The notes below the pieces were generated by a model, which ran no database searches, had not been told where the DNA came from, and worked only from the letters and a program-made list of their open reading frames with translations. Positions 1-64,000 of a stretch of DNA of 64,000 nt are shown piece by piece (the stretch's first letter is position 1; each line of letters starts with the position of its first letter). Source of the DNA: Phyllosticta citribraziliensis (lineage: Eukaryota); contig NW_027117338.1 in NCBI RefSeq assembly GCF_038025025.1, positions 3,162,001-3,226,000 on the forward strand, given 5' to 3'. Both the position numbers and the translations under genes were made by a program.

Positions 1-2274
1 GGCATGCCCAGGAACCGTGACGAGATGCTGCCCATCATGCAATTCTTCGCCCGGCGCTTGCGCAGCGTGAGAGGCGTCCCGGCGGGCGCCGTGGAACTGT
101 CGTGAGTCTCATGACGAACTCATGGACGCCTCGACGCCCCAAAGTGTGGAGTGTGGCGGAGCGGAGAAGTGGAGAGTGTCGTCTCATGAGAAGTGTTCGC
201 GACTGACCGGAGACGGCCATCGACGAGTATCGACACCCCGTATCCACAGTTGATGTCGGGGTCTCCGACGATTGCTGTCACGACGCGATGGTCCAGGTGG
301 CGCCAAGCAGCGAATGAAGTCACTGCGTCCTGGCCCCTCGTCGTGAGTTGCTCAGGGGTCCAGCTTTCGGCATGAGTTGCCGGGTTCGCCCGCCCCCAAG
401 TTGCCATCCAGGGCTTCTGCCCCAGTGGAGAGGGCTGGTGAGGCGCAGTCTCCAGGCACAGCCTCACCCACGTAGCGTAGACGTAGACGTAGCTGCTGCC
501 GGCAGTCGCCTCGGATCATCCGAAAGCAGGAATATCCATCCATCGTAGCAGAAGAAAGCAGCCTTCTTGTACCGACCGATAGGTTGCACCGCACCAGCTT
601 CAATGACATGACAGAGCCCCATAAATGCAGCTCATCCCTTGACACTCGCCCGGCGACAATTCACCAGCAACCAGCTTCGTCCTGTCATCTAGAGACGAGG
701 CACCAACCTGAACTGACCATGAACACTGGCAAGCTGCTCAGATAACAGAGTAAAAGTAGCGTTGGCGCGACTTCTGGCGATTACCAAAACGTTTGGGATG
801 AACATGTAAATCGAGCTGTGCAGCTCACGACTTTCATCTCTTCTAATTGTGACGCGGTTGTGTCTCTCTAGGTGTACCTTACCTTGCGCGCAGTACGCAT
901 CATCTCTCTCTCTTCATCTGTATTGACTGCTGTCGTTTGAAGAGGTAACAGTGAAAAAATAAAACCACGCAGCCTTTCAAATTTCCTAGCAGCGATGGCT
1001 ATTCGCAGCTCGCCAGCCCGCTTCACCTCCAACACCACATCAGCCCACACCCTCACTCCCCATCTCAATCTCAATCTCCCAGTCCTCCATCAAAACCACT
1101 CCCTCTCCATCCATCCACCTCGCCACCGCGCTTCTGCTCGAGCCACGACTGGGCGACTACCACGCCGCCAACCCGTACCTACCTGCTGTTGACCAAACCC
1201 AACGATTGTGCTACGCAAGAAACGGAATGCCGAGAGTCCGACGCTGCACGAGAGCACGTACGTGGCGATCGGAGAAGGTCTAGCAGGCGCAGGAGCGCGC
1301 ACCCAGCGCAAAAGAGCGCCGGGCTGGGCAGCTGGCATGACGGACGGAGAAATTGCGGCAAGTGACGTTGCTTCCATTGCCCTGCTCAGAAGGCCGTTTT
1401 CTTAGGATGCAACGACCGCTGAGGCGCTGAAGGTCCCCCGCGAAGACGACGACGATGAGGGCCGTGGAGCCGAGGCAGACTGGCAGTCTGGGGTAGAGCG
1501 GAGGGACGCGCCGACGCGAACTTTTGGGAGCCATGGCCAAAGACGAGAAGGCGGATGGAGTGGAGATCGTGAGTGGCACCTGGACGTCAACAGATCGATC
1601 GTCGGTGTCAGAAAGATATCACGGCCCTCTGCTTCTCCTGATCCCTTGTCTACGCATACCTTCTCGCCCAACACATACTCAACGTTCGAAGCCTGGTGCC
1701 AAAAACTACCCAGACCGCAGACTGCTATCCCCGACCTTGCCTGGTATACCTCCAACGTACTTAATGAAAGAGAAATGAGCCCTGTGATCTAATCCTTCGA
1801 CCCGTCCATCCATCCATCCCACCCTGCCTTCCACCGCCCCTTGTCCCACATGCCCTGCACCCCTGACCGACCGTACGGCCCGTGGACAAGGGCAGGAAGA
1901 GGGATGCGTGTTTCTGAGACGCTGCGTTGCGGTGCGGCCCGTCCCGCGGCGCTCCATAATGCATGATGCATGCGTGGCTCCCACTTAATGCATTGTGTAA
2001 GTGTCTCATGTCTGTCTATCAACCTTCGCCACATCCCGTCTTCATGTTATCTCGTCTCATCTACATGCATGCCTATACTTCTATCGACAGTAGCAGCAGC
2101 TAGCACAGATCCAACATCGTCCACTCACCAGGGTATCCCCAGAACACCGCCACCACTCGAACGACCCCAAAACCTCACCACAAACTAAAAACCACCCCTT
2201 GCGCCTCCCCCAACACAAGGCACCCCCTCTCCCACCTACGCGCGCGCATCACAACATCTAGATCAAACTCATCC

Positions 2275-3763
2275 TCAAATCTTCGGCTCGGCGCTGACAA
2301 ACCCATTGACGACGGCCGCCATGAGCTGGTTCGCAATCGCCGTCGAAGGCGGCACGCGCAGCGCGCCAGGCGTGTACTCGGGCCCGGGTTCCTCGCCCAG
2401 GCCGCTCGTGCCCGTCTTCAGCGACTCGCGGATTTCGTCGAACGAGAACCACCGCGCGTCCTCCAGCTCGGCGTCGTGGCCGAGATGGATGTCTTCGCCG
2501 CCGGGTATCGACTGCCCGATGGCGCCGATCATCAAATTGGCTGGGTAAGGCCACTGTGCTCACGTCAGAACAACATGTCCGATGTTGAGTTCGCATGTTG
2601 GCGCAGGACGGTACTCACAGGCTGTGTGGAGTGAATGACGACGCGGCCAAGGTGGATACCTGACTCTTCCCACACCTCGCGGCGAACGGCCTCCTCAACC
2701 GACTCGGCGGGTTCGAGGAAGCCCGCCAGCGTGCTATACCAGTGCGGCGGCCAGCGGCGTTGACGCCCCAGCAGCATCCTTTGCCCGTCCGACGACACGA
2801 CGGCCATGATAACGGTGGGATCGGTGCGGGGGAAGCACAGGTTGGAGACTCCAACGCGCGTTGCGCAAGGGGGGCGGTCAGGGGCGTCCGCGGCGTCGGC
2901 GAGGCGGTCGGCTAGGTCCTTGGGCGGACACGTCCGCTTGAAGCCGCCATTGACAGACAGCGTCTTGTGGCCGCAGCCGCCGCAAAAGGGGTTGCGGGCG
3001 TTCCAGTCGAGCAGGTGGCGGCCTTCGGCGTAGATGGCGGCTGTGGGGGGCGGGAAGCGTGAGTCGTAGATGGTCGGCACTGCGGCGGCAGGTTATCACA
3101 TACCTTCCTCGGCGACGAGGGACAGCTGCATCCGACCTTGGGCAAAGTAGACTCCCGTGTCTTCCAAGCGCTTGATGAGCTGCTCGGCGGCTTCCGTGAC
3201 GCTCGCCCGCGGAGTCACGTCGACGGCCCAGTACGGCTGCCCGCTATATCTCTCCTTGTACACGAGACCCTCGCTCTTCTTCTTCTCGTCTATGCCGAGG
3301 AACACGAGCTGCGGCTGGTATATCGACGAGTTGTACTGCTTCACCAGCTCGTCCTCGGACCGCGTGTACGGGTCGCCGAGGACCGACTTTATCTCGTTGT
3401 ACCCCACATAGTGCAGCCGCTCCGAGCTCTTGACCAGCGGGTTCAAGTTGTTGTACAGGACAAACCGCGACGACTCGTGCTTCAGGGCCTGGGACAGAAA
3501 CGCTGTGTCGGGGCGCAAGAACGAGACGCGGTTCAACGGAGATCCTGGCCGTGGAGTGACGTCAACGACCAAACTTTTGGGAGCGCGAGCATGGAAATCC
3601 GCCCGCGTCGCAGTCTCTACGCACCGGCAAAGTAGTTGGCGACCTCCTTGCCAAACTTGCGTGCGAGCATCGAGTCGAGCTGGGCGTGCGCGGGCTCGGG
3701 CAAGTCTGGGATGGGCACTTTGGCTTTGGTGGCGGCGGCGGCGTTGTTGGTGTTGGTGGACAT
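2275..3763 (-). CDS. NPY1: NADH pyrophosphatase / NudC-family Nudix hydrolase (4 exons)
   Basis: Zinc-ribbon FCGGCG, FPRTDPTVIM, Nudix box LAGFLEPAESVEEAVRREVWEESG, STQP-WPYPANLMIG. GT-AG introns at 3545-3624, 3041-3103 and 2554-2618. Ends -PKI, which resembles a PTS1 peroxisomal signal. Confidence 0.93.
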
Positions 3764-4128
3764 GGCCGCGAGTTTATACTGCTCGAGATAGGAGGTCAAT
3801 TGCATGCACGACCGAGTTTCGACCGGGAGACTGGCGCAAGATCAGGGGTCACCGCAACAAGAAGGGGTGGGTAGGGAAACGAGGAGGAGGAAAATGTTCA
3901 ATCAGAAATGGGAGCGTAGTAGGACTGTGCCTCGGGTTTACAAATCAACGAGCGGAGCGACGTGCAGTGGACGCGGGGAGTTGCCGTCATCGGCTGCCGC
4001 TCCAGCTGTCCACGTCCTTATCGATAGCGGCGAGCTGCCTGAGGTGCCCTGCTGGCGGAAAATAGTTAGCTGGAGCTCTTGCGCAGAACACCAACATCCC
4101 GTCATCTTCCCATTGCAACGCATCCACC

Positions 4129-5113
4129 ATGGCTATCCAGATTCTGAACCGCGCGCCCGACCTCGCCGACTTTACGCCTCTCCAGGAGCACCAGGAGTCG
4201 ACGCCCGGCGTCTTCTTCGGCGGCAAGCCCGTCCTCCACCTGCGCGCGCCGCACGCGACGCTCGTCCAGCCAAAGCACATTGGCGCCGCCGCGACGTGGC
4301 CGGCCTTTCAAAGCAGCTCGGCGACCAATGGCCAAAGCACGACCAATGGCGACGCAGGCGAGAGCGACGAGACGGTCACGGTCGGCGGCGTCGACGTGTT
4401 TGTGACGTCCGAGTACGCCCTCCGCTGCCATGCTAGAATTGATGAGGGTAAAGTGCTGACGGGGCCATTGCAGACGCCTCATTCTTTTCTCATCCGCCTC
4501 GTCGACCGGCGCCTCGATACCCTACCCGACCATCAGCCTGCACGCCATCCAGCGCCTCGACACCGGCCTCGTCGCTCAAACGCAACACACGCACGGCATC
4601 TACATGCAACTGCTGCTGTCGGAGCCGCGCGGCGTCGACGACGAAGACGTCGAGACGCTCGAATTGACGCTCGTGCCTGGCGCCGACGTCGAGGTGCCCG
4701 GAGCTCCCCCGACGACGAGCGAGGCTCCGGCAAGCGCAGAAGGCGCCGCAGCCAGCGACACCGAGACCACAACGACGCCGACGCAGCGGCTCTTTGCTGC
4801 CCTGTCTACTTGCGCTGACCTTAACCCGGACCGCTCGGACGACGAGGGCGAAGGCGGTGCTGGCGACGACTATCCCGCGCCTGGCACGGGCGGCTGGATC
4901 ACGGCGGACAACATGGACGAGTTTGCGGACGCAGAGGGCGAGTTCGCTGGGTTTGGCGGCATACCGGTGCTGGGCGACATGGCCGGAGCGAGCGGAGAGG
5001 TGCCGGTCGTCGCTGGGACGGTCAGGTCGAGGGAAGAGGAGGAGGACGGCGGTGAGGGCGACGGCGAGGAGGCGGGTGAGGGCGAGGAGACGAAGTGGAG
5101 ACGGACGGGATAG
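4129..5113 (+). CDS. LOT5: pICln/Voldacs-domain protein (Lot5-like)
   Basis: N-terminus FTPLQEHQESTPGVFFGGKPVLHL; after intron 4413-4473 reads GASIPYPTISLHAIQR, IYMQL, LFAALSTCADLNPD, GGWITADNM, with an acidic tail ending KWRRTG. Confidence 0.85.
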
Positions 5114-6535
5114 AATTGGACGTTGATCATGGGGGAGAACACTGGAGAGAAAAAGAAGAAAAGGTCGCATAGGATGCGTTGGATGAAGCTTGATGTTCAA
5201 GCGGTGGTTGGATTTGCGCCGCCGCCCATCCATTATTTCCGCTCCATCCCATATTGCCTGCCGTACAGCACGCTCGCTGAACAGCTAAACAGCTGGGCAG
5301 ACTGCATGGCAGACTCTATGGCATGGATAGCAGACCACGCGACCAAAATACAGACAGACAGGCAGGCAGGCAGGTAGGCAGGCAGACATACGCGAAGCGC
5401 ATCAATACCCCTACAACTCAGACTCAGACTCAGACGACAGACGAAATAGAGATGTGGCATCAGCCCACCCACCGCCCCCACCGCGCAGCCCCTCCTCCAC
5501 TTTCTCACCCCCTCATTCACAAGTCTCACCCCGGTCAAATCTTGTAACCATCACACCTTGATGGCCTGACCTGACCTATGTAACCTGCCTGACACCCCGC
5601 CAGGTTGTGGAGTCTCCACGGTCCACAGTCCACAGTCCACAGTCCAGCCCACGCCGCGTTTGGCAGTGACCATGTGGGGCGCGCGCGCGCGGGCGCGGAG
5701 AGAGAGTCATGGAGCTAGCTATAAAGCTACCGCAATAATATGTAGGGTGGGGGTAACACCTCAGCCCCCTGCTTCCCTCATCCTCCCTCATCCCCGTCGT
5801 CCATCTCCTCCGCTTCGCCTCGCCTCCGTTGTCGGCGACATGTCTGGCTGGCGTGGGGGGAGGAAGCCGAGTCCAGGCACGAGCACGCAAACCTCCCCCC
5901 CAAATGTTGAGGCCCGCTAAATTGCTAGGCATGCGCCCACCCACCCACTCACCCACATCCCACGCGCGCGTGAAGAATCTCCAAAAGCAAGTTGACTGAC
6001 GGCGGGAAAAAGTTCCGGTTGAGGTGCTACAGCAGGAACGGCAACGGCACGCTGGCCGGCCGGCCGGCCGCAAGGGAGACGACGATCGACCTATGTAGGT
6101 AAGGTAGGTACCTACCTTAGCTGCGCTGCGCTGCGAACCACTCGTGTCCGCAGGGCAGGCGGGCAGCTTGACAGGGCAGGGCAGGGCAGGGCGGGCGAGC
6201 GGAAGGAAGGAAGGAAGGAAGCTAATGCAGCGCCGGTCGTTGCACCGCGTCATGCAATGCACGCCAAGTAGACGACGACGACATCACTTCATAAGAAGAG
6301 GGAAAAGATAGGTAGTTTATTGGAGATAATTGATTTGATTCGTGTCGCGTATATACGTTTCTAGATCTCGTGGCCTCGCTCAAGACGAACAATCATGTCT
6401 ATGTAGCCATCCAAGCACAAGCTTTTTTTGTAGAGAAACAAAAAACGTCCAGGCTTATTTTCCAAAGGGATATAATCTCAATGGTAGTGGTAAGAAACAA
6501 CAAGAGGAAAGGGGTATTAATAGACGACGAGGAGC

Positions 6536-7587
<1,052 letters not shown>

Positions 7588-8903
7588 GATGATGGATGGG
7601 ATTGGAGGTGAGGATGGAGGTGTGTTTGGAAAGTTGAAGTGAGGAGATGGGGATTGTTGGATTGAGGGTGGTGAAGATGATGAGAAGGAAGATGAATTGT
7701 CGGGGAGAGGCTGGCTCTTTAAGAAGGGCACCGCAGGCTTCGGAGGTCGTCTGGTGAGGTCCATGCAGTGTCCTGGTCGCGGGGCGGGAGCTATGTCATG
7801 GCGGTGGGGACCGTTGAACGGAGCAAACGGCCAATGGCGTCGCGAGGTGCGAGAGCCGATGACGTGTGACAGGCGGCAGGAGCCCCGCGGCCCAGACCAC
7901 TGCCGGTGCTCCCCTCGAGCTGCTCCCCCTCATCCATCACCACCACGACAACCTCTGCCTCGCTGGCCCAGCACTGCATCTCGAGCGACGAGAGTAAGCT
8001 GCATCGAACGCGCCGTCTTCCTTTCATCCCATTGTCACGTTTTGGCCACCTCACAACCTCTGGCGGGCGCAACAAGCCCTCTCGACCGTCATCACATCGC
8101 GATCTCAAGCGTCCCAATGACACAAGCCGCCCCGCCCGCCCTCATCCCGTACCGTACCAGACCCGACCAGTCCTCCGCGCTCCGGCCCAGCTTCGGCCCA
8201 CCAACTTCCAAACCGGGAATTGTGGGCCCAAATGTCACTGTCGCGTCGCTACTCACGGCCTCCATCATCACCAGCATCGTCATCTCATCGCCATGATCGT
8301 ATTCCAGCGCCTCTCATCGAAATGATTGATCAGTGCATCCGTCCATTTCCATTGCATCACCACTTCTTCCTCATCTTCACCCTCAACCCGACACCTCCTC
8401 CACCCACACCATGCCTCGTCCCTGGCCCGCCCTGAGCCTATCCCGACTCTCGTGCCATTCGCTCCGACTCAACACCATCTGTTCCGCTTTGCAACCACGT
8501 CTTCTCAGGCATGCGTCGCCACGAGGCTGCCGGCTCTCAGCTCGTGTCTCACACTGCGACAACCACCCACGGAGACCCTTCAGCTAAACAATCCAGGTAG
8601 GCAATTCTCCTCCAAGCCTTGTCTTCTCTTCTCTCTCGAAAATGTCCATCCTCCATCCCTTGCTTTCTCGTCGTTGCTTGGGGTCATCTGATGGGCTTGC
8701 ATTCCTCGCTCTGTTTGGACCGAGTACATGCCACAGTAGAACAAATTACAAGCCTCAATCTCGCTCGACTCTCCTCTCTTCTTTTCAACTCAACATGTCC
8801 TCCATTCTCTGTGCTATTGAATTGTTCCCTTCGTTTCCGCGGCCACCGTCGACTCTACAATACCCTGGAATCCGTCCCTCTCACTAATCCTGCCGGCCTG
8901 GCC

Positions 8904-11900
8904 ATGGCTGCTCTCCTGCCACGCGACCCCGAGCCCGCCTCGAGCATCCCGCCCGGCGTGTGGGTCGCCATCGGCGTCTCCGTCTTCATCATCGTCGTCG
9001 CCTTTGTCTGCATGGTCCTGCTGCTTATGCGAGCAACCCAGTCCCATCGGAAACTTTTGGCAGATCTCGAGCAAAGGGGCATTCGTCTGGGTCAGCAGGT
9101 TGAGCACTTGGGAGGAGATGGCGTCTCGAGACCTCGAGCGGTTTTACGTCGAAATGTTCTTTTGCCCTACAACAACAATGCCGCTTGGGGAACTCTGCCA
9201 TCCAGGGATTCGCTCGGCCGTTCTCAGTCGTCCATATCCAAGGCCCAGACGTCAAGCACGACAACCACGGCGCCGAGGACACAAGGCAAGAAAGGATGGT
9301 CCTTTACCAGACGATCCAAACGTCAACCCAAGCACATTGTACTCGAAAAGGTCCGGACTGGTCACCTATCCGCCATTATCGAAAGTCCTGTTCCTAGGCG
9401 CGACACTTCTGTCTCGAATCTCCACGACATTCAGGAAATCACAACTCCAGTAGACTCACTCCCGCCCAGGCTCCAACTCGGGTTCACTGAAGGATCTCCC
9501 ATTTCGACCCTGTGTGCTCCCAGGATCAGCAGCGCGCCAAACTCGGCACCCGACTTGACACAGCTCAGATTACCCGCTACGTCCAACGTCGATCGCATCT
9601 CGTCTTCTGGAACCGTGGTGCGCTCCCCAAAGAGAATGATTCGATCCAATTCCGTTCCTTCCGTGGGATCCAGTCTGCACGATCTCCATGGCACCAGGGG
9701 TCTCCGCAATGGAAGCGTCACCAATCGCTACTCTGGAAGTGCACCAGGTGATCCTGTGCCTCCACTGCCGCTCAAGCTCCGTCGTGATCGATCAATGAGC
9801 AACATGGAATACAGCCCCTCGCGTCGTTCAGTGTCGAGCTACGAGTCTGCTACGAGCTCAATCCTCATCACTGGAAGCCCGTCTGCCCACCGCAGCCCCC
9901 ACGCCAAGTTGAAGCAAAGCCCTGGACACGAACTGCACAAATCCCTTGTTCTCAAAGGCCCGCGTCCCCTGATACAGTCCCTTCACAAGAGCAGCCAATC
10001 TGTCCCCTGTCACTTTAGAGAAAATTCGATCAGAAGCAACGTTGCTCGTCTGAGCATGCAAGACATGACAACGCACTCGCGCCATGGCAGCGGAGACTCT
10101 GTCAAGAGCGATTCCCCCAAGACGGCTGATGCACAGCAACAATCGATTCATAATCGATCCGACAATAGTCTGACTGGAAATACGCCTCGCAGACAGTCCC
10201 GCTCCCAAGTTACTCTGGAGGGCTCTCCAACCGAACGCGTTCGATCAAGCGCTCCTGCCGATGGCTTCGAGGGCGCTCCGACCCACCAGCTCTCACGCGC
10301 CTCGACAAATGCATCTTCCAGTAGTAGCAATGGCAATCCGTTTCAATGGGATCCCACCCCTATGCAGTCTGGCAAGCCAGCTCTCCCAAGAAAAAGCCCG
10401 GACAGGAAAAAGGCACACCGTCGTCAAAACTGCATTCGTGTTTCCATCGGTCCCAACAACGCTGCCGGAGGTCACAGCTCCACGATGAGTGGCATTGAAG
10501 AAGAGCCATCTAACAGCTCACATCGCAAGCAACCTTCAAATGAGCCAGAAATGATCTATCTGGACACGCGTCCGCTGCCACGCCCACCAAGTGCCGGAGT
10601 CTTTGAGCCAGAGTTACGTTTTGATCCCACCAAAATCAGAGCCGCGCTCTCCACGGGATCTCCCACGTTGTCAATGACCAACTACCGCAGAGACTCTGCA
10701 GAGACATCTCCTCGCCGACACTCTGAGATGAGCACTGGCTCAGGCTTCAGCATCCCGACCTTTCCCAGTCCTGGTAGCAGTCAGCCGGCCACGTCCCAAT
10801 CAACATATGCCCTGCCAGCAGCCAGCGAGACGAGTGAACTACCAGACGCCGGCTTCTTCAAGATGTCGGCAGATGAGATGATTGGCCAAGCCCGAGACAA
10901 TCAAACCAGGAAGGATTCCTCTTATCAAGGAGTTTTCGATGTCTCGCCGCCCAATGCTTCTCCTGTTGAAGCTTCCTCCAACCCCATGACACCGCTTGAG
11001 ACGGTTCGGCCAAAGTCGTCCATGCCGAGACTGGTGCAGACACCTCCCGCTATTGCAGACCCGACAACGGCTGGAGCTCAAGCCGATAGTGAGCCCAACT
11101 CGTCTCCCCCGATCCTGCCACAGAAGAGCCCCTTTAGATCCAGCGTTCCTTCACCAGAACGCGCAAATGGCCGTCGGTCTGGCGGTTTGATGGGCCCGCG
11201 CACCGAGCCAGCCAAGGACCTCCGCAAGACGGTGGCCGAGTTGCGTCGGATGAACAGCGACGCTGATGACGAGCACCGCACGAGCCGTCGATACCGGCAA
11301 CTGGGTCGTGAATCCACCATGATCGCGCTGGACGCGGATGAGGAGCTCCCAGCAGACAACGAAGCAAGGCGAAAGCGGCACAAGAATGGCAAGATTGGAG
11401 GCAGCATCAGAGCTAGCCAGTCACTCGTCATTCCAACATCTGCCTTTCGAATGGTGACCGATTTGGAAGATGTCGACATTGTCGATGCGCCTCGCCATAG
11501 CACGAGAGATTTTAGTCGCTCGTCTGCGTCGCTCCCTGCTCTCTCTACCGACACCAGTCCCACTTCTTCTCCTTTGGGCCTTGGAATAGCTTTTGAGAGA
11601 CCAGATGCTGCTCAGGGGACTTCTACCCCAGGGAAAAGGACGCCTAACCGCACGTCGAAGACGAAGAGCAGGACCAAAAGTCAAATGACAAGCAACAGCT
11701 ATACTTCGCTCACAGACCTGATGCGCGCCTCGTCCTCGGACATTTTCGACAGACGCGAACCCCGTCCCACAAGTACCAATACGCGAGCCCAAGCAGAATG
11801 GGGAGTCGTGCTTGGAGGGGCCTCGTCTGCCGCAGCCCCTAGATCCATTGCCGAAATCACCTCCACGCCCACCGTCAAGATGGTCAACCCGACTACTCCG

Positions 11901-13058
11901 CATACAGGAGGAAGCAGTCGGTACAGCGGCAGCGTGTGGGAAGACGGCGAGAGTTTCTGGGAGACGCCGTCTGTGCAGGAACAGCGGGAGAGCGACAAGC
12001 AGCGGGAGGGGAGCTCGCCAGGCTCACGCGTGCTGAGCGAACTCCTCCCTGAGACGCCCGTTAACCGCAGCGAGAAGAGGGCGAGAAAATCGCGCTCGAC
12101 AATGGCGGCCGATGACAGCGACGTCGAAAACCGCACGCCCCCCGGCGCCACTTCCACCACACAGTCCGGATCCGCTCGTTCAACAATAGAACACCCCCCC
12201 AAACACGCGCGCAGCAAACCCAAACCCAAACCCACCATCTCCATCTCCATCCCCTCCCTCCCCTCCACCGCGTCCCTCCCCGCCTCGCCCCTAACCACCA
12301 CCCCCATCCGCCCCCCGACGCCGCCCCGCTCGCAGTCGCAATCCCGATCGCGCTCGCAGTCGCGCTCGTCCCGCCGCGCCTCGTTCCACTCGACCCGCTC
12401 GCACCGCTCACAGAGCCAGCCTTCCGTGTCGCGCTACGACAAGAGCTCGCCCGTCCCGTCGCCCGCGCCCTCGCTGCACGGGCGAAGCGCCGCCAACGGC
12501 TCGCCGCACACGCCGCGCGGCCGCTTTGGCCGCTGGATTGCCGCGGGCTTGGGCAGCGCCGGTGCTGAGGCGAATAGCGGTCCCAGTACGGCGGTGGCAG
12601 GGAAGTCAACGAAGGAGAAGGAGAAGCAGAAGGAGAAGGAGAGCAGCAGAGGCAAGCGCGGCGGCCGCAAGTGGCGCGGCTCGAGCAAACGCTCCGACAA
12701 CGACAACGACAACGACACGGACGCCAACGTCGGCGCCGTCAACTCGCAAACGCAGAAGCCCAAGCCCGCCAAAGAGCGCACCAGCCTGCGCGTGCTCCGC
12801 GGCCGGCGCTCCGTCGTCTCGCAGCAGCAGAAGCACGCCGGCGTCAGCATCAGCACGCCCATCACCAAGCAGCAGCAGCAGCGCGGCGTGCTGCCCCTGC
12901 TGCCGCGCGTCGTGGTCGAGACGCCGAGTCCGCGCGCGTCGACGCAGTCTGTTGAGTACGGTGATGGGTTGGATGGGAGGGAGAGGGGGGAGAGGCCCAG
13001 GGGCAGTCGCGTTACGGTTGTTGGGGATGAGAGTGAGGCGGAGGGCGCGCTGTTTTGA
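8904..13058 (+). CDS. Large single-pass membrane protein with long Ser/Pro/Arg-rich disordered tail (hypothetical)
   Basis: Uninterrupted ~1380-codon ORF from a GCCATGG start. Hydrophobic helix VWVAIGVSVFIIVVAFVCMVLLLM followed by basic residues; otherwise low-complexity, with short islands such as NGNPFQWD and KKAHRRQNCIRVS. Confidence 0.75.
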   Translation: MAALLPRDPEPASSIPPGVWVAIGVSVFIIVVAFVCMVLLLMRATQSHRKLLADLEQRGIRLGQQVEHLGGDGVSRPRAVLRRNVLLPYNNNAAWGTLPSRDSLGRSQSSISKAQTSSTTTTAPRTQGKKGWSFTRRSKRQPKHIVLEKVRTGHLSAIIESPVPRRDTSVSNLHDIQEITTPVDSLPPRLQLGFTEGSPISTLCAPRISSAPNSAPDLTQLRLPATSNVDRISSSGTVVRSPKRMIRSNSVPSVGSSLHDLHGTRGLRNGSVTNRYSGSAPGDPVPPLPLKLRRDRSMSNMEYSPSRRSVSSYESATSSILITGSPSAHRSPHAKLKQSPGHELHKSLVLKGPRPLIQSLHKSSQSVPCHFRENSIRSNVARLSMQDMTTHSRHGSGDSVKSDSPKTADAQQQSIHNRSDNSLTGNTPRRQSRSQVTLEGSPTERVRSSAPADGFEGAPTHQLSRASTNASSSSSNGNPFQWDPTPMQSGKPALPRKSPDRKKAHRRQNCIRVSIGPNNAAGGHSSTMSGIEEEPSNSSHRKQPSNEPEMIYLDTRPLPRPPSAGVFEPELRFDPTKIRAALSTGSPTLSMTNYRRDSAETSPRRHSEMSTGSGFSIPTFPSPGSSQPATSQSTYALPAASETSELPDAGFFKMSADEMIGQARDNQTRKDSSYQGVFDVSPPNASPVEASSNPMTPLETVRPKSSMPRLVQTPPAIADPTTAGAQADSEPNSSPPILPQKSPFRSSVPSPERANGRRSGGLMGPRTEPAKDLRKTVAELRRMNSDADDEHRTSRRYRQLGRESTMIALDADEELPADNEARRKRHKNGKIGGSIRASQSLVIPTSAFRMVTDLEDVDIVDAPRHSTRDFSRSSASLPALSTDTSPTSSPLGLGIAFERPDAAQGTSTPGKRTPNRTSKTKSRTKSQMTSNSYTSLTDLMRASSSDIFDRREPRPTSTNTRAQAEWGVVLGGASSAAAPRSIAEITSTPTVKMVNPTTPHTGGSSRYSGSVWEDGESFWETPSVQEQRESDKQREGSSPGSRVLSELLPETPVNRSEKRARKSRSTMAADDSDVENRTPPGATSTTQSGSARSTIEHPPKHARSKPKPKPTISISIPSLPSTASLPASPLTTTPIRPPTPPRSQSQSRSRSQSRSSRRASFHSTRSHRSQSQPSVSRYDKSSPVPSPAPSLHGRSAANGSPHTPRGRFGRWIAAGLGSAGAEANSGPSTAVAGKSTKEKEKQKEKESSRGKRGGRKWRGSSKRSDNDNDNDTDANVGAVNSQTQKPKPAKERTSLRVLRGRRSVVSQQQKHAGVSISTPITKQQQQRGVLPLLPRVVVETPSPRASTQSVEYGDGLDGRERGERPRGSRVTVVGDESEAEGALF

Positions 13059-14502
13059 GAGAAGAGGAGAGAGAAGGGGAGGGGAGTGATGCTGGTCAGA
13101 GCCAGTGACCGCACGGCACTTACTCACTGAAAGCCGTCGCCTCGTTTCTACAATCTTTTTCGTTTGTTGGTTTGTTTTTCGTTTTACTCACCTCCTTCCT
13201 TTCTTTCTTTCTTTCTTTCATCCATCCATCAATTCATCCACTCATCCTTCTATTTATCTATCGACTCATACCCCTTCCGTTCAGTCCAGTCTTTCCGGTA
13301 TCCCCCCTTTTGTCGACTTGTCTATCTGCCATCTAATAGGTAGCTACATAGCTATCAATTATAATCATAATCCTAATCAGTAGTCCACCGCCATGCTCTC
13401 CCCCTCCCCTTCCATCTCCCCCTTCCATCAGTGATTGAATTGATGCGCAGTTCTCACAATATGGATAGTTGGTCAGGGTGTTGTGTTAAAATGTTGTGTC
13501 ACAGGACTATGTATACTTTTATAATTCTAACAATTGTAGTGGTAGTGTGTGCCTATGGTGGGAGTAATATGCTAGTGGCATCTCTAGACTTTCCATCTTT
13601 AACGCCTGCCTGCCTGCCACAGAAGAACAATAGTACGATTGAAAGACATGGAAAGGCGCGGTGTGGCATGGTATGGTATGGTATAGTATACCACAACACA
13701 GCACAACACAGCACCTTACTCTCCCTCCCTCCCTCCCTCCTCTCTCCCCCTCACACTTCCCTTCCTCCTTCCCCTCCCTCACACACACTTCCCTTCCCCA
13801 TGCCCCCCTTTTCTTTCTTCAACTTACTATATAACCCACGCCCACCGCCTCTATCCTCGGTGGTGTTGTAGGAGCCGTACTCTTGTGCCCGTGTTGGTGT
13901 ATCGGTATGTTCCTGCAGCATCATCACCACTTCTCTTTTAACTTTTTGACATGCACGCACACGCACGTGCGCAAGCGAGGGGCGTGCGTTCGAGTCGGGC
14001 TCCTGGCGCCGAGAGAAATGCTTTTTGGAGTTTGGCTTTGGGGTTTTGGTTTGGGGGCTTGGTTTGGTTTGGCATTCTACGATACTGGACTGCTTGCTTG
14101 CTTGCACGACGACGCTGATGCTGATGCTGATGCCTAGATTGGTTGAAGTAGACCCTAAACGCCGCGTCTCCTTCGTCATGGTGGTGGTAGAGGCGGTGGT
14201 GGTAGTGGTGGTTCAATCGAGGCACGCACGCACGCACGCAGCCGCGGGCAGATGACGGGAGTCTATGGCGTAGGTATACCTGCCCACCCACCCACCCACC
14301 CGCCCCAGCCATTCATATGTACAATACAAGTGCCGTCCCATCCCGTCCAGCCCGGCCGCCTTCTCTCTCTCTCTTTCTTTGGTGGTAGAGCCGCCCGTCC
14401 GCCCACCCTGTGATGACAATGCAAGTCTTGATGAGCCGGCTCTCTCTCGAGCCATTGGAGGATCCACCCCTTCGTGTATACCTGATTGCTTGCCGGTATA
14501 GC

Positions 14503-14999
14503 TTACTCTAGCGCCGTGTACATGTCCAGCTCCTCGCCGGTCCGTCGCCGCCTGCGGACGGGGTCGCTGTGAGCTTCGACGCCAGGGCCAACGCGGCGGG
14601 CTGTTCCTCGCCTTGCGGGGAAAATCTGCAGAGGCAGCAACGTCAGCAAAGCACAGAAACTAGGTAGCAAAGCGCGGTCGTAGCAGCAGCAGCAGCGGCA
14701 TCACCCACCTTTGTCCCAGACCACCCCAGGCGGAACGCGATTTCGTGGGCAAACAGCTCGCCAAAGCCGAGCATCAGGCCATTGATGAAGGGGAGCACCA
14801 GGTTTATGGCGGCGCCGCGCACCAGGCCCCACAGCGTGGGCGGCGAGTAGAGGATGACGGGCGAGTTGCTGCTCGACGAGGGCGGCGATCCCGCCGACGA
14901 CGACAGCTCGTTGTTGCCGTCGTAGTTTTCGCTGTCGGACGGGATCGTGACCGATTCGGTCATGGCGTTTCGTGCGGGCTCAGGTCCTGGAGAGGCCAT
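14503..14999 (-). CDS. MIM1: Mitochondrial import protein Mim1/Tom13
   Basis: Signature VRGAAINLVLPFINGLMLGFGELFAHEIAFRLGW; intron 14626-14708, then IFPARR...MYTALE*. Confidence 0.92.
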
Positions 15000-15346
15000 G
15001 GTGGAGAAGACTGAGGCTGCCGGGGGTGCGTACGCAGTGAGGTCGAGGTCGGGATGATGTTGTCGACGGGGCCCTGGCGGGTGTAGAGCGGAGGGCGGAG
15101 GGCGGAGGCGGTGAGCGTATCTTGGCAGGTGGAGCTCGGGCCAAGGAAGCCCTCGCCCGCGGTGACGTTGCGCCTGCGAGTCAGCAAGCTCAACTTCCTT
15201 CGTTAGCACCTTCCACCAATCCGCAACTCAACCACTTCCTCTCGCCATCACACATTGGACCTCAAAGCTCCACCTCTTGACAGTCACTCACACCCATCAA
15301 CAATCCATCATCAACTTTGCGACTACCCACATCTACATTGTCAAAC

Positions 15347-16717
15347 ATGGCTGAGCCATCTGGTGCAGAGCGCGATGCTCTCATTTCGGAGTTTTGCTCC
15401 GTCACTGGCGTTGGCCCGCAGCAGGTAGTTTCACCCATCTCGACTCTTTCACTCTGTTGACACGCCGTTGCAGGCTGAGAATGCGCTGAAAATGGCCGAG
15501 TGGGACGTTCCGAACGCCGTCCAACTTCACTACACCGCGCAAGACGACGCTCCAGAAGCTTCCGCCGAAGACGCCGCCGCCGCCGAGGCCCCATCCGACT
15601 ACACCGGCCCTCGCACGCTGGGCGGAGCTCCTGCACCTGCTCCCGCACAGGCAGGCTCGTCCAGCTCATCCTCTGCACAACAGTCGCGCTCGCGCGGAGG
15701 CCTCAGGACGATTCGCGATCTCCAGGGTGAGGGCGGCGCCGCCCAGGGCCATGGCCACGCTCACGATGACGATGACGACGACGAGGATCAGGACTTTTTC
15801 GCTGGTGGCGAAAAGTCGGGTTTGGCTGTGCAGAACCCCAACAGGGACCAGCCCAGCGCGCGCGACCACATCAACAACATCATTGACCGCGCGAGGAGGT
15901 AAGCGAGACCGCATCCGACGTTCGAATCTTGTACTGACTTTTTAGAAACGTTCCCCGTCCCGGTGGAGATGATGAGGAGGCTTCTTCCCGCCCTACCGTG
16001 TTCCGCGGCGAGGGCCGCACCCTTGGCGGCGACGACGCGCCCTCCGTCACCATTCCTGACCCCACTTCCAGCGCTCCCCGCCGTCCTGAGCGGGTCCGCC
16101 GCGTCATGCACCTCTGGCGTGACGGCTTCTCCATCGACGACGGCCGCCTGTACCGCTACGACGACCCCGCAAACAGGGGCCTGCTGGAGATGATCAACAG
16201 CGGACGCGCGCCGCTTGACATTCTCGAGGTGGAGCACAACCAAGAGGTCGACCTGGAGGTATACCCCCACAAGGACGAGGACTACGTCGCGCCCAAGCCC
16301 AAGTACAAGCCCTTTTCCGGTCAGGGTCAGAGACTCGGCAGCCCCACGCCGGCGGCCGCGAGTGGCAGTTCCACTCCGACTGGTGCCGCAGCTTCGTCTA
16401 GCGCCGCAGCGGCCCCGAGCTCGTCTGCTGCTCCTGCTTCTGCGCCCACGCCCAGCGTCAATGTCGACGACGCTGCTCCCACTCTGACCATGCAGATCCG
16501 CCTTGGTGACGGCACGCGTCTGCAATCCCGCTTCAACACTACCCACACCATCGGAGACCTCTACGGCTTTGTCAATGCGGCGAGCCCGGCAAGCCTCCAG
16601 CGCGAATACGTTTTGATGACGACTTTCCCGAACAAGGATCTTGAGGACAAGAGCCTGGTCCTGGGCGACATGGCGGAATTCAAGCGGGGCGGTGTTGTGG
16701 TTCAAAAGTGGAAATAG
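15347..16717 (+). CDS. SHP1: Cdc48/p97 adaptor Shp1/p47 (UBA-SEP-UBX)
   Basis: N-terminal UBA-like ISEFCSVTG, FFAGGEKSGLAVQNP, SEP domain HLWRDGFSIDDGRLYRYDDPAN, SHP box FSGQGQRLG, UBX domain QIRLGDGTRLQSRFNTTHTIGD...TTFPNK. Introns at 15425-15473 and 15899-15945. Confidence 0.95.
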
Positions 16718-17136
16718 ATGCTGGGAGATAGTTCAAGATTCAAGTCTTGAGTCGGAGGGAAAAGAATAGAGATAATTGAAGGGGGATGGTGGTGGCTTTT
16801 GCCCACGGCGGCTAGAAAATCGGGCCAGAGTGCCACGAATCAAGTGCTTGCTCTACTCGAAGATGGAAGTTCTGTGGATAGCTTCAAATCTTCAAAAGAC
16901 ACTCTCCTCTTCCATACCCATATCCGAATTGATTTCTTGTTGCAATGCATGCATGGACTGAGCTCGATTTAAAGTTTGAAGCGCCTAGCCCTGATTGGCC
17001 AGCGCCTGCATCTAAAGTCCGCCATGACCGACATGGGCCAGGAAATTCTGCCCCTCCTCCACAAACTCCCCCACACCTTTCTCCTCTACCTTGCAGCTCC
17101 AATTGCACCCGCGCTGGGCAAAACGTTGTCGTCGAC

Positions 17137-18360
17137 ATGCCTCTGGATAAGCTGGACGGTCTTGAGCTGCCCGCTGCGGCGGACATGCACGTACACCTGC
17201 GCGACGGCGCGATGATGGAGACGGTCGTGCCTACGATCCGGCAGGGCGGCGTGAATACGGTCTACGTGATGGTACATTTCTCTCTCCAGCACCAGAATCC
17301 AGAGCACGCAGCCGCCACGGCGGCGTGACAGAGTGAGCGACTACGCTAACACCTCATCCCATCCATCCAGCCCAACCTCGTCCCGCCCCTCACAACCGTC
17401 GACGCGGCGCTGGCCTACCGCGCGCGCCTGCAGGCCCTCGAGCCCAACGTCACATTCCTGATGTCGCTGTACCTGCACCCGGACATCACGCCGGCCACGA
17501 TCAAGCAGGCCAAAGCCGCCGGCATCGCGGGCGTCAAGTCGTACCCGGCGGGCGTGACGACCAACAGCGCGGCCGGCGTGCTCGACTACGAGGCGTTCTA
17601 CCCCGTCTTCGCCGAGATGGAGCGGCAGGACTTGGTGTTGAATCTGCACGGCGAGCTGCCGCCGTCGGCTGCTGCGGGCAAGAAAGACGACAAGGAGGAC
17701 GACGATATCACCGTGCTGAATGCTGAGGCCCGCTTCCTGCCTACGCTGCGCACCCTGCACGCCCGCTTCCCCAGCCTGCGCATCATCCTCGAACACTGCA
17801 CCACGGCCGCCGCCGTCGCCGCCGTCCGCCAGTGCGGCCCCGCCGTCGCCGCCACCATCACCGCGCACCACCTGTACCTCACCGTCGACGACGTGGTGGG
17901 CAACGGGCTGCACTTCTGCAAGCCCGTCGCCAAGCTGCCGGCAGACCGACTCGCGCTGCTGCGCGCGGCGGCGAGCGGCGAGCCCAAGTTCTTTTTCGGC
18001 TCCGACAGCGCGCCGCACCCGGCGGCGAAGAAGATGGGCGGAGAGGGCGCGCCGGCCGCGGGCGTGTTTACGCAGATGAGTGCTGTGCAGCTCGTCGTTG
18101 AGGCGTTGGAGAAGGCGGTGGAGAAGGGGTGGTTGGGGGAGGGCGATGTGACGACGGAGAAGTTGGAGGGCTTCTTGAGCAGCTACGGGAGGGCGTTCTA
18201 TGGGGGCCAGGCGAGGGAGAGGGAGGGGAAGGAGAGGATTGTGCTGAGGAGGGGCGAGGAGAGGGTGCCGGAGCGCTTGAGGCATGAGAGGGGCGAGGTG
18301 GAGGTCGTGCCGTTTAGGCGCGGCGAGAGGACGTGGAGTCTGGAGTGGAAGAAGGCGTGA
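17137..18360 (+). CDS. URA4: Dihydroorotase (homodimeric type)
   Basis: DMHVHLRDG, MPNL across intron 17272-17370, GVKSYPAGVTTNS, LNLHGE, ILEHCTT, FCKPVAK, FFFGSDSAPH. Confidence 0.95.
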
Positions 18361-18709
18361 GAGGAGCGAGAGCGATGACCTTGTGCTGAGGATGGGGCGG
18401 GCGTTGGGCGTAGACTTCAGACAGGAGTGCAAGATATCCATATGCAGCCGGGGAGTCGGTCAGTCATGAGGGCAGTAGGTAGACAGGAGACCATCCATCC
18501 ATCCATCCAAGAAAATGCCCTTGCTTGTTTGAAAGTTCGATTTGAGATGATAGGTATCCAGAGACCCTCCCGACCCAGAGCTATTTTCGACACGGGTATG
18601 TCCAGTCGCGAACATGAACCAGAAGGCAAAGAGGATCCCACCTGACGCAGCACGTCCACGCAGCCACACAACCAACGCCACTCACTCACTCCGCGCGTGA
18701 CGTCGCAGC

Positions 18710-20244
18710 TCAATGCTTCCCGCTCAACTTGCGCTCCCTCTTGAGCTCCTCCTGCCGCATCTCTTCGTACCGCTCGGCCTGCTGCTTGAACTTGGACGTC
18801 ATACGGCGCGGCACGCCCGTCTCGTCCTTGCGCAGCAGCCCGGTGCTCTGCATGCTCTTCTTGCCCGACTCCTGCACGCTCTTGATGCCCTTCTTCATGC
18901 GCCAGTACATGTCCTTGTGCTCGGGCTCGTACGCCGCGCTGCCCGGCGCCGGCTTGGGCGCCTCGTACTTGAACGTCTGCACCTTGGATGACCGCGCCTT
19001 AACGTCGATGGTGCCGTCGTCCTTTTTCTTGTACAGCGGCGTGATGCCGAGCAGCTCGCGGAAGCGCGGCGAGCGCAGTAGGAAGGATTGCGACGCGCCC
19101 CACACGGTCGTCACGACGAAGGCGAGCTGGATGGCGGCAGGCTGCGACGCTGTGACGGCGACGGAGATGAACGGCATGATCCAGATCATGACAAACTTCA
19201 TTGTCGGGTTCATCTGGTTGGCCTGTGCCATTTCACCGCCGAGCTGGATGCAAGCTTAGAGTCAGCCGTGTGTAGATTTTAAAAAGTGAAAGGGATTCAA
19301 CATACCCTTCCAATGACGTGCAGGAAGCCGCCCATGGCCAGCGGCAGGATGAAGTACGGGTCTCCGGTCGTCAAGTCGTTCAGCCACAGGAAAGTGGAGT
19401 GCTCCAAGCCGGGCACGGGCAAGCTCGCCATGGCGCGCAGCAGCTTCCAGGTGCAGAAGCCCAGCACGACCTGCGCACCCACGGGCAGAAACTGGCTCAG
19501 CGGGTTGACGCCGACCGTCTTGTAAATCTGGCTGATGCGCTGGCGCTCGGCCATCATGGTCGTCAGGTCCTGGCTCATCTGGGCCTTCTTGAGGCGCTCG
19601 TTGGCTGGCCCGATGACGTCCACGACCGCCGACATCTTGCCCGTGCTGTCCGACGCGTTGACGGCCAGCTTGAATATGGCCAGCCGCAGCAGCAGGCCCG
19701 TTATGATGATCGATGCGCCCCACCCCGTCCCGCTGTAGATGTGTACGTGCTCCAGCACCCACTCGATGCATGCTGTCGGTCCCCAGCCGTAGTCGAGACC
19801 TATCTCCTTCAGGTAGCCAATGTGCTCCGGCATGGACGCCAGCCGTGCGGCCTCTTCGCTCGCGCCGGCGGAGCTTGCGGCATTTGCGGCGCTGGCAGCG
19901 GCTTCCGCCGACGCCTTGACCGACTCGTCGAGCGCGGCATCGAGTTGAGATTGTGTTGCAGAGGACGTGGAGGAGGCGAAGCGCACGGCGGAGACGGCCG
20001 AGCCAAGGGCAAAGGGAGTGCGTAGCGAAGACACAGTGGGAGAGCTGCGGAGGGCCGATTTTCTCGAGGCATTGAGGAGCGCGCTGCTCAGGCGCGGCGG
20101 ATTGGTGGAGAACTGGAAACTTGTCAATCACCCGAGATGCGCTTGCGGTGAAAGTCGAAGACGGACGGATCTGGGTGAGGAGGAGGCAATTGTGCGAGGC
20201 AGGCGAGCGGCATTGGCGGGCCGCAGCCCCCTACTTATCATCAT
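18710..20244 (-). CDS. OXA1: Mitochondrial inner-membrane insertase Oxa1 (YidC/Oxa1 family)
   Basis: Arg/Ser-rich presequence, IGYLKEIGLDYGWGP, LEHVHIYSGTGWGASII, FLWLNDLTTGDPYFILP, basic C-terminal tail. Introns at 20113-20166 and 19244-19305. Confidence 0.92.
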
Positions 20245-20867
20245 GTTGAGGCTTTGGGCGGTGTTGTCGGACGACCTGAGTGCACGGGGACGGATGCTCT
20301 GAAGTCCAAGTCGGCCTGCCCTGCCCTGGTGGAGAAAAAAGTTGGTCGCTGTCGTCCGCCGTACACTGCGCCGTGATCCGTGCGCTCCGCCGGCACTCAT
20401 CTCATGCGGGCACGACCGGGGAACTTCGAGGGATGGACTGGGATGAATTAAGTGATGACCTGCAGATTGATTTTCCTGAATCATACAATCCGGCTATACT
20501 ATCCACCGTTTACCTCGACTCTCAAAGACTAAAAAATGTAGAAGAAGAAGACGGCGCGGTTTCTTCCCCATCAATCCTGTATAACCATGTTCATCCTCTC
20601 TTTGCAAATACCCCGTCAAGCCGGCCGAGTCGAGCAACGGGTAAATAAAAGACTGATAAAAGCCAGGACGCAGCTGGCGATGCCAAACGAAAATTTTCAA
20701 AAAGAGACAGCCGCCAGTACTCCCGTAACCGATGCCCATTGCCCTGCCCGGTATGCACCGTTGGATGCCAGTGCTTTGATATACCCACTTCCGTGTAACC
20801 CCTTAGTTTGTGCGCCGCGAATAAGTAGATGGAGAAATGATTGCTGAATAGTGGCCGTTGTTGAGGA

Positions 20868-23800
20868 TTAGTCGTGGGTGAAATCCATCTTGTCCTTGTT
20901 GTCTTCATCTTCATCCTCGACCGTCAGGTTCAACGCGTCCTCGGCGTGGCTCGTGGGAGGCGGACCCATGCCTTCACCGTCAGCATCATTGGTGGTGAAG
21001 TCGGCAAAAAGGTCTCTGTCACCTTCTGCGCCGCCTTGGCTGCTTCCCATGCTGTTGTTAAACATGTTTCGCACTGGCGACGGCGCCGCCGGATCAGACG
21101 TGCCAAACGGAGCATTGCTGCCAAATATCGCCGGATCCATGTTGGCCGGTGTTGCCGATGGAGACCGAGGATGAAAAGGAGGTGAGCCAGCCCCACGGTG
21201 ATGGGCAAAAGATGACATGCCAGGTTCATAGGCGCTCGTAGTGCTCGCACCAAAGCCGCCGCCGCCAGAGTGAGACACGCCGGAAGGATAAGAAAACGAG
21301 GGACGATGCCGCGACGAGTGGTCCGCTGGAGTTGTCCCAACGACGCCAACACCCGGAAGTTCCGTGTAGCCATGAGGGAGTCCAGGCGGTGTGTGAGACT
21401 CATGAGAGCCTGAGATTCTACCAAGGCTGCTGCGCTTTCCCCTCTTTAGCTTCGCGCGCTTCTCAGGAGGAATGTCTTCTGGATTGTCAACGCCACACTC
21501 CGCCATCAACTTTTGTTGTTTGGTTGGACGGGGCTTGCGGGTCGACAAGGATACCTCGACCATGGGTGGAGGGTCTGCGGTCACGGGGGCCCATCTGTGT
21601 AGCTCCTGGCGGAAGAAGTTTGTCTCTTGAGCCAGGAGAATGTCAGCTCCTTCGAGCTTGCGCAGGTAGAAGCGCTGAGTCGTCAGTTCTTCAGGGGTTG
21701 AAAGCAAGGGGTTTGCATAGCTTGCGATGAATTGTCGAAAGTCTCTCGCCGAGCGAATGATGTTTGCCAGGCACTCTTCTTCCTCGGGCTGGAATGGGAG
21801 ACCTGGTATTTGGTCCTGCCAGGCCTCGAGGTCTTCGAGCTTTGGTCGGGTAGCGTCGCGAGGAATCTTGACGCGCCAGTCGCAAATGGGACAAGTGTAC
21901 TTGTCATCCTCCTTGACTTTACCACGTGCAATCTTCAAACACTTTCCGTGATACCTACAATGGTTAGTTTTGGAGATTCCACAGGAGAGAGGTTGCTCAC
22001 CATTCATGACAAACCTCGCACTCAATCATCATTCCGGACTCGGGTTTGCGGCAGATGCAAAATACGTCTCTTGTCGAGCCGGCACCATTATCGCCGCCGT
22101 CCGATGCAGGCGATACATGTCTCGATGCGGGCTCTACTGGCATGCGAGGCTGGTCGTTGAGGTCGAAGCAAGCCTCATTTTTGATACGAACAAGGTCCAT
22201 GTGCTGTTGTAGAATGTGCAAAGGCGCATTGGCTTTGCCAAAGAGCTTCTTGCCACTACGCATCCAGTCTTCGTGTTTCTTCTGTTCTCTCTCGAGATCG
22301 ATGGTTCCCATGGGCTTGCTGTTGAGTTCGTTCAAGGCCTCCATGGCATCGCGCACCTCCTTGAACATTGGTCGCTTCCTAAAGTCGGAGTCTTTGCTTC
22401 GCTGATACAAGGCCTTGATTTGCTCCTGTGCGTCGCGCTGCTTTTTGAGAATTGCTTCGACCCTTGCAAGCGTGTCTGGCGAAACGGGGAGGTGTCTGGC
22501 TTGGGACGATAGGGCGTCAAGCTGCTGGTAGTTTACCATTTCCTGTGCCATGACTTCTCGAGCCGTCTTCTCCCAGACCTCGCCCTTGGACTTCTCTTCC
22601 TTGAGCCACATCATGTTGGGTTCTCCATCGGGTATGTTTATCTCGCCGCCGCGTCTAATAGACTCGGCCACGTCTTGGAGAGAATGGGAGCACTCCCGGT
22701 AGTTGTGCACTTCCTTAAACCACCTGAGCTGCTGTACCAGCTTGTCAAGTTGGTCCACTTCGGGAATATCGAGATCCATTCGGCGACCCTCATCGATCAG
22801 CTTTTCGAATCCTTCGGGACTGGACGTCGGGTAGCGAGCATTTCGTAGAGCTTGCCTAGCCTCATTTTGAAACTCGTTGACCTTACTTTCGAGGTTTATC
22901 AGCATTTCGAGTTCCGGGCAAGTGAACGCAATTTCCTCCGCCTCGCGATTCAGCCGTTTCAATTCTTCTACCGTCCGGGTGTCGCGTTCCTTTCCATCTT
23001 GCTCGGCCTGATGCTTGCTGGTCGATTTGCGCGACGGCCGGTCCGTTTTTCGCCGATTCTGCTGCTTCCGCGTCGTGAAGGCGGTGGCTTTTTCGACCCA
23101 TTCATTGCATCGATGGACGTATCGCTTCAACTCGGGAAGCGCGGGCAACGGCCAAGGAATCTTTTCCCCTTCGGCGACAAACCTGCGGAGCTTCTTGAGA
23201 CTAGGCCGTTGTTTTTCGGAGAGATAATCGTCGAGATCGATCTGCCATCTATCAGGAACTTCCGCCTTGTCTTCCACTCCTTCTGCTAGATCACGGATCG
23301 TCAAGGACTGGGAGCGCAGGACGAGAACGTGGGCCCCCTTGATGCTATCAGCCATGCGATCTTCTTTCCTGTCGCTACAACAGTCGTATTCCAAGGCATG
23401 CTTGATGCACATGACCTTGCCCGAGTTGTGGCAAATGAATTGTGACCAGTAGGCGAATGCTTTGCAGTAATGACAGATCATCTCTTCTTCAGGCGAATCC
23501 TTCGAGTCTCTGACCTGAATAGGCAGGCACTGGGTTTCTTTGTCTCTATCCGTGACCTCATTCCATAGGCAACAACGATTGGATAGAGGGCAAAAAGACA
23601 GGTGAACGTCCCTGAACTGCTGACGGGCCCGCCATTCTTTTTTATACATGCTGATGAGAGCAGGCGCAAGCCATTTGGCAACCTTGATGGGCATGTCTTT
23701 GCCGCTTGCGGCGGTTCGCAGGAGCTCGTCGTGTGAGAAGCAAGGTTGTCTGCGGAAATCTTGGAGACGCTCAACGCCAGCTTTGCCCCAAGGTTCCCAG

Positions 23801-26293
23801 TCAGGAGGCGCAAAGTTGACTGCTTCGTTAAAGTTGAATCCGTGGTTGAAGCCCGCGTGGTAAGCTTGTGGAAACGTGACCACGAATTGTCCGGCCCGCT
23901 GATCGAGAGCATACACTCTGACTCCTGCCTTTTTCAAGTGTTCTGGGGTAAGCAAAGTGACCAACTGGAAAAGCAGGTCGGGCTGAGTCTCGAAGAGTTC
24001 TGGAACTGCTTCGCGCATGGCGTTTTCAAACTTTTCCGCGTCCTCTCCGGGCACTCCGTACCAAGTCTTTGTTGCTCCGAAGTGCTGATAATTTGCCGAG
24101 TAGCTGTAGTGGTCCTCATTGTGCCAGCAAAATGTGGAGAAGCACATGCCCACGTAAAGCCATGGCACAGTCATTCCGGAAATGTCAGACCTAATGTGGC
24201 GAAAGAGGGACTCGGGATGTAGGGGCAGAATGTTCAAGTTCCAAGGATCGGTGGAATAAGGATTGCGCGGATTCTTTTCGAGCGTGGGAAACCCGCTTCC
24301 ATGTGTCGTGACGTGGACATCGGCGCCGTATTCGACCTCTGGAACCTTGTCCGTGACATTTTCAACCAATTTCCAAAACTCGCGCTCCACGTCATCTTCG
24401 CTGGGCGGCCGCTTGGTGTTGAGGACTGGATCAAACTGCATCTTGTCTCGAAAGTGCTGTGCCCTGAATTCCTGGTCTTTTTGCTGAAACTGCTTAAGCG
24501 AGTACACTCCACCCTCGTCAAACCCAAACTCGCCATCGCCGACCAAGCATCTGGGGCAATGCCAGTCGTAGTCGGGCGTTGACTTGAGAGGAGGCTCCAA
24601 GCAGTAGCGGTGGTACCCCGCATCGCAGCTATCGCAGAGCAAGATGGATGTTGGATCGCTGGCTTTGCCGCAAGTCTCGCAGTAGTCTCCCGGCTTGTCG
24701 CTGGAGTGATCCTTGGGCATGCCTGTGCGCGGTGCGGATGCGCGCGGCTGAGTCATGTGCGAACCAGCCACAGTTGGGGCTGAGTCCTTTTTCAACCGCT
24801 TGCTTCGTCGACCAGAGTTGTCTGAGTCGCCGTTGGTTTGTGATGCGGCGTCCTCAGAGAGACCCCGTTTCAGCTGCTGGAGCTGGCCATTGGACAAGGG
24901 AGTAGAGAGACCGGGAGGCCGAAGATCAGGGGTATTGTTTGCAGACAACGTTGACGGACTGTCGACAGGATGACGCGGCGACGAGTTGGTCGACTGAGCG
25001 GGCTGAGTACCATTGGGGGTGTTGATTGCCGAAAATCCACTCGACTGAGGCACGGGAGTTCGTTGGGGGGCGTTCACAGCCGTAAAGCCGCCCGAGTTGA
25101 CAGCAGTGAATCCAGAAGACACCTTGACCGGCTGAGGTAGCTCATGTTCCTGGGGCAGGGGCGGGACGTCATTGAGCGAAGCGTTGAGAGCGGCGGATGC
25201 GCGAGCAGTCGGCGAGTCCGGCCGGGCTGAACTAGCCTTTGCCGGCTGCTGCGATTTCTTCAAGGGCGATGGCGCCGGCGACGGCGTAAAGGGGCCGCCA
25301 TTTTCGTACTCCAACATCTGATGGACGCCAGGCTTGGCTATGCTGAGGTACTCCTCGTAGGGGTGCAGCCATTTCTGGTACGAATTCTTGAGCGACGTTG
25401 ACAAAGAGGACATTATCTTGCCGCTGTAGCCAAGATCGCGACCGATCTCCGCCCATTTCTTCCCTTTGCAAACCCGTTCGAATCCACCGCGGGTCTCGAC
25501 GGCTTTTTTGAGTTTGAACAAATCCAGAGGCCGCTTGTCGACGCTGGGAAATCTGTTCAGATGGTTGCCCCGTGACCTGTGGAACTTTTGGAGCTGGTCA
25601 AGATAGTTGAGGTTGGCTCGCGTGCCTGTACTCGTTAGCCGCGAAAGCCGCTTTCAATGCAGGTGGGGTCGAGATTCACCTCCTTCGACCGAGTTGAGAG
25701 CCTGCTTGCGTGTGCGAAAGTGGAATCGCTGTGACAGCCGTTAGTTTTAGGACAACATGACATCAAGTCGTTTCTCGCAAGCCCAAAATCATTGTCGGTG
25801 CCAGTCAAGCCGTGAAGCGCTCACGCATCGCGCCACGTACCTCGGTGTCAATCGCAAAATCTGGATTCCAGCCCTCGGGTGGTATTATCTTGGCTATTCC
25901 GTACTTGCGCCCTTCCGGGGCAATCTTGCGCATATATTCCATGGGATCCTTAAACTCCTCCGCCGTTGGGGTAAACGTAGGCGCCTCCTCCAACCCGAAC
26001 AATCGATTCGATCTCGAAACCTCGCGCGCCATTGTGGGGGTGCCACGTCGCTCCACCGTGTTCAAATCCAAGGGCTCTGCCTTGCGCGCGCTCAGTGGAA
26101 ACGTGGACATGTTGCCGTTGGTGATGGTGGTGCTCTGCGTGCCATGGGACCCGGTGTTGGCGCTACTCGAGGCCGTCGCACCTCCCACCTTGCCACTGCG
26201 AGCTCCCGAGGGAGTGGAGGCAGGCTGGGCTGGACTTGCGCGAAAGGTTATCTGACCGGCGGCGGGCCCAGCGGCGACAGAAGAGACCGCCAT
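20868..26293 (-). CDS. JHD2: JARID1/KDM5-type histone H3K4 demethylase (JmjN-ARID-PHD-JmjC-C5HC2-PLU1-PHD; Lid2/KdmB-like)
   Basis: JmjN EAPTFTPTAEEFKDP, ARID GGFERVCKGKKWAEIG, PHD CETC...CDSCDAGYHRYCL, JmjC WLYVGMCFSTFCWHNEDHY...PQAYHAGFNHG, C-terminal PHD FCICRKPESGMMIECEVCHEW. Introns at ~25729-25840, 25626-25679 and 21955-22000. Exact start codon is uncertain. Confidence 0.93.
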
Positions 26294-26952
26294 GGTCGAC
26301 AAGACCCGTCTCGTCGAGGGATTTCAGCGTCGGAGTCGAGTGGGAAAAGGCTAGCCACGGGCAGGTTGGTGGGACGAGCAGTTGGTCGGGTCCGAGACGA
26401 GTGCAAAAGCAGATATCGAGAGTATCGTGCAGCGGTGAAGGGTCGAGGCAGCGGGCCAAGGGCCGAGCATTCGGGCGACGGGCGAGATTGCAGGCGGGAT
26501 ACGGAGCGAGGACGGCGCGTGGACGAGGTGAGGCCGTGTCGAGAGTGAAGTGGAAGAGGATTGCAAAAAGTGCTGAGGGGGAGGCGTGGCAAGTGGGAAG
26601 AGAGCGGATATGGCGTCGAAGGTAGGTAAGGAATGTGAGCGGTTTGGGCTAGCCGCTTCAGGACATCACTCGATATTTGATACTCCGGCGCTGAAGCTGC
26701 CCGACCTTGCTTGGACTGCATGTCCTCAACACCAACTTCACCTCGACGGTTGTGTGCGCGCCTTCTCCGAACCACGCGCCGTCGTGGTGCTGCACAAGTC
26801 GTTTCATGCACTTGGCCCGTCGGTGCTGGTCTGCCTGATGCGCTTCCAGTCCTCTCCCGAGCCTCCGCGCCGTGTCCACCTCAGGTCCGACCTGACGTCC
26901 GTCTCACCCTCACCCTCACCCTCACCCTCGCCCTCGCCCCAACATCGTCGAA

Positions 26953-28372
26953 ATGATGAAGCCCATTCCTGCCTTTTACTGCTGCTACCTCTTGCGGTCA
27001 ACTGTCCGACACCAAGCGACCTACGTCGGCTCAACACCAAACCCTGTCCGCCGCCTGAAGCAGCACAATGGCGAGGCCCCGGGCGGCGCTGTCCGCACCT
27101 CCAGACTCAGCCTCCGCCCGTGGGAAATGACGTGCATCGTCTCGGGCTTCCCTTCAAAAGTCGCTGCTCTGCAGTTTGAGTAAGTCGTCACGTGAGGACT
27201 GGATTCACTTGCAACGGAATGTCTCCATCTTCAGACGAGTCTAACACCCTGGTCAAGACAATCTTGGCTCTGCTCTTTGACTTGCGCCATGATGCTACCC
27301 ATCACGCCTCGTGGATTTTGCCTTTTATTTGCTTTTTTCCCTCCCCTGGCCCGTCATGACATGCTTGATCCAACCTAACCTCAGCAGATGGGCATGGCAG
27401 AACACCCACCTAACCCGGCACATCCCGACCGGCGACCGAATAACTGCCGCGCGCACAACAGTCCGAGTCTCTCCGCGCACCGGCAGGGTTCGCAAGCGAC
27501 CAACTCGCCCCCGCATGTCTCTTACAGACAGGCTCTCAAATCTACATCTGTTGCTTAGAGTCAAGAGTTTTGATCGCTGGCCGCTTCGCCTGACTTTTTT
27601 CAACGAAGAAGTCCACCGGACATGGGAGAAATGGTTGACGCAGACGCCCTTTCGTTTGCGGGATGGCATCATTGTGCAGCTGGAGAAGCATGACACTCCC
27701 AAAGCCTTTCAACGTCCAGAGACAGAAAGCACGCTGGTTGACAAAAGTGACTGGATTGGAAAAGGTCAAGGCATTCATGGCATTGACATCGGATATGCGC
27801 CCATTAAAGCATACTTGGACAAGAGCATCAAAGCTTTGAAGAGACCCGAGCCAATGGATTGTACAGTGTGCAAAACTCGAGTGAGCTCCGCAAAGTCGCT
27901 GCTTCTTGTCTGTCCCACCCAAGGTTGCAAAATGGTCTCGCATATTACTTGTCTCTCCCGAAAGTTCCTCGAAGAAGAATGCAAGGCTGCAGCCATGGTG
28001 CCTCTGCAGGGAAAATGTCCCTCGTGTCAAGAGACTCTACAGTGGTCAACCCTTATGCTCGATCTCAGCCTCAGATCGAGGGGCGAAAAGGAAGTCGCAA
28101 AGCTGTTTCGAAAGGGCAAATCGAAGGAGGTCGAGGTAGCAGACGAGGACACTGAAGAAGACCTGAGCGACGGCTTTGCAGATGTGGACGACTGGTGTGA
28201 TCCCGAGGAATCAGACCAAAGTGCGAGCAAGCAGCGCAAGTCCAAAAGCCCAATCAAGGCTCGAGTCGAAAAGAGCAAGGGCCGCCCGAAGACGAAAAAG
28301 GCAGCAAAATCCACCAGCCAAAAATATGGCACGTCTGATGACAGCTGGGCAGACGCTGAGGTCCTTGATTAG
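26953..28372 (+). CDS. SLX1: Structure-specific endonuclease subunit Slx1 (GIY-YIG + RING-like zinc finger)
   Basis: FYCCYLLRS...[31 protein letters not shown] across intron 27180-27387, and C-terminal CTVC...CP...C...SHITCL...CPSC. Confidence 0.95.
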
Positions 28373-28470
28373 CTGTTGTGGGTTGCACCGGTTTGCAGCA
28401 GACGTACATAATAATACCCAACTCTTTTCTATTCAGACTAGCCATAGAAGACCCTACCAATGTCGCTGTT

Positions 28471-29249
28471 TTATTGCAAGGGCTTAACAGCCCGCAAAGG
28501 CAGATTTCCCTCATCAACCCTCTTGAACGCGTCCAGCACAGCAGCCTCTACCGCAGCGGCCACACTCTCCTGCTCGTCTCCCCCATCAATTCTCACAAAG
28601 TCTTCCTTTTCGTCCTCCAGCTCCTGCATACTCTTGAACAATTGGCGCACTCTCTCTTGCATCTTCGCATTCTCGTACTTTTCAGCGCCGTAGCCGCCGC
28701 GCTTGGCTGCGGCCTCGGGCGAGATGTCCAGAAAAACGACAACATCTGGCCGGGGGAGACCTTCCTCGGGCTGGCGCGCCCAAGTCAGAGACAGGGACGG
28801 GTTGTCTTTGGCGGCGGAGTAGACGCAGCCCGAGTAGTAGTAGCGATCTATCACAACCGTGACACCCGCCTCGACATCCTTTTTTATCGACGACCTGCCA
28901 CACACGACATCAGCCCTCTCCCTCTCCCCCTCTCTACCTGTCCCAACCCTTACCCCAGCCTCGCGCCGTCACCCCCCATCATAAGCAAACAAAGCAAAGA
29001 GAAAGGAAACACTCACGCTACCTCCCACCGATTCGCCGAAAACAGCAAGTGAATGACGTGATCTTCCTGCTCGCTGGCGCCCGTCAGGTACGCGTTGATC
29101 ATGTGGCCGATGGGCGTCGAGCGGTCCGGGAAGCGCTGGTGCCGCACGGCGTGGCCGCGCGCCTGCAGCGAAGAAATGAGATGCGCACATTGCGTCGATT
29201 TCCCCGCGCGGTCCAGGCCTTCGAAGACGATGAGTTTGCCGCGGGGCAT
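28471..29249 (-). CDS. CDC8: Thymidylate kinase
   Basis: [18 protein letters not shown] (P-loop), [38 protein letters not shown]. Intron 28895-29016. Confidence 0.96.
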
Positions 29250-30033
29250 GTTGGTCGTGATGAACTGCTGATGCTGTGCTGTGCTGATGCTGATGCTGGA
29301 TGGAGATGCGGAAATTCGTTGGTGCTTTGGGAGGCGTGTCGCGTGTAAAGATGAAGGAGTGGAGGTGATGGACGGGTGTGCGGTCAATGAACGTCTTCAA
29401 CAAATCCCAAACGCCATGAATTTCTCGCAGCCGTATGTCAGTCAGTCGCGCAGTCGTGAAGTCGTGGGCGCGCAGATCGCTTCCGGGATTGGCGCAGGGG
29501 ACGGGGTGCCTGGATGGCCCCGGCCGCAGCGCCCGCACCCGACCGCCTGCAGGGGGTGGGTGCCTGGTGGGTCCCAGCTGCCGCCAACCAGGCACACTGG
29601 CGGTCGACAGACGACGTCTCCCCCCGCAACAACCTTTCTCCTTCGACACAACCTCAACACAATCCCAAGAGCGCCAATTCTGCTCAAACGACCCTGTGCT
29701 GTGGTGCTGTATTCTTTGTGTGAGATGAATAGCGGCCTGTGGTCTTGTTTGCGGCCGGCTTTGCTGCGCTGAGCGTGCGAGGGGATCGGGCTGTAGCTTT
29801 ACCGCCTTGTTCTTCCTTTTTTTTTCTCTTCCCCCTCCATCAACTCGTTCTCTTTTTTTCCTTCTCGTTTCTCGTTTGGTCTTCCTGCTGTTCTAGCTCC
29901 CGTCGCTTACTTTCTTCTCCTCTCGTCTCCCGTTCCTTCTGTCAAGCTCTGCTCTCCACCCGTCTCCACTTTCCTCTCTTCCTGCTTTCTCGTTTGCTTC
30001 CTCTCTCAAGTCCTTCTCCATCTCTTCCCAACG

Positions 30034-30062
30034 CAAGAAAAGAAAAGAAAAGAAAAGAAAAC
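30034..30062. repeat. (GAAAA)n microsatellite following a ~220-nt pyrimidine-rich tract
   Basis: aagaaaagaaaagaaaagaaaagaaaaca read directly. Confidence 0.8.
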
Positions 30063-32720
30063 AAGAAGTAAAAGAGGGGATGGGGAAAGAGAAAGAACAC
30101 AAGTCAACTTCCCTGCCACGAACCATGTGCTTCCACAATGCGTGGAAACAATGTCAAACACGCCAACATACTAACATGCCAACAAACGTCTCCTCCTCCA
30201 TCAAACCTCAGGAAACAGGTCCAATCGCTCCTGCTTCTACGTGCTTCCAAGACAATCATGGAGTTTGGCAAAGCGCACGGCGTCCTTGGATTCTCTCGGG
30301 CGACATATCAGCGATGGGGGGACTCTGAATCCTGCTCTTGGTTTCTTGCCTTCCTGCTTCCTGTCTTCTTTCTTCCTGTATACAAAGTTATCCTGTTTCT
30401 AAATACAATGTCCCCTCGACGAGCGAGGCTCCTCTGCGGCTCTGTCATCTTGTTACTCACTGCCTCATCGTTCTAGGGGCACTCTCCGCCACGCATGGCG
30501 CTGCTATACTTACTTTCCTCTTTACGCCTCTCTGGTCCGTCGCTGTTTAGCTGCTCTTTTTTCCTCCTCCATACTTCTCCTTATACGCCTCCTCCTCGGA
30601 GACTACCGCAGTATTCCTCGCTTTGCTGCCGCCGCTCTGCGCCGTCATCTGGATGAAGCAAAAGACCAGGGAGCTGAAGAACTTTGTCCGAGGCTGCTCG
30701 TCTTGCGCCTCGGGCTTGCAGCTGTGTCAGGCTGAACAACGAGCTCTGCCTAGGATCCAACCAAGGTCCACGGGTAGATCTGTATACCACGGCCCCCCTC
30801 TCTTCGATTTGGTCGGTATATTCCCTTGGGTCGTGGCCGCGGTCGCGGTCGCATTGTCTCCTGCGTCCGCGGTGGTCCCCCACAAGAGCACGACGTCTGC
30901 AACGACCATTCCGTTCAGCCGCCGCCTGCTCGTCTACAGCTCAGGCGTGACGCTGCATTCCAAGCAGACATCGAAGCTGCTCAGCAAGCCGATGGAGGTT
31001 GCCCAGATCCGGTCTCTTCTGCTTGCCTCAACACCGTCGATTCCGACGGGACGTCAATTGGCAACGCATTGATGACTTCCAAGCGCAAATGGAGTCTCTG
31101 GTCATGGAGGAGTGCATGCTCCCGGGGTCCGTTCTGCTGCCGCTGCACTGCCACGCCCCTGGAACGCCTCGCTCTTTGCACCGCATTGCTCTTGGAGTTG
31201 TACTCCTGTATGGAGACGTGGTAGACGACCCAAACTGTCCACGCGCTCTCCTTAGCCATCAGCCCCCGAGGCAAGCAAACCGCTGACAGAGAATTCGGAA
31301 GATGAGCACGCGCTCGTAACGGTCGTCGCGCGTTGGTCGAGACACCGAGGAGCTCAACTGGGATTCACAATGCTTTGCGGTGCTTCCCACAGCCAGGCGA
31401 CTTGGCTCCGTCGGCCTCTTTGCCTGGTAACGCTGTTGGCGAGGATGCGCCGGGCCCTCTCCATTGCCTGGGAATACCCGCGGGTACCTGATTTTGTCGA
31501 GGTGGCGGCAAAGAGCCTGAATGGTCTCGCCGAAGACGTGCGCTGTATACGCTCATTCGAGTGCGGTGTCTCTCCTGGTTCATCGGACGCGTGCGGACGA
31601 CTGAAAACTTCAGGTCTGCCACATGGGCCGCTCTTCCCTGGCGCTGGAACTCTTGATCTGCGAGGAGCTTGAGAAGCGCATGGCGCTCCTTGTCGGGCCC
31701 GGCTCCTCTGGAGTTTGTTCAGCGGCGCGTTGGACGTGGATTGGCCTTGTCGCAGCGGAATCCCCCACCGATGGCGTTGGTGTTGGCTTGTCCAGAGAAT
31801 TCGAACCTTTCAGCTGGAGCAACGGGCGGGCATTGATGTTGCTTGTCGGGGCTGGACTCGCTGGACTCACTTGGCCGCCTGGCTGGTCCTTCTCCAGCTC
31901 TCCGCGAGGCTGGATTCGCACTGGGTCAGGTTGTCTGCACCTCGCCCACGCTTGGTTCCTTCTCTTCGGCTTGCAGCAATGCAGTCATGGCGTGCTGCGC
32001 GGCAGCCTGCGGCAGCACAACGCCAGGGACGTGGAAGCGGCCCTGGCATTGGGCCACGGGATACTCACTCCTCCACCTTCATCACACTGCGCGCGCTCTT
32101 GGACGCCTCGGCAGCTTCAAGCAACCCAACAAGTCTGTCTGGGCAGTTGAATCAAGGCAACAGACGCACTGCAGCGCTGGCGCTGCTGCGTCGCCCCAGT
32201 ATCCCCTATTCCCCACGTCAATCATTATACACTACAGCCTACCTACCGTATACATGCCCCCTATACCTCACAGTATATACGCACCCTGCCTGTGCACCTG
32301 CGATTGCTGTCGCGGTGCGGAGTGGACGGACGCAGATTAACACTTGTGGCGTCGAGGTGACTGGCTGGCTGGCTGTTTGGTTGCTTTGCAGCTCAGTATG
32401 GCGTCATTCGACTCGAGGTGACTGCCACAGTCACCTCGAGGTTGTGCGGACGCGTTTGGCCACGCGTGGCTTGCTTGGCAACGGCCGTCGCCATGCTGAG
32501 TGCCGAGTGGCTGGTCGCGGTCGCGGTCGTGATAGATGTCTTGTTGTCTTTCTTCCGCTCGACTTGCTTCCTCTTCCTCTCTTTCTCTCCACCACACCCT
32601 GCATCTTCGACACCAGCGTCACCACCGTGACCTCTGGTTTTTCGACGATTCTGCTGTGGTTTCAAACATCTACCTTTCCTGCTTCTAAAGTTTTTCCCTT
32701 CCTCGCTCGCATCTCTCAAG

Positions 32721-34991
32721 ATGCATCTCCTTCAAGTTATCCTCTCTCTGCTTCTCCTCGTCAATAGCCGCACAGCATACGCTGTTGCAGAGCTTTCCGG
32801 CCTTATCATCCACCAGAAGACGCTGAAAATACTTGACTGCGCATTCGAGCCCTGCGTATTCATGGCCTTTGCCGCTATGGAACTCCACAATGGTCTATTC
32901 ACCATGAACGAGCAGCGACTCGGCTCTGGTCTGGCGAACGGTTCGTACTTCCTGCTCAGCAAGCCTTGTTTGGGAGATACTGATGAGACGACAGACGTGT
33001 TTTCATTCTGTTTCATTCTCGCCTTCCTGATCGGAAGCTACACCATCGGCTATTTCTGGGGCTCCAACATCGACCTTTTCGAACACCTGGCAGCAAACTT
33101 CATCAGGTCCACGACTCTGGCTGTCGCAGTGGTCATACCTTGCATCGACAATGTCGCTTCATATGCCATGGGCCAGCTCAGAAAACTATGGGAACACAGG
33201 CGAGCCGTCCTCTCCATCGGCGCTGCCCTGGCTCTCGCCTTCCCTTGTTGCCACCTGGTGGCTACCCACATCAAGTCAATCCTCCTGTACGGTCTTGTCT
33301 TCGCGCTGGTGATCGCCTTCGCCATTTCAGCCTTGGTCTTGGTGATTGGCGTTGCGAAAGGCTTCTTCATCCTTGCATCGTGCATTGTTTCGGCCTACCT
33401 GAATCCCTCCAACATCTCGGCCAACAGGATTCGACCCTCAGAACATACTCGGGTTCCCGTCACATCTAGGAACGTTTCCAACTCCAAGGTCCACGGCAAT
33501 TCGCACGTCAATTTGCAGGATTCAGAAATCTCTTCCAAGCATGATTGCTCTCCCTCGAACAACAATGGCCATATTGGGAGCTCTCCCGTTAGCAATGGTC
33601 AGAGCAGTGCGCCCAAGCCCTCTTCCTCTCCACAGACCGATTCTGGCAAGTCTTCAGGTTGCTCAGCCGCCAAGAGCAATGGCCACACTCGCGCCAATTC
33701 CGGTTCATCAGGATCATCCAAGCCCTCGGTCCCCCGATCAACGAGTTCTGACCAGCCTTCTCGCCCATCAACTCGAACCTCGGTCTCTGAGCCCATCGAC
33801 CATGAACAATGTCTCCACAACGTAAGGGTCTTTCAGATGGCGCTTGAACAGGTGGCAAACGAGAACACCCAACTTGCGGCAGACAAAACCGAACTTTCGA
33901 CTGAGAATGCTCATCTGAAAAGCGACAACGAAGGCCTGCGTCGCCAGATGTTTATGGCAGAAGAAAACTTCGAGGAGCACCTCAAGTCATTGAAGTATCT
34001 CGAAGCCGCCAATGCTGAACTTCGCATTCAGCTCGAGCACCAATGCCGCCTCAACTTGAAGAAGGATGCCGAGTTTGACGAACGCATCAAGACCTTTATC
34101 AACAATTTCTTCCCGCAATTCGATGATATCGCGAGCTCCTCGCTTCCCACAACACCATCTAGTGGATACTATCTGCCCTCGTCGTCTAAGACTCCAACTA
34201 ATGCAACGGGATCTCCGGTCTCTCACTTGTCCATCATCACAAATGAGTCGTCAACCCCTCGTGGTCCTCAGTCACCAGCAACTGTCTCGAGCGGTCCATC
34301 TCTTCCATTTTCACCAGCTACTCCATCGACGTGCTCCCGTATTGTGTCGCCCAACTCGTTGAGAAAGCCATTCAGAAATTGCACGCCTGGCCGTCCTGGT
34401 CTCCCAACTCCAGAGGCTCTGAATCGCAAGCCGGATCCAACGGTCAAGATGGTCGGTCCTTCGACCCCCGCAACGGTCTCCAGCGGCTTCTCGCTACCCT
34501 GTCCTTCCGAGTTTTCAGCTCAGAGCTCATCCGCGATCTCGCCAGCACTTCTTGTTCACCTCCCAGCGAGAGTTGGCAATGGACCGGGACTAACGAGCCC
34601 TCTTCCCATGTTAATCGGAGACAAGCTTCCTCGGCCCGAAAGGCTCTCTACTCCCTCTACAGTATCATCCGGCACGGCTCTTCCGGTTCCTACTCCGACG
34701 ACGAAATCCTCCAGCACTAAACCTGTCCCTGTCAAATCTCTTCTCAGACCCAACGGAGCCCGATTCTCGAGGAACAGCCGATATGAGAGCCCGCTCGCCA
34801 GGCTTTCGAGCATCAAACGAGCCTTATCTTTGAGAAGGTCTGGCTTTGCCACGCCCGAAAATATTGACCGGCCTCAACGATTTTCGAACTTTCTCGACTT
34901 CGAGGATTCTCCGGCGACCGTTTCTTCCAGCTCGACGCTGCCAATGCCGTCGCCGGGCAACAACTCCTCCACTTGCGACCCTTTCATCTAA
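32721..34991 (+). CDS. Orphan protein: N-terminal hydrophobic/TM segments, Ser-rich linker, coiled coil, repeated [ST]P[AS]TVSS[GS]xxLP motifs
   Basis: 756-codon uninterrupted ORF with several hydrophobic stretches in the first ~225 aa and heptad-like ALEQVANENTQLAADKTELSTENAHLKSDNEGLRRQ. Four repeats share amino acids but use different synonymous codons. Confidence 0.7.
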   Translation: MHLLQVILSLLLLVNSRTAYAVAELSGLIIHQKTLKILDCAFEPCVFMAFAAMELHNGLFTMNEQRLGSGLANGSYFLLSKPCLGDTDETTDVFSFCFILAFLIGSYTIGYFWGSNIDLFEHLAANFIRSTTLAVAVVIPCIDNVASYAMGQLRKLWEHRRAVLSIGAALALAFPCCHLVATHIKSILLYGLVFALVIAFAISALVLVIGVAKGFFILASCIVSAYLNPSNISANRIRPSEHTRVPVTSRNVSNSKVHGNSHVNLQDSEISSKHDCSPSNNNGHIGSSPVSNGQSSAPKPSSSPQTDSGKSSGCSAAKSNGHTRANSGSSGSSKPSVPRSTSSDQPSRPSTRTSVSEPIDHEQCLHNVRVFQMALEQVANENTQLAADKTELSTENAHLKSDNEGLRRQMFMAEENFEEHLKSLKYLEAANAELRIQLEHQCRLNLKKDAEFDERIKTFINNFFPQFDDIASSSLPTTPSSGYYLPSSSKTPTNATGSPVSHLSIITNESSTPRGPQSPATVSSGPSLPFSPATPSTCSRIVSPNSLRKPFRNCTPGRPGLPTPEALNRKPDPTVKMVGPSTPATVSSGFSLPCPSEFSAQSSSAISPALLVHLPARVGNGPGLTSPLPMLIGDKLPRPERLSTPSTVSSGTALPVPTPTTKSSSTKPVPVKSLLRPNGARFSRNSRYESPLARLSSIKRALSLRRSGFATPENIDRPQRFSNFLDFEDSPATVSSSSTLPMPSPGNNSSTCDPFI

Positions 34992-35921
34992 ATGATGGAG
35001 GTTGGGTTGTAGACCAGACAGCAACGCATGCCGCCTGATCAAGCACACCTTCATACTGCTTGTGCCGCCGCAGCATAAACACCAACACCGCAACGACACA
35101 ACAACAAAACATCAAAAACAAACAACAAAAAACACCCTCCACCCACCCCCATCCAAACACAAATCTCCCATTCCAAACACACCCAACAACTCCCCACCCC
35201 CCCAAACAGCCCCACCACACCCACCCACCCCCTCTCCCCCAACCAACCACGTCCCCAACCGCGCTCCGCTCTCCGCGCTAGAGGCAGCAGGCTCGAGCTT
35301 TTCAGTTCGCCTACCTCAGGTGCGCGGGCCGCGAGCGAAGCGCCGCAGGGACGTGTTTTGCCTCGCCCACCCCTCTCCTTCGTCTTCCTTACGCATCCCC
35401 CTGCTTCCGCGGCAGCTTGAGCGAGCCTGGGCGCTGGTCTGAGGTGCTCCTCCCAGTGCTCGGTTAGGCTCTGCTCGTCGCTGCGGAGGCGGGGTGGTGT
35501 GTGGGTCGGCGGGGGAAGGGGTGAGCTGGCGTTGATTGGCGGGGAGGTGGTGAGCGGTGGTGGTGGGCGCTGGGTGCGGGCGTGGTGAGTTTGTCGGCTG
35601 TGTGGGGTTTGGAAGTGGTGGTGGTGGGTTGGAGCTTTGTTGTTGTTGCGGTTGGCTGTCTGGGAGTCGAGGAGATGCGAAACTTGAACACCATTTTTAC
35701 GACAACGAGATGTGTGAGAAAACAAAACGACAAAACAACAAAAACACCACAGCGGACGCGCTTCCCCATTCTTACGCCATTCCTACATCGCCTGCGGGCC
35801 ACGGCGGACGCGCCTTTCACGACAGCCTGCGGGCACACTCAGGGGACGACGGAATGGGGGCAGTCGGAGGGATCTTGGACTTTGCGGTTGTTGCTCTTCG
35901 TCTGCTTTCTGCTTTCTGCTC

Positions 35922-36027
35922 CTTGCTTTCTGCTCTGCTTCTTGCTTTCTGCTCTGCTTCTTGCTTTCTGCTCTGCTTCTTGCTTTCTGCTCTGCTTCTT
36001 GCTTTCCTGCTTCTTGCTTTCCTGCTT
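35922..36027. repeat. Minisatellite: 4 x 19 bp (CTTGCTTTCTGCTCTGCTT) plus 2 x 15 bp derivative
   Basis: 19-bp units start at 35922, 35941, 35960 and 35979; CTTGCTTTCCTGCTT units at 35998 and 36013. Confidence 0.9.
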
Positions 36028-36919
36028 CTCTTTTCTTCTGCTTCTTGCTCTCTTCTCTTCTGCTTTCCCCCTCCTGTATCCACCCCTTCTTGTGTCGCAT
36101 TATACCCGCGCCAAACGGCGCCTGCAGCCGGCCGCCGCCGAGTTCTCATTTTAGTCTCGGCCGGCCACATCGCCTGCCTGCTCTGCTCTGCTCTGCTCTG
36201 CTTTTCTTGCTTTCTTGCACATGGCTTTCGGCGAGGGATGGATGGATGGATGGATGGATGGTTGGCTGGTAGTCGTTGGAGGAGATCGATGGGTCCTGTA
36301 TCTAGCTAGTTGAGAGGCACGGCGGGTTAGGTGGGTGGGAAGGTGGTCGACCGTGCTGTACTCGTCGTCTGCAGCAAATGAAACTTTCAAATCACAGCAT
36401 GAGTATTGGAGAAGATGTGGTACGTGGGCAGGTGCCAGTGAACATAAGCGCCTGGAGCATTCATACACAGGCTGCCTTGTCTGTAGTGGTCAGGTCAAAA
36501 ACGCAAAATGCAAAAGAACCGCACAGCCATCCAGCAGCTCAAACTCAGAAGAAGGGACTCCTGCTTCCAGGGAGTGCGGAGGTGCGAATGACAGGACAGC
36601 TGGCGATATGACTGCGCCGGGTGGTCGTCGAGTCTGAGAGTTGGGAGATGTGGGGAAGAGGCTCAGGTTGTGGTTGTACATGCATGTACAAATACATGTC
36701 TTGGGGAATACTGGGAGCAACTTGGGAGGGAATGTTGCTGGAAAGAGGGAAGAGAATAGGTCGGAATGGTGAAGTCGGGGCTTGAATATTGTCTGGATTC
36801 TTGGGTTCTGGGTATCTTCTCGATTGTCTACTGATCAGAGATGCTCGTCCCCGTGCCATTTCTTTTCTAGACAAGTTCCTCATAGAGCCCAAACGCCGAA
36901 CCCAAAGCCTTTTCATAGT

Positions 36920-37759
36920 TTAAAAGTACACGCCCTCCTTGTTCGCCTCCTTGCCCCTGACCGTCGCCGTATCCGCCTCCTTCTTCGCCTTCAGTCCCGG
37001 GAACTCAAACGTCTCGCTACGGCCGCCGTCCAACTCCTTCCATGCACCACCAAACCCCCTGACCGGCGGCCAGTCCGCCCAAGTCAGCAGACCAACCCAC
37101 GGCTGCACATTCCAGCCCAGCTCGAGGACGGCGTCGGTCCGGTTGGCCAGCTTGCCCTTGTAGTCCGTGATTTGGTACTTGGGTCGCTGCTTCGAGAGGT
37201 GCAGCTCGCCGGGTGGGTAGAGGGGTTCGTCTTGCTGTTGCTTCCGCGACCGTTTGGTGCGCGCGTCTTTGGGCTCTGGGTGGATGTAGTGGTTTTGGTG
37301 CCAGGGCGCCGAGGGCGAGGCTAGGATTGAGTCCCAGATGATGGCTTCGGAGGGGGGTTCGGCCGGGTTGAGGGAGGGGTACTTGGCGACGATGTAGACA
37401 AAGACTTGCTTGGTGTTCCAGGTGAAGAGCGAGGTCAGGTCTGGTCGAGCATGTTAGGACAGCGCTTTGGTTGGAAGAATGCAGCGCGTACCAGCGTCGA
37501 GGTCAAACTTGATGTGTGCGTATTCCTCCTTCTTGGTGCTGTAGTAGTGCGGACGGCCCCGGACTCTGGCGCATTGTTAGAAGATCTGCGTTGTTTGCCG
37601 GATGCGCGCCACGTACACTTGGACATTGTGCAGCTTGATGGCGCCGGAGGGTGTTTGCGGCGTGATGAAGTCGGAGAGGGCAATGAGTGCAGCCACGCAG
37701 GCCACTACGGTGGTGAAGTAGCCAAACACATTCTGCGCGCGAACAAGCGTAGAATGCAT
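36920..37759 (-). CDS. SPC3: Signal peptidase complex subunit Spc3/SPC22
   Basis: MHSTLVRAQNVFGYFTTV, GRPHYYSTKKEEYAHIKFDLDADLTSLFTWNTKQVFVY, IIWD, WNVQPWVGLL. Introns at 37566-37616 and 37441-37491. Confidence 0.93.
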
Positions 37760-37994
37760 GTTGGCGGCTTGTCGGGGCTGACGATTGGCAGCTTGCGCGT
37801 GGGTTGATGGAGAGGTGTCGCGGAGCTTCCGTCGGCCGCAACGCTGCAAGGGACCACGTTGACGGAGCTCGGCCAGGACTTTTTGCGGTGCCGTCATCGA
37901 CCTTGTCAACACCACTGTCTCGCGCTTCTCTCTGCCTATACAACTGCTCGTGTGGACAGCCAAAGCTTTCCTTTTGTTCAATCGAATCATCACC

Positions 37995-38482
37995 ATGTCC
38001 GACAATATGCAACCAGCAAAATCCAAGAAGCCGAAGAAGCCGTACCACATCAAGAAGGCCGACCTCCATCTCGACGAGTACATTGAGGAGCAGAACTCCA
38101 AGAATCCGTCTCTTCTCTTCAGGAGGGGAGTTGACCATTTGAAAAGCTCCCTGCAGTTCAAGCTCTACCTCGTTCTCCAACTAGTAGCGGCACTCACCGG
38201 CTTCGGGCAGGTCTTTTTCATCTTCGGCGTCTTTTGGGCCATGATTGCAAATACCGGAAAGAGGAAGAAGGGCGAGATGAGTGCATACTCGCTCTTCAAC
38301 GAGGATGTCCAATCGTAAGTAGTCATGTCGTTGCTTGGTTTGCAACCCAGAGCTCTAGAGCAACTCCCTTGAACTCGGGTCTACTGTTGGTTCCGGACCA
38401 AGACTAATGCCTGGTCTCTAGAATCGCGGGCAGCACGGATATGGAAGCTCTGGAAAGAGAACTGCGCACGAGGTCCATGTGA
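37995..38482 (+). CDS. SAYSvFN-domain membrane protein (SAYSD1-like)
   Basis: Hairpin TM region ending FGQVFFIFGVFWAMIANTGKRKKGEMSAYSLFNEDVQS; intron 38315-38421, then IAGSTDMEALERELR. This matches the family pattern SAYSxFN..C/V..I.G....E..ER. Confidence 0.85.
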
Positions 38483-39121
38483 AGCCGTTGTTCAACAACG
38501 TTGGCATCATACGTCGTCGCAACTCAGTCGGATTTAGCATCGGACTACGACCCCAGCCCGCCTGACAACTCATCCCGAGCCAGCTGCACGCCCGGTAACG
38601 CGGGGAATGATCTTCCCTTCCGTTGACAACTCCCAAGATCCACCCACCTCCATTCGAATGCGAATCCGAGCATTGCGTCGCCCTACCTGGACCGCACAAA
38701 GCTCTGAGTCGCGAAGCACAAACGATAAGTGGATTAGTTTACAGGAATCAATCCGCGCTGTGCCATTGGCCACAGATTTTAGTGTCCGAACCCGTACGGA
38801 ATAGCAGCGAGCACCAAACGGCTTCCCCGCCACTCCGCAGGGACAACCCCACCTCCTCCTTCGGCAATCAACTGCCGCAAGCTTACTTGTGCGGATTTGG
38901 GAGGCCAAGTCTCCAGACGAGTTTAATGTCAGCTACCAAGGCCAGGCCAAACCATGGCTATAGCCCCTGGTTTGCGGTCGTACTTCAAGACTCCGCACCA
39001 AACTATAGAAGGAAACTAGCACCGCCTACTACATTCCACGCTAGCAATTCGCTACTCCTTTGAACTACACCTCTCTCCAATCTACCGCATTCAAAAGCTT
39101 CTTGTCCACTCTGCCAACACC

Positions 39122-40208
39122 ATGACGGGTCCCGAGCGCAAGATCCAGCTTGCCAAAATTGCACACGTCTACTACAAGCACAAGGATTTGGAAAAGGCCC
39201 ACGAGTTTGCGATCGACTTTGGATTCGAAGAAGTCGCGCGCACCAACGACAAGATCTATTACAGAGGCTATGGCCGCGAGCCGTTTGTGTACTGTTTGGT
39301 CAAGGCGGACGAGGACGAATTTGGCGGCACCGCCTTTGCCGTCGAACACGAAGAGGACCTCGAATACGCGTCCAAGATTCTGCCCAACGCCACCGAGGTC
39401 TACGAGCTGAAGGATGCGCCTGGTGGTGGAAAGTGTGTGACATTCAGAGAGCCCGTCGATGGTTTCCTCTGGCACTTGGTGTATGGACAAAAGCTGCGGG
39501 ACGACGAGAGGACTCTGCCGACGCTCAAGTTCAACTTTCCCACCAAGAAGGAGAGAGCGCCAAACACCTTTCAGAGATTTGAGCAGAGGCCTGCGCCGGT
39601 GCACAAGCTGGGCCACTTTGGATTTTGCCATACCGACTGGCAGAAGGCTTTTGACTTTTACCACTCCCACTTCAACCTCAAGCCAAGCGAGGTAAGTAAA
39701 GGCACTCCTGCCACGCATCCCAAAGTCCAAATCACCCTGAACCCACTCTGACCTGCCAAGATTCAATCCGACCCTAAAACCGACAAGCCCTGCATGGTGT
39801 TCAGCCGCCTCGACCTCGGCGACGAGCTCGTTGACCACCACTGCTTCTTCTTTTTCGAGGGACCCAAGGCCCACGTCCACCACTCCTCTTTCGAAACGCA
39901 CGACTTTGACACCCAGGTGCTTGGGCACGACTGGCTGAGACACAAGGGATACGAGAATTTGTGGGGTGTCGGCCGGCACATCATGGGCAGCCAGATCTTC
40001 GACTACTGGTACGATCCTGACCGGTTCGTTCTGGAACACTACGTCGATGGCGACTTGTTGAACGGCAAGGAGGACACCAAGCTATCAAAAGCTACCTTGG
40101 ATACGCTCTACGTGTGGGGTGAGTATCAATCGGGTCTTCTCGTGAAGTGATATGCTGATCAATCTTCTTTGAACAGGACCAGACGTCCCAGACACATTTT
40201 TGGTGTAG
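39122..40208 (+). CDS. Glyoxalase/VOC-superfamily extradiol dioxygenase (trihydroxytoluene oxygenase-like)
   Basis: IAHVYYKHKDLEKAHEFAIDFG, PAPVHKLGHFG, VDHHCFFF, HVHHSSFETHDFDTQVLGHDWL, WGVGRHIMGSQIFDYW, EHYVDGD. Introns at 39692-39760 and 40119-40176. Confidence 0.88.
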
Positions 40209-40565
40209 GGTTGCCGACTTCCGAGAGCCGATTGGAATGGTTGCGATTCTCCACTGCTGCTATTCAGCCCCGATCTTTAGCGGGTACCGCGGTTTCTTCG
40301 CGGGTTTGGAATACTTGATTTCCTCCACAGAATGTAAACTACCCCTGGAAACCCTACATGCAGAGCAACATCCGTTTGTTACGAAAGCCAGAAAATTCAC
40401 GTCGTCTGAGAGTCAAGCCTGATGTCCTTCGCAATTACATCATGTCCAAACCTTACTATCCATGTTCTAGCAAGGCTTGACTGCACGTGGTGATGCCTAC
40501 CGTAGCCTGCGTCAACAGGCAAGCAACAACACGACAAAAACAAAACAAAAAGTAAAACGCAAAAC

Positions 40566-40752
40566 AAAATGGCAGAACGTTAGCAGAGGCCGCGAGTTGA
40601 ACTCTCGACCTCCGCTAACGCCCCCCAGCCCAAGCACTCATTATTAGACCTATATTGTAACAATGCAAGCCGAGTGCCCCTAGAGGTCGGTCACGCTGGC
40701 GTTTCCCAGCCTCGGATAACCTTCACGCAAGCTCTCTCTGGGCCAGTTGCTG
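40566..40752 (-). ncRNA. Candidate RNA polymerase III-type structured ncRNA (~180 nt), family unidentified
   Basis: Minus strand: TATATAAA (40781-40774), A-box-like TGGCCCAGAGAG (40745-40734), three hairpins with G-U pairs, B-box-like GAGTTCAACTC (40604-40594) in a hairpin loop, then repeated T4-T5 runs from 40569. The 5' end is estimated. Confidence 0.6.
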
Positions 40753-43026
40753 ACTATACGCTCGCGGTTTGGATTTATATAGGTGCGTAAAAGGTGGATC
40801 GTGCGTTGGTGGGTAGCTCCCTTCGCACGCCGCCCGTTGCTGCGTCAAACGTCATACCACCGTGGAACATCTCTCGCGCCTTTGATTCTATTACCGTCCC
40901 CTCGGTGATGGCACCGCGGTGACAAGTAAGTCGTACTCGTTGGATGCTGCTCGAATCCAGGCAACGCCTCTCGCCCAACCACCGTGAGCGGAACTCTTGG
41001 AGTCAGATCGCCGCCGTGTCATTTGAGCACCTCTCATTGACGCATGACAATCACTGCGGCGCCGTCCACTACAACCCATTGAACAACAACCCGCGTACCT
41101 CATCGCCCATGTCTCACCTCCTGCACCTCGCCGCCAGACAACATCCACACGTCCACGCCCGCATGCCGTGAGTAGCTTGTCAATTAACATAGCGGCGGTT
41201 GACGTCGCGCCCGGCCCCTCTGGCTTTTTGTACCTCCCATTACGCCGCTCTTTCCACATTGCACACTTTCTTTTCTCCTCCTATTTACACCTAGCTTGGT
41301 TTGTCAAAATGCCGTGGCTGCGCGGGCGCCGCCGCTGTCCATGCGCTTGTCTTTCCACATGAACTTTCCACGTCGACGTTGTGTCCGCCTGTCAGCCTGC
41401 CAATCAACCGCAAAGCAAGTGTAAGTTTGGCCTCGCTTTCGAAGCGCGCATGCTACATTTGGGTATGCTTCGACCTGACTTGCCGCTCATCCGCTCACGC
41501 GCACTACCCGCGGCTCAACCAACGACAGCATCTGGGATCGCTCACAGCATCGATCGGAATCCATCTAGCAACGAGAACGCACCCAAAAGAAGCCCACTCA
41601 ACCACCTCAGACAGCCAGCGCCACAGGCGTCCCGCAGCCTCGTCATCCTCGCACAACCACCTTTGCAGGCAATCGGCAGCCCGGCAACGTCACTCGCGTG
41701 CTTGCGCTGTGCCTAATGGCGCCCTGCTCCTATCCGTCCACCACCGCATCTCCACCACAAGCGTGCTGTAAGCACACCGTGAATTTCCTCTGCTTTTGTT
41801 CTTCCTGTTTTGCTTGCTTGGCGTACCACTTCGCCCGCCTCGCCAGCTTTGGACATGCCCTCTGCTCTGGCTCTCGCTTCTCGCGCAGTACAAGCCGCAG
41901 CTGCCAGCCTTGCTCTGCCCTGCTCTGTCCCAACACGCCTCTTCTGGCGGGCGTTGTTGGCTCTGCTGACGCAGCTTGCAGCATGCAGTGCGTAGTCACG
42001 CAGTAGCGCCGGCAAGCGGCGGCGCGTGCCGATGACACGGTGGAGGGTCGAACGTACTTGGCAGCTGGTGGGCTGGAAGAAAATAGATAGAGACAGATCA
42101 AGGAGGTTGGGGTTTTCGGGTTGCGTGGTGGGATTCAGTCAGGGAGTCTGAGGGACGCGGGGGAACTGGTGGAGCTGACTGGTAAGTAGGCATCGAGGGG
42201 GAAGATGTTGGGTTGTGAGTGATGTGCTTTGGGCCAATGTCGAATGGCAGACTCAATCGACAGAAAAGAAAAATGGAGAGACAGGCAAGACACAGCGCAT
42301 GTTTGGCAGAGTTCCGCTCCACGCCTCTCCGTCGTCGAGGCTCCACAAGGCCTACATGTCCTAAGGTTGCAACTCGAAGCCCACCCCCTCTTCTTCTCTT
42401 TCCTCATCATCATCTCCTCCCCTCATGAAAACACGCACCTAATCACCTAATCTGAGAAGTGAAATCCACAACACGCCCCTCATTTGGATCCCATTCTCAT
42501 CTCAATCGCTCATCTCTCATCTCCCCGCCCCGTCCCACCGCATGCACGCACGCAGCAGCTGACATGCGCGCGCCACTGCCGCAACGACCGCCACCATAGT
42601 ATGCATGGCGCACGCACGCGAGCGACAAGACAGCCTTGTCTCGTGGGCATACGTATGTATGGACGTGCTAGCGGCGAGATTGCCTGCTTTGACTGGTTTT
42701 GCGTTGTTGAGGTGGCTATCCATGGGCGTATGATGGTGCGGAGGCAACTCTGCTCGATTTCTACTAAAGTCTTTGTCGCGGTGCGCCTTTGCGCCTTATC
42801 TCGCCCTCTACGGGCCAGTATAGTACCGCACAGCACAGCACAGCACAGTCCATCCGCAGCCTACCAACCCAACTGCACCCACCACTGCGCTGCGCTGCCC
42901 ATCTCAGTACCTAAATCCAGCACCTGCTATTTGCGCGCCCGCTCAAAACGGTGGTGTCTCAACGTCAGAAGGCTGAGTTGGGCGGCGGCGGCGGCGCAGG
43001 CTCATCAGCGCAACGGACACATGCAC

Positions 43027-43100
43027 ACCTCCCTACCGTACCTCCCAACCTCCCTACCGTACCTCCCAACCTCCCTACCGTATCTCTCAACCTCCCTACC
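43027..43100. repeat. Minisatellite, ~3.5 x 21 bp (ACCTCCCTACCGTACCTCCCA)
   Basis: Units at 43027, 43048, 43069 (2 substitutions) and a partial unit at 43090. Confidence 0.9.
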
Positions 43101-43229
43101 CCAATTACGGCTCAGGGACTTAGGGCCACGCACGCACGCCTTTTCCTCCCTCTCATCCACGGCTCAACTTCTATCGCTACCACTCACCAACCAACAGAGC
43201 AGGCAAGCAAAAAAGCAAAAGCGATCCGT

Positions 43230-43316
43230 TTGTTGGCCAGGACGTGAAATTGAACCCGGGACTTGCCGTGGATGCGACTGTTGCCGCGGCATGCGTTGCC
43301 ACTACACCACCAACAC
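43230..43316 (-). pseudogene. tRNA-like gene / tRNA pseudogene (tRNA-Gly-like scaffold, non-canonical anticodon and T loops)
   Basis: Minus strand GTGTTGG-TGGTGTAGTGGCAACGCAT-GCCGCGGCAACAGTCGCATCCACGGC-AAGTC-CCGGGTTCAATT-TCACGT-CCTGG-CCAACA: acceptor, D, anticodon and T stems can pair. A box is perfect; TTTTGCTTTTTT terminator lies ~10 nt downstream. Confidence 0.65.
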
Positions 43317-43764
43317 GTTTGCATGGGTCCGCTGTATGTGTGTGGTAAGGATTGCACATGTTTATAAAAAGAGGGAGGGAGTGAGAAAGAAAGGTAGAAA
43401 GGAATGAGGGGGAGGCTTTGCGCTGCTGCTGCTGTGCAGATTAGCCTGCGGCCATGCGTGCGACGGTGGCGCCGGCACGACCCGGTGGCGTGCTGGATTG
43501 GGGGTGAGGTCGGATGGGCTCGCCGAGTACCGGTTGTGTGTCTGAAGAATGGTGGGGTGGGATGGGTACGCGATGTGGAAAGGCGATGTAGTGATGAAAT
43601 GCAGTATTGATAACTTTTCTACAAGCTGTACAGTACAGAGATATACACACGACAGAAAGTCGAAACAAAGGACATACGCCATAACCAACCAACAAAAAAG
43701 CAAGCGAAAACCATAGTCTACACAAAGCATACAGCATACAGCAAACGCCAAACCCAACCATCAA

Positions 43765-45750
43765 TCAAGCATGCCAATCCATGCTCCGCCGCCGAATCGG
43801 CTCCAGCGTCGTGTTGGCGACCTTGCTGTGGTCGCCCGTTATCAGAGCACCGGACGGATGCCGCTCAAACTGCCGACAGCTCGCCGTGTCCAGCAGCCGC
43901 GGCGAGCCCGCACAGTTGCCGCTGGGCGTGATGTCCTGCCTGCGGCACGCCGCCAGGTGGTCCGACGGGATCTCGATGCCGCTGCGCTGCAGCTGCTCTG
44001 GAGCCTCGATCATGACGGCGGCCATGCCCGCCGACAGGTGGTACTCCAAATGGCAATGTACTGGATGGCAAAAGAATCGCGTTAGAAGCTGTTTGAGAGG
44101 GTGTAGTATATATAGAATGGTTGGGGTGGGGTCAGGGAATCAGGGGGTGGAGTTTGGGGACGGGACTCACGTAACCAGGCACCTGGGTTGTCGGCGCGGA
44201 AGCGGATAACGACGCTGCCCGAGGGCGCGACATTGACTACGTCGCGGACCATGGGGGTCTCAGACCACACGGCCGTCGACTCGTCAAAGGTGGTATCGGA
44301 GCGCGAGACTACCTGGAACGTGTGGCCGTGAAGGTGCATCGGGTGCCCGACGCCGCCGAGGTCTAAGGAGGTGTTGGACGCGCTGTTGATGACGATTTCG
44401 ACAATGCTGTCCGGCTGCAAAACGTGTGCGTTCACTTGGCCGTAGATGAAGGGATTCGAGGCGGCCGGGCCAGTTGTGAGGGCTGTGTAGAGAGAGGGCG
44501 TCTCGGGAGCGATGTACGAGTCGTTGCCCAGCGTGATACTGTAATACTTTAGCAAGTGAATTTCGATGGGAGCGTTTGGCATACCGGCTTCCAACGTCCT
44601 TGTAGTACAGCTGCCGAGAGTCGAGGACAATCCTCTGATCCACGGGTTCAAGAATCTTTTCTCCCGTCGTCGGCTGCAGCGTAAAGTCGTCACCAGCAAG
44701 AGACTCATCCACGGAGAAATTGTTAGGAACAAAGCGTCTTCCGCCGTAGTTCAAGACTCCCAAGGTCTTGGTACCAGTGATTGATTGCTGTACGGCAAAA
44801 GCATAGTTGCCAGAGGGCTTGTCCAGACCGGTCAGGACAATGTCGTATCTCTGGCCGGGAGTAACCTTGAGGCCTTTCCAAGTTGTTGGTTTTACTGTTG
44901 CTGTTAGTGAGTTTCTTCGAGTCTTCCATGAATAAACTTGCCTGGAACACCGTCGATTGCAACTACTTGAAAGTCGTGCTGGTCTGCAAAAATCAGCCTT
45001 GAAAAGCATTTCAAAGACAACGGTACATACCAAATTCAATGTTTTGAAATGCGAGCGCTCCCATGTTGACTATGCGAATATAGACCTTTTCCCCTGGTTT
45101 CATGTCGATGATGGTGGGCCTCGTAGTGTCGTTCACCAAGTTAGAATCCGGTGATGGCATGATTCCCTGCCTGTTCTCGGGGCCCAGATACTCTCGCAAA
45201 AGATATGGTATTTCCTCGTTGTACCTGAAACAGTCAGCGGCGGCATTTATTCAGACTACCGTCATCCTCACCAGTCCGAAACAGGCAAGATGATTTCCCT
45301 AGTAGCTCCCGACTGAGCTTTGGACGACTCAGGGCTGTTGTCGTGGACAATCATCGGCAAACGCAGTCCATCCGGGTATTGGCCTTTTTCGTGGCTATGG
45401 CACCAATGCGTGCCCGCCGGGTACGCAACAAACTCGTATCGAAAAGTCGATCCGGGGGGAATGCCACACTGGGTAATTTCTCCAGCACCATCCATCTCGT
45501 TGGATCCGCGTTGCCACATGCCGTGCCAGTGGATGCCAGTGGTCTCATTGCCGAGAGAGTTGCGAACATTTGCGATGATGGTGTCGTTGACGTCGACCTC
45601 GAGAGGCGGAGGCGGCCATTGTCCATTGATGCCAATCACAGCACGCTCGTGGCCGTCTGGACTGGCATTAACCCAAGTGATATCCCAGTCGAGCGTCACA
45701 ACCTTGGACAGCCCGAGGCTTGCAAACGAAAGGAGAAGTAAAGAGAACAT
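43765..45750 (-). CDS. Secreted multicopper oxidase (laccase/ferroxidase-like, AA1), 6 exons
   Basis: Signal peptide; copper motifs IHWHG, HWCHSH, HPMHLHGH and WLLHCHLEYHLSAGM. Introns at 45225-45271, 44984-45030, 44895-44941 (GC-AG), 44539-44584 and 44061-44170. Confidence 0.92.
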
Positions 45751-47671
45751 TTGAGAAGATTCTGAAAAAAGAACTTGAAACTGAAGCGAGTGATGGCAAG
45801 AAAGGCACGATATCTTGGACCAACTTGGCTTTTAATAAAGCAACTACAGAGATTTCGATAAGGGCCCCCGGCAGCACGGCACGACGTCCGTACATGTCTG
45901 GAGTGGATCTGCTAATCAGAGCAGGCGGTGGGCGCTCAGCCATGGGTGTGTCATGAGGAGTCGAGTCGTCAGATGCGAGACTCATGATCTAGAAGCATCA
46001 GTCGAGGTAGCTGGAATATTTTCCGACCATCAAGCCGCGCCTGGACGAGGCAAGAGGCGGTACGTTGGGATAAGCAGTTTGAGGCTGTTCGACAGCCGCA
46101 TGTGGCGGCTGTGATGGACCACACGGGCTAAAAAAACCAGACAAGGCTCTGACAGCATGACGGCTACAGTATGGAGATCAGCTGACGGGAGAGAGGGCTG
46201 CCATGAGAGGACGAAAATAGATTGCTTTTATTGGGGCGCAGGTGGAGAGGCTCATGAAGCAAGTCGGCAAGGATCCATCGACCGTGGTCTTGATGTCATC
46301 CTGGCCTGTGGATGGCGCTGCCGGTGTCGTGGAAAAGAAAAGGCATGGCAATCCGCCGCAGACAGGGAGGCCGCATGCAGCCGCATCAGGTGGCAGAAGA
46401 GAGCCGCTGGGCAGGCCGCCCACGAGCGCCATGGAAATGAAGCTTTTGCTGCAGGGGTGAAGACGGCAGAGCGCAAGGTGCGCATTCAGCTGCAGCAGAG
46501 AGTAGATGTAGGGGAAGAGTTGAGGTTGCCGTGTCGATGCAAGCTGAGCTGCTCTCGCTTCGCTGACCAATGGCCTGTGGCACGCCTTGGACATGCCCTC
46601 GACGCGCTCCACTCTCCACCCTCAACTCTCCGCAACCACCGGCGCTTAGTGCTCCAAATTACCACCTCTCTGCGCGATTATCAATCTGAGCTGGCATAAT
46701 TGTCAAATTGGCAAGAGACTTCGGCAGACAAGCCAAATCAGGACCACAAGATTGACCCTACCCACATCGGACGGCTACTGGCATCTCATCCGAACCACGC
46801 AGCTGGAACCTTTTCATCTCCAACTCATCTCAGCTTTTGTCCAGTCTCTTGAAACTGTGTCGTGAGTGTGGACTGCAGGCGGCGTTTCCAGCTCTCGGGG
46901 AAAATCTCGACATCTCAACCCGAGCCGCTCTTCATGCCGGTCCGGGCAACAAACCAACCTCACCAAACTGAGAAAGGAGCGACAGACTGCCACGGCTTGG
47001 ATCATGACGTTCAAGACTACGCAAGTACCACCCCAGGAAAAAGTGAAAGGCATGGAAGACCAGTCGCATCGGCAACATCAATCAACTCCCGACAAAGTGT
47101 TAGACGCGCATACGTCGCACAGCATGTCCAATCCATGCTCCCACGGGCCATACGCTGTATCAGGGGAGCACGCGAGCGACCTCACCCACTCACTCGCTTG
47201 GCTGCGTGGCTCGGAGCATTAGTTGTTGACGACTTGCATATCTACTAGGCTGTGCGTACAACGCACCCACAAACGGCGCGGCAAAAAGCATTCTGCAGGA
47301 GAAGAAGATTGAGCGGATGCATTCACGCTTTCAGTCACCCATCTGAGCACTCTCCGGGGACAAGGACGAGGAGAGAATGCGGGTCTGTTGATCCGCAATT
47401 CATGTGCCTTGCCAGGACTCTGCATTGAAGGTATGTGCCCATAGCGGAGAAAAGCAGCACTCACGCACAAACGCATGCCCCGTTGAAATGATGCGCAATT
47501 CTCCGACCGTATTCGCGACGCCTGCGATGCGAATGATGGCCTATCTCGGAGAGAAAAGTCGGAGATACAGAGGCAAGCAATGGTTTGGCCAAAAGGCGTG
47601 ACTTCTTCGCTGAGCCCTCTCTCTCACCGCGCGCAAAGCAAACGAGCGAGTAAGTGAGCGCGCCCGCGCTC

Positions 47672-48688
47672 TCAATACTCAAACCCGTACACCACATCCC
47701 CCCTCTCCTCCCGCGTGATCTTGCACAGCAAGTCCTTTTCCCGGCCTCCATCCGCAACGTACGCCTCGATCCAGCATGCCAGCGCGCAGACCCGATCGTC
47801 GACTGCCTTGCGCCACCCATGTAGCGGCTGGTTGAAAACTGGTTTTGTTGATGTCGACGCTGCGCTTCTCCTGGCACTTGGCGTGTTGGCGTTATGAATT
47901 CGGTTTGCAGTGCAGGATGAAGAGGAGGAAGAGCACGACGCGAGACTCAGGCTGACGAGCGAGGCCGTGTCGTCGTCCTCGCCACCATGTTGGTGTCTCT
48001 CGACGCCATAGTCGCGGCACTTGCGCTCCCAAACGTCGTCGACGTCGTCGTTGATGCCATCGTAGCCCGCGTCGCCCCGGCCCCACGACCCAACGCCCAG
48101 TCCAGCTGCTGCGGTCAAATCGAGACGGAGATTCTTGCTGTTCCGCTTGGCGACGGCGTCGGCGCGTCGATTGTCATTCAGCTTGGAAGGCGCGTCGCTG
48201 AGGAGTCTTTTCAATTCGACAGCGCCGTCGCCCTCGTGCTCGTCGTCACCGCTATCCCACTCCTCTTCCAATTCTTCCTCGTCTCGTTTTCCCTCCCACC
48301 ACTCCTTCTCCTCTCCTTCGTCCTCCTCGCACCCGCAAACGCAGTCGCCGTCACACCCCGCATACCGCGGCGGCGAACTAATCAACCACACGCCCACGCC
48401 CATGACCGTCGCGACGAGCGTCAACGCAAACGCGCACACCGTCAGCCACAGCGGCGGCCACGGCAGCGACCCCATGTCGAAATCTTGATCAGACGGCGGC
48501 GGCAAACCCGTCGTGGCTGCATTCGCGGCACTGATGGATGGCGTTGCGAGCGAGGAAAGCGCTTGTGTCAACGTCGGCCGCGCGGGCGAGAGGGAGGCGT
48601 GCGTGAACAGGCTGAGCGTCACGGTCTGCATCGTCGACGCTGCTGCTGCTGCTGCGGTGGTGCTGGCGGAGGGCGGTATGCTGGCCAT
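47672..48688 (-). CDS. Hypothetical single-pass membrane protein with acidic tract
   Basis: Open ~338 codons from MASIPPS: Ser/Thr/Ala-rich N-terminus, TM LWLTVCAFALTLVATVMGVGVWLI, acidic EEDEGEEKEWWE segment; GC-rich coding-like codon usage. Confidence 0.6.
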   Translation of the reverse strand: MASIPPSASTTAAAAAASTMQTVTLSLFTHASLSPARPTLTQALSSLATPSISAANAATTGLPPPSDQDFDMGSLPWPPLWLTVCAFALTLVATVMGVGVWLISSPPRYAGCDGDCVCGCEEDEGEEKEWWEGKRDEEELEEEWDSGDDEHEGDGAVELKRLLSDAPSKLNDNRRADAVAKRNSKNLRLDLTAAAGLGVGSWGRGDAGYDGINDDVDDVWERKCRDYGVERHQHGGEDDDTASLVSLSLASCSSSSSSCTANRIHNANTPSARRSAASTSTKPVFNQPLHGWRKAVDDRVCALACWIEAYVADGGREKDLLCKITREERGDVVYGFEY

Positions 48689-50498
48689 CGTGGTGATTGC
48701 GCGGTCGTGGTGATTGATTTTGAATTCGAACACGTTGGGCGGTCCAGAACGTCCTCTGGAGTAACGAATCGAGCAGCGGCTGGTGTTGAAGAAGGATAAC
48801 GAAACACTCCAGCAGTCGTTCAGCGCTCGGCGCTCAATCAACCGACCAGTCAGTCCCGCCAGGCCGAGGTAACAAATCCAGGGGCCACAAACGATGACGA
48901 TGACGGTGGCGCGGTGCCAATGAGCCGGATGGTACGACGACAAGACCTGCTTGCTTGCTTGCTGATTGTGCAACAGAGACGGCCAGATGTGTTTGCTCTC
49001 TCGCTGTCGCTGGCGTTGGTGTGGTTGATTGATCGATTGCTTGGACGGACGGATAGAGGGATGGCAGAGCGCTCTGCACTCGAGAATTGGAAGATGGACA
49101 GGAGGGACTGCTGCGGCGGTCGAGCAGGGAGAGAGAAGGACAGAAAAAGTGAGAGAAAGATAGAGCAGACAAGCGCGCTACATGCCTACAGCCACCCAGC
49201 TAACCGACGAATTATACGTCCCATCGCACAATATGAGCGTATTGCGTGTGGTGTGGTGGGACAATCAGGTTCCACAGCGAGCGGGCAAGAAAGCTAGCTA
49301 CCCTACACTAGGAGTTGCGGAGCGAGCGAATTTTCCAACTTTCCAACAATACTAAGAAGAAAAGTGAGCGGGTGAGCGGGTAGAAGAGAAAGTGGGTTGT
49401 GAAGAAGAAGAAGAAGTATAATATGAGTAGGATGGGCGGCTTGACGGCTTGACACGATACGTAATGCATGTTAGCATAGGGAAGAGCAGGCAGGCTGCTG
49501 CTCAGAGCGACGGTAGGCAGGTAAATAGGTGGCACGATGAGCAAACCGCCTCAACAGCACTACTACTGTCCACCTGCACCCCTCTCCTGTCCTCGAGTTA
49601 TCTGACTTGAGGTACCGAGGTAGGGAGGTAGACGTCACTTACGCCCCGCCGACTTCACTTTCGCCGTCCGCGTTGCTGCTGCGCTCAGTGTGATCAACTA
49701 GTGTCCATACTTGTTCTATCTCTATCTATATATCATCTATATCGCCGTCGAACTATCTATCTATCTAGCCGTCAATGCATCCATGCACCAACCGTCCATG
49801 CATCTGTCCATCAGGCAGGCCGTCGTACTCATAAAATGCGCCCCTCTCCCTTTCTCTCCTTTCCATCATCTTTTCCTTCGCCTCTTGTCTTCCTCATACC
49901 ACGCATCGTCCATCCGTCGTCTGAATTAAGAAAGTAATGCAGTAGCTAAAAAACCAGAAAGGAAAGGAGAGAAAAAAAAAAATATCCGAAAGACGCCAAT
50001 TTTTGTTGATGAAGGGGTGCCATGCTGTGCCTGTTCAGGGCAGACAGGGACGAAAGGGCAGGGTTGAAGTGTCATGTGACTTTTGATTACGTGCGTGCGG
50101 TGCGGTGTGGTCAGCCGGTACGTTAGAGATGTAGAGGAGTAGAGGATGTGTGTGACAGCAGGTCGGGTGTCGAGAGGAATGAGACTATGAGACACCCTGC
50201 GTCGTGCTATAGCGCGGAGACGAGGCAGGGCAAGAGCGTGTGTCAGGGGATTTCGAGGGCCACGCCGTGGTGAGGGAGGTATGCACAGAAGGCCGCTCTG
50301 TGCCTGGCCGGCCCAGGATGGTAGGTGGACTGCGCTCCCTGGCTGCTGGCTGGAGAGCGTCTGCCGCAAGGGCAGGGCAACCAGGAAGACAGGCGGACGG
50401 ACAGACGGACGAATCGGCGCAGACGGCAACGCGGGCGTTGGAATGCGCGCCAGCCAGCGTCTCTGCGCAACCGACTGACCATCCAACCAATTGGCAGA

Positions 50499-53400
50499 CT
50501 AGCGGCGGTTGAAGTTGAGGTAGCGGGCCTATCGTCACACAGCACGTCAGCACTCAATCTCCGATGCACACGACGCCTTATCTTGTCGTCAAGGAGGGAG
50601 TGAGGAAAGAAGGAACTTACCGCAAGCAACAGCAGGATAATGTTGCTGCCGATAAACGCAGTGAAGATGCCCAAGTCGCGCCAGCGCGTCGCAAAGTCGT
50701 AGCCGAGCGGCGTGTAAAACTCGTCGCCGACAGCATACGCGCAGTACTCGCAGCTGCTGGTGTCGTTAGCAGCGAGGTAGCCGGGGCCGCCCGCGCTGAA
50801 GAAGTCGGCCATGTACTGGCCACACGACTGGCCGGGCGGCGCGGTGAAGAGGTTGTACTCGGCGGGCGTGCACTCGACCTTGCGGCCGTGCAGCTCCGTC
50901 ACGACCATGCCGCCGATGAGGCGCGTGAACGGGTCGAGCTGGTACAGCCAGGCGCGCCAGAAGCCGGGGATCTGCGGCTTGGGGATCGTCACGCCGCAGA
51001 AGAGGGCGAAGATGATGATGACGAACGGGTTGCAGAGTGCGGCCGACACGGGCGACGCCGTCACGGCCGCGATGAGCTGGCCCAGCGTCACCGAGAAGAT
51101 CTCCGTGATCAGCACCATGAAGAATTGGTAGCCGGCGCGCGACGACGCCGCTTGGAAGCCCGGGATGTAGTACAGCGGCAGGAAGAAGCTGACGGCGCAG
51201 AGGATCGAGTACGGCATTTCGGCCAGGATCATCGAGATGCCGAAAGGCAGCGTCTTGTACGTCTTGGCCGACTGCTCGCGGAAAGAAATCATGCGCGCAA
51301 TGGCGTACTTTGGTTCGATCTGGGCGAGAATGAGGGCAGGAAGGACGGTGACTTGGAAAATGACGAAGATGCGGTACTGTAGCGAGGCGCGCGAGTCGTC
51401 GAGCTGCAAGAAGAAGAGACCGGTACAGACGGCGACCATGGCGTGCGAGTAGAAGCGAGTGAAGCCGTAGTTGGGCGTGCGCCAGAAGGACAGTTGAGCG
51501 CGACCAGAGACTCTCTTGATCTGATACCAGAGAGGGGTGGCGTACTCCTTTTGCTGGACCTCGGGCACAGAGCCGACCTCGGCGATGCGCTCCTCCTTCA
51601 TACGAACAATGTCCTTCTTGACCTGGGCAAACTCTTCCGACTCTTTCCAGATGTCCGCCCAGTCCCGGTCGCCGATGCGAGGGGTCTGGCCGGCTCCAAT
51701 GGCATCCAGCATCCATTCGGCAGGGTTAAGGTTGGGCGGGCAGTCGGCTCCACGGCGGTGGAAGTATTCGATGAGCGTCGAAGCATCCTCGCCAATGTCG
51801 CCAAAGTAGACACATTGTCCACCGCGCTGGAGAAGCAGCAGACGGTCGAAGCTTTCGAAGAGGGATGAGCCCGGCTGGTGAATGGTACACAAGATAGCCT
51901 GGCCAGCGGCTGCCAGCTTCTTGAGGAAACGAACGATATTCCATGCGCTTTGGCTGTCCAGACCGCTAGTAGGCTCGTCCAAGAACAACAACAGCTCAGG
52001 CTTGGCCGCAAGTTCTACACCAATGGTAACACGCTTGCGCTGTTCAACAGCGAGACCAGTGTCGGCCTCGCCGATGATGGCGTCCGCAATGTCCTCCATT
52101 TCCAGGAGCGAAATGACCTCTTCAACGTAGGCATACTTTTCAGACTGAGGAGTTTCGAAAGGCTGGCGCAGATCGGCCGAGAATCGCAGCGCTTCACGCA
52201 CAGTCTGCGCGGGCTCGTGGACGTCGAGTTGTTCAGCATAGGCAGTACCGCGCTGGAAAGCAATTCCAGGAGGCTTTCCGTCGACCAGCTTTTCTCCGGT
52301 AATAACTCCGATGTTCTTCCTACATGGATTATTAGTAAAAGTAGTCATGAGAATGATGAGGTTAATCTTTACCTGGCTGCAAGAACGTCCAGCAACGTGG
52401 TCTTCCCAGCTCCTGATGCGCCCATCAGTGCCGTGAGTTGACCGGGCTTGACATAACCGAAGATGTTGTTGAGCAGGCGGAGTTGACCATGACCGGCTGG
52501 GTGGGGAACGTCGTAGCAGAGGTCCTCCCACGTCAGGATAGACTTGGACTCGACGAGGAGCCCCGAATCCTCTTCAGTCTGCGCGTTGTTGTGGCCCTTG
52601 TTCGCCTTCTTCTCCACAAGCCTTTGGTTGAGCTCCTTGCGCTCCGCATCCTCCTTGGCGTAAAAGGTAACAGTCTTTCCGCCGGCGCCCCACTTGACGA
52701 GCTCACCAAGGAATGCGTTGGCACACAAAAAGCCAACGATGAGCGCCATGATGATGCCAAAGTTGCGCCAGAGCTCACCCGGGCTCCAGGAAAAGGCGGA
52801 CTCAATGTACGAAGTTCCCGAGACGATTCTGGATCCAGGCGTGCTACCCTGCAGGGTACAAGTCTGGTGGTTGATGTCGTTGTAGTTCCCGCCACTTGGG
52901 ACAAGGTCCGCTCCGCAGGTCAAAGAGATTCGTTCAAACTCATTCATCATGAGCGCGGAAAATCCGAGACCGAGCGGGTTGATGTAGAATATCCACCTAA
53001 GCCAAACTTGCATCGACTGCCACTGGATGAGGTAACCGCTCGAAAGGACGAAAAAGGTAATGACTGTTCCGGCCGCACGAATGGCAACATCGAAATCGGG
53101 ACAGACGCAACCCATGGTACGGAAGAAGAGCGTCATGGACAGGTAACCAGTGATGATGAGCAGCACAAAGGTGAAGAATGCGCCTGCGTCTCTGACAAGG
53201 TCGCACATGAAATAGACCATAATGCTAAAGACGAGAATCTGGACGGCGGCGAAAACGGTATCTACACCAATCTGGGCGATCCACAATGCTGAAGGCCGGT
53301 GGAACGTGTAGGCTCGATGCTTGTTGATGATTGGTCGACCCAGCATGGTAGAGACGAGTTCGGAAAAGGCCTGGAAGGAGTTGAAAAGGAGCGAAATGAA

Positions 53401-55152
53401 CAAGAGACCGCCGCGGGTAAAGGCACCCGAGTCGGTTCTGGGGATATCAAGCCAGACAGTACCGAGAACAATGGCGACAACGATCGAGGTGGTCCAGGAT
53501 ACCGTGAGCTGAAACTTGTCCTGCCATTTGAGCAGGAACTGACGCTTCATCAGCGCCCACACCTGGAGGTAGAATGGAATGGTGTAGACGGATTTTTTGG
53601 AAGCATGTCTCTTGCCCTGGGCGACGGCAGTCTGGAAGTCATCAAAGACCTGCTTCTCTTGCTTAATCTGGTCGCGATACTCGGCCATCTCGGCCTTGTT
53701 GCGAGCAGCAATGTCGGACTTGTTGAAGGCTTCGGCAAGAGCCTCGCCAGTGCTGGGGACGTTGTCTGCGCTCCTTCCGGGTTGGTACTCGCGCTCGAAA
53801 GGATCGGTGCAGCCAGTCAGATAGTCGGGGGTGGTTTGGCGCGGCTTCTCCAGGAAGCCCAGGCCCTCAAAGTATCCGCGGGCTTCCTGGATGGGTCCGT
53901 AGTAGGCCATGCGGCCCGAGTCAATCACCATGACCTTGTCGAATTGCTCGTAAATCGATTCCGATGCCTGGTAGAGAGACACAAATGTCGTGACTTTGTG
54001 AATGTCGGTCAAAATCCTCAAGGACTTGGCGTAATCCAGAGCGGTGGAGGCGTCAAGACCTCTGGTTGAGTTGTCCCAACTGCAGACAGCCGCGTTGGTG
54101 ACCATCATTTCGGCAATGGAGACACGCTTTCTCTCTCCTCCTGAGACTCCACGTACAAAGGCGTTTCCGACGTTGGTACGCTTCGTGTGCTCAATGTTGA
54201 ACATCTTCAGGAGCATGTCGATGACCTTTTCTTTGAATTCGTGCCTGCCGATGCCACCGGGGCGGGTGCCGGGAACCTTGCAGTCCAGCGCGAAGTCGAG
54301 GGTTTGGCCGACGGTCAGAGTGGGGTGGTGAACGTCGTCTTCTTGGTTGTAGACGGCTTCTCCTCGGTAGCGTTTGCCAAAGTGTTCTGCATCAAAGGGG
54401 CCGTACAGGACCTCGCCATCAATGCCAGTGTAGCCAACACGCTGGTTTGCAATGACTTTGAGGAAACTGGTACAGCCGGAACCGGGTCTTCCGAGCACGA
54501 GGACCATCTCTCCAGGCTTGGTGACTCCGTAAAAGTCCTGGAGAATGTTGAACTCGGTCCCCTTTCTGCCGAGTCCCAGAAGGTTCACGGCAGTCTCGTA
54601 CACATTGAAAAAGGAGACAAAAGCTTGGGGAAACGTCTGTCACGTCATCAGTCGGCTGTTGACTAACTGATACCCCATACGGTATTGTTGTGTGCCACTT
54701 ACCTTGACATATGTCTTGACGCCACCCATTCCCTTGACAGTGAGGTTCTCCCAGATGACACCGATGCGCTTTCCCTTGATGCCAGCCTCTTCAGCCTCGG
54801 ACTTTTGGCCTCTCAACGCGGCCTCCAGGTCAAAAGGACCAGAGGCGTTGGCGGTGCCTTTCTCAGTATCCGTGCTCTTGTCCTGAGAAACGGAGACTCG
54901 CTTTTCGCTCATCTTGGTAAACTCGCGGCTGAGGGTGCGGAAAGCAGCCTCGGCGCGGTCGACGTCGACGCCATCATTGATGTTGATGGAGCTCTCAGAC
55001 TTGAGCGTGTTGCCATCGTCGCTACCCTTTTCAGAGGCGCCCGAGTTGACAACAGTGCGCTCAACAGTGGTTTGGTTGCCTTCAAAAGCGGTCGAGGAAA
55101 AGGCAGTCGAGGTGTTGACCGAAGTGGTCTGAATTTCCCGCTCAGCGTCCAT
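50499..55152 (-). CDS. Full-size ABCG/PDR multidrug transporter (NBD-TMD)x2
   Basis: NBD1 GRPGSGCTS and VRGVSGGERKRVSIAE, WDNSTRGLD; NBD2 GASGAGKTT, LAVEQRKRVTIGVEL, FLDEPTSGLDSQ, CTIHQP; two TMDs. Introns at 54637-54702, 52320-52372 and 50529-50620; ends RYLNFNRR*. Confidence 0.96.
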
Positions 55153-56922
55153 GACGCCGAATGACTTGATTGCAGATCCCGCTGTCAGGCACCCTCACGC
55201 ACGGCCTTTTGGAACTGAAAAAACTTGACAAGAGGACGAAGCAAGGAGGACGACGAGCGGGCGTCGGGGCCTCAAATAAGAGAGTCGGGGAAGAAAAAAG
55301 AAGTACGAGAGCAGGGGCTCATGGGGGAGGGGCACGGCAAATATGCACTATAAGGACTCCCTGCATGGTGTGTAATACCTGGAAAGTCATGGAGATTGGA
55401 AGTAAAATGGGGCTTAACGCCGCGTTGGTTGGACACATGGGGCAATGTGGGGCATTGGATTCTAGAAGACTGCATGGACACGACCAGCTGGCAAATGGGC
55501 CCATGGTGGAGGTGGTCCCGGGAGAAGAGAAATCCATGTCGCTGCCGCAACCGGGTGGGAGGTTAAGCTTGAATGTCTCAGCATGCTAAGCAAAAAGCTT
55601 GGTAAACGGCGAGAGAAGCAAAGTCAAACAGAGCCTCTGGCAAGCAGCGCAGACAAGTCCGCGGGGGACGTGTCGACGGGTGTTGTCCGAAGTGGCGGAG
55701 GGTTGACTGTTGCCGAGGGCGGCCTGTGCCTGTGCCAGGGCCAGGGCCAGGGCCAGGGGGACACCGCGGCGGGCAGAGAGGTCGTCGGTGTCGTGCGGTA
55801 GGTGGTTTGAGCAAATCAGAAAGAGGCCGCGAGGCTGATCCCCGGATGTTTGTCGGCATGCGCTGCGGACCGCCATCCCGTCCGTTGCAGCTGCTGATGA
55901 ATCAAGCTGCACCAACGGAAACATTCCATTGCCCCATCGTGTGCTCTTGGCTGCGCTGTGCGGTGACACGCTGATAAGAGAGAGGGCCCCTTTGCCATTC
56001 GGGTGCGGGTGAGACAGTTGCCGACGTTGTTGAGACGCCCGCTCGTATTGCCATGTACATTATCAAAACAGACACCGCCGTGGACCGGAAATGTGGTGTT
56101 TTCTGCATGCGGGTCGTCTGGGACCGCCAAGGGATTTGACCGTCTCGACACACACAGCACACGTGCCATGCCTACACCAACAGGCACCTCGTCTAGGTAC
56201 AGATGGTGTGCTTCTGTCGACTTCCGAGACCAACTCCTTGCGTCACCGACAGGCGAGAAAAAAAAGGTGGAGCCCGGCGTGTAAATCCGATCCACATTTT
56301 GCAAAATCGCATGGCGAGCCAATGCGGGACAGGAATCGCCTTGGCGCTTCAATGTTTAGCCTCGAGTTGGATTCGCAACCACCGGAGCTTACAGTCGTTT
56401 GTTCCTTCGCCCCTCTGCCTTGACCGCAAGAGCGCAGGCTAGGCGTGTGGTTAGATTGTCTAATCTGCACCATGCGCCCACCGGATGCCAAGTCGCAGCG
56501 CAGCGCAGCGCTGGGTTAGCGCGTGCCACGCAGCATTGTACGGTGTTGGTGTACGGAAACAGATGCGACTCTTGGTGTAGAGGCCAAAACTGACTCGAAG
56601 CTTCACATGTGGACAGGCGTGTGATTGGCAAGGTGGTTGTTGTTGGTTGTCGAGGAGCGGCCTCCAGCTCATGTGAGTGGGCCGTCCCCGTCGGCAAAAG
56701 GCGACCTTCTTTCATCTCACATGCCGCGCTAAGCATGTGATGGCCTAACCTGACGGGACAGACGCCCAAGCCCAACCCAAGCCTGTCTCTCCCCTCATCT
56801 CCTCCCCATCATCACCACCACCGACATCGCCCTCAAGACCCTCATCGCCCCTGCAGCCATTCTGATATTCTGTCAACTTTCCCTCGCATCGCCCACCATC
56901 GGCAACCCGGCATCAGTGGGCG

Positions 56923-58671
56923 ATGGAGCTGGGCCAGGAACGGCCGCCGGCCTACGCCCACAGCGACCCGGATACACTGCATCTGCCCTCCGTTCCCACG
57001 CAGGACCCGCAACCCACCCCCGTGCCAAACGGCCTTCACCTGCCCGACCTCAAGTCGCTCGGTCTGCCTGCCTCGACCCATTCGCGCAACATTTCAAACG
57101 CCTCGGACAACTATCGCCCAACCCTGTTTCCGCCCTCGTCTGCCGAATCGCAACAATGGCAAAACACAAACCTCCACGCCCTCTCCTTTCCTCGCGTGCC
57201 AACCGCCGCTCCTCGCACCGCCGCCGATCTTGAGATTGGCAGCCCCATGGACACGGAGAGCATGGTCAGCATCGACGACCACCTAAACAATGCCGCGCAA
57301 CCCGGGGCGCTCAACTCCAAGGAGCTCCTGGCTGCCGAAGCCATAGTAGGGCTCGGTAACCCAGGTATGGAAAACATGCGCTCCTGCCGACCACCCATAC
57401 TAAGTGCCGTAGACTATGCCATGTCGCCCTCGGGTCGCACCAACGCCCTTCCACCGCAAGCAAACGGCTTCCACGAAGCTGAAAATCGACAAGAGCCACT
57501 TCTCTCGCTGCTGACGTCCAGCCACCCATGGATTGGTGGCACCATCAACGGCTCTTTGAATGCGTACTCTTCGACCAAGGCGTATTCGCCTCGCTTCGTC
57601 CAGTACAGCGCCGATTTCCTGGAGCGCAATGTCGCAAACACTGTGGGGTCGGTCGGCCGTCGCACCGGAGTTGAAAGAAGCCTTCGCCGCTACTTGGGAG
57701 ACCGCCAGCCCAATGGCGAACAAGACTTTCACGGCCACAAGAGACGACGCACAGATACCGACATGATGGACATTGAAAAGGGTCTGCAGACGCCGCCAGT
57801 AAGAGCCGCCCGGACTCGAGGAGATTCCGACATTTCATTCGCCCGGAGCGAGGATTCTCTGCCACCGTACGACTCTAACCGCTCGCCTGCCTATGAAGAG
57901 AGAGCAACCAACGGCCAAGGCCAGCTTCTCATGGCAAACGGCCACGAAAAATCGCAATCCGAGAGCCACCGGCAACCTCACTGGTCGACAAGGATGATGA
58001 TTACCACTTCCGGCCTTGGCGCTGCCCTGTCTGAGACGTCGCTCCGGAGCCTCAAATTCTGTCTTGGAATGATGAGCAACGCGTCGAATCACTTGGCCAA
58101 GGTCATGCGCGCCTTGAAGATGGTGCTCGAGGATTATGACAAGACCACCAACTCGTCCACCGCACCCGAGCAGCACAGAGATGAAAAGGGCGTTGGCTCT
58201 CGCCAGCTCATGCGCGACTTTGAAGAGCGACAACGCGAGGAACAGAGCAGGCGCCTGGCCGACAAGATCAAGGCGCTTTGCGAAGATATTTGGAAGACGG
58301 TCAAGAGCGTCGTCGAAATGGTTTCGACCTATGCCGGAGGCGCACTTCCCGAAAACGCGAGCAACTTTGTCCGCGACCAACTCCTCTCCGTACCTGGCCG
58401 CTGGCGGGCCACTGCGTACGCCGAGGATGGCCACGCTAACAATGGTGCCGGCGCCGAAGTGAGACGCGCAAACAGGATGCTCGCGTACGCCAAGGAAGGC
58501 CTCGACATGATGGAACAGGTCAGCATGGTCGTTACGAGCACGATTCAGAGCGCTGAGCAGTGGCTCGACACGTTTGGCAAGAAGAGGAAAGAGGAGGATG
58601 GAAGCGCGCCGCACGACGAAAAGACTGCAAATGGGGTGGCTCTGCCGCCGATGATGCCGCCGCAAAACTAG
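56923..58671 (+). CDS. OPI1: Opi1-family transcriptional repressor (Opi1/CCG-8-like)
   Basis: AAEAIVGL, INGSLNAYSSTKAYSPRFVQYSADFLER, LPPYDSNRSPAYEE, WSTRMMITTSGLGAALSETSLRSLKFCL, YAGGALPENASNFVRDQLLSVPGRW, AKEGLDMM. Probable 48-nt intron at 57365-57412. Confidence 0.85.
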   Translation: MELGQERPPAYAHSDPDTLHLPSVPTQDPQPTPVPNGLHLPDLKSLGLPASTHSRNISNASDNYRPTLFPPSSAESQQWQNTNLHALSFPRVPTAAPRTAADLEIGSPMDTESMVSIDDHLNNAAQPGALNSKELLAAEAIVGLGNPGMENMRSCRPPILSAVDYAMSPSGRTNALPPQANGFHEAENRQEPLLSLLTSSHPWIGGTINGSLNAYSSTKAYSPRFVQYSADFLERNVANTVGSVGRRTGVERSLRRYLGDRQPNGEQDFHGHKRRRTDTDMMDIEKGLQTPPVRAARTRGDSDISFARSEDSLPPYDSNRSPAYEERATNGQGQLLMANGHEKSQSESHRQPHWSTRMMITTSGLGAALSETSLRSLKFCLGMMSNASNHLAKVMRALKMVLEDYDKTTNSSTAPEQHRDEKGVGSRQLMRDFEERQREEQSRRLADKIKALCEDIWKTVKSVVEMVSTYAGGALPENASNFVRDQLLSVPGRWRATAYAEDGHANNGAGAEVRRANRMLAYAKEGLDMMEQVSMVVTSTIQSAEQWLDTFGKKRKEEDGSAPHDEKTANGVALPPMMPPQN

Positions 58672-59353
58672 GTGCGACAAGCCCGACTGTCGCTTACGAC
58701 TTGTTTTGTCTTTTGCAATGCCTGGTTCCGGACTGGTCGATTTCCTTGGACTGTCGTTACGGCGAGTTTTCCGACCGGAAAAGTTCTCATTCTGATGGGG
58801 GTTTTCCGATATTGTGGTTCATATGTTCTGGTGTCTGGTTGTCTGTCATTTGCATTTCCCACTAGTTGCATGATGTCTTAGCGAGTGGTTCATTTTCAGA
58901 CTGTTTGGCGTCACGGCTACATTTCTTTGGCGATTTGTTTGAACGAGGTTGCGGGCTGCTTTTTCTGCTTTCGGTCGATTGATTCCCTCTTGGTTCTTGG
59001 AGTATACGATAATGACCAGAGCCAGGCTCAACATGGAGCCTACGCGTAGGTTTGCGGGCGAGCGGTGAGGCGGAGTTGCTTTTTGATGAGAATGGAAGCA
59101 ATTTTGCGTGCGCTTCGAGTGCCTTTGACAGAGTAATGCGACGCCATTTGAGCATCGCCATGCAATGATGGAATCCATGTGACGATGTCCGGCGTGGTGT
59201 TTCGCCGGCCCGACGTCGCTCACCGCCCATGACTCAGGTCGAAATGATTCCCAGTCACTGGCGAGACACATGTAGCGGGGCAGCCCTGTAAACATTCCTC
59301 GACCCTCACCACAATCTTTCCTCTCCCTCCTCACCACCCTACAACTCTCCAAA

Positions 59354-61052
59354 ATGCTCGACATTCAAGATTTCATTACCGAGCGCGGCGGCAACCCTGA
59401 GAAGATCAGGGAGTCGCAGCGCAAGCGTGGCGCCTCGGTCGAGGTGGTGGACGAGATTATTGCCATGTGGGAAGATCACAGGAAAAGTGCGTCTCGAGCC
59501 CTCCACCGTTGTGACAGTCCAGGCTGATCCATCCCACAGCCAAGTACGAGGCGACGCAGATTAGCTCCCAAATCAACCAGACGCAAAAGGAGATTGGCCA
59601 AAAGAAAAAGGCCAAGGAGAGCGCCGACGACCTGCTGAAGCTCAAGGAGGAATTGACCAACAAGAAGAAGGCGCAGGAGGACCTGGCCGCGGAAAAGGAA
59701 AAGGCGCTTTTCGGTGCGTGCGATGCTGCTTGGGTGACGGCCCAATGCGACTGGTGGACTAACGGCGCGCAGCCAAGGTCAAGACTGTCGGCAACTATGT
59801 CCACCCCTCGGTGCCCGTCAGCAACGACGAGGACAACAACGAAAAGATACGGTCATGGGCGCCCGAGGGTGTGACGGTGGAGAAGAAGGACTGCCTCTCT
59901 CACCACGAGGTGCTGTACCGCCTCGGTGGTTACGACCCGGACCGCGGCGTCAAGGTTGTCGGCCACCGTGGTTACTGCTTGACTGGCATGGGCTTGTTCT
60001 TGAACCGTACGTCTCTCGCTACAATGACGCTACGCAGCTAATCTCGACAGTGGCTCTCATCAACTACGGCCTCGAGTTCCTGTACAACAAGGGCTACCAG
60101 CCCAACGCTCCCCCCTTCATGATGCTCCGGGATCAGATGGCCAAGACGGCACAACTCGAGCAGTTTGACGAGGAACTGTACAAGGTCACGGAAGACGAGA
60201 ACAACAAGGACACGGACAAGTACCTGATTGCCACCTCGGAGCAGCCCCTCTCGGCCCTCCACGCGGAAGAGTGGCTCCAGCCCGCGGAGCTCCCCATCAA
60301 GTACGCCGGCTACTCGACGTGCTTCCGCAAAGAAGCCGGCTCGCACGGGCGCGACGCGTGGGGCATCTTCCGCGTGCACCAATTCGAAAAGATCGAGCAG
60401 TTCCTCATCACCAAGCCGGACGCGTCGTGGGAGGCGTTCGAGAGCATGATGGCGACGGCCGAGGAGTTTTACCAGACGCTGAAGCTGCCGTACCACGTCG
60501 TGGCCATTGTGTCGGGCGCGCTCAACAACGCCGCCGCCAAGAAGTACGACCTCGAGGCCTGGTTCCCCTTCCAGGGCGAGTACAAGGAGCTCGTCTCGTG
60601 CTCCAACTGCCTCGACTACCAGACGCGTGAGCTGGAGATTCGCTACGGCACCAAGAAGCAGACGGCGGCGCGCAAGGAATACGTGCACGCGCTGGTACGT
60701 CTCCTCCCAAACCCTTCCCCCCACTAATCTCCTTACCTCCCCACCTCTCTATTTACCCATCCGCATACTAACACTCACACCCTCCTCCACCCAGAACTCC
60801 ACCCTCGCCGCCACCGAGCGCTGCCTGTGCTGCATCCTCGAAAACTACCAGACGCCCGACGGCTTCACCGTCCCCGAGGTGCTCCGCAAGTACATCCCCG
60901 GCCAGCCCGAGTTCCTGCCCTTCGTCCGCGAGCTGCCCAAGGACACGACGTCGGCCAAGGCGGCCGGCAAGGCGGCGCCGGCTGCTGCGCCCAAGCCCAA
61001 GGTCGCCGCGCCCGGCGAGGCTGCTGATAAGCTTAAGGATCTCAAGGTTTAG
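59354..61052 (+). CDS. SES1: Cytosolic seryl-tRNA synthetase (5 exons)
   Basis: [44 protein letters not shown], motif 2 [39 protein letters not shown], motif 3 NSTLAATER. Introns at 59487-59539, 59714-59772, 60007-60050 and 60695-60794. Confidence 0.97.
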
Positions 61053-62218
61053 ATGGGTCTGGGCCTGTGAGTGAAGATTGGCATGGATGGAAAAGATGTA
61101 AAGGAAGGGAAAAGTTTTGGGGATTGGCGCTGGATGGATGGATGTACGGACAAGGTACGGTGGATCAGAAGGGTCAGGTCACTGGATGCATGCATGCATG
61201 TGGGGTTGCCGATTGAATTGAGCGCGTAGACGAACCAACAAATCAACCAACGTACGAACGAACGAACGAAAGTTGCACTGCTTTTCTCTCCTGCTTTTCC
61301 TTTTATTTACCCTCCTTGCATTGCCCGCCCCCTGATTGCCGCGGTGACATCCTCCATCATTATGCTGTAATGCTATAATGGAAGTCGTCGTCGTCGTCAG
61401 AAGATGCATGTGAGCGGAAGCCTCCTTAACCGCCTGCATATAAACGGTAATGGCAGAAAGAGATAGAAATAAGAGAAGAGAAGAGAACAGCAGAAGAGAC
61501 GCAGCAGTAGGAAGGAGTCGACGCGTGTAACTGCTCTGTAGGCAGTGGCCGCGGAATTTGAGTGGAGCGGCCTGGAGTAGAGTAGAGTATGTGCCGGCGG
61601 CGGCGTATTTATGTACTCGCGGCCGGCCTGACCGGATACGGTGGGTTTATCACGCGGTGCGCGGCCTCCTGACCGACACCCTTCCTTGCTTGCCTATGAC
61701 ATGCCAGGCATGGCGTATCTTGTGACGTACGCTGCGCTGTGCTGCGCTGCCTGAGCTTCTGATTCTGAGTGTGATATAGTTGTGATTCCGACGCACGTGG
61801 AGGCTGGGCTGGGCTGGGCTGGGCTGGGCGCTGTGCTCTTGCTTTGATGACAGGCGGCGTGGGAGGGAAAAGCTCGTAGGACTAGCGGCCAGTGTGAAAT
61901 GGATGTTGAGAAGTGATGGAGATGTGTGAGGAGTTGGGCCGTGGAAGAGGAACAATGATGGCACTCAACACTTGCAGAAAATGGCGGGCGCCAATGTACG
62001 GGAGGAGGTGGAGGTAATCTTTTTCTATGTATTTGGCATTTGCGCTCCGTCTCTTTTAGTTTTACAGCTCAGCGTGAGCAGTGAGTGGGTGAGGTGCGCT
62101 TCTTTGGCGTGTTCTCGCTCTGGCCTGCTCAGGGGCATGTCTGCCCTGCCTGTCCATCCACCTCCCTCCCCCATGGTGCCTCCACGCTCCCTCCGTTCCT
62201 CTCGCAACAGCAGCCCGC

Positions 62219-63518
62219 TTACTCCGTGGTCGTCTCCGTGGTCGTCTCCGTCGTCGTCTCCGTCCTCTTCTTTTTGATGCCCTCGTCAACCCACTCGCAC
62301 GCGCGCCACCCCCTGACGGCCCAATTCTCCTCCAAGGTCTGGCCAGGCGAGAGGTTCTCTCCGATCGACTTGACATTCTCTTTGATCAGGGCGTCGCACT
62401 CTTCGAGCGTCTGTGCCGCGAGCTGCGGCTGCGGCATCTTGTCAGACGGGACGAGGAGGCGCTGAGCAAGGGCAACGGCATGGTGGACGGGGATGACGCG
62501 CATGAGGCGATGCTCGGCGACCTTGAGGCGCTCGTAGCGGACCTTGATCACCTCCGTCGACGACGGCTTCTGCACAGCGCCGCCGTAGATTTTGATGTTG
62601 TTCAGCAGGCGCTCGGCGCCCTGGCGCAGCTCGTCCAGCGCCTTTTCGCGCTCCTCTGGGATCTTTGGCGCGTAGCGGATGTGATGGACGGCCAGCAGCT
62701 CGAGGGGCGCGGCGATGGTGAGCGGCAGCGTGCGCAGGTCGCCGGGCTTGACGGCGCGCTCGCCGCCCGCGTGCTCCGGCGCCTCGAGATAATCGGCCAC
62801 CTGGCGGACGCCGGTGAGGGCGCGCATGAGGGCGCGGCGCGACCAGCGCCCGGCGACGGCCAACTCTCGCAGGCCCCACAGCAGCGTCGACAGCAGCTCC
62901 TCCGTCTGGATGCGGATGCCCGTCTCGTGCGCGCGCTCCACCATGCGCAGCACGGCGTCTTGGTGGCCCTGGAACCATGCCTTGCGCACCACGCTGAGCA
63001 CCTGGCTGGGCGACAGCTTGATTCCCGCCTTTTGGTAGCCCACGAGCAGCCGCTCCACGTTGGCCCAGTCGCTCGGCGTCTGTGCCAGCGTTATCACGCT
63101 CTTGAGCGTCCCCCATTCCGATGGATGGTCCTTTTGCGGGTCGAGCGGCTGCAGTCGGACGTCGGTGCCGCCAATGTGTGCGACTACGGGCTCTTCTTCG
63201 TTTTCGAAGAGCTTTCGGTGTTTTGAGCCATAGACGATTCTGGTTTCCCGCGGCGTCAGATGCTTGGGGATGATGATGCGGTCGCGCGCGATTTGGAGTT
63301 TAGTGTCCAGTTCGTCACTCGAAGACCGGTCGAATTCGGGAATAGCTGGTAGTCATTCGTTAGCCGTGCTCCCAGGACGTGATTTATCATTTCGTGGTTC
63401 ACCGAGAGGGTTGGTGAAATTGGGTTGGCATACTGGCTGGGCGAGCAGCAGTGCTGCTAAAGGTTCGCCGAGTCCATTGTGACAGGGCCGTGCGGCCGAA
63501 TCTTGCTGAAATCCTCAT
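62219..63518 (-). CDS. Conserved-looking helical mitochondrial protein of unknown function
   Basis: Presequence MRISARFGRTALSQWTRRTFSSTAARPA; intron 63346-63433 (GTATGC...CTAAC...CAG) restores frame into TIPEFDRSSSDELD...IIIPKHL...DWANVERLLVGYQKAG. Ends in ETTT repeats. Confidence 0.75.
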
Positions 63519-63809
63519 GTCGAGGTTGTGCGGGTCCTCAATGATAGATTTCCGGAGAGCGAGGTCAGTTCAAGTCGTCCGCGAGCTTTCGGCGGAGCGC
63601 CCGGTTGCCGCAGTTTTTCCGGCAGCACTTCATGCCTCAGGCCTTTATTCGGTTCCGTCAAAACCTCAATCATGGCACGCACTGCATGACAAGATATTGA
63701 AATTGCTAGTTGCATGTCATGTACTTAGAAAAGTCCTTCTTCTACCCAAGGTAGCTACCGCCTGCAAAGCTACAATTACAAGATTCCGCCCCCTTGATTG
63801 ACCCTCCAT

Positions 63810-64000
63810 CTAAACCGTCTCCCTAAACTCCAAGTCGACCCTTTCATAGTGGTCCAGGAAGCCCTGGAAGATAGCAACCCCGAGTCCAGGGTCCAAGCTA
63901 CCCGTGGTGGCGCGGATGCTGTGCATGCTCAGCTGCGGGATACCAGCGTCAATGGCTCTGATGCCAGTGGCGGCGCTGAGCATGGGCCCAACGGTGCCGC
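63810..64000 (-). CDS. 3' end of M18-family aminopeptidase (vacuolar aminopeptidase I / aspartyl aminopeptidase-like), truncated by window edge
   Basis: Minus-strand frame GTVGPMLSAATGIRAIDAGIPQLSMHSIRATTGSLDPGLGVAIFQGFLDHYERVDLEFRETV*; LSMHSIR is the M18 C-terminal motif. Confidence 0.88.
   Translation of the reverse strand, partial: GTVGPMLSAATGIRAIDAGIPQLSMHSIRATTGSLDPGLGVAIFQGFLDHYERVDLEFRETV

What the first reader, a model, noticed from the sequence alone, without database searches (positions are those of the whole stretch)
40530..40781. Unidentified Pol III-type structured RNA gene (TATA + A box + three hairpins + B box + oligo-T)
Seen on the minus strand, in order: TATATAAA (40781-40774); A-box-like TGGCCCAGAGAG (40745-40734); hairpin 1 GCTGG-GAAACG-CCAGC (40710-40695) inside AGGTT/GACCT; hairpin 2 GCACT…CATTGTTA-CAATATAGGTC-TAATAATG-AGTGC (40677-40634) with a 7-nt bulge and 11-nt loop; hairpin 3, a 19-bp stem CGTTAGCGGAGGTCGAGAG-TTCAA-CTCGCGGCCTCTGCTAACG (40620-40578) whose apex is a B box (GTTCAACTC); then TTTT and further T4-5 runs. 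Nearly all stem imperfections are G-U on the minus strand (A-C on plus), which favours a folded RNA over a DNA palindrome. Established: A box, B box and oligo-T define type-2 Pol III genes. It does not fold as a tRNA and lacks motifs I recognise for 5S, U1-U6, SRP, RNase P or MRP. Inference: a stand-alone ~180-nt ncRNA of unknown function, and the best candidate for a new system here. It could belong to a poorly characterised fungal family (e.g. the Aspergillus Afu_ ncRNAs) or be a SINE head or milRNA precursor.
Basis: partly seen in the sequence, partly recalled or inferred. Interest (0 to 1): 0.8.

Follow-up and report, generated by a model that had tools for sequence, protein, structure and literature searches.

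The report
Unclassified small structured RNA gene
A roughly 190-base stretch between two fungal genes looks like a stand-alone gene for a folded non-coding RNA that matches no catalogued RNA family, but no data yet show that it is transcribed.

Summary
On the minus strand, a TATATAAA that is unique in the 64-kb window sits about 30 nt upstream of a ~186-205-nt region. That region has three hairpin domains and is followed by six T4-T5 runs. The last hairpin is far more stable than shuffled sequence (z -7.5) and folds better on the minus strand. No Rfam 15 family and no tRNA matches.

New here: contigs of a related organism (run X3) carry the orthologue with 5 differences in 180 nt, against 27-32 in 281 nt of upstream flank. 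Two of the four listed changes turn wobble pairs into Watson-Crick pairs. Runs X1 and X3 also hold at least two further loci that share only the 3' module (bulged hairpin 2, hairpin 3, CCAUUUUG tail), with helix-preserving changes.

No transcript evidence could be obtained, and no homologues could be fetched for a proper covariation test.

Best reading (about 0.55): an independent, TATA-driven small RNA gene, probably transcribed by RNA polymerase III, from a low-copy family. The closest gene architecture is Neurospora pri-milR-1. The function is unresolved, either an RNP scaffold or a hairpin small-RNA precursor. Rivals are a relic of a repeat, an Sm-class RNA, and an element of the neighbouring gene's 3' end.

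The parts
40774..40781 (-). TATA box (TATATAAA), about -30 relative to the inferred start
   Evidence: Read. Only copy in the 64-kb window, expected 0.06. Unchanged in both upstream contig versions of run X3, whose nearest listed differences are at 40759 and 40786.
40750..40751 (-). Inferred 5' end of the RNA (A40751 or G40750)
   Evidence: Inference. It lies 30 nt below the first T of the TATA box. In run X3 no difference is listed for 40681-40751, then three fall at 40752, 40753 and 40759. Not mapped experimentally.
40734..40745 (-). A-box-like TGGCCCAGAGAG
   Evidence: 8 of 11 positions of TRGCNNAGTGG (consensus recalled). Matches of this quality are everywhere in the window (2436 with up to 3 mismatches), so it carries no weight on its own.
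40625..40746 (-). Predicted closing helix (40746-40739 with 40632-40625) around hairpins 1 and 2
   Evidence: Present in both the MFE and the centroid structure of 40566-40751: 8 pairs, 2 of them G-U. No comparative support obtained.
40684..40722 (-). Hairpin 1 domain: GCUGG-GAAACG-CCAGC (40710-40695) inside AGGUU/GACCU
   Evidence: -14.8 kcal/mol, z -2.0. It lies in the block 40681-40751, where run X3 has no listed difference. Run X7 holds 3 of the 16 sampled 31-mers, and its only laid contig covers 40690-40834.
40634..40677 (-). Hairpin 2: basal stem GCACUC/GAGUGC, 7-nt 3' bulge UAAUAAU (40646-40640), apical stem 40671-40666/40652-40647 plus AUUG/CAAU
   Evidence: Fold. X3 orthologue changes at 40650 (U-G to U-A) and 40652 (G-U to G-C) strengthen the apical stem; the change at 40643 lies in the bulge. 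Paralogue loose ends show the same base and bulge with a different, UUCG-capped apex.
40578..40620 (-). Hairpin 3: 19-position stem with TTCAA loop; the apex carries a B-box-like AGTTCAACTCG (40603-40593)
   Evidence: z -7.5. Paralogue contigs keep the helix: 40590 G to A makes U-G into U-A; loss of 40593 together with changes at 40592 and 40606 re-pairs the upper stem in a shifted register. The B-box match is at chance level.
40564..40572 (-). CCAUUUUGU: first T run; candidate terminator/La site or Sm-like site
   Evidence: All four paralogue contigs (records 6, 7, 11, 12) align through this stretch.
40534..40569 (-). T/G-rich tail with six T4-T5 runs, a weak (UUUUGU)n repeat
   Evidence: period 6, 6 copies, 71% matches. 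The paralogues' loose ends also carry T6, T7 or T10 within about 30 nt after hairpin 3.

Best explanation
40751 to about 40566-40547 on the minus strand is a stand-alone gene for a small structured non-coding RNA of about 186-205 nt. A TATA box at -30 drives it, and it ends in a cluster of T runs. RNA polymerase III is the most likely enzyme (inferred, not shown).

The RNA has two parts. The 5' domain is a closing helix around hairpin 1 and is the best conserved part between species. The 3' module is the bulged hairpin 2, the 19-position hairpin 3 and a CCAUUUUG tail, and it recurs at a few other loci in the same and a related genome.

The most likely mode of action (inferred) is as a full-length RNP. 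The 3' hairpin plus U tail would be the common protein-binding platform, of the La/LARP or Lsm kind. The locus-specific 5' domain would be the working part. The second option under the same gene model is that hairpin 3 is cut into microRNA-like small RNAs, as with the Pol III-made pri-milR-1 of Neurospora.
For: - Stability: hairpin 3 has z -7.5 and the whole unit z -3.2, with 0 of 200 shuffles as good in each case. Both hairpins fold better on the minus strand.
- Promoter: TATATAAA is unique in the window.
- Conservation: the X3 orthologue contig 40572-40751 has 5 differences in 180 nt, against 27 and 32 in 281 nt for 40820-41100 (Fisher p 0.004 and 0.0007).
- Sharp 5' edge: no difference is listed in 40681-40751, then three at 40752-40759.
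- Unit kept intact: one X3 contig skips 40290-40538 but keeps 40539 onward.
- Nature of the changes: all four listed orthologue changes spare the helices, and two convert wobble pairs to Watson-Crick pairs.
- Paralogues: X1 records 6 and 7 and X3 records 11 and 12 share 40545/40563-40630/40649 with helix-preserving changes and have T runs downstream.
- More distant organism: X7 holds exact 31-mers of the 5' domain.
- Not a known family: no Rfam family or tRNA matches.
- Precedent: Neurospora milR-1 is intergenic, has a ~170-nt primary transcript, depends on a TATA-like element to recruit Pol III, lacks A/B boxes and has a T stretch right after the hairpin (PMC3547838, passages read).
Against: - No evidence of transcription was obtained.
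- The A and B boxes are at chance level.
- No homologue could be fetched as sequence, so there is no alignment and no statistical covariation test.
- All comparative evidence comes from one read-laying run on contigs, with 35 differences and 11 pieces not listed, and each paralogue change rests on one to four contigs.
- One of the two downstream flank contigs of X3 is as conserved (3 of 82) as the RNA body (p 0.71).
- The first three T runs are only T4; from recall, these are weak terminators for fungal Pol III.
- A low-copy shared module with a microsatellite-like tail is also what an old mobile element would leave.
- The 40680 change in X3 breaks a pair of the global MFE fold. That helix competes with the better supported hairpin 2 base.
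Confidence: 0.55

Rival explanations
1. Hairpin small-RNA (milRNA) gene. The whole transcript is only a precursor, and hairpin 3 is processed into ~19-25-nt RNAs loaded into an Argonaute. The paralogues would be a family producing the same or similar mature RNA.
For: The gene layout is the same as Neurospora milR-1-4: intergenic, TATA-like element, ~170-nt primary transcript, T stretch directly after the hairpin (PMC3547838). The only Rfam hits are generic miRNA-precursor models on hairpin 3 (15-17 bits, E 0.8-2.7). Hairpin 3 is the part shared by the paralogues, with its lower stem unchanged in the listed differences.
Against: The stem has only 19 positions. The Rfam scores are far below the gathering thresholds (71-107 bits). 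The 5' domain is at least as conserved as the hairpin, which a mere precursor does not need. No small-RNA data are available. No paper prints either arm.
Confidence: 0.2
2. Relic of a low-copy repeat or retroposon (SINE-like or foldback element), with no present function. The hairpins are old palindromes and the T/G-rich tail is a decayed simple-repeat tail.
For: The 3' module occurs at other loci in X1 and X3. The tail is a weak hexamer repeat. A 9-nt direct repeat flanks 40516-40839, and X7's similarity ends at 40834.
Against: Copy number is low: two extra contigs in X1 at a depth similar to the main locus, and none in the window. The 9-nt repeat is about what chance gives in 600 nt (my estimate, about 0.7 expected). 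No tRNA, 5S or 7SL-like head was found. The orthologue is conserved above the upstream flank, and the changes preserve the helices.
Confidence: 0.13
3. Sm-class small nuclear RNA made by Pol II. AUUUUG after hairpin 3 is an Sm site, and the T runs are incidental.
For: CCAUUUUGU is conserved in all four paralogue contigs although it is unpaired. The TATA promoter and the size fit fungal snRNA genes (recalled). There is a 10-nt identity (TATCCGAGGC) to the human U4 5' stem-loop region, as printed in primers in PMC11083327.
Against: None of the Rfam models, spliceosomal snRNAs included, gives a hit even at E up to 10 on 69-251-nt stretches. The site is flanked by pyrimidines and has no 3' hairpin after it. 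I could not draw a K-turn around the U4-like motif (by eye). Regions able to pair with U6 are missing (recalled U6; not testable here).
Confidence: 0.08
4. Plus-strand element in the long 3' end of the convergent VOC/glyoxalase-type gene (stop at 40150). It would act as a 3'-UTR structure or a terminator region, not as a separate gene.
For: It lies 380-600 nt downstream of that gene's stop codon. Hairpin 3 also folds on the plus strand (-23.4 kcal/mol, z -4.9).
Against: All wobble pairs become A-C mismatches on the plus strand. The TATA box and the T runs are oriented for the minus strand. One X3 contig loses the 249-nt spacer between the gene and the unit but keeps the unit.
Confidence: 0.04

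Closest known systems
Neurospora crassa Pol III-transcribed pri-milRNA genes (milR-1 type; Yang et al. 2013, PMC3547838)
   Same: Intergenic stand-alone unit, TATA-like element, primary transcript under 200 nt, hairpin directly followed by a T cluster, no convincing A/B boxes (passages read).
   Different: No sequence similarity was tested or known. Here a conserved 5' three-way domain accompanies the hairpin. Small RNAs, Dicer/QDE-2 dependence and Pol III occupancy are all untested.
Pol III regulatory RNAs ending in a terminal hairpin and U tail (U6, 7SK, Y RNA class; recalled knowledge)
   Same: Size class, upstream TATA, terminal hairpin plus oligo-U as a likely La/LARP/Lsm platform, and small paralogue families with shared ends and variable parts.
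   Different: No Rfam model of these families matches. 7SK, Y and vault RNAs are, from recall, not described in ascomycetes. This is a resemblance in layout only.
Spliceosomal U4 snRNA 5' stem-loop
   Same: 10-nt identity TATCCGAGGC (human U4 primers in PMC11083327), and a U-rich Sm-like site near the 3' end.
   Different: No hit to any Rfam model, U4 included, on the stretch that holds the motif, even at E up to 10. I found no K-turn geometry and no U6-pairing regions (by eye and recall). Not a U4.
Fungal SINEs
   Same: Internal A/B-like boxes, T-rich end and more than one genomic copy.
   Different: Only a few copies, and they share the 3' part alone. No tRNA-like head. The boxes are at chance level. 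The orthologous position is kept in a related organism.

Membership tests
Type-2 Pol III gene (tRNA-like internal promoter) | A box TRGCNNAGTGG near the 5' end | tested here: inconclusive
   8 of 11 positions at +7 to +17. There are 2436 matches with up to 3 mismatches in the window, so it is not informative. Consensus recalled.
Type-2 Pol III gene (tRNA-like internal promoter) | B box GGTTCRANTCC about 30-60 nt after the A box (spacing recalled) | tested here: not met
   AGTTCAACTCG matches 9 of 11, but 95 such matches occur in the window against 110 expected. It also lies about 140 nt after the A-like box.
Type-2 Pol III gene (tRNA-like internal promoter) | Oligo-T terminator | tested here: met
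   Six T4-T5 runs at 40569-40536. The paralogues have T6-T10.
TATA-dependent Pol III small-RNA gene (Neurospora milR-1 type) | Intergenic, TATA-like element, sub-200-nt unit, T cluster right after a hairpin | tested here: met
   Features of the family taken from PMC3547838.
TATA-dependent Pol III small-RNA gene (Neurospora milR-1 type) | Pol III occupancy or inhibitor sensitivity; 19-25-nt RNAs from one arm | not testable with these tools
   No RNA run on record holds the stretch. No ChIP data.
Sm-class snRNA | Sm site RAU4-6GR between two hairpins; homology to U1/U2/U4/U5 | tested here: not met
   AUUUUG is present but flanked by C and U, with no hairpin after it. No snRNA model hit.
SINE | Many dispersed copies with a tRNA/5S/7SL-derived head and target-site duplications | tested here: inconclusive
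   At least 2 extra partial copies in X1 and at least 2 in X3. None in the window. No tRNA-like head. The 9-nt flanking repeat is near chance. The full genome is not held.
Any Rfam 15 family (4227 models) | Score at or above the gathering threshold | tested here: not met
   0 hits in the window. The best sub-threshold hits are generic miRNA hairpins of 15-17 bits against 71-107 needed.

The most novel reading that the evidence does not exclude
A so far undescribed, lineage-restricted family of small (about 190-nt), probably Pol III-made RNAs in an ascomycete group. The design is modular: a locus-specific, strongly conserved 5' domain joined to a shared 3' module of a UAAUAAU-bulged hairpin, a long hairpin and a U tail. 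On this reading it is a fungal counterpart of the Y/7SK/vault type of RNP RNAs, or a conserved multi-gene family of Pol III-driven hairpin small-RNA genes.
Probability: 0.4. Interest if true: 0.6.

Novelty: new member of a known kind. Interest (0 to 1): 0.45.

Why it matters
Outside yeasts, few small non-coding RNAs of ascomycetes beyond the universal ones are known, and very few stand-alone Pol III-type RNA genes have been described. This locus is a conserved, structured, low-copy RNA family with its own TATA promoter. It would be a concrete and easily tested addition: one Northern blot, one small-RNA library and one deletion would settle it. If hairpin 3 yields small RNAs, it would add a conserved multi-locus example to the poorly supported set of fungal microRNA-like genes. 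If the RNA stays full length, its shared 3' module points to a protein partner that could be found by pull-down.

Tried and rejected
- **Whole genome.** Not held, so copy number could only be glimpsed through contigs of public runs.
- **Expression.** No RNA holder is listed for the stretch. All four runs laid were contigs, two of them only guessed to be RNA. I draw nothing from depth, from contig ends, or from the part 40739-40860 that has no cover in X1.
- **Homologue collection.**
  - Two metagenome scans. The 3'-module pattern gave 0 loci. The 5' motif pattern gave 4 loci, L001-L004, all unrelated on alignment.
  - Two scans of prokaryote genome contigs gave 0.
  - Earlier findings of this scan gave nothing by place, sequence, words or relatives.
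- **Known families considered and dropped.**
  - tRNA or tRNA-like: ARAGORN found 0.
  - All Rfam families.
  - Telomerase RNA for the neighbouring ORF-poor region: no template-like match beyond chance, 9 against 6.4 expected.
  - Resemblances I recalled to U4, U2, U3 box B, Y, vault and 7SK RNAs could not be tested as sequences, because letters from memory are not accepted. Their Rfam models gave no hit. Only the 10-nt U4 identity could be anchored, to primers printed in PMC11083327.
  - K-turn, H/ACA, C/D and hammerhead motifs were looked for by eye and not found.
- **Target-site duplication.** The 9-nt direct repeat at 40507-40515 and 40840-40848 is about what chance gives.
- **Second copy in the window.** None by pattern or by a single-sequence covariance model with filters off.
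- **Literature.**
  - Gao et al. 2021 (PMC8216456): passages and section 17 read.
  - Li and Breaker 2017 (PMC5640933): outline only.
  - Neither text shows a motif I can equate with this one.
  - Searching papers for both arms of hairpin 3 found 0 papers.
Full report
**What is in the sequence.**
- TATATAAA is at 40781-40774.
- TGGCCCAGAGAG is at 40745-40734.
- Hairpin 1 (GCTGG, loop GAAACG, CCAGC) is at 40710-40695, nested in AGGTT/GACCT (40722-40684).
- Hairpin 2 is at 40677-40634.
- Hairpin 3 is at 40620-40578. It has 19 stem positions: 16 Watson-Crick pairs, two G-U pairs and one A-G mismatch, with a TTCAA loop.
- Six T runs follow: T4, T4, T4, T5, T4, T5 between 40569 and 40536.

**Surroundings.**
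The unit lies between a plus-strand VOC/glyoxalase-type gene and a minus-strand multicopper oxidase. The VOC gene's open frame ends at 40150. The oxidase starts from 44085 (Pfam; frames). About 3.3 kb between the unit and the oxidase has no convincing reading frame. The window is ascomycete-like.

**Is it more than chance?**
- TATATAAA occurs once in 64 kb, against 0.06 expected. Six of 100 shuffles had at least one copy.
- Hairpin 3 folds at -33.6 kcal/mol with z -7.5, and 0 of 200 shuffles did as well.
- The stretch 40566-40751 folds at -79 kcal/mol with z -3.22, and 0 of 200 did as well.
Hairpin 3 gives -33.6 on the minus strand against -23.4 on the plus strand, and hairpin 2 gives -13.1 against -8.6.
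- Hairpins 1 and 2 on their own are only about two standard deviations better than shuffles.
- The Pol III boxes do not stand out. B-box matches with up to two mismatches number 95 in the window against 110 expected. A-box matches with up to three mismatches number 2436. The two boxes are also about 140 nt apart.

**Known families.**
- Rfam 15 at gathering thresholds finds nothing in the whole window.
- With E up to 10 on ever shorter stretches, the only hits are generic miRNA-precursor models on hairpin 3 and noise. Those hairpin hits score 15-17 bits, where 71-107 are needed.
- ARAGORN finds no tRNA.
- While reading I recalled short resemblances to U4, U2, U3 box B, Y, vault and 7SK RNAs. 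Letters from memory cannot be sent to a tool, so these stay as leads. No Rfam family, these included, gave a hit at any threshold tried.
- Only one resemblance could be anchored. Primers for human U4 printed in PMC11083327 contain TATCCGAGGC, a 10-nt identity with 40717-40708. I could not draw a K-turn around it.

**Related sequences.**
No genome is held for this window. Two metagenome scans and two scans of prokaryote genomes gave either nothing or four unrelated loci.

The only comparative data come from public runs. Ten runs from seven studies hold some of the 16 sampled 31-mers of 40555-40765. I laid contigs of four of these runs on 40200-41100 at 80% likeness. This output is partial: 35 differences and 11 pieces were not listed.

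**Orthologue.**
- Run X3 (organism B) has a 180-nt contig covering 40572-40751 with 5 differences.
- Its two contig versions of 40820-41100 have 27 and 32 differences plus two gaps each in 281 nt (Fisher p 0.004 and 0.0007).
- The two versions of 40200-40281 have 11 and 3 differences in 82 nt. The RNA body is therefore not better kept than one of them (p 0.71).
- No difference is listed for 40681-40751. Three then fall at 40752, 40753 and 40759.
- The TATA box is untouched in both upstream versions.
- One X3 contig joins 40289 to 40539. The spacer toward the VOC gene is therefore lost or replaced while the unit is kept.
- Run X7 (organism D) holds 3 of the 16 sampled words, and its only laid contig covers 40690-40834 with 17 differences. 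The exact 31-mers must therefore lie in the 5' domain.

**What the changes do to the fold.**
It has:
- a basal stem GCACUC/GAGUGC;
- a 7-nt bulge UAAUAAU at 40646-40640;
- an apical stem rich in G-U pairs.

Of the four listed X3 changes:
- 40650 turns U-G into U-A;
- 40652 turns G-U into G-C (X4 shows this change too);
- 40680 lies 5' of the hairpin.

None of them opens a supported helix.

**Paralogues.**
- In X1, which also holds a contig identical to 40200-40738, two other contigs match only 40561-40649 and 40563-40630. They are 836 and 2885 nt long, their depth is similar to the main one, and they carry 10 and 3 differences.
- X3 has two such contigs, covering 40545-40630 and 40554-40630 with 7 differences each.
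- The change at 40590 is seen in four X3 contigs and one X1 contig. It turns the U-G pair of hairpin 3 into U-A.
- In the 836-nt contig, the G at 40593 is lost; in our copy this G is the mismatch partner. Changes at 40592 and 40606 then restore pairing in the shifted register.
- The loose ends of these contigs show a hairpin 2 with the same GG/UC step and the same UAAUAAU bulge, but a short UUCG-capped apex.
- The second basal pair reads U on the 5' strand in X1 and A on the 3' strand in X3. If these are the same lineage, that is a C-G to U-A exchange. I could not see both sides in one contig.
- All paralogues carry T6 to T10 within about 30 nt after hairpin 3.
- There is no further copy in the window. 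A single-sequence covariance model with filters off finds only the locus itself, at 158.9 bits, and its palindromic image.

**Interpretation.**
The best reading is an independent gene on the minus strand. It has a TATA box at -30, a start near 40751, and an end at the first T4 (186 nt) or the first T5 (205 nt).

The polymerase is inferred. Three things favour Pol III:
- the persistence of T runs in every copy;
- the size of the unit;
- the precedent of Neurospora milR-1 (passages of PMC3547838). That gene is an intergenic ~170-nt Pol III transcript. It needs a TATA-like element, lacks A/B boxes, and ends in a T stretch right after the hairpin.

Function is open. I favour a full-length RNP in which the shared 3' hairpin and U tail bind a common protein and the conserved 5' domain does the specific work. 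A hairpin small-RNA precursor is the second option.

Less likely readings are:
- a relic of a low-copy repeat;
- an Sm-class Pol II RNA, with AUUUUG as the Sm site;
- a plus-strand element of the VOC gene's 3' end.

**Limits.**
- There is no evidence of transcription.
- The comparative evidence rests on one call and on contigs.
- No alignment could be built.
Identity with one of their unnamed intergenic motifs is therefore not excluded (PMC8216456, passages and section 17 read; PMC5640933, outline read).

Noticed in passing
window 40800-44080: About 3.3 kb between the RNA unit and the multicopper oxidase gene has no convincing reading frame. Frames 40894-41280(-) and 42466-43407(+) have no Pfam hit. 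It holds a 21-nt tandem repeat of 3.5 copies at 43027-43100. A 2196-nt contig of run X1 starts at 40861.
   Followed up: partly
window 40613-40630 and 40694-40711: Hairpin 1 and the stretch leading into hairpin 3 are 72% alike over 18 nt (GGCUGGG..CG..AGCG on the minus strand). This suggests an internal duplication and allows an alternative small hairpin that would compete with hairpin 3 and the closing helix.
   Followed up: no
window 40120-40176 and 40159-40422: After the VOC gene's frame there is an intron-like stretch (GTGAGT ... CTGAT ... ACAG) followed by an 87-codon open frame ending at 40422. If this is real, the gene's 3' end would reach the RNA unit's tail. One X3 contig skips 40290-40538, which argues against it being coding.
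   Followed up: no
window 40507-40515 and 40840-40848: An exact 9-nt direct repeat flanks the unit together with its promoter. X7's similarity ends at 40834. By my estimate this is about what chance gives, but it is worth checking as a target-site duplication once other copies are in hand.
   Followed up: partly
window 40411-40420 and 40473-40482: A perfect 10-nt inverted repeat, 52 nt apart, lies downstream of the unit.
   Followed up: no
run X1, 2885-nt contig at the equivalent of 40630: This paralogue contig ends 9 letters beyond the match, and those letters look like the start of a sequencing adapter (recalled). That may mark a physical end of molecules there.
   Followed up: no
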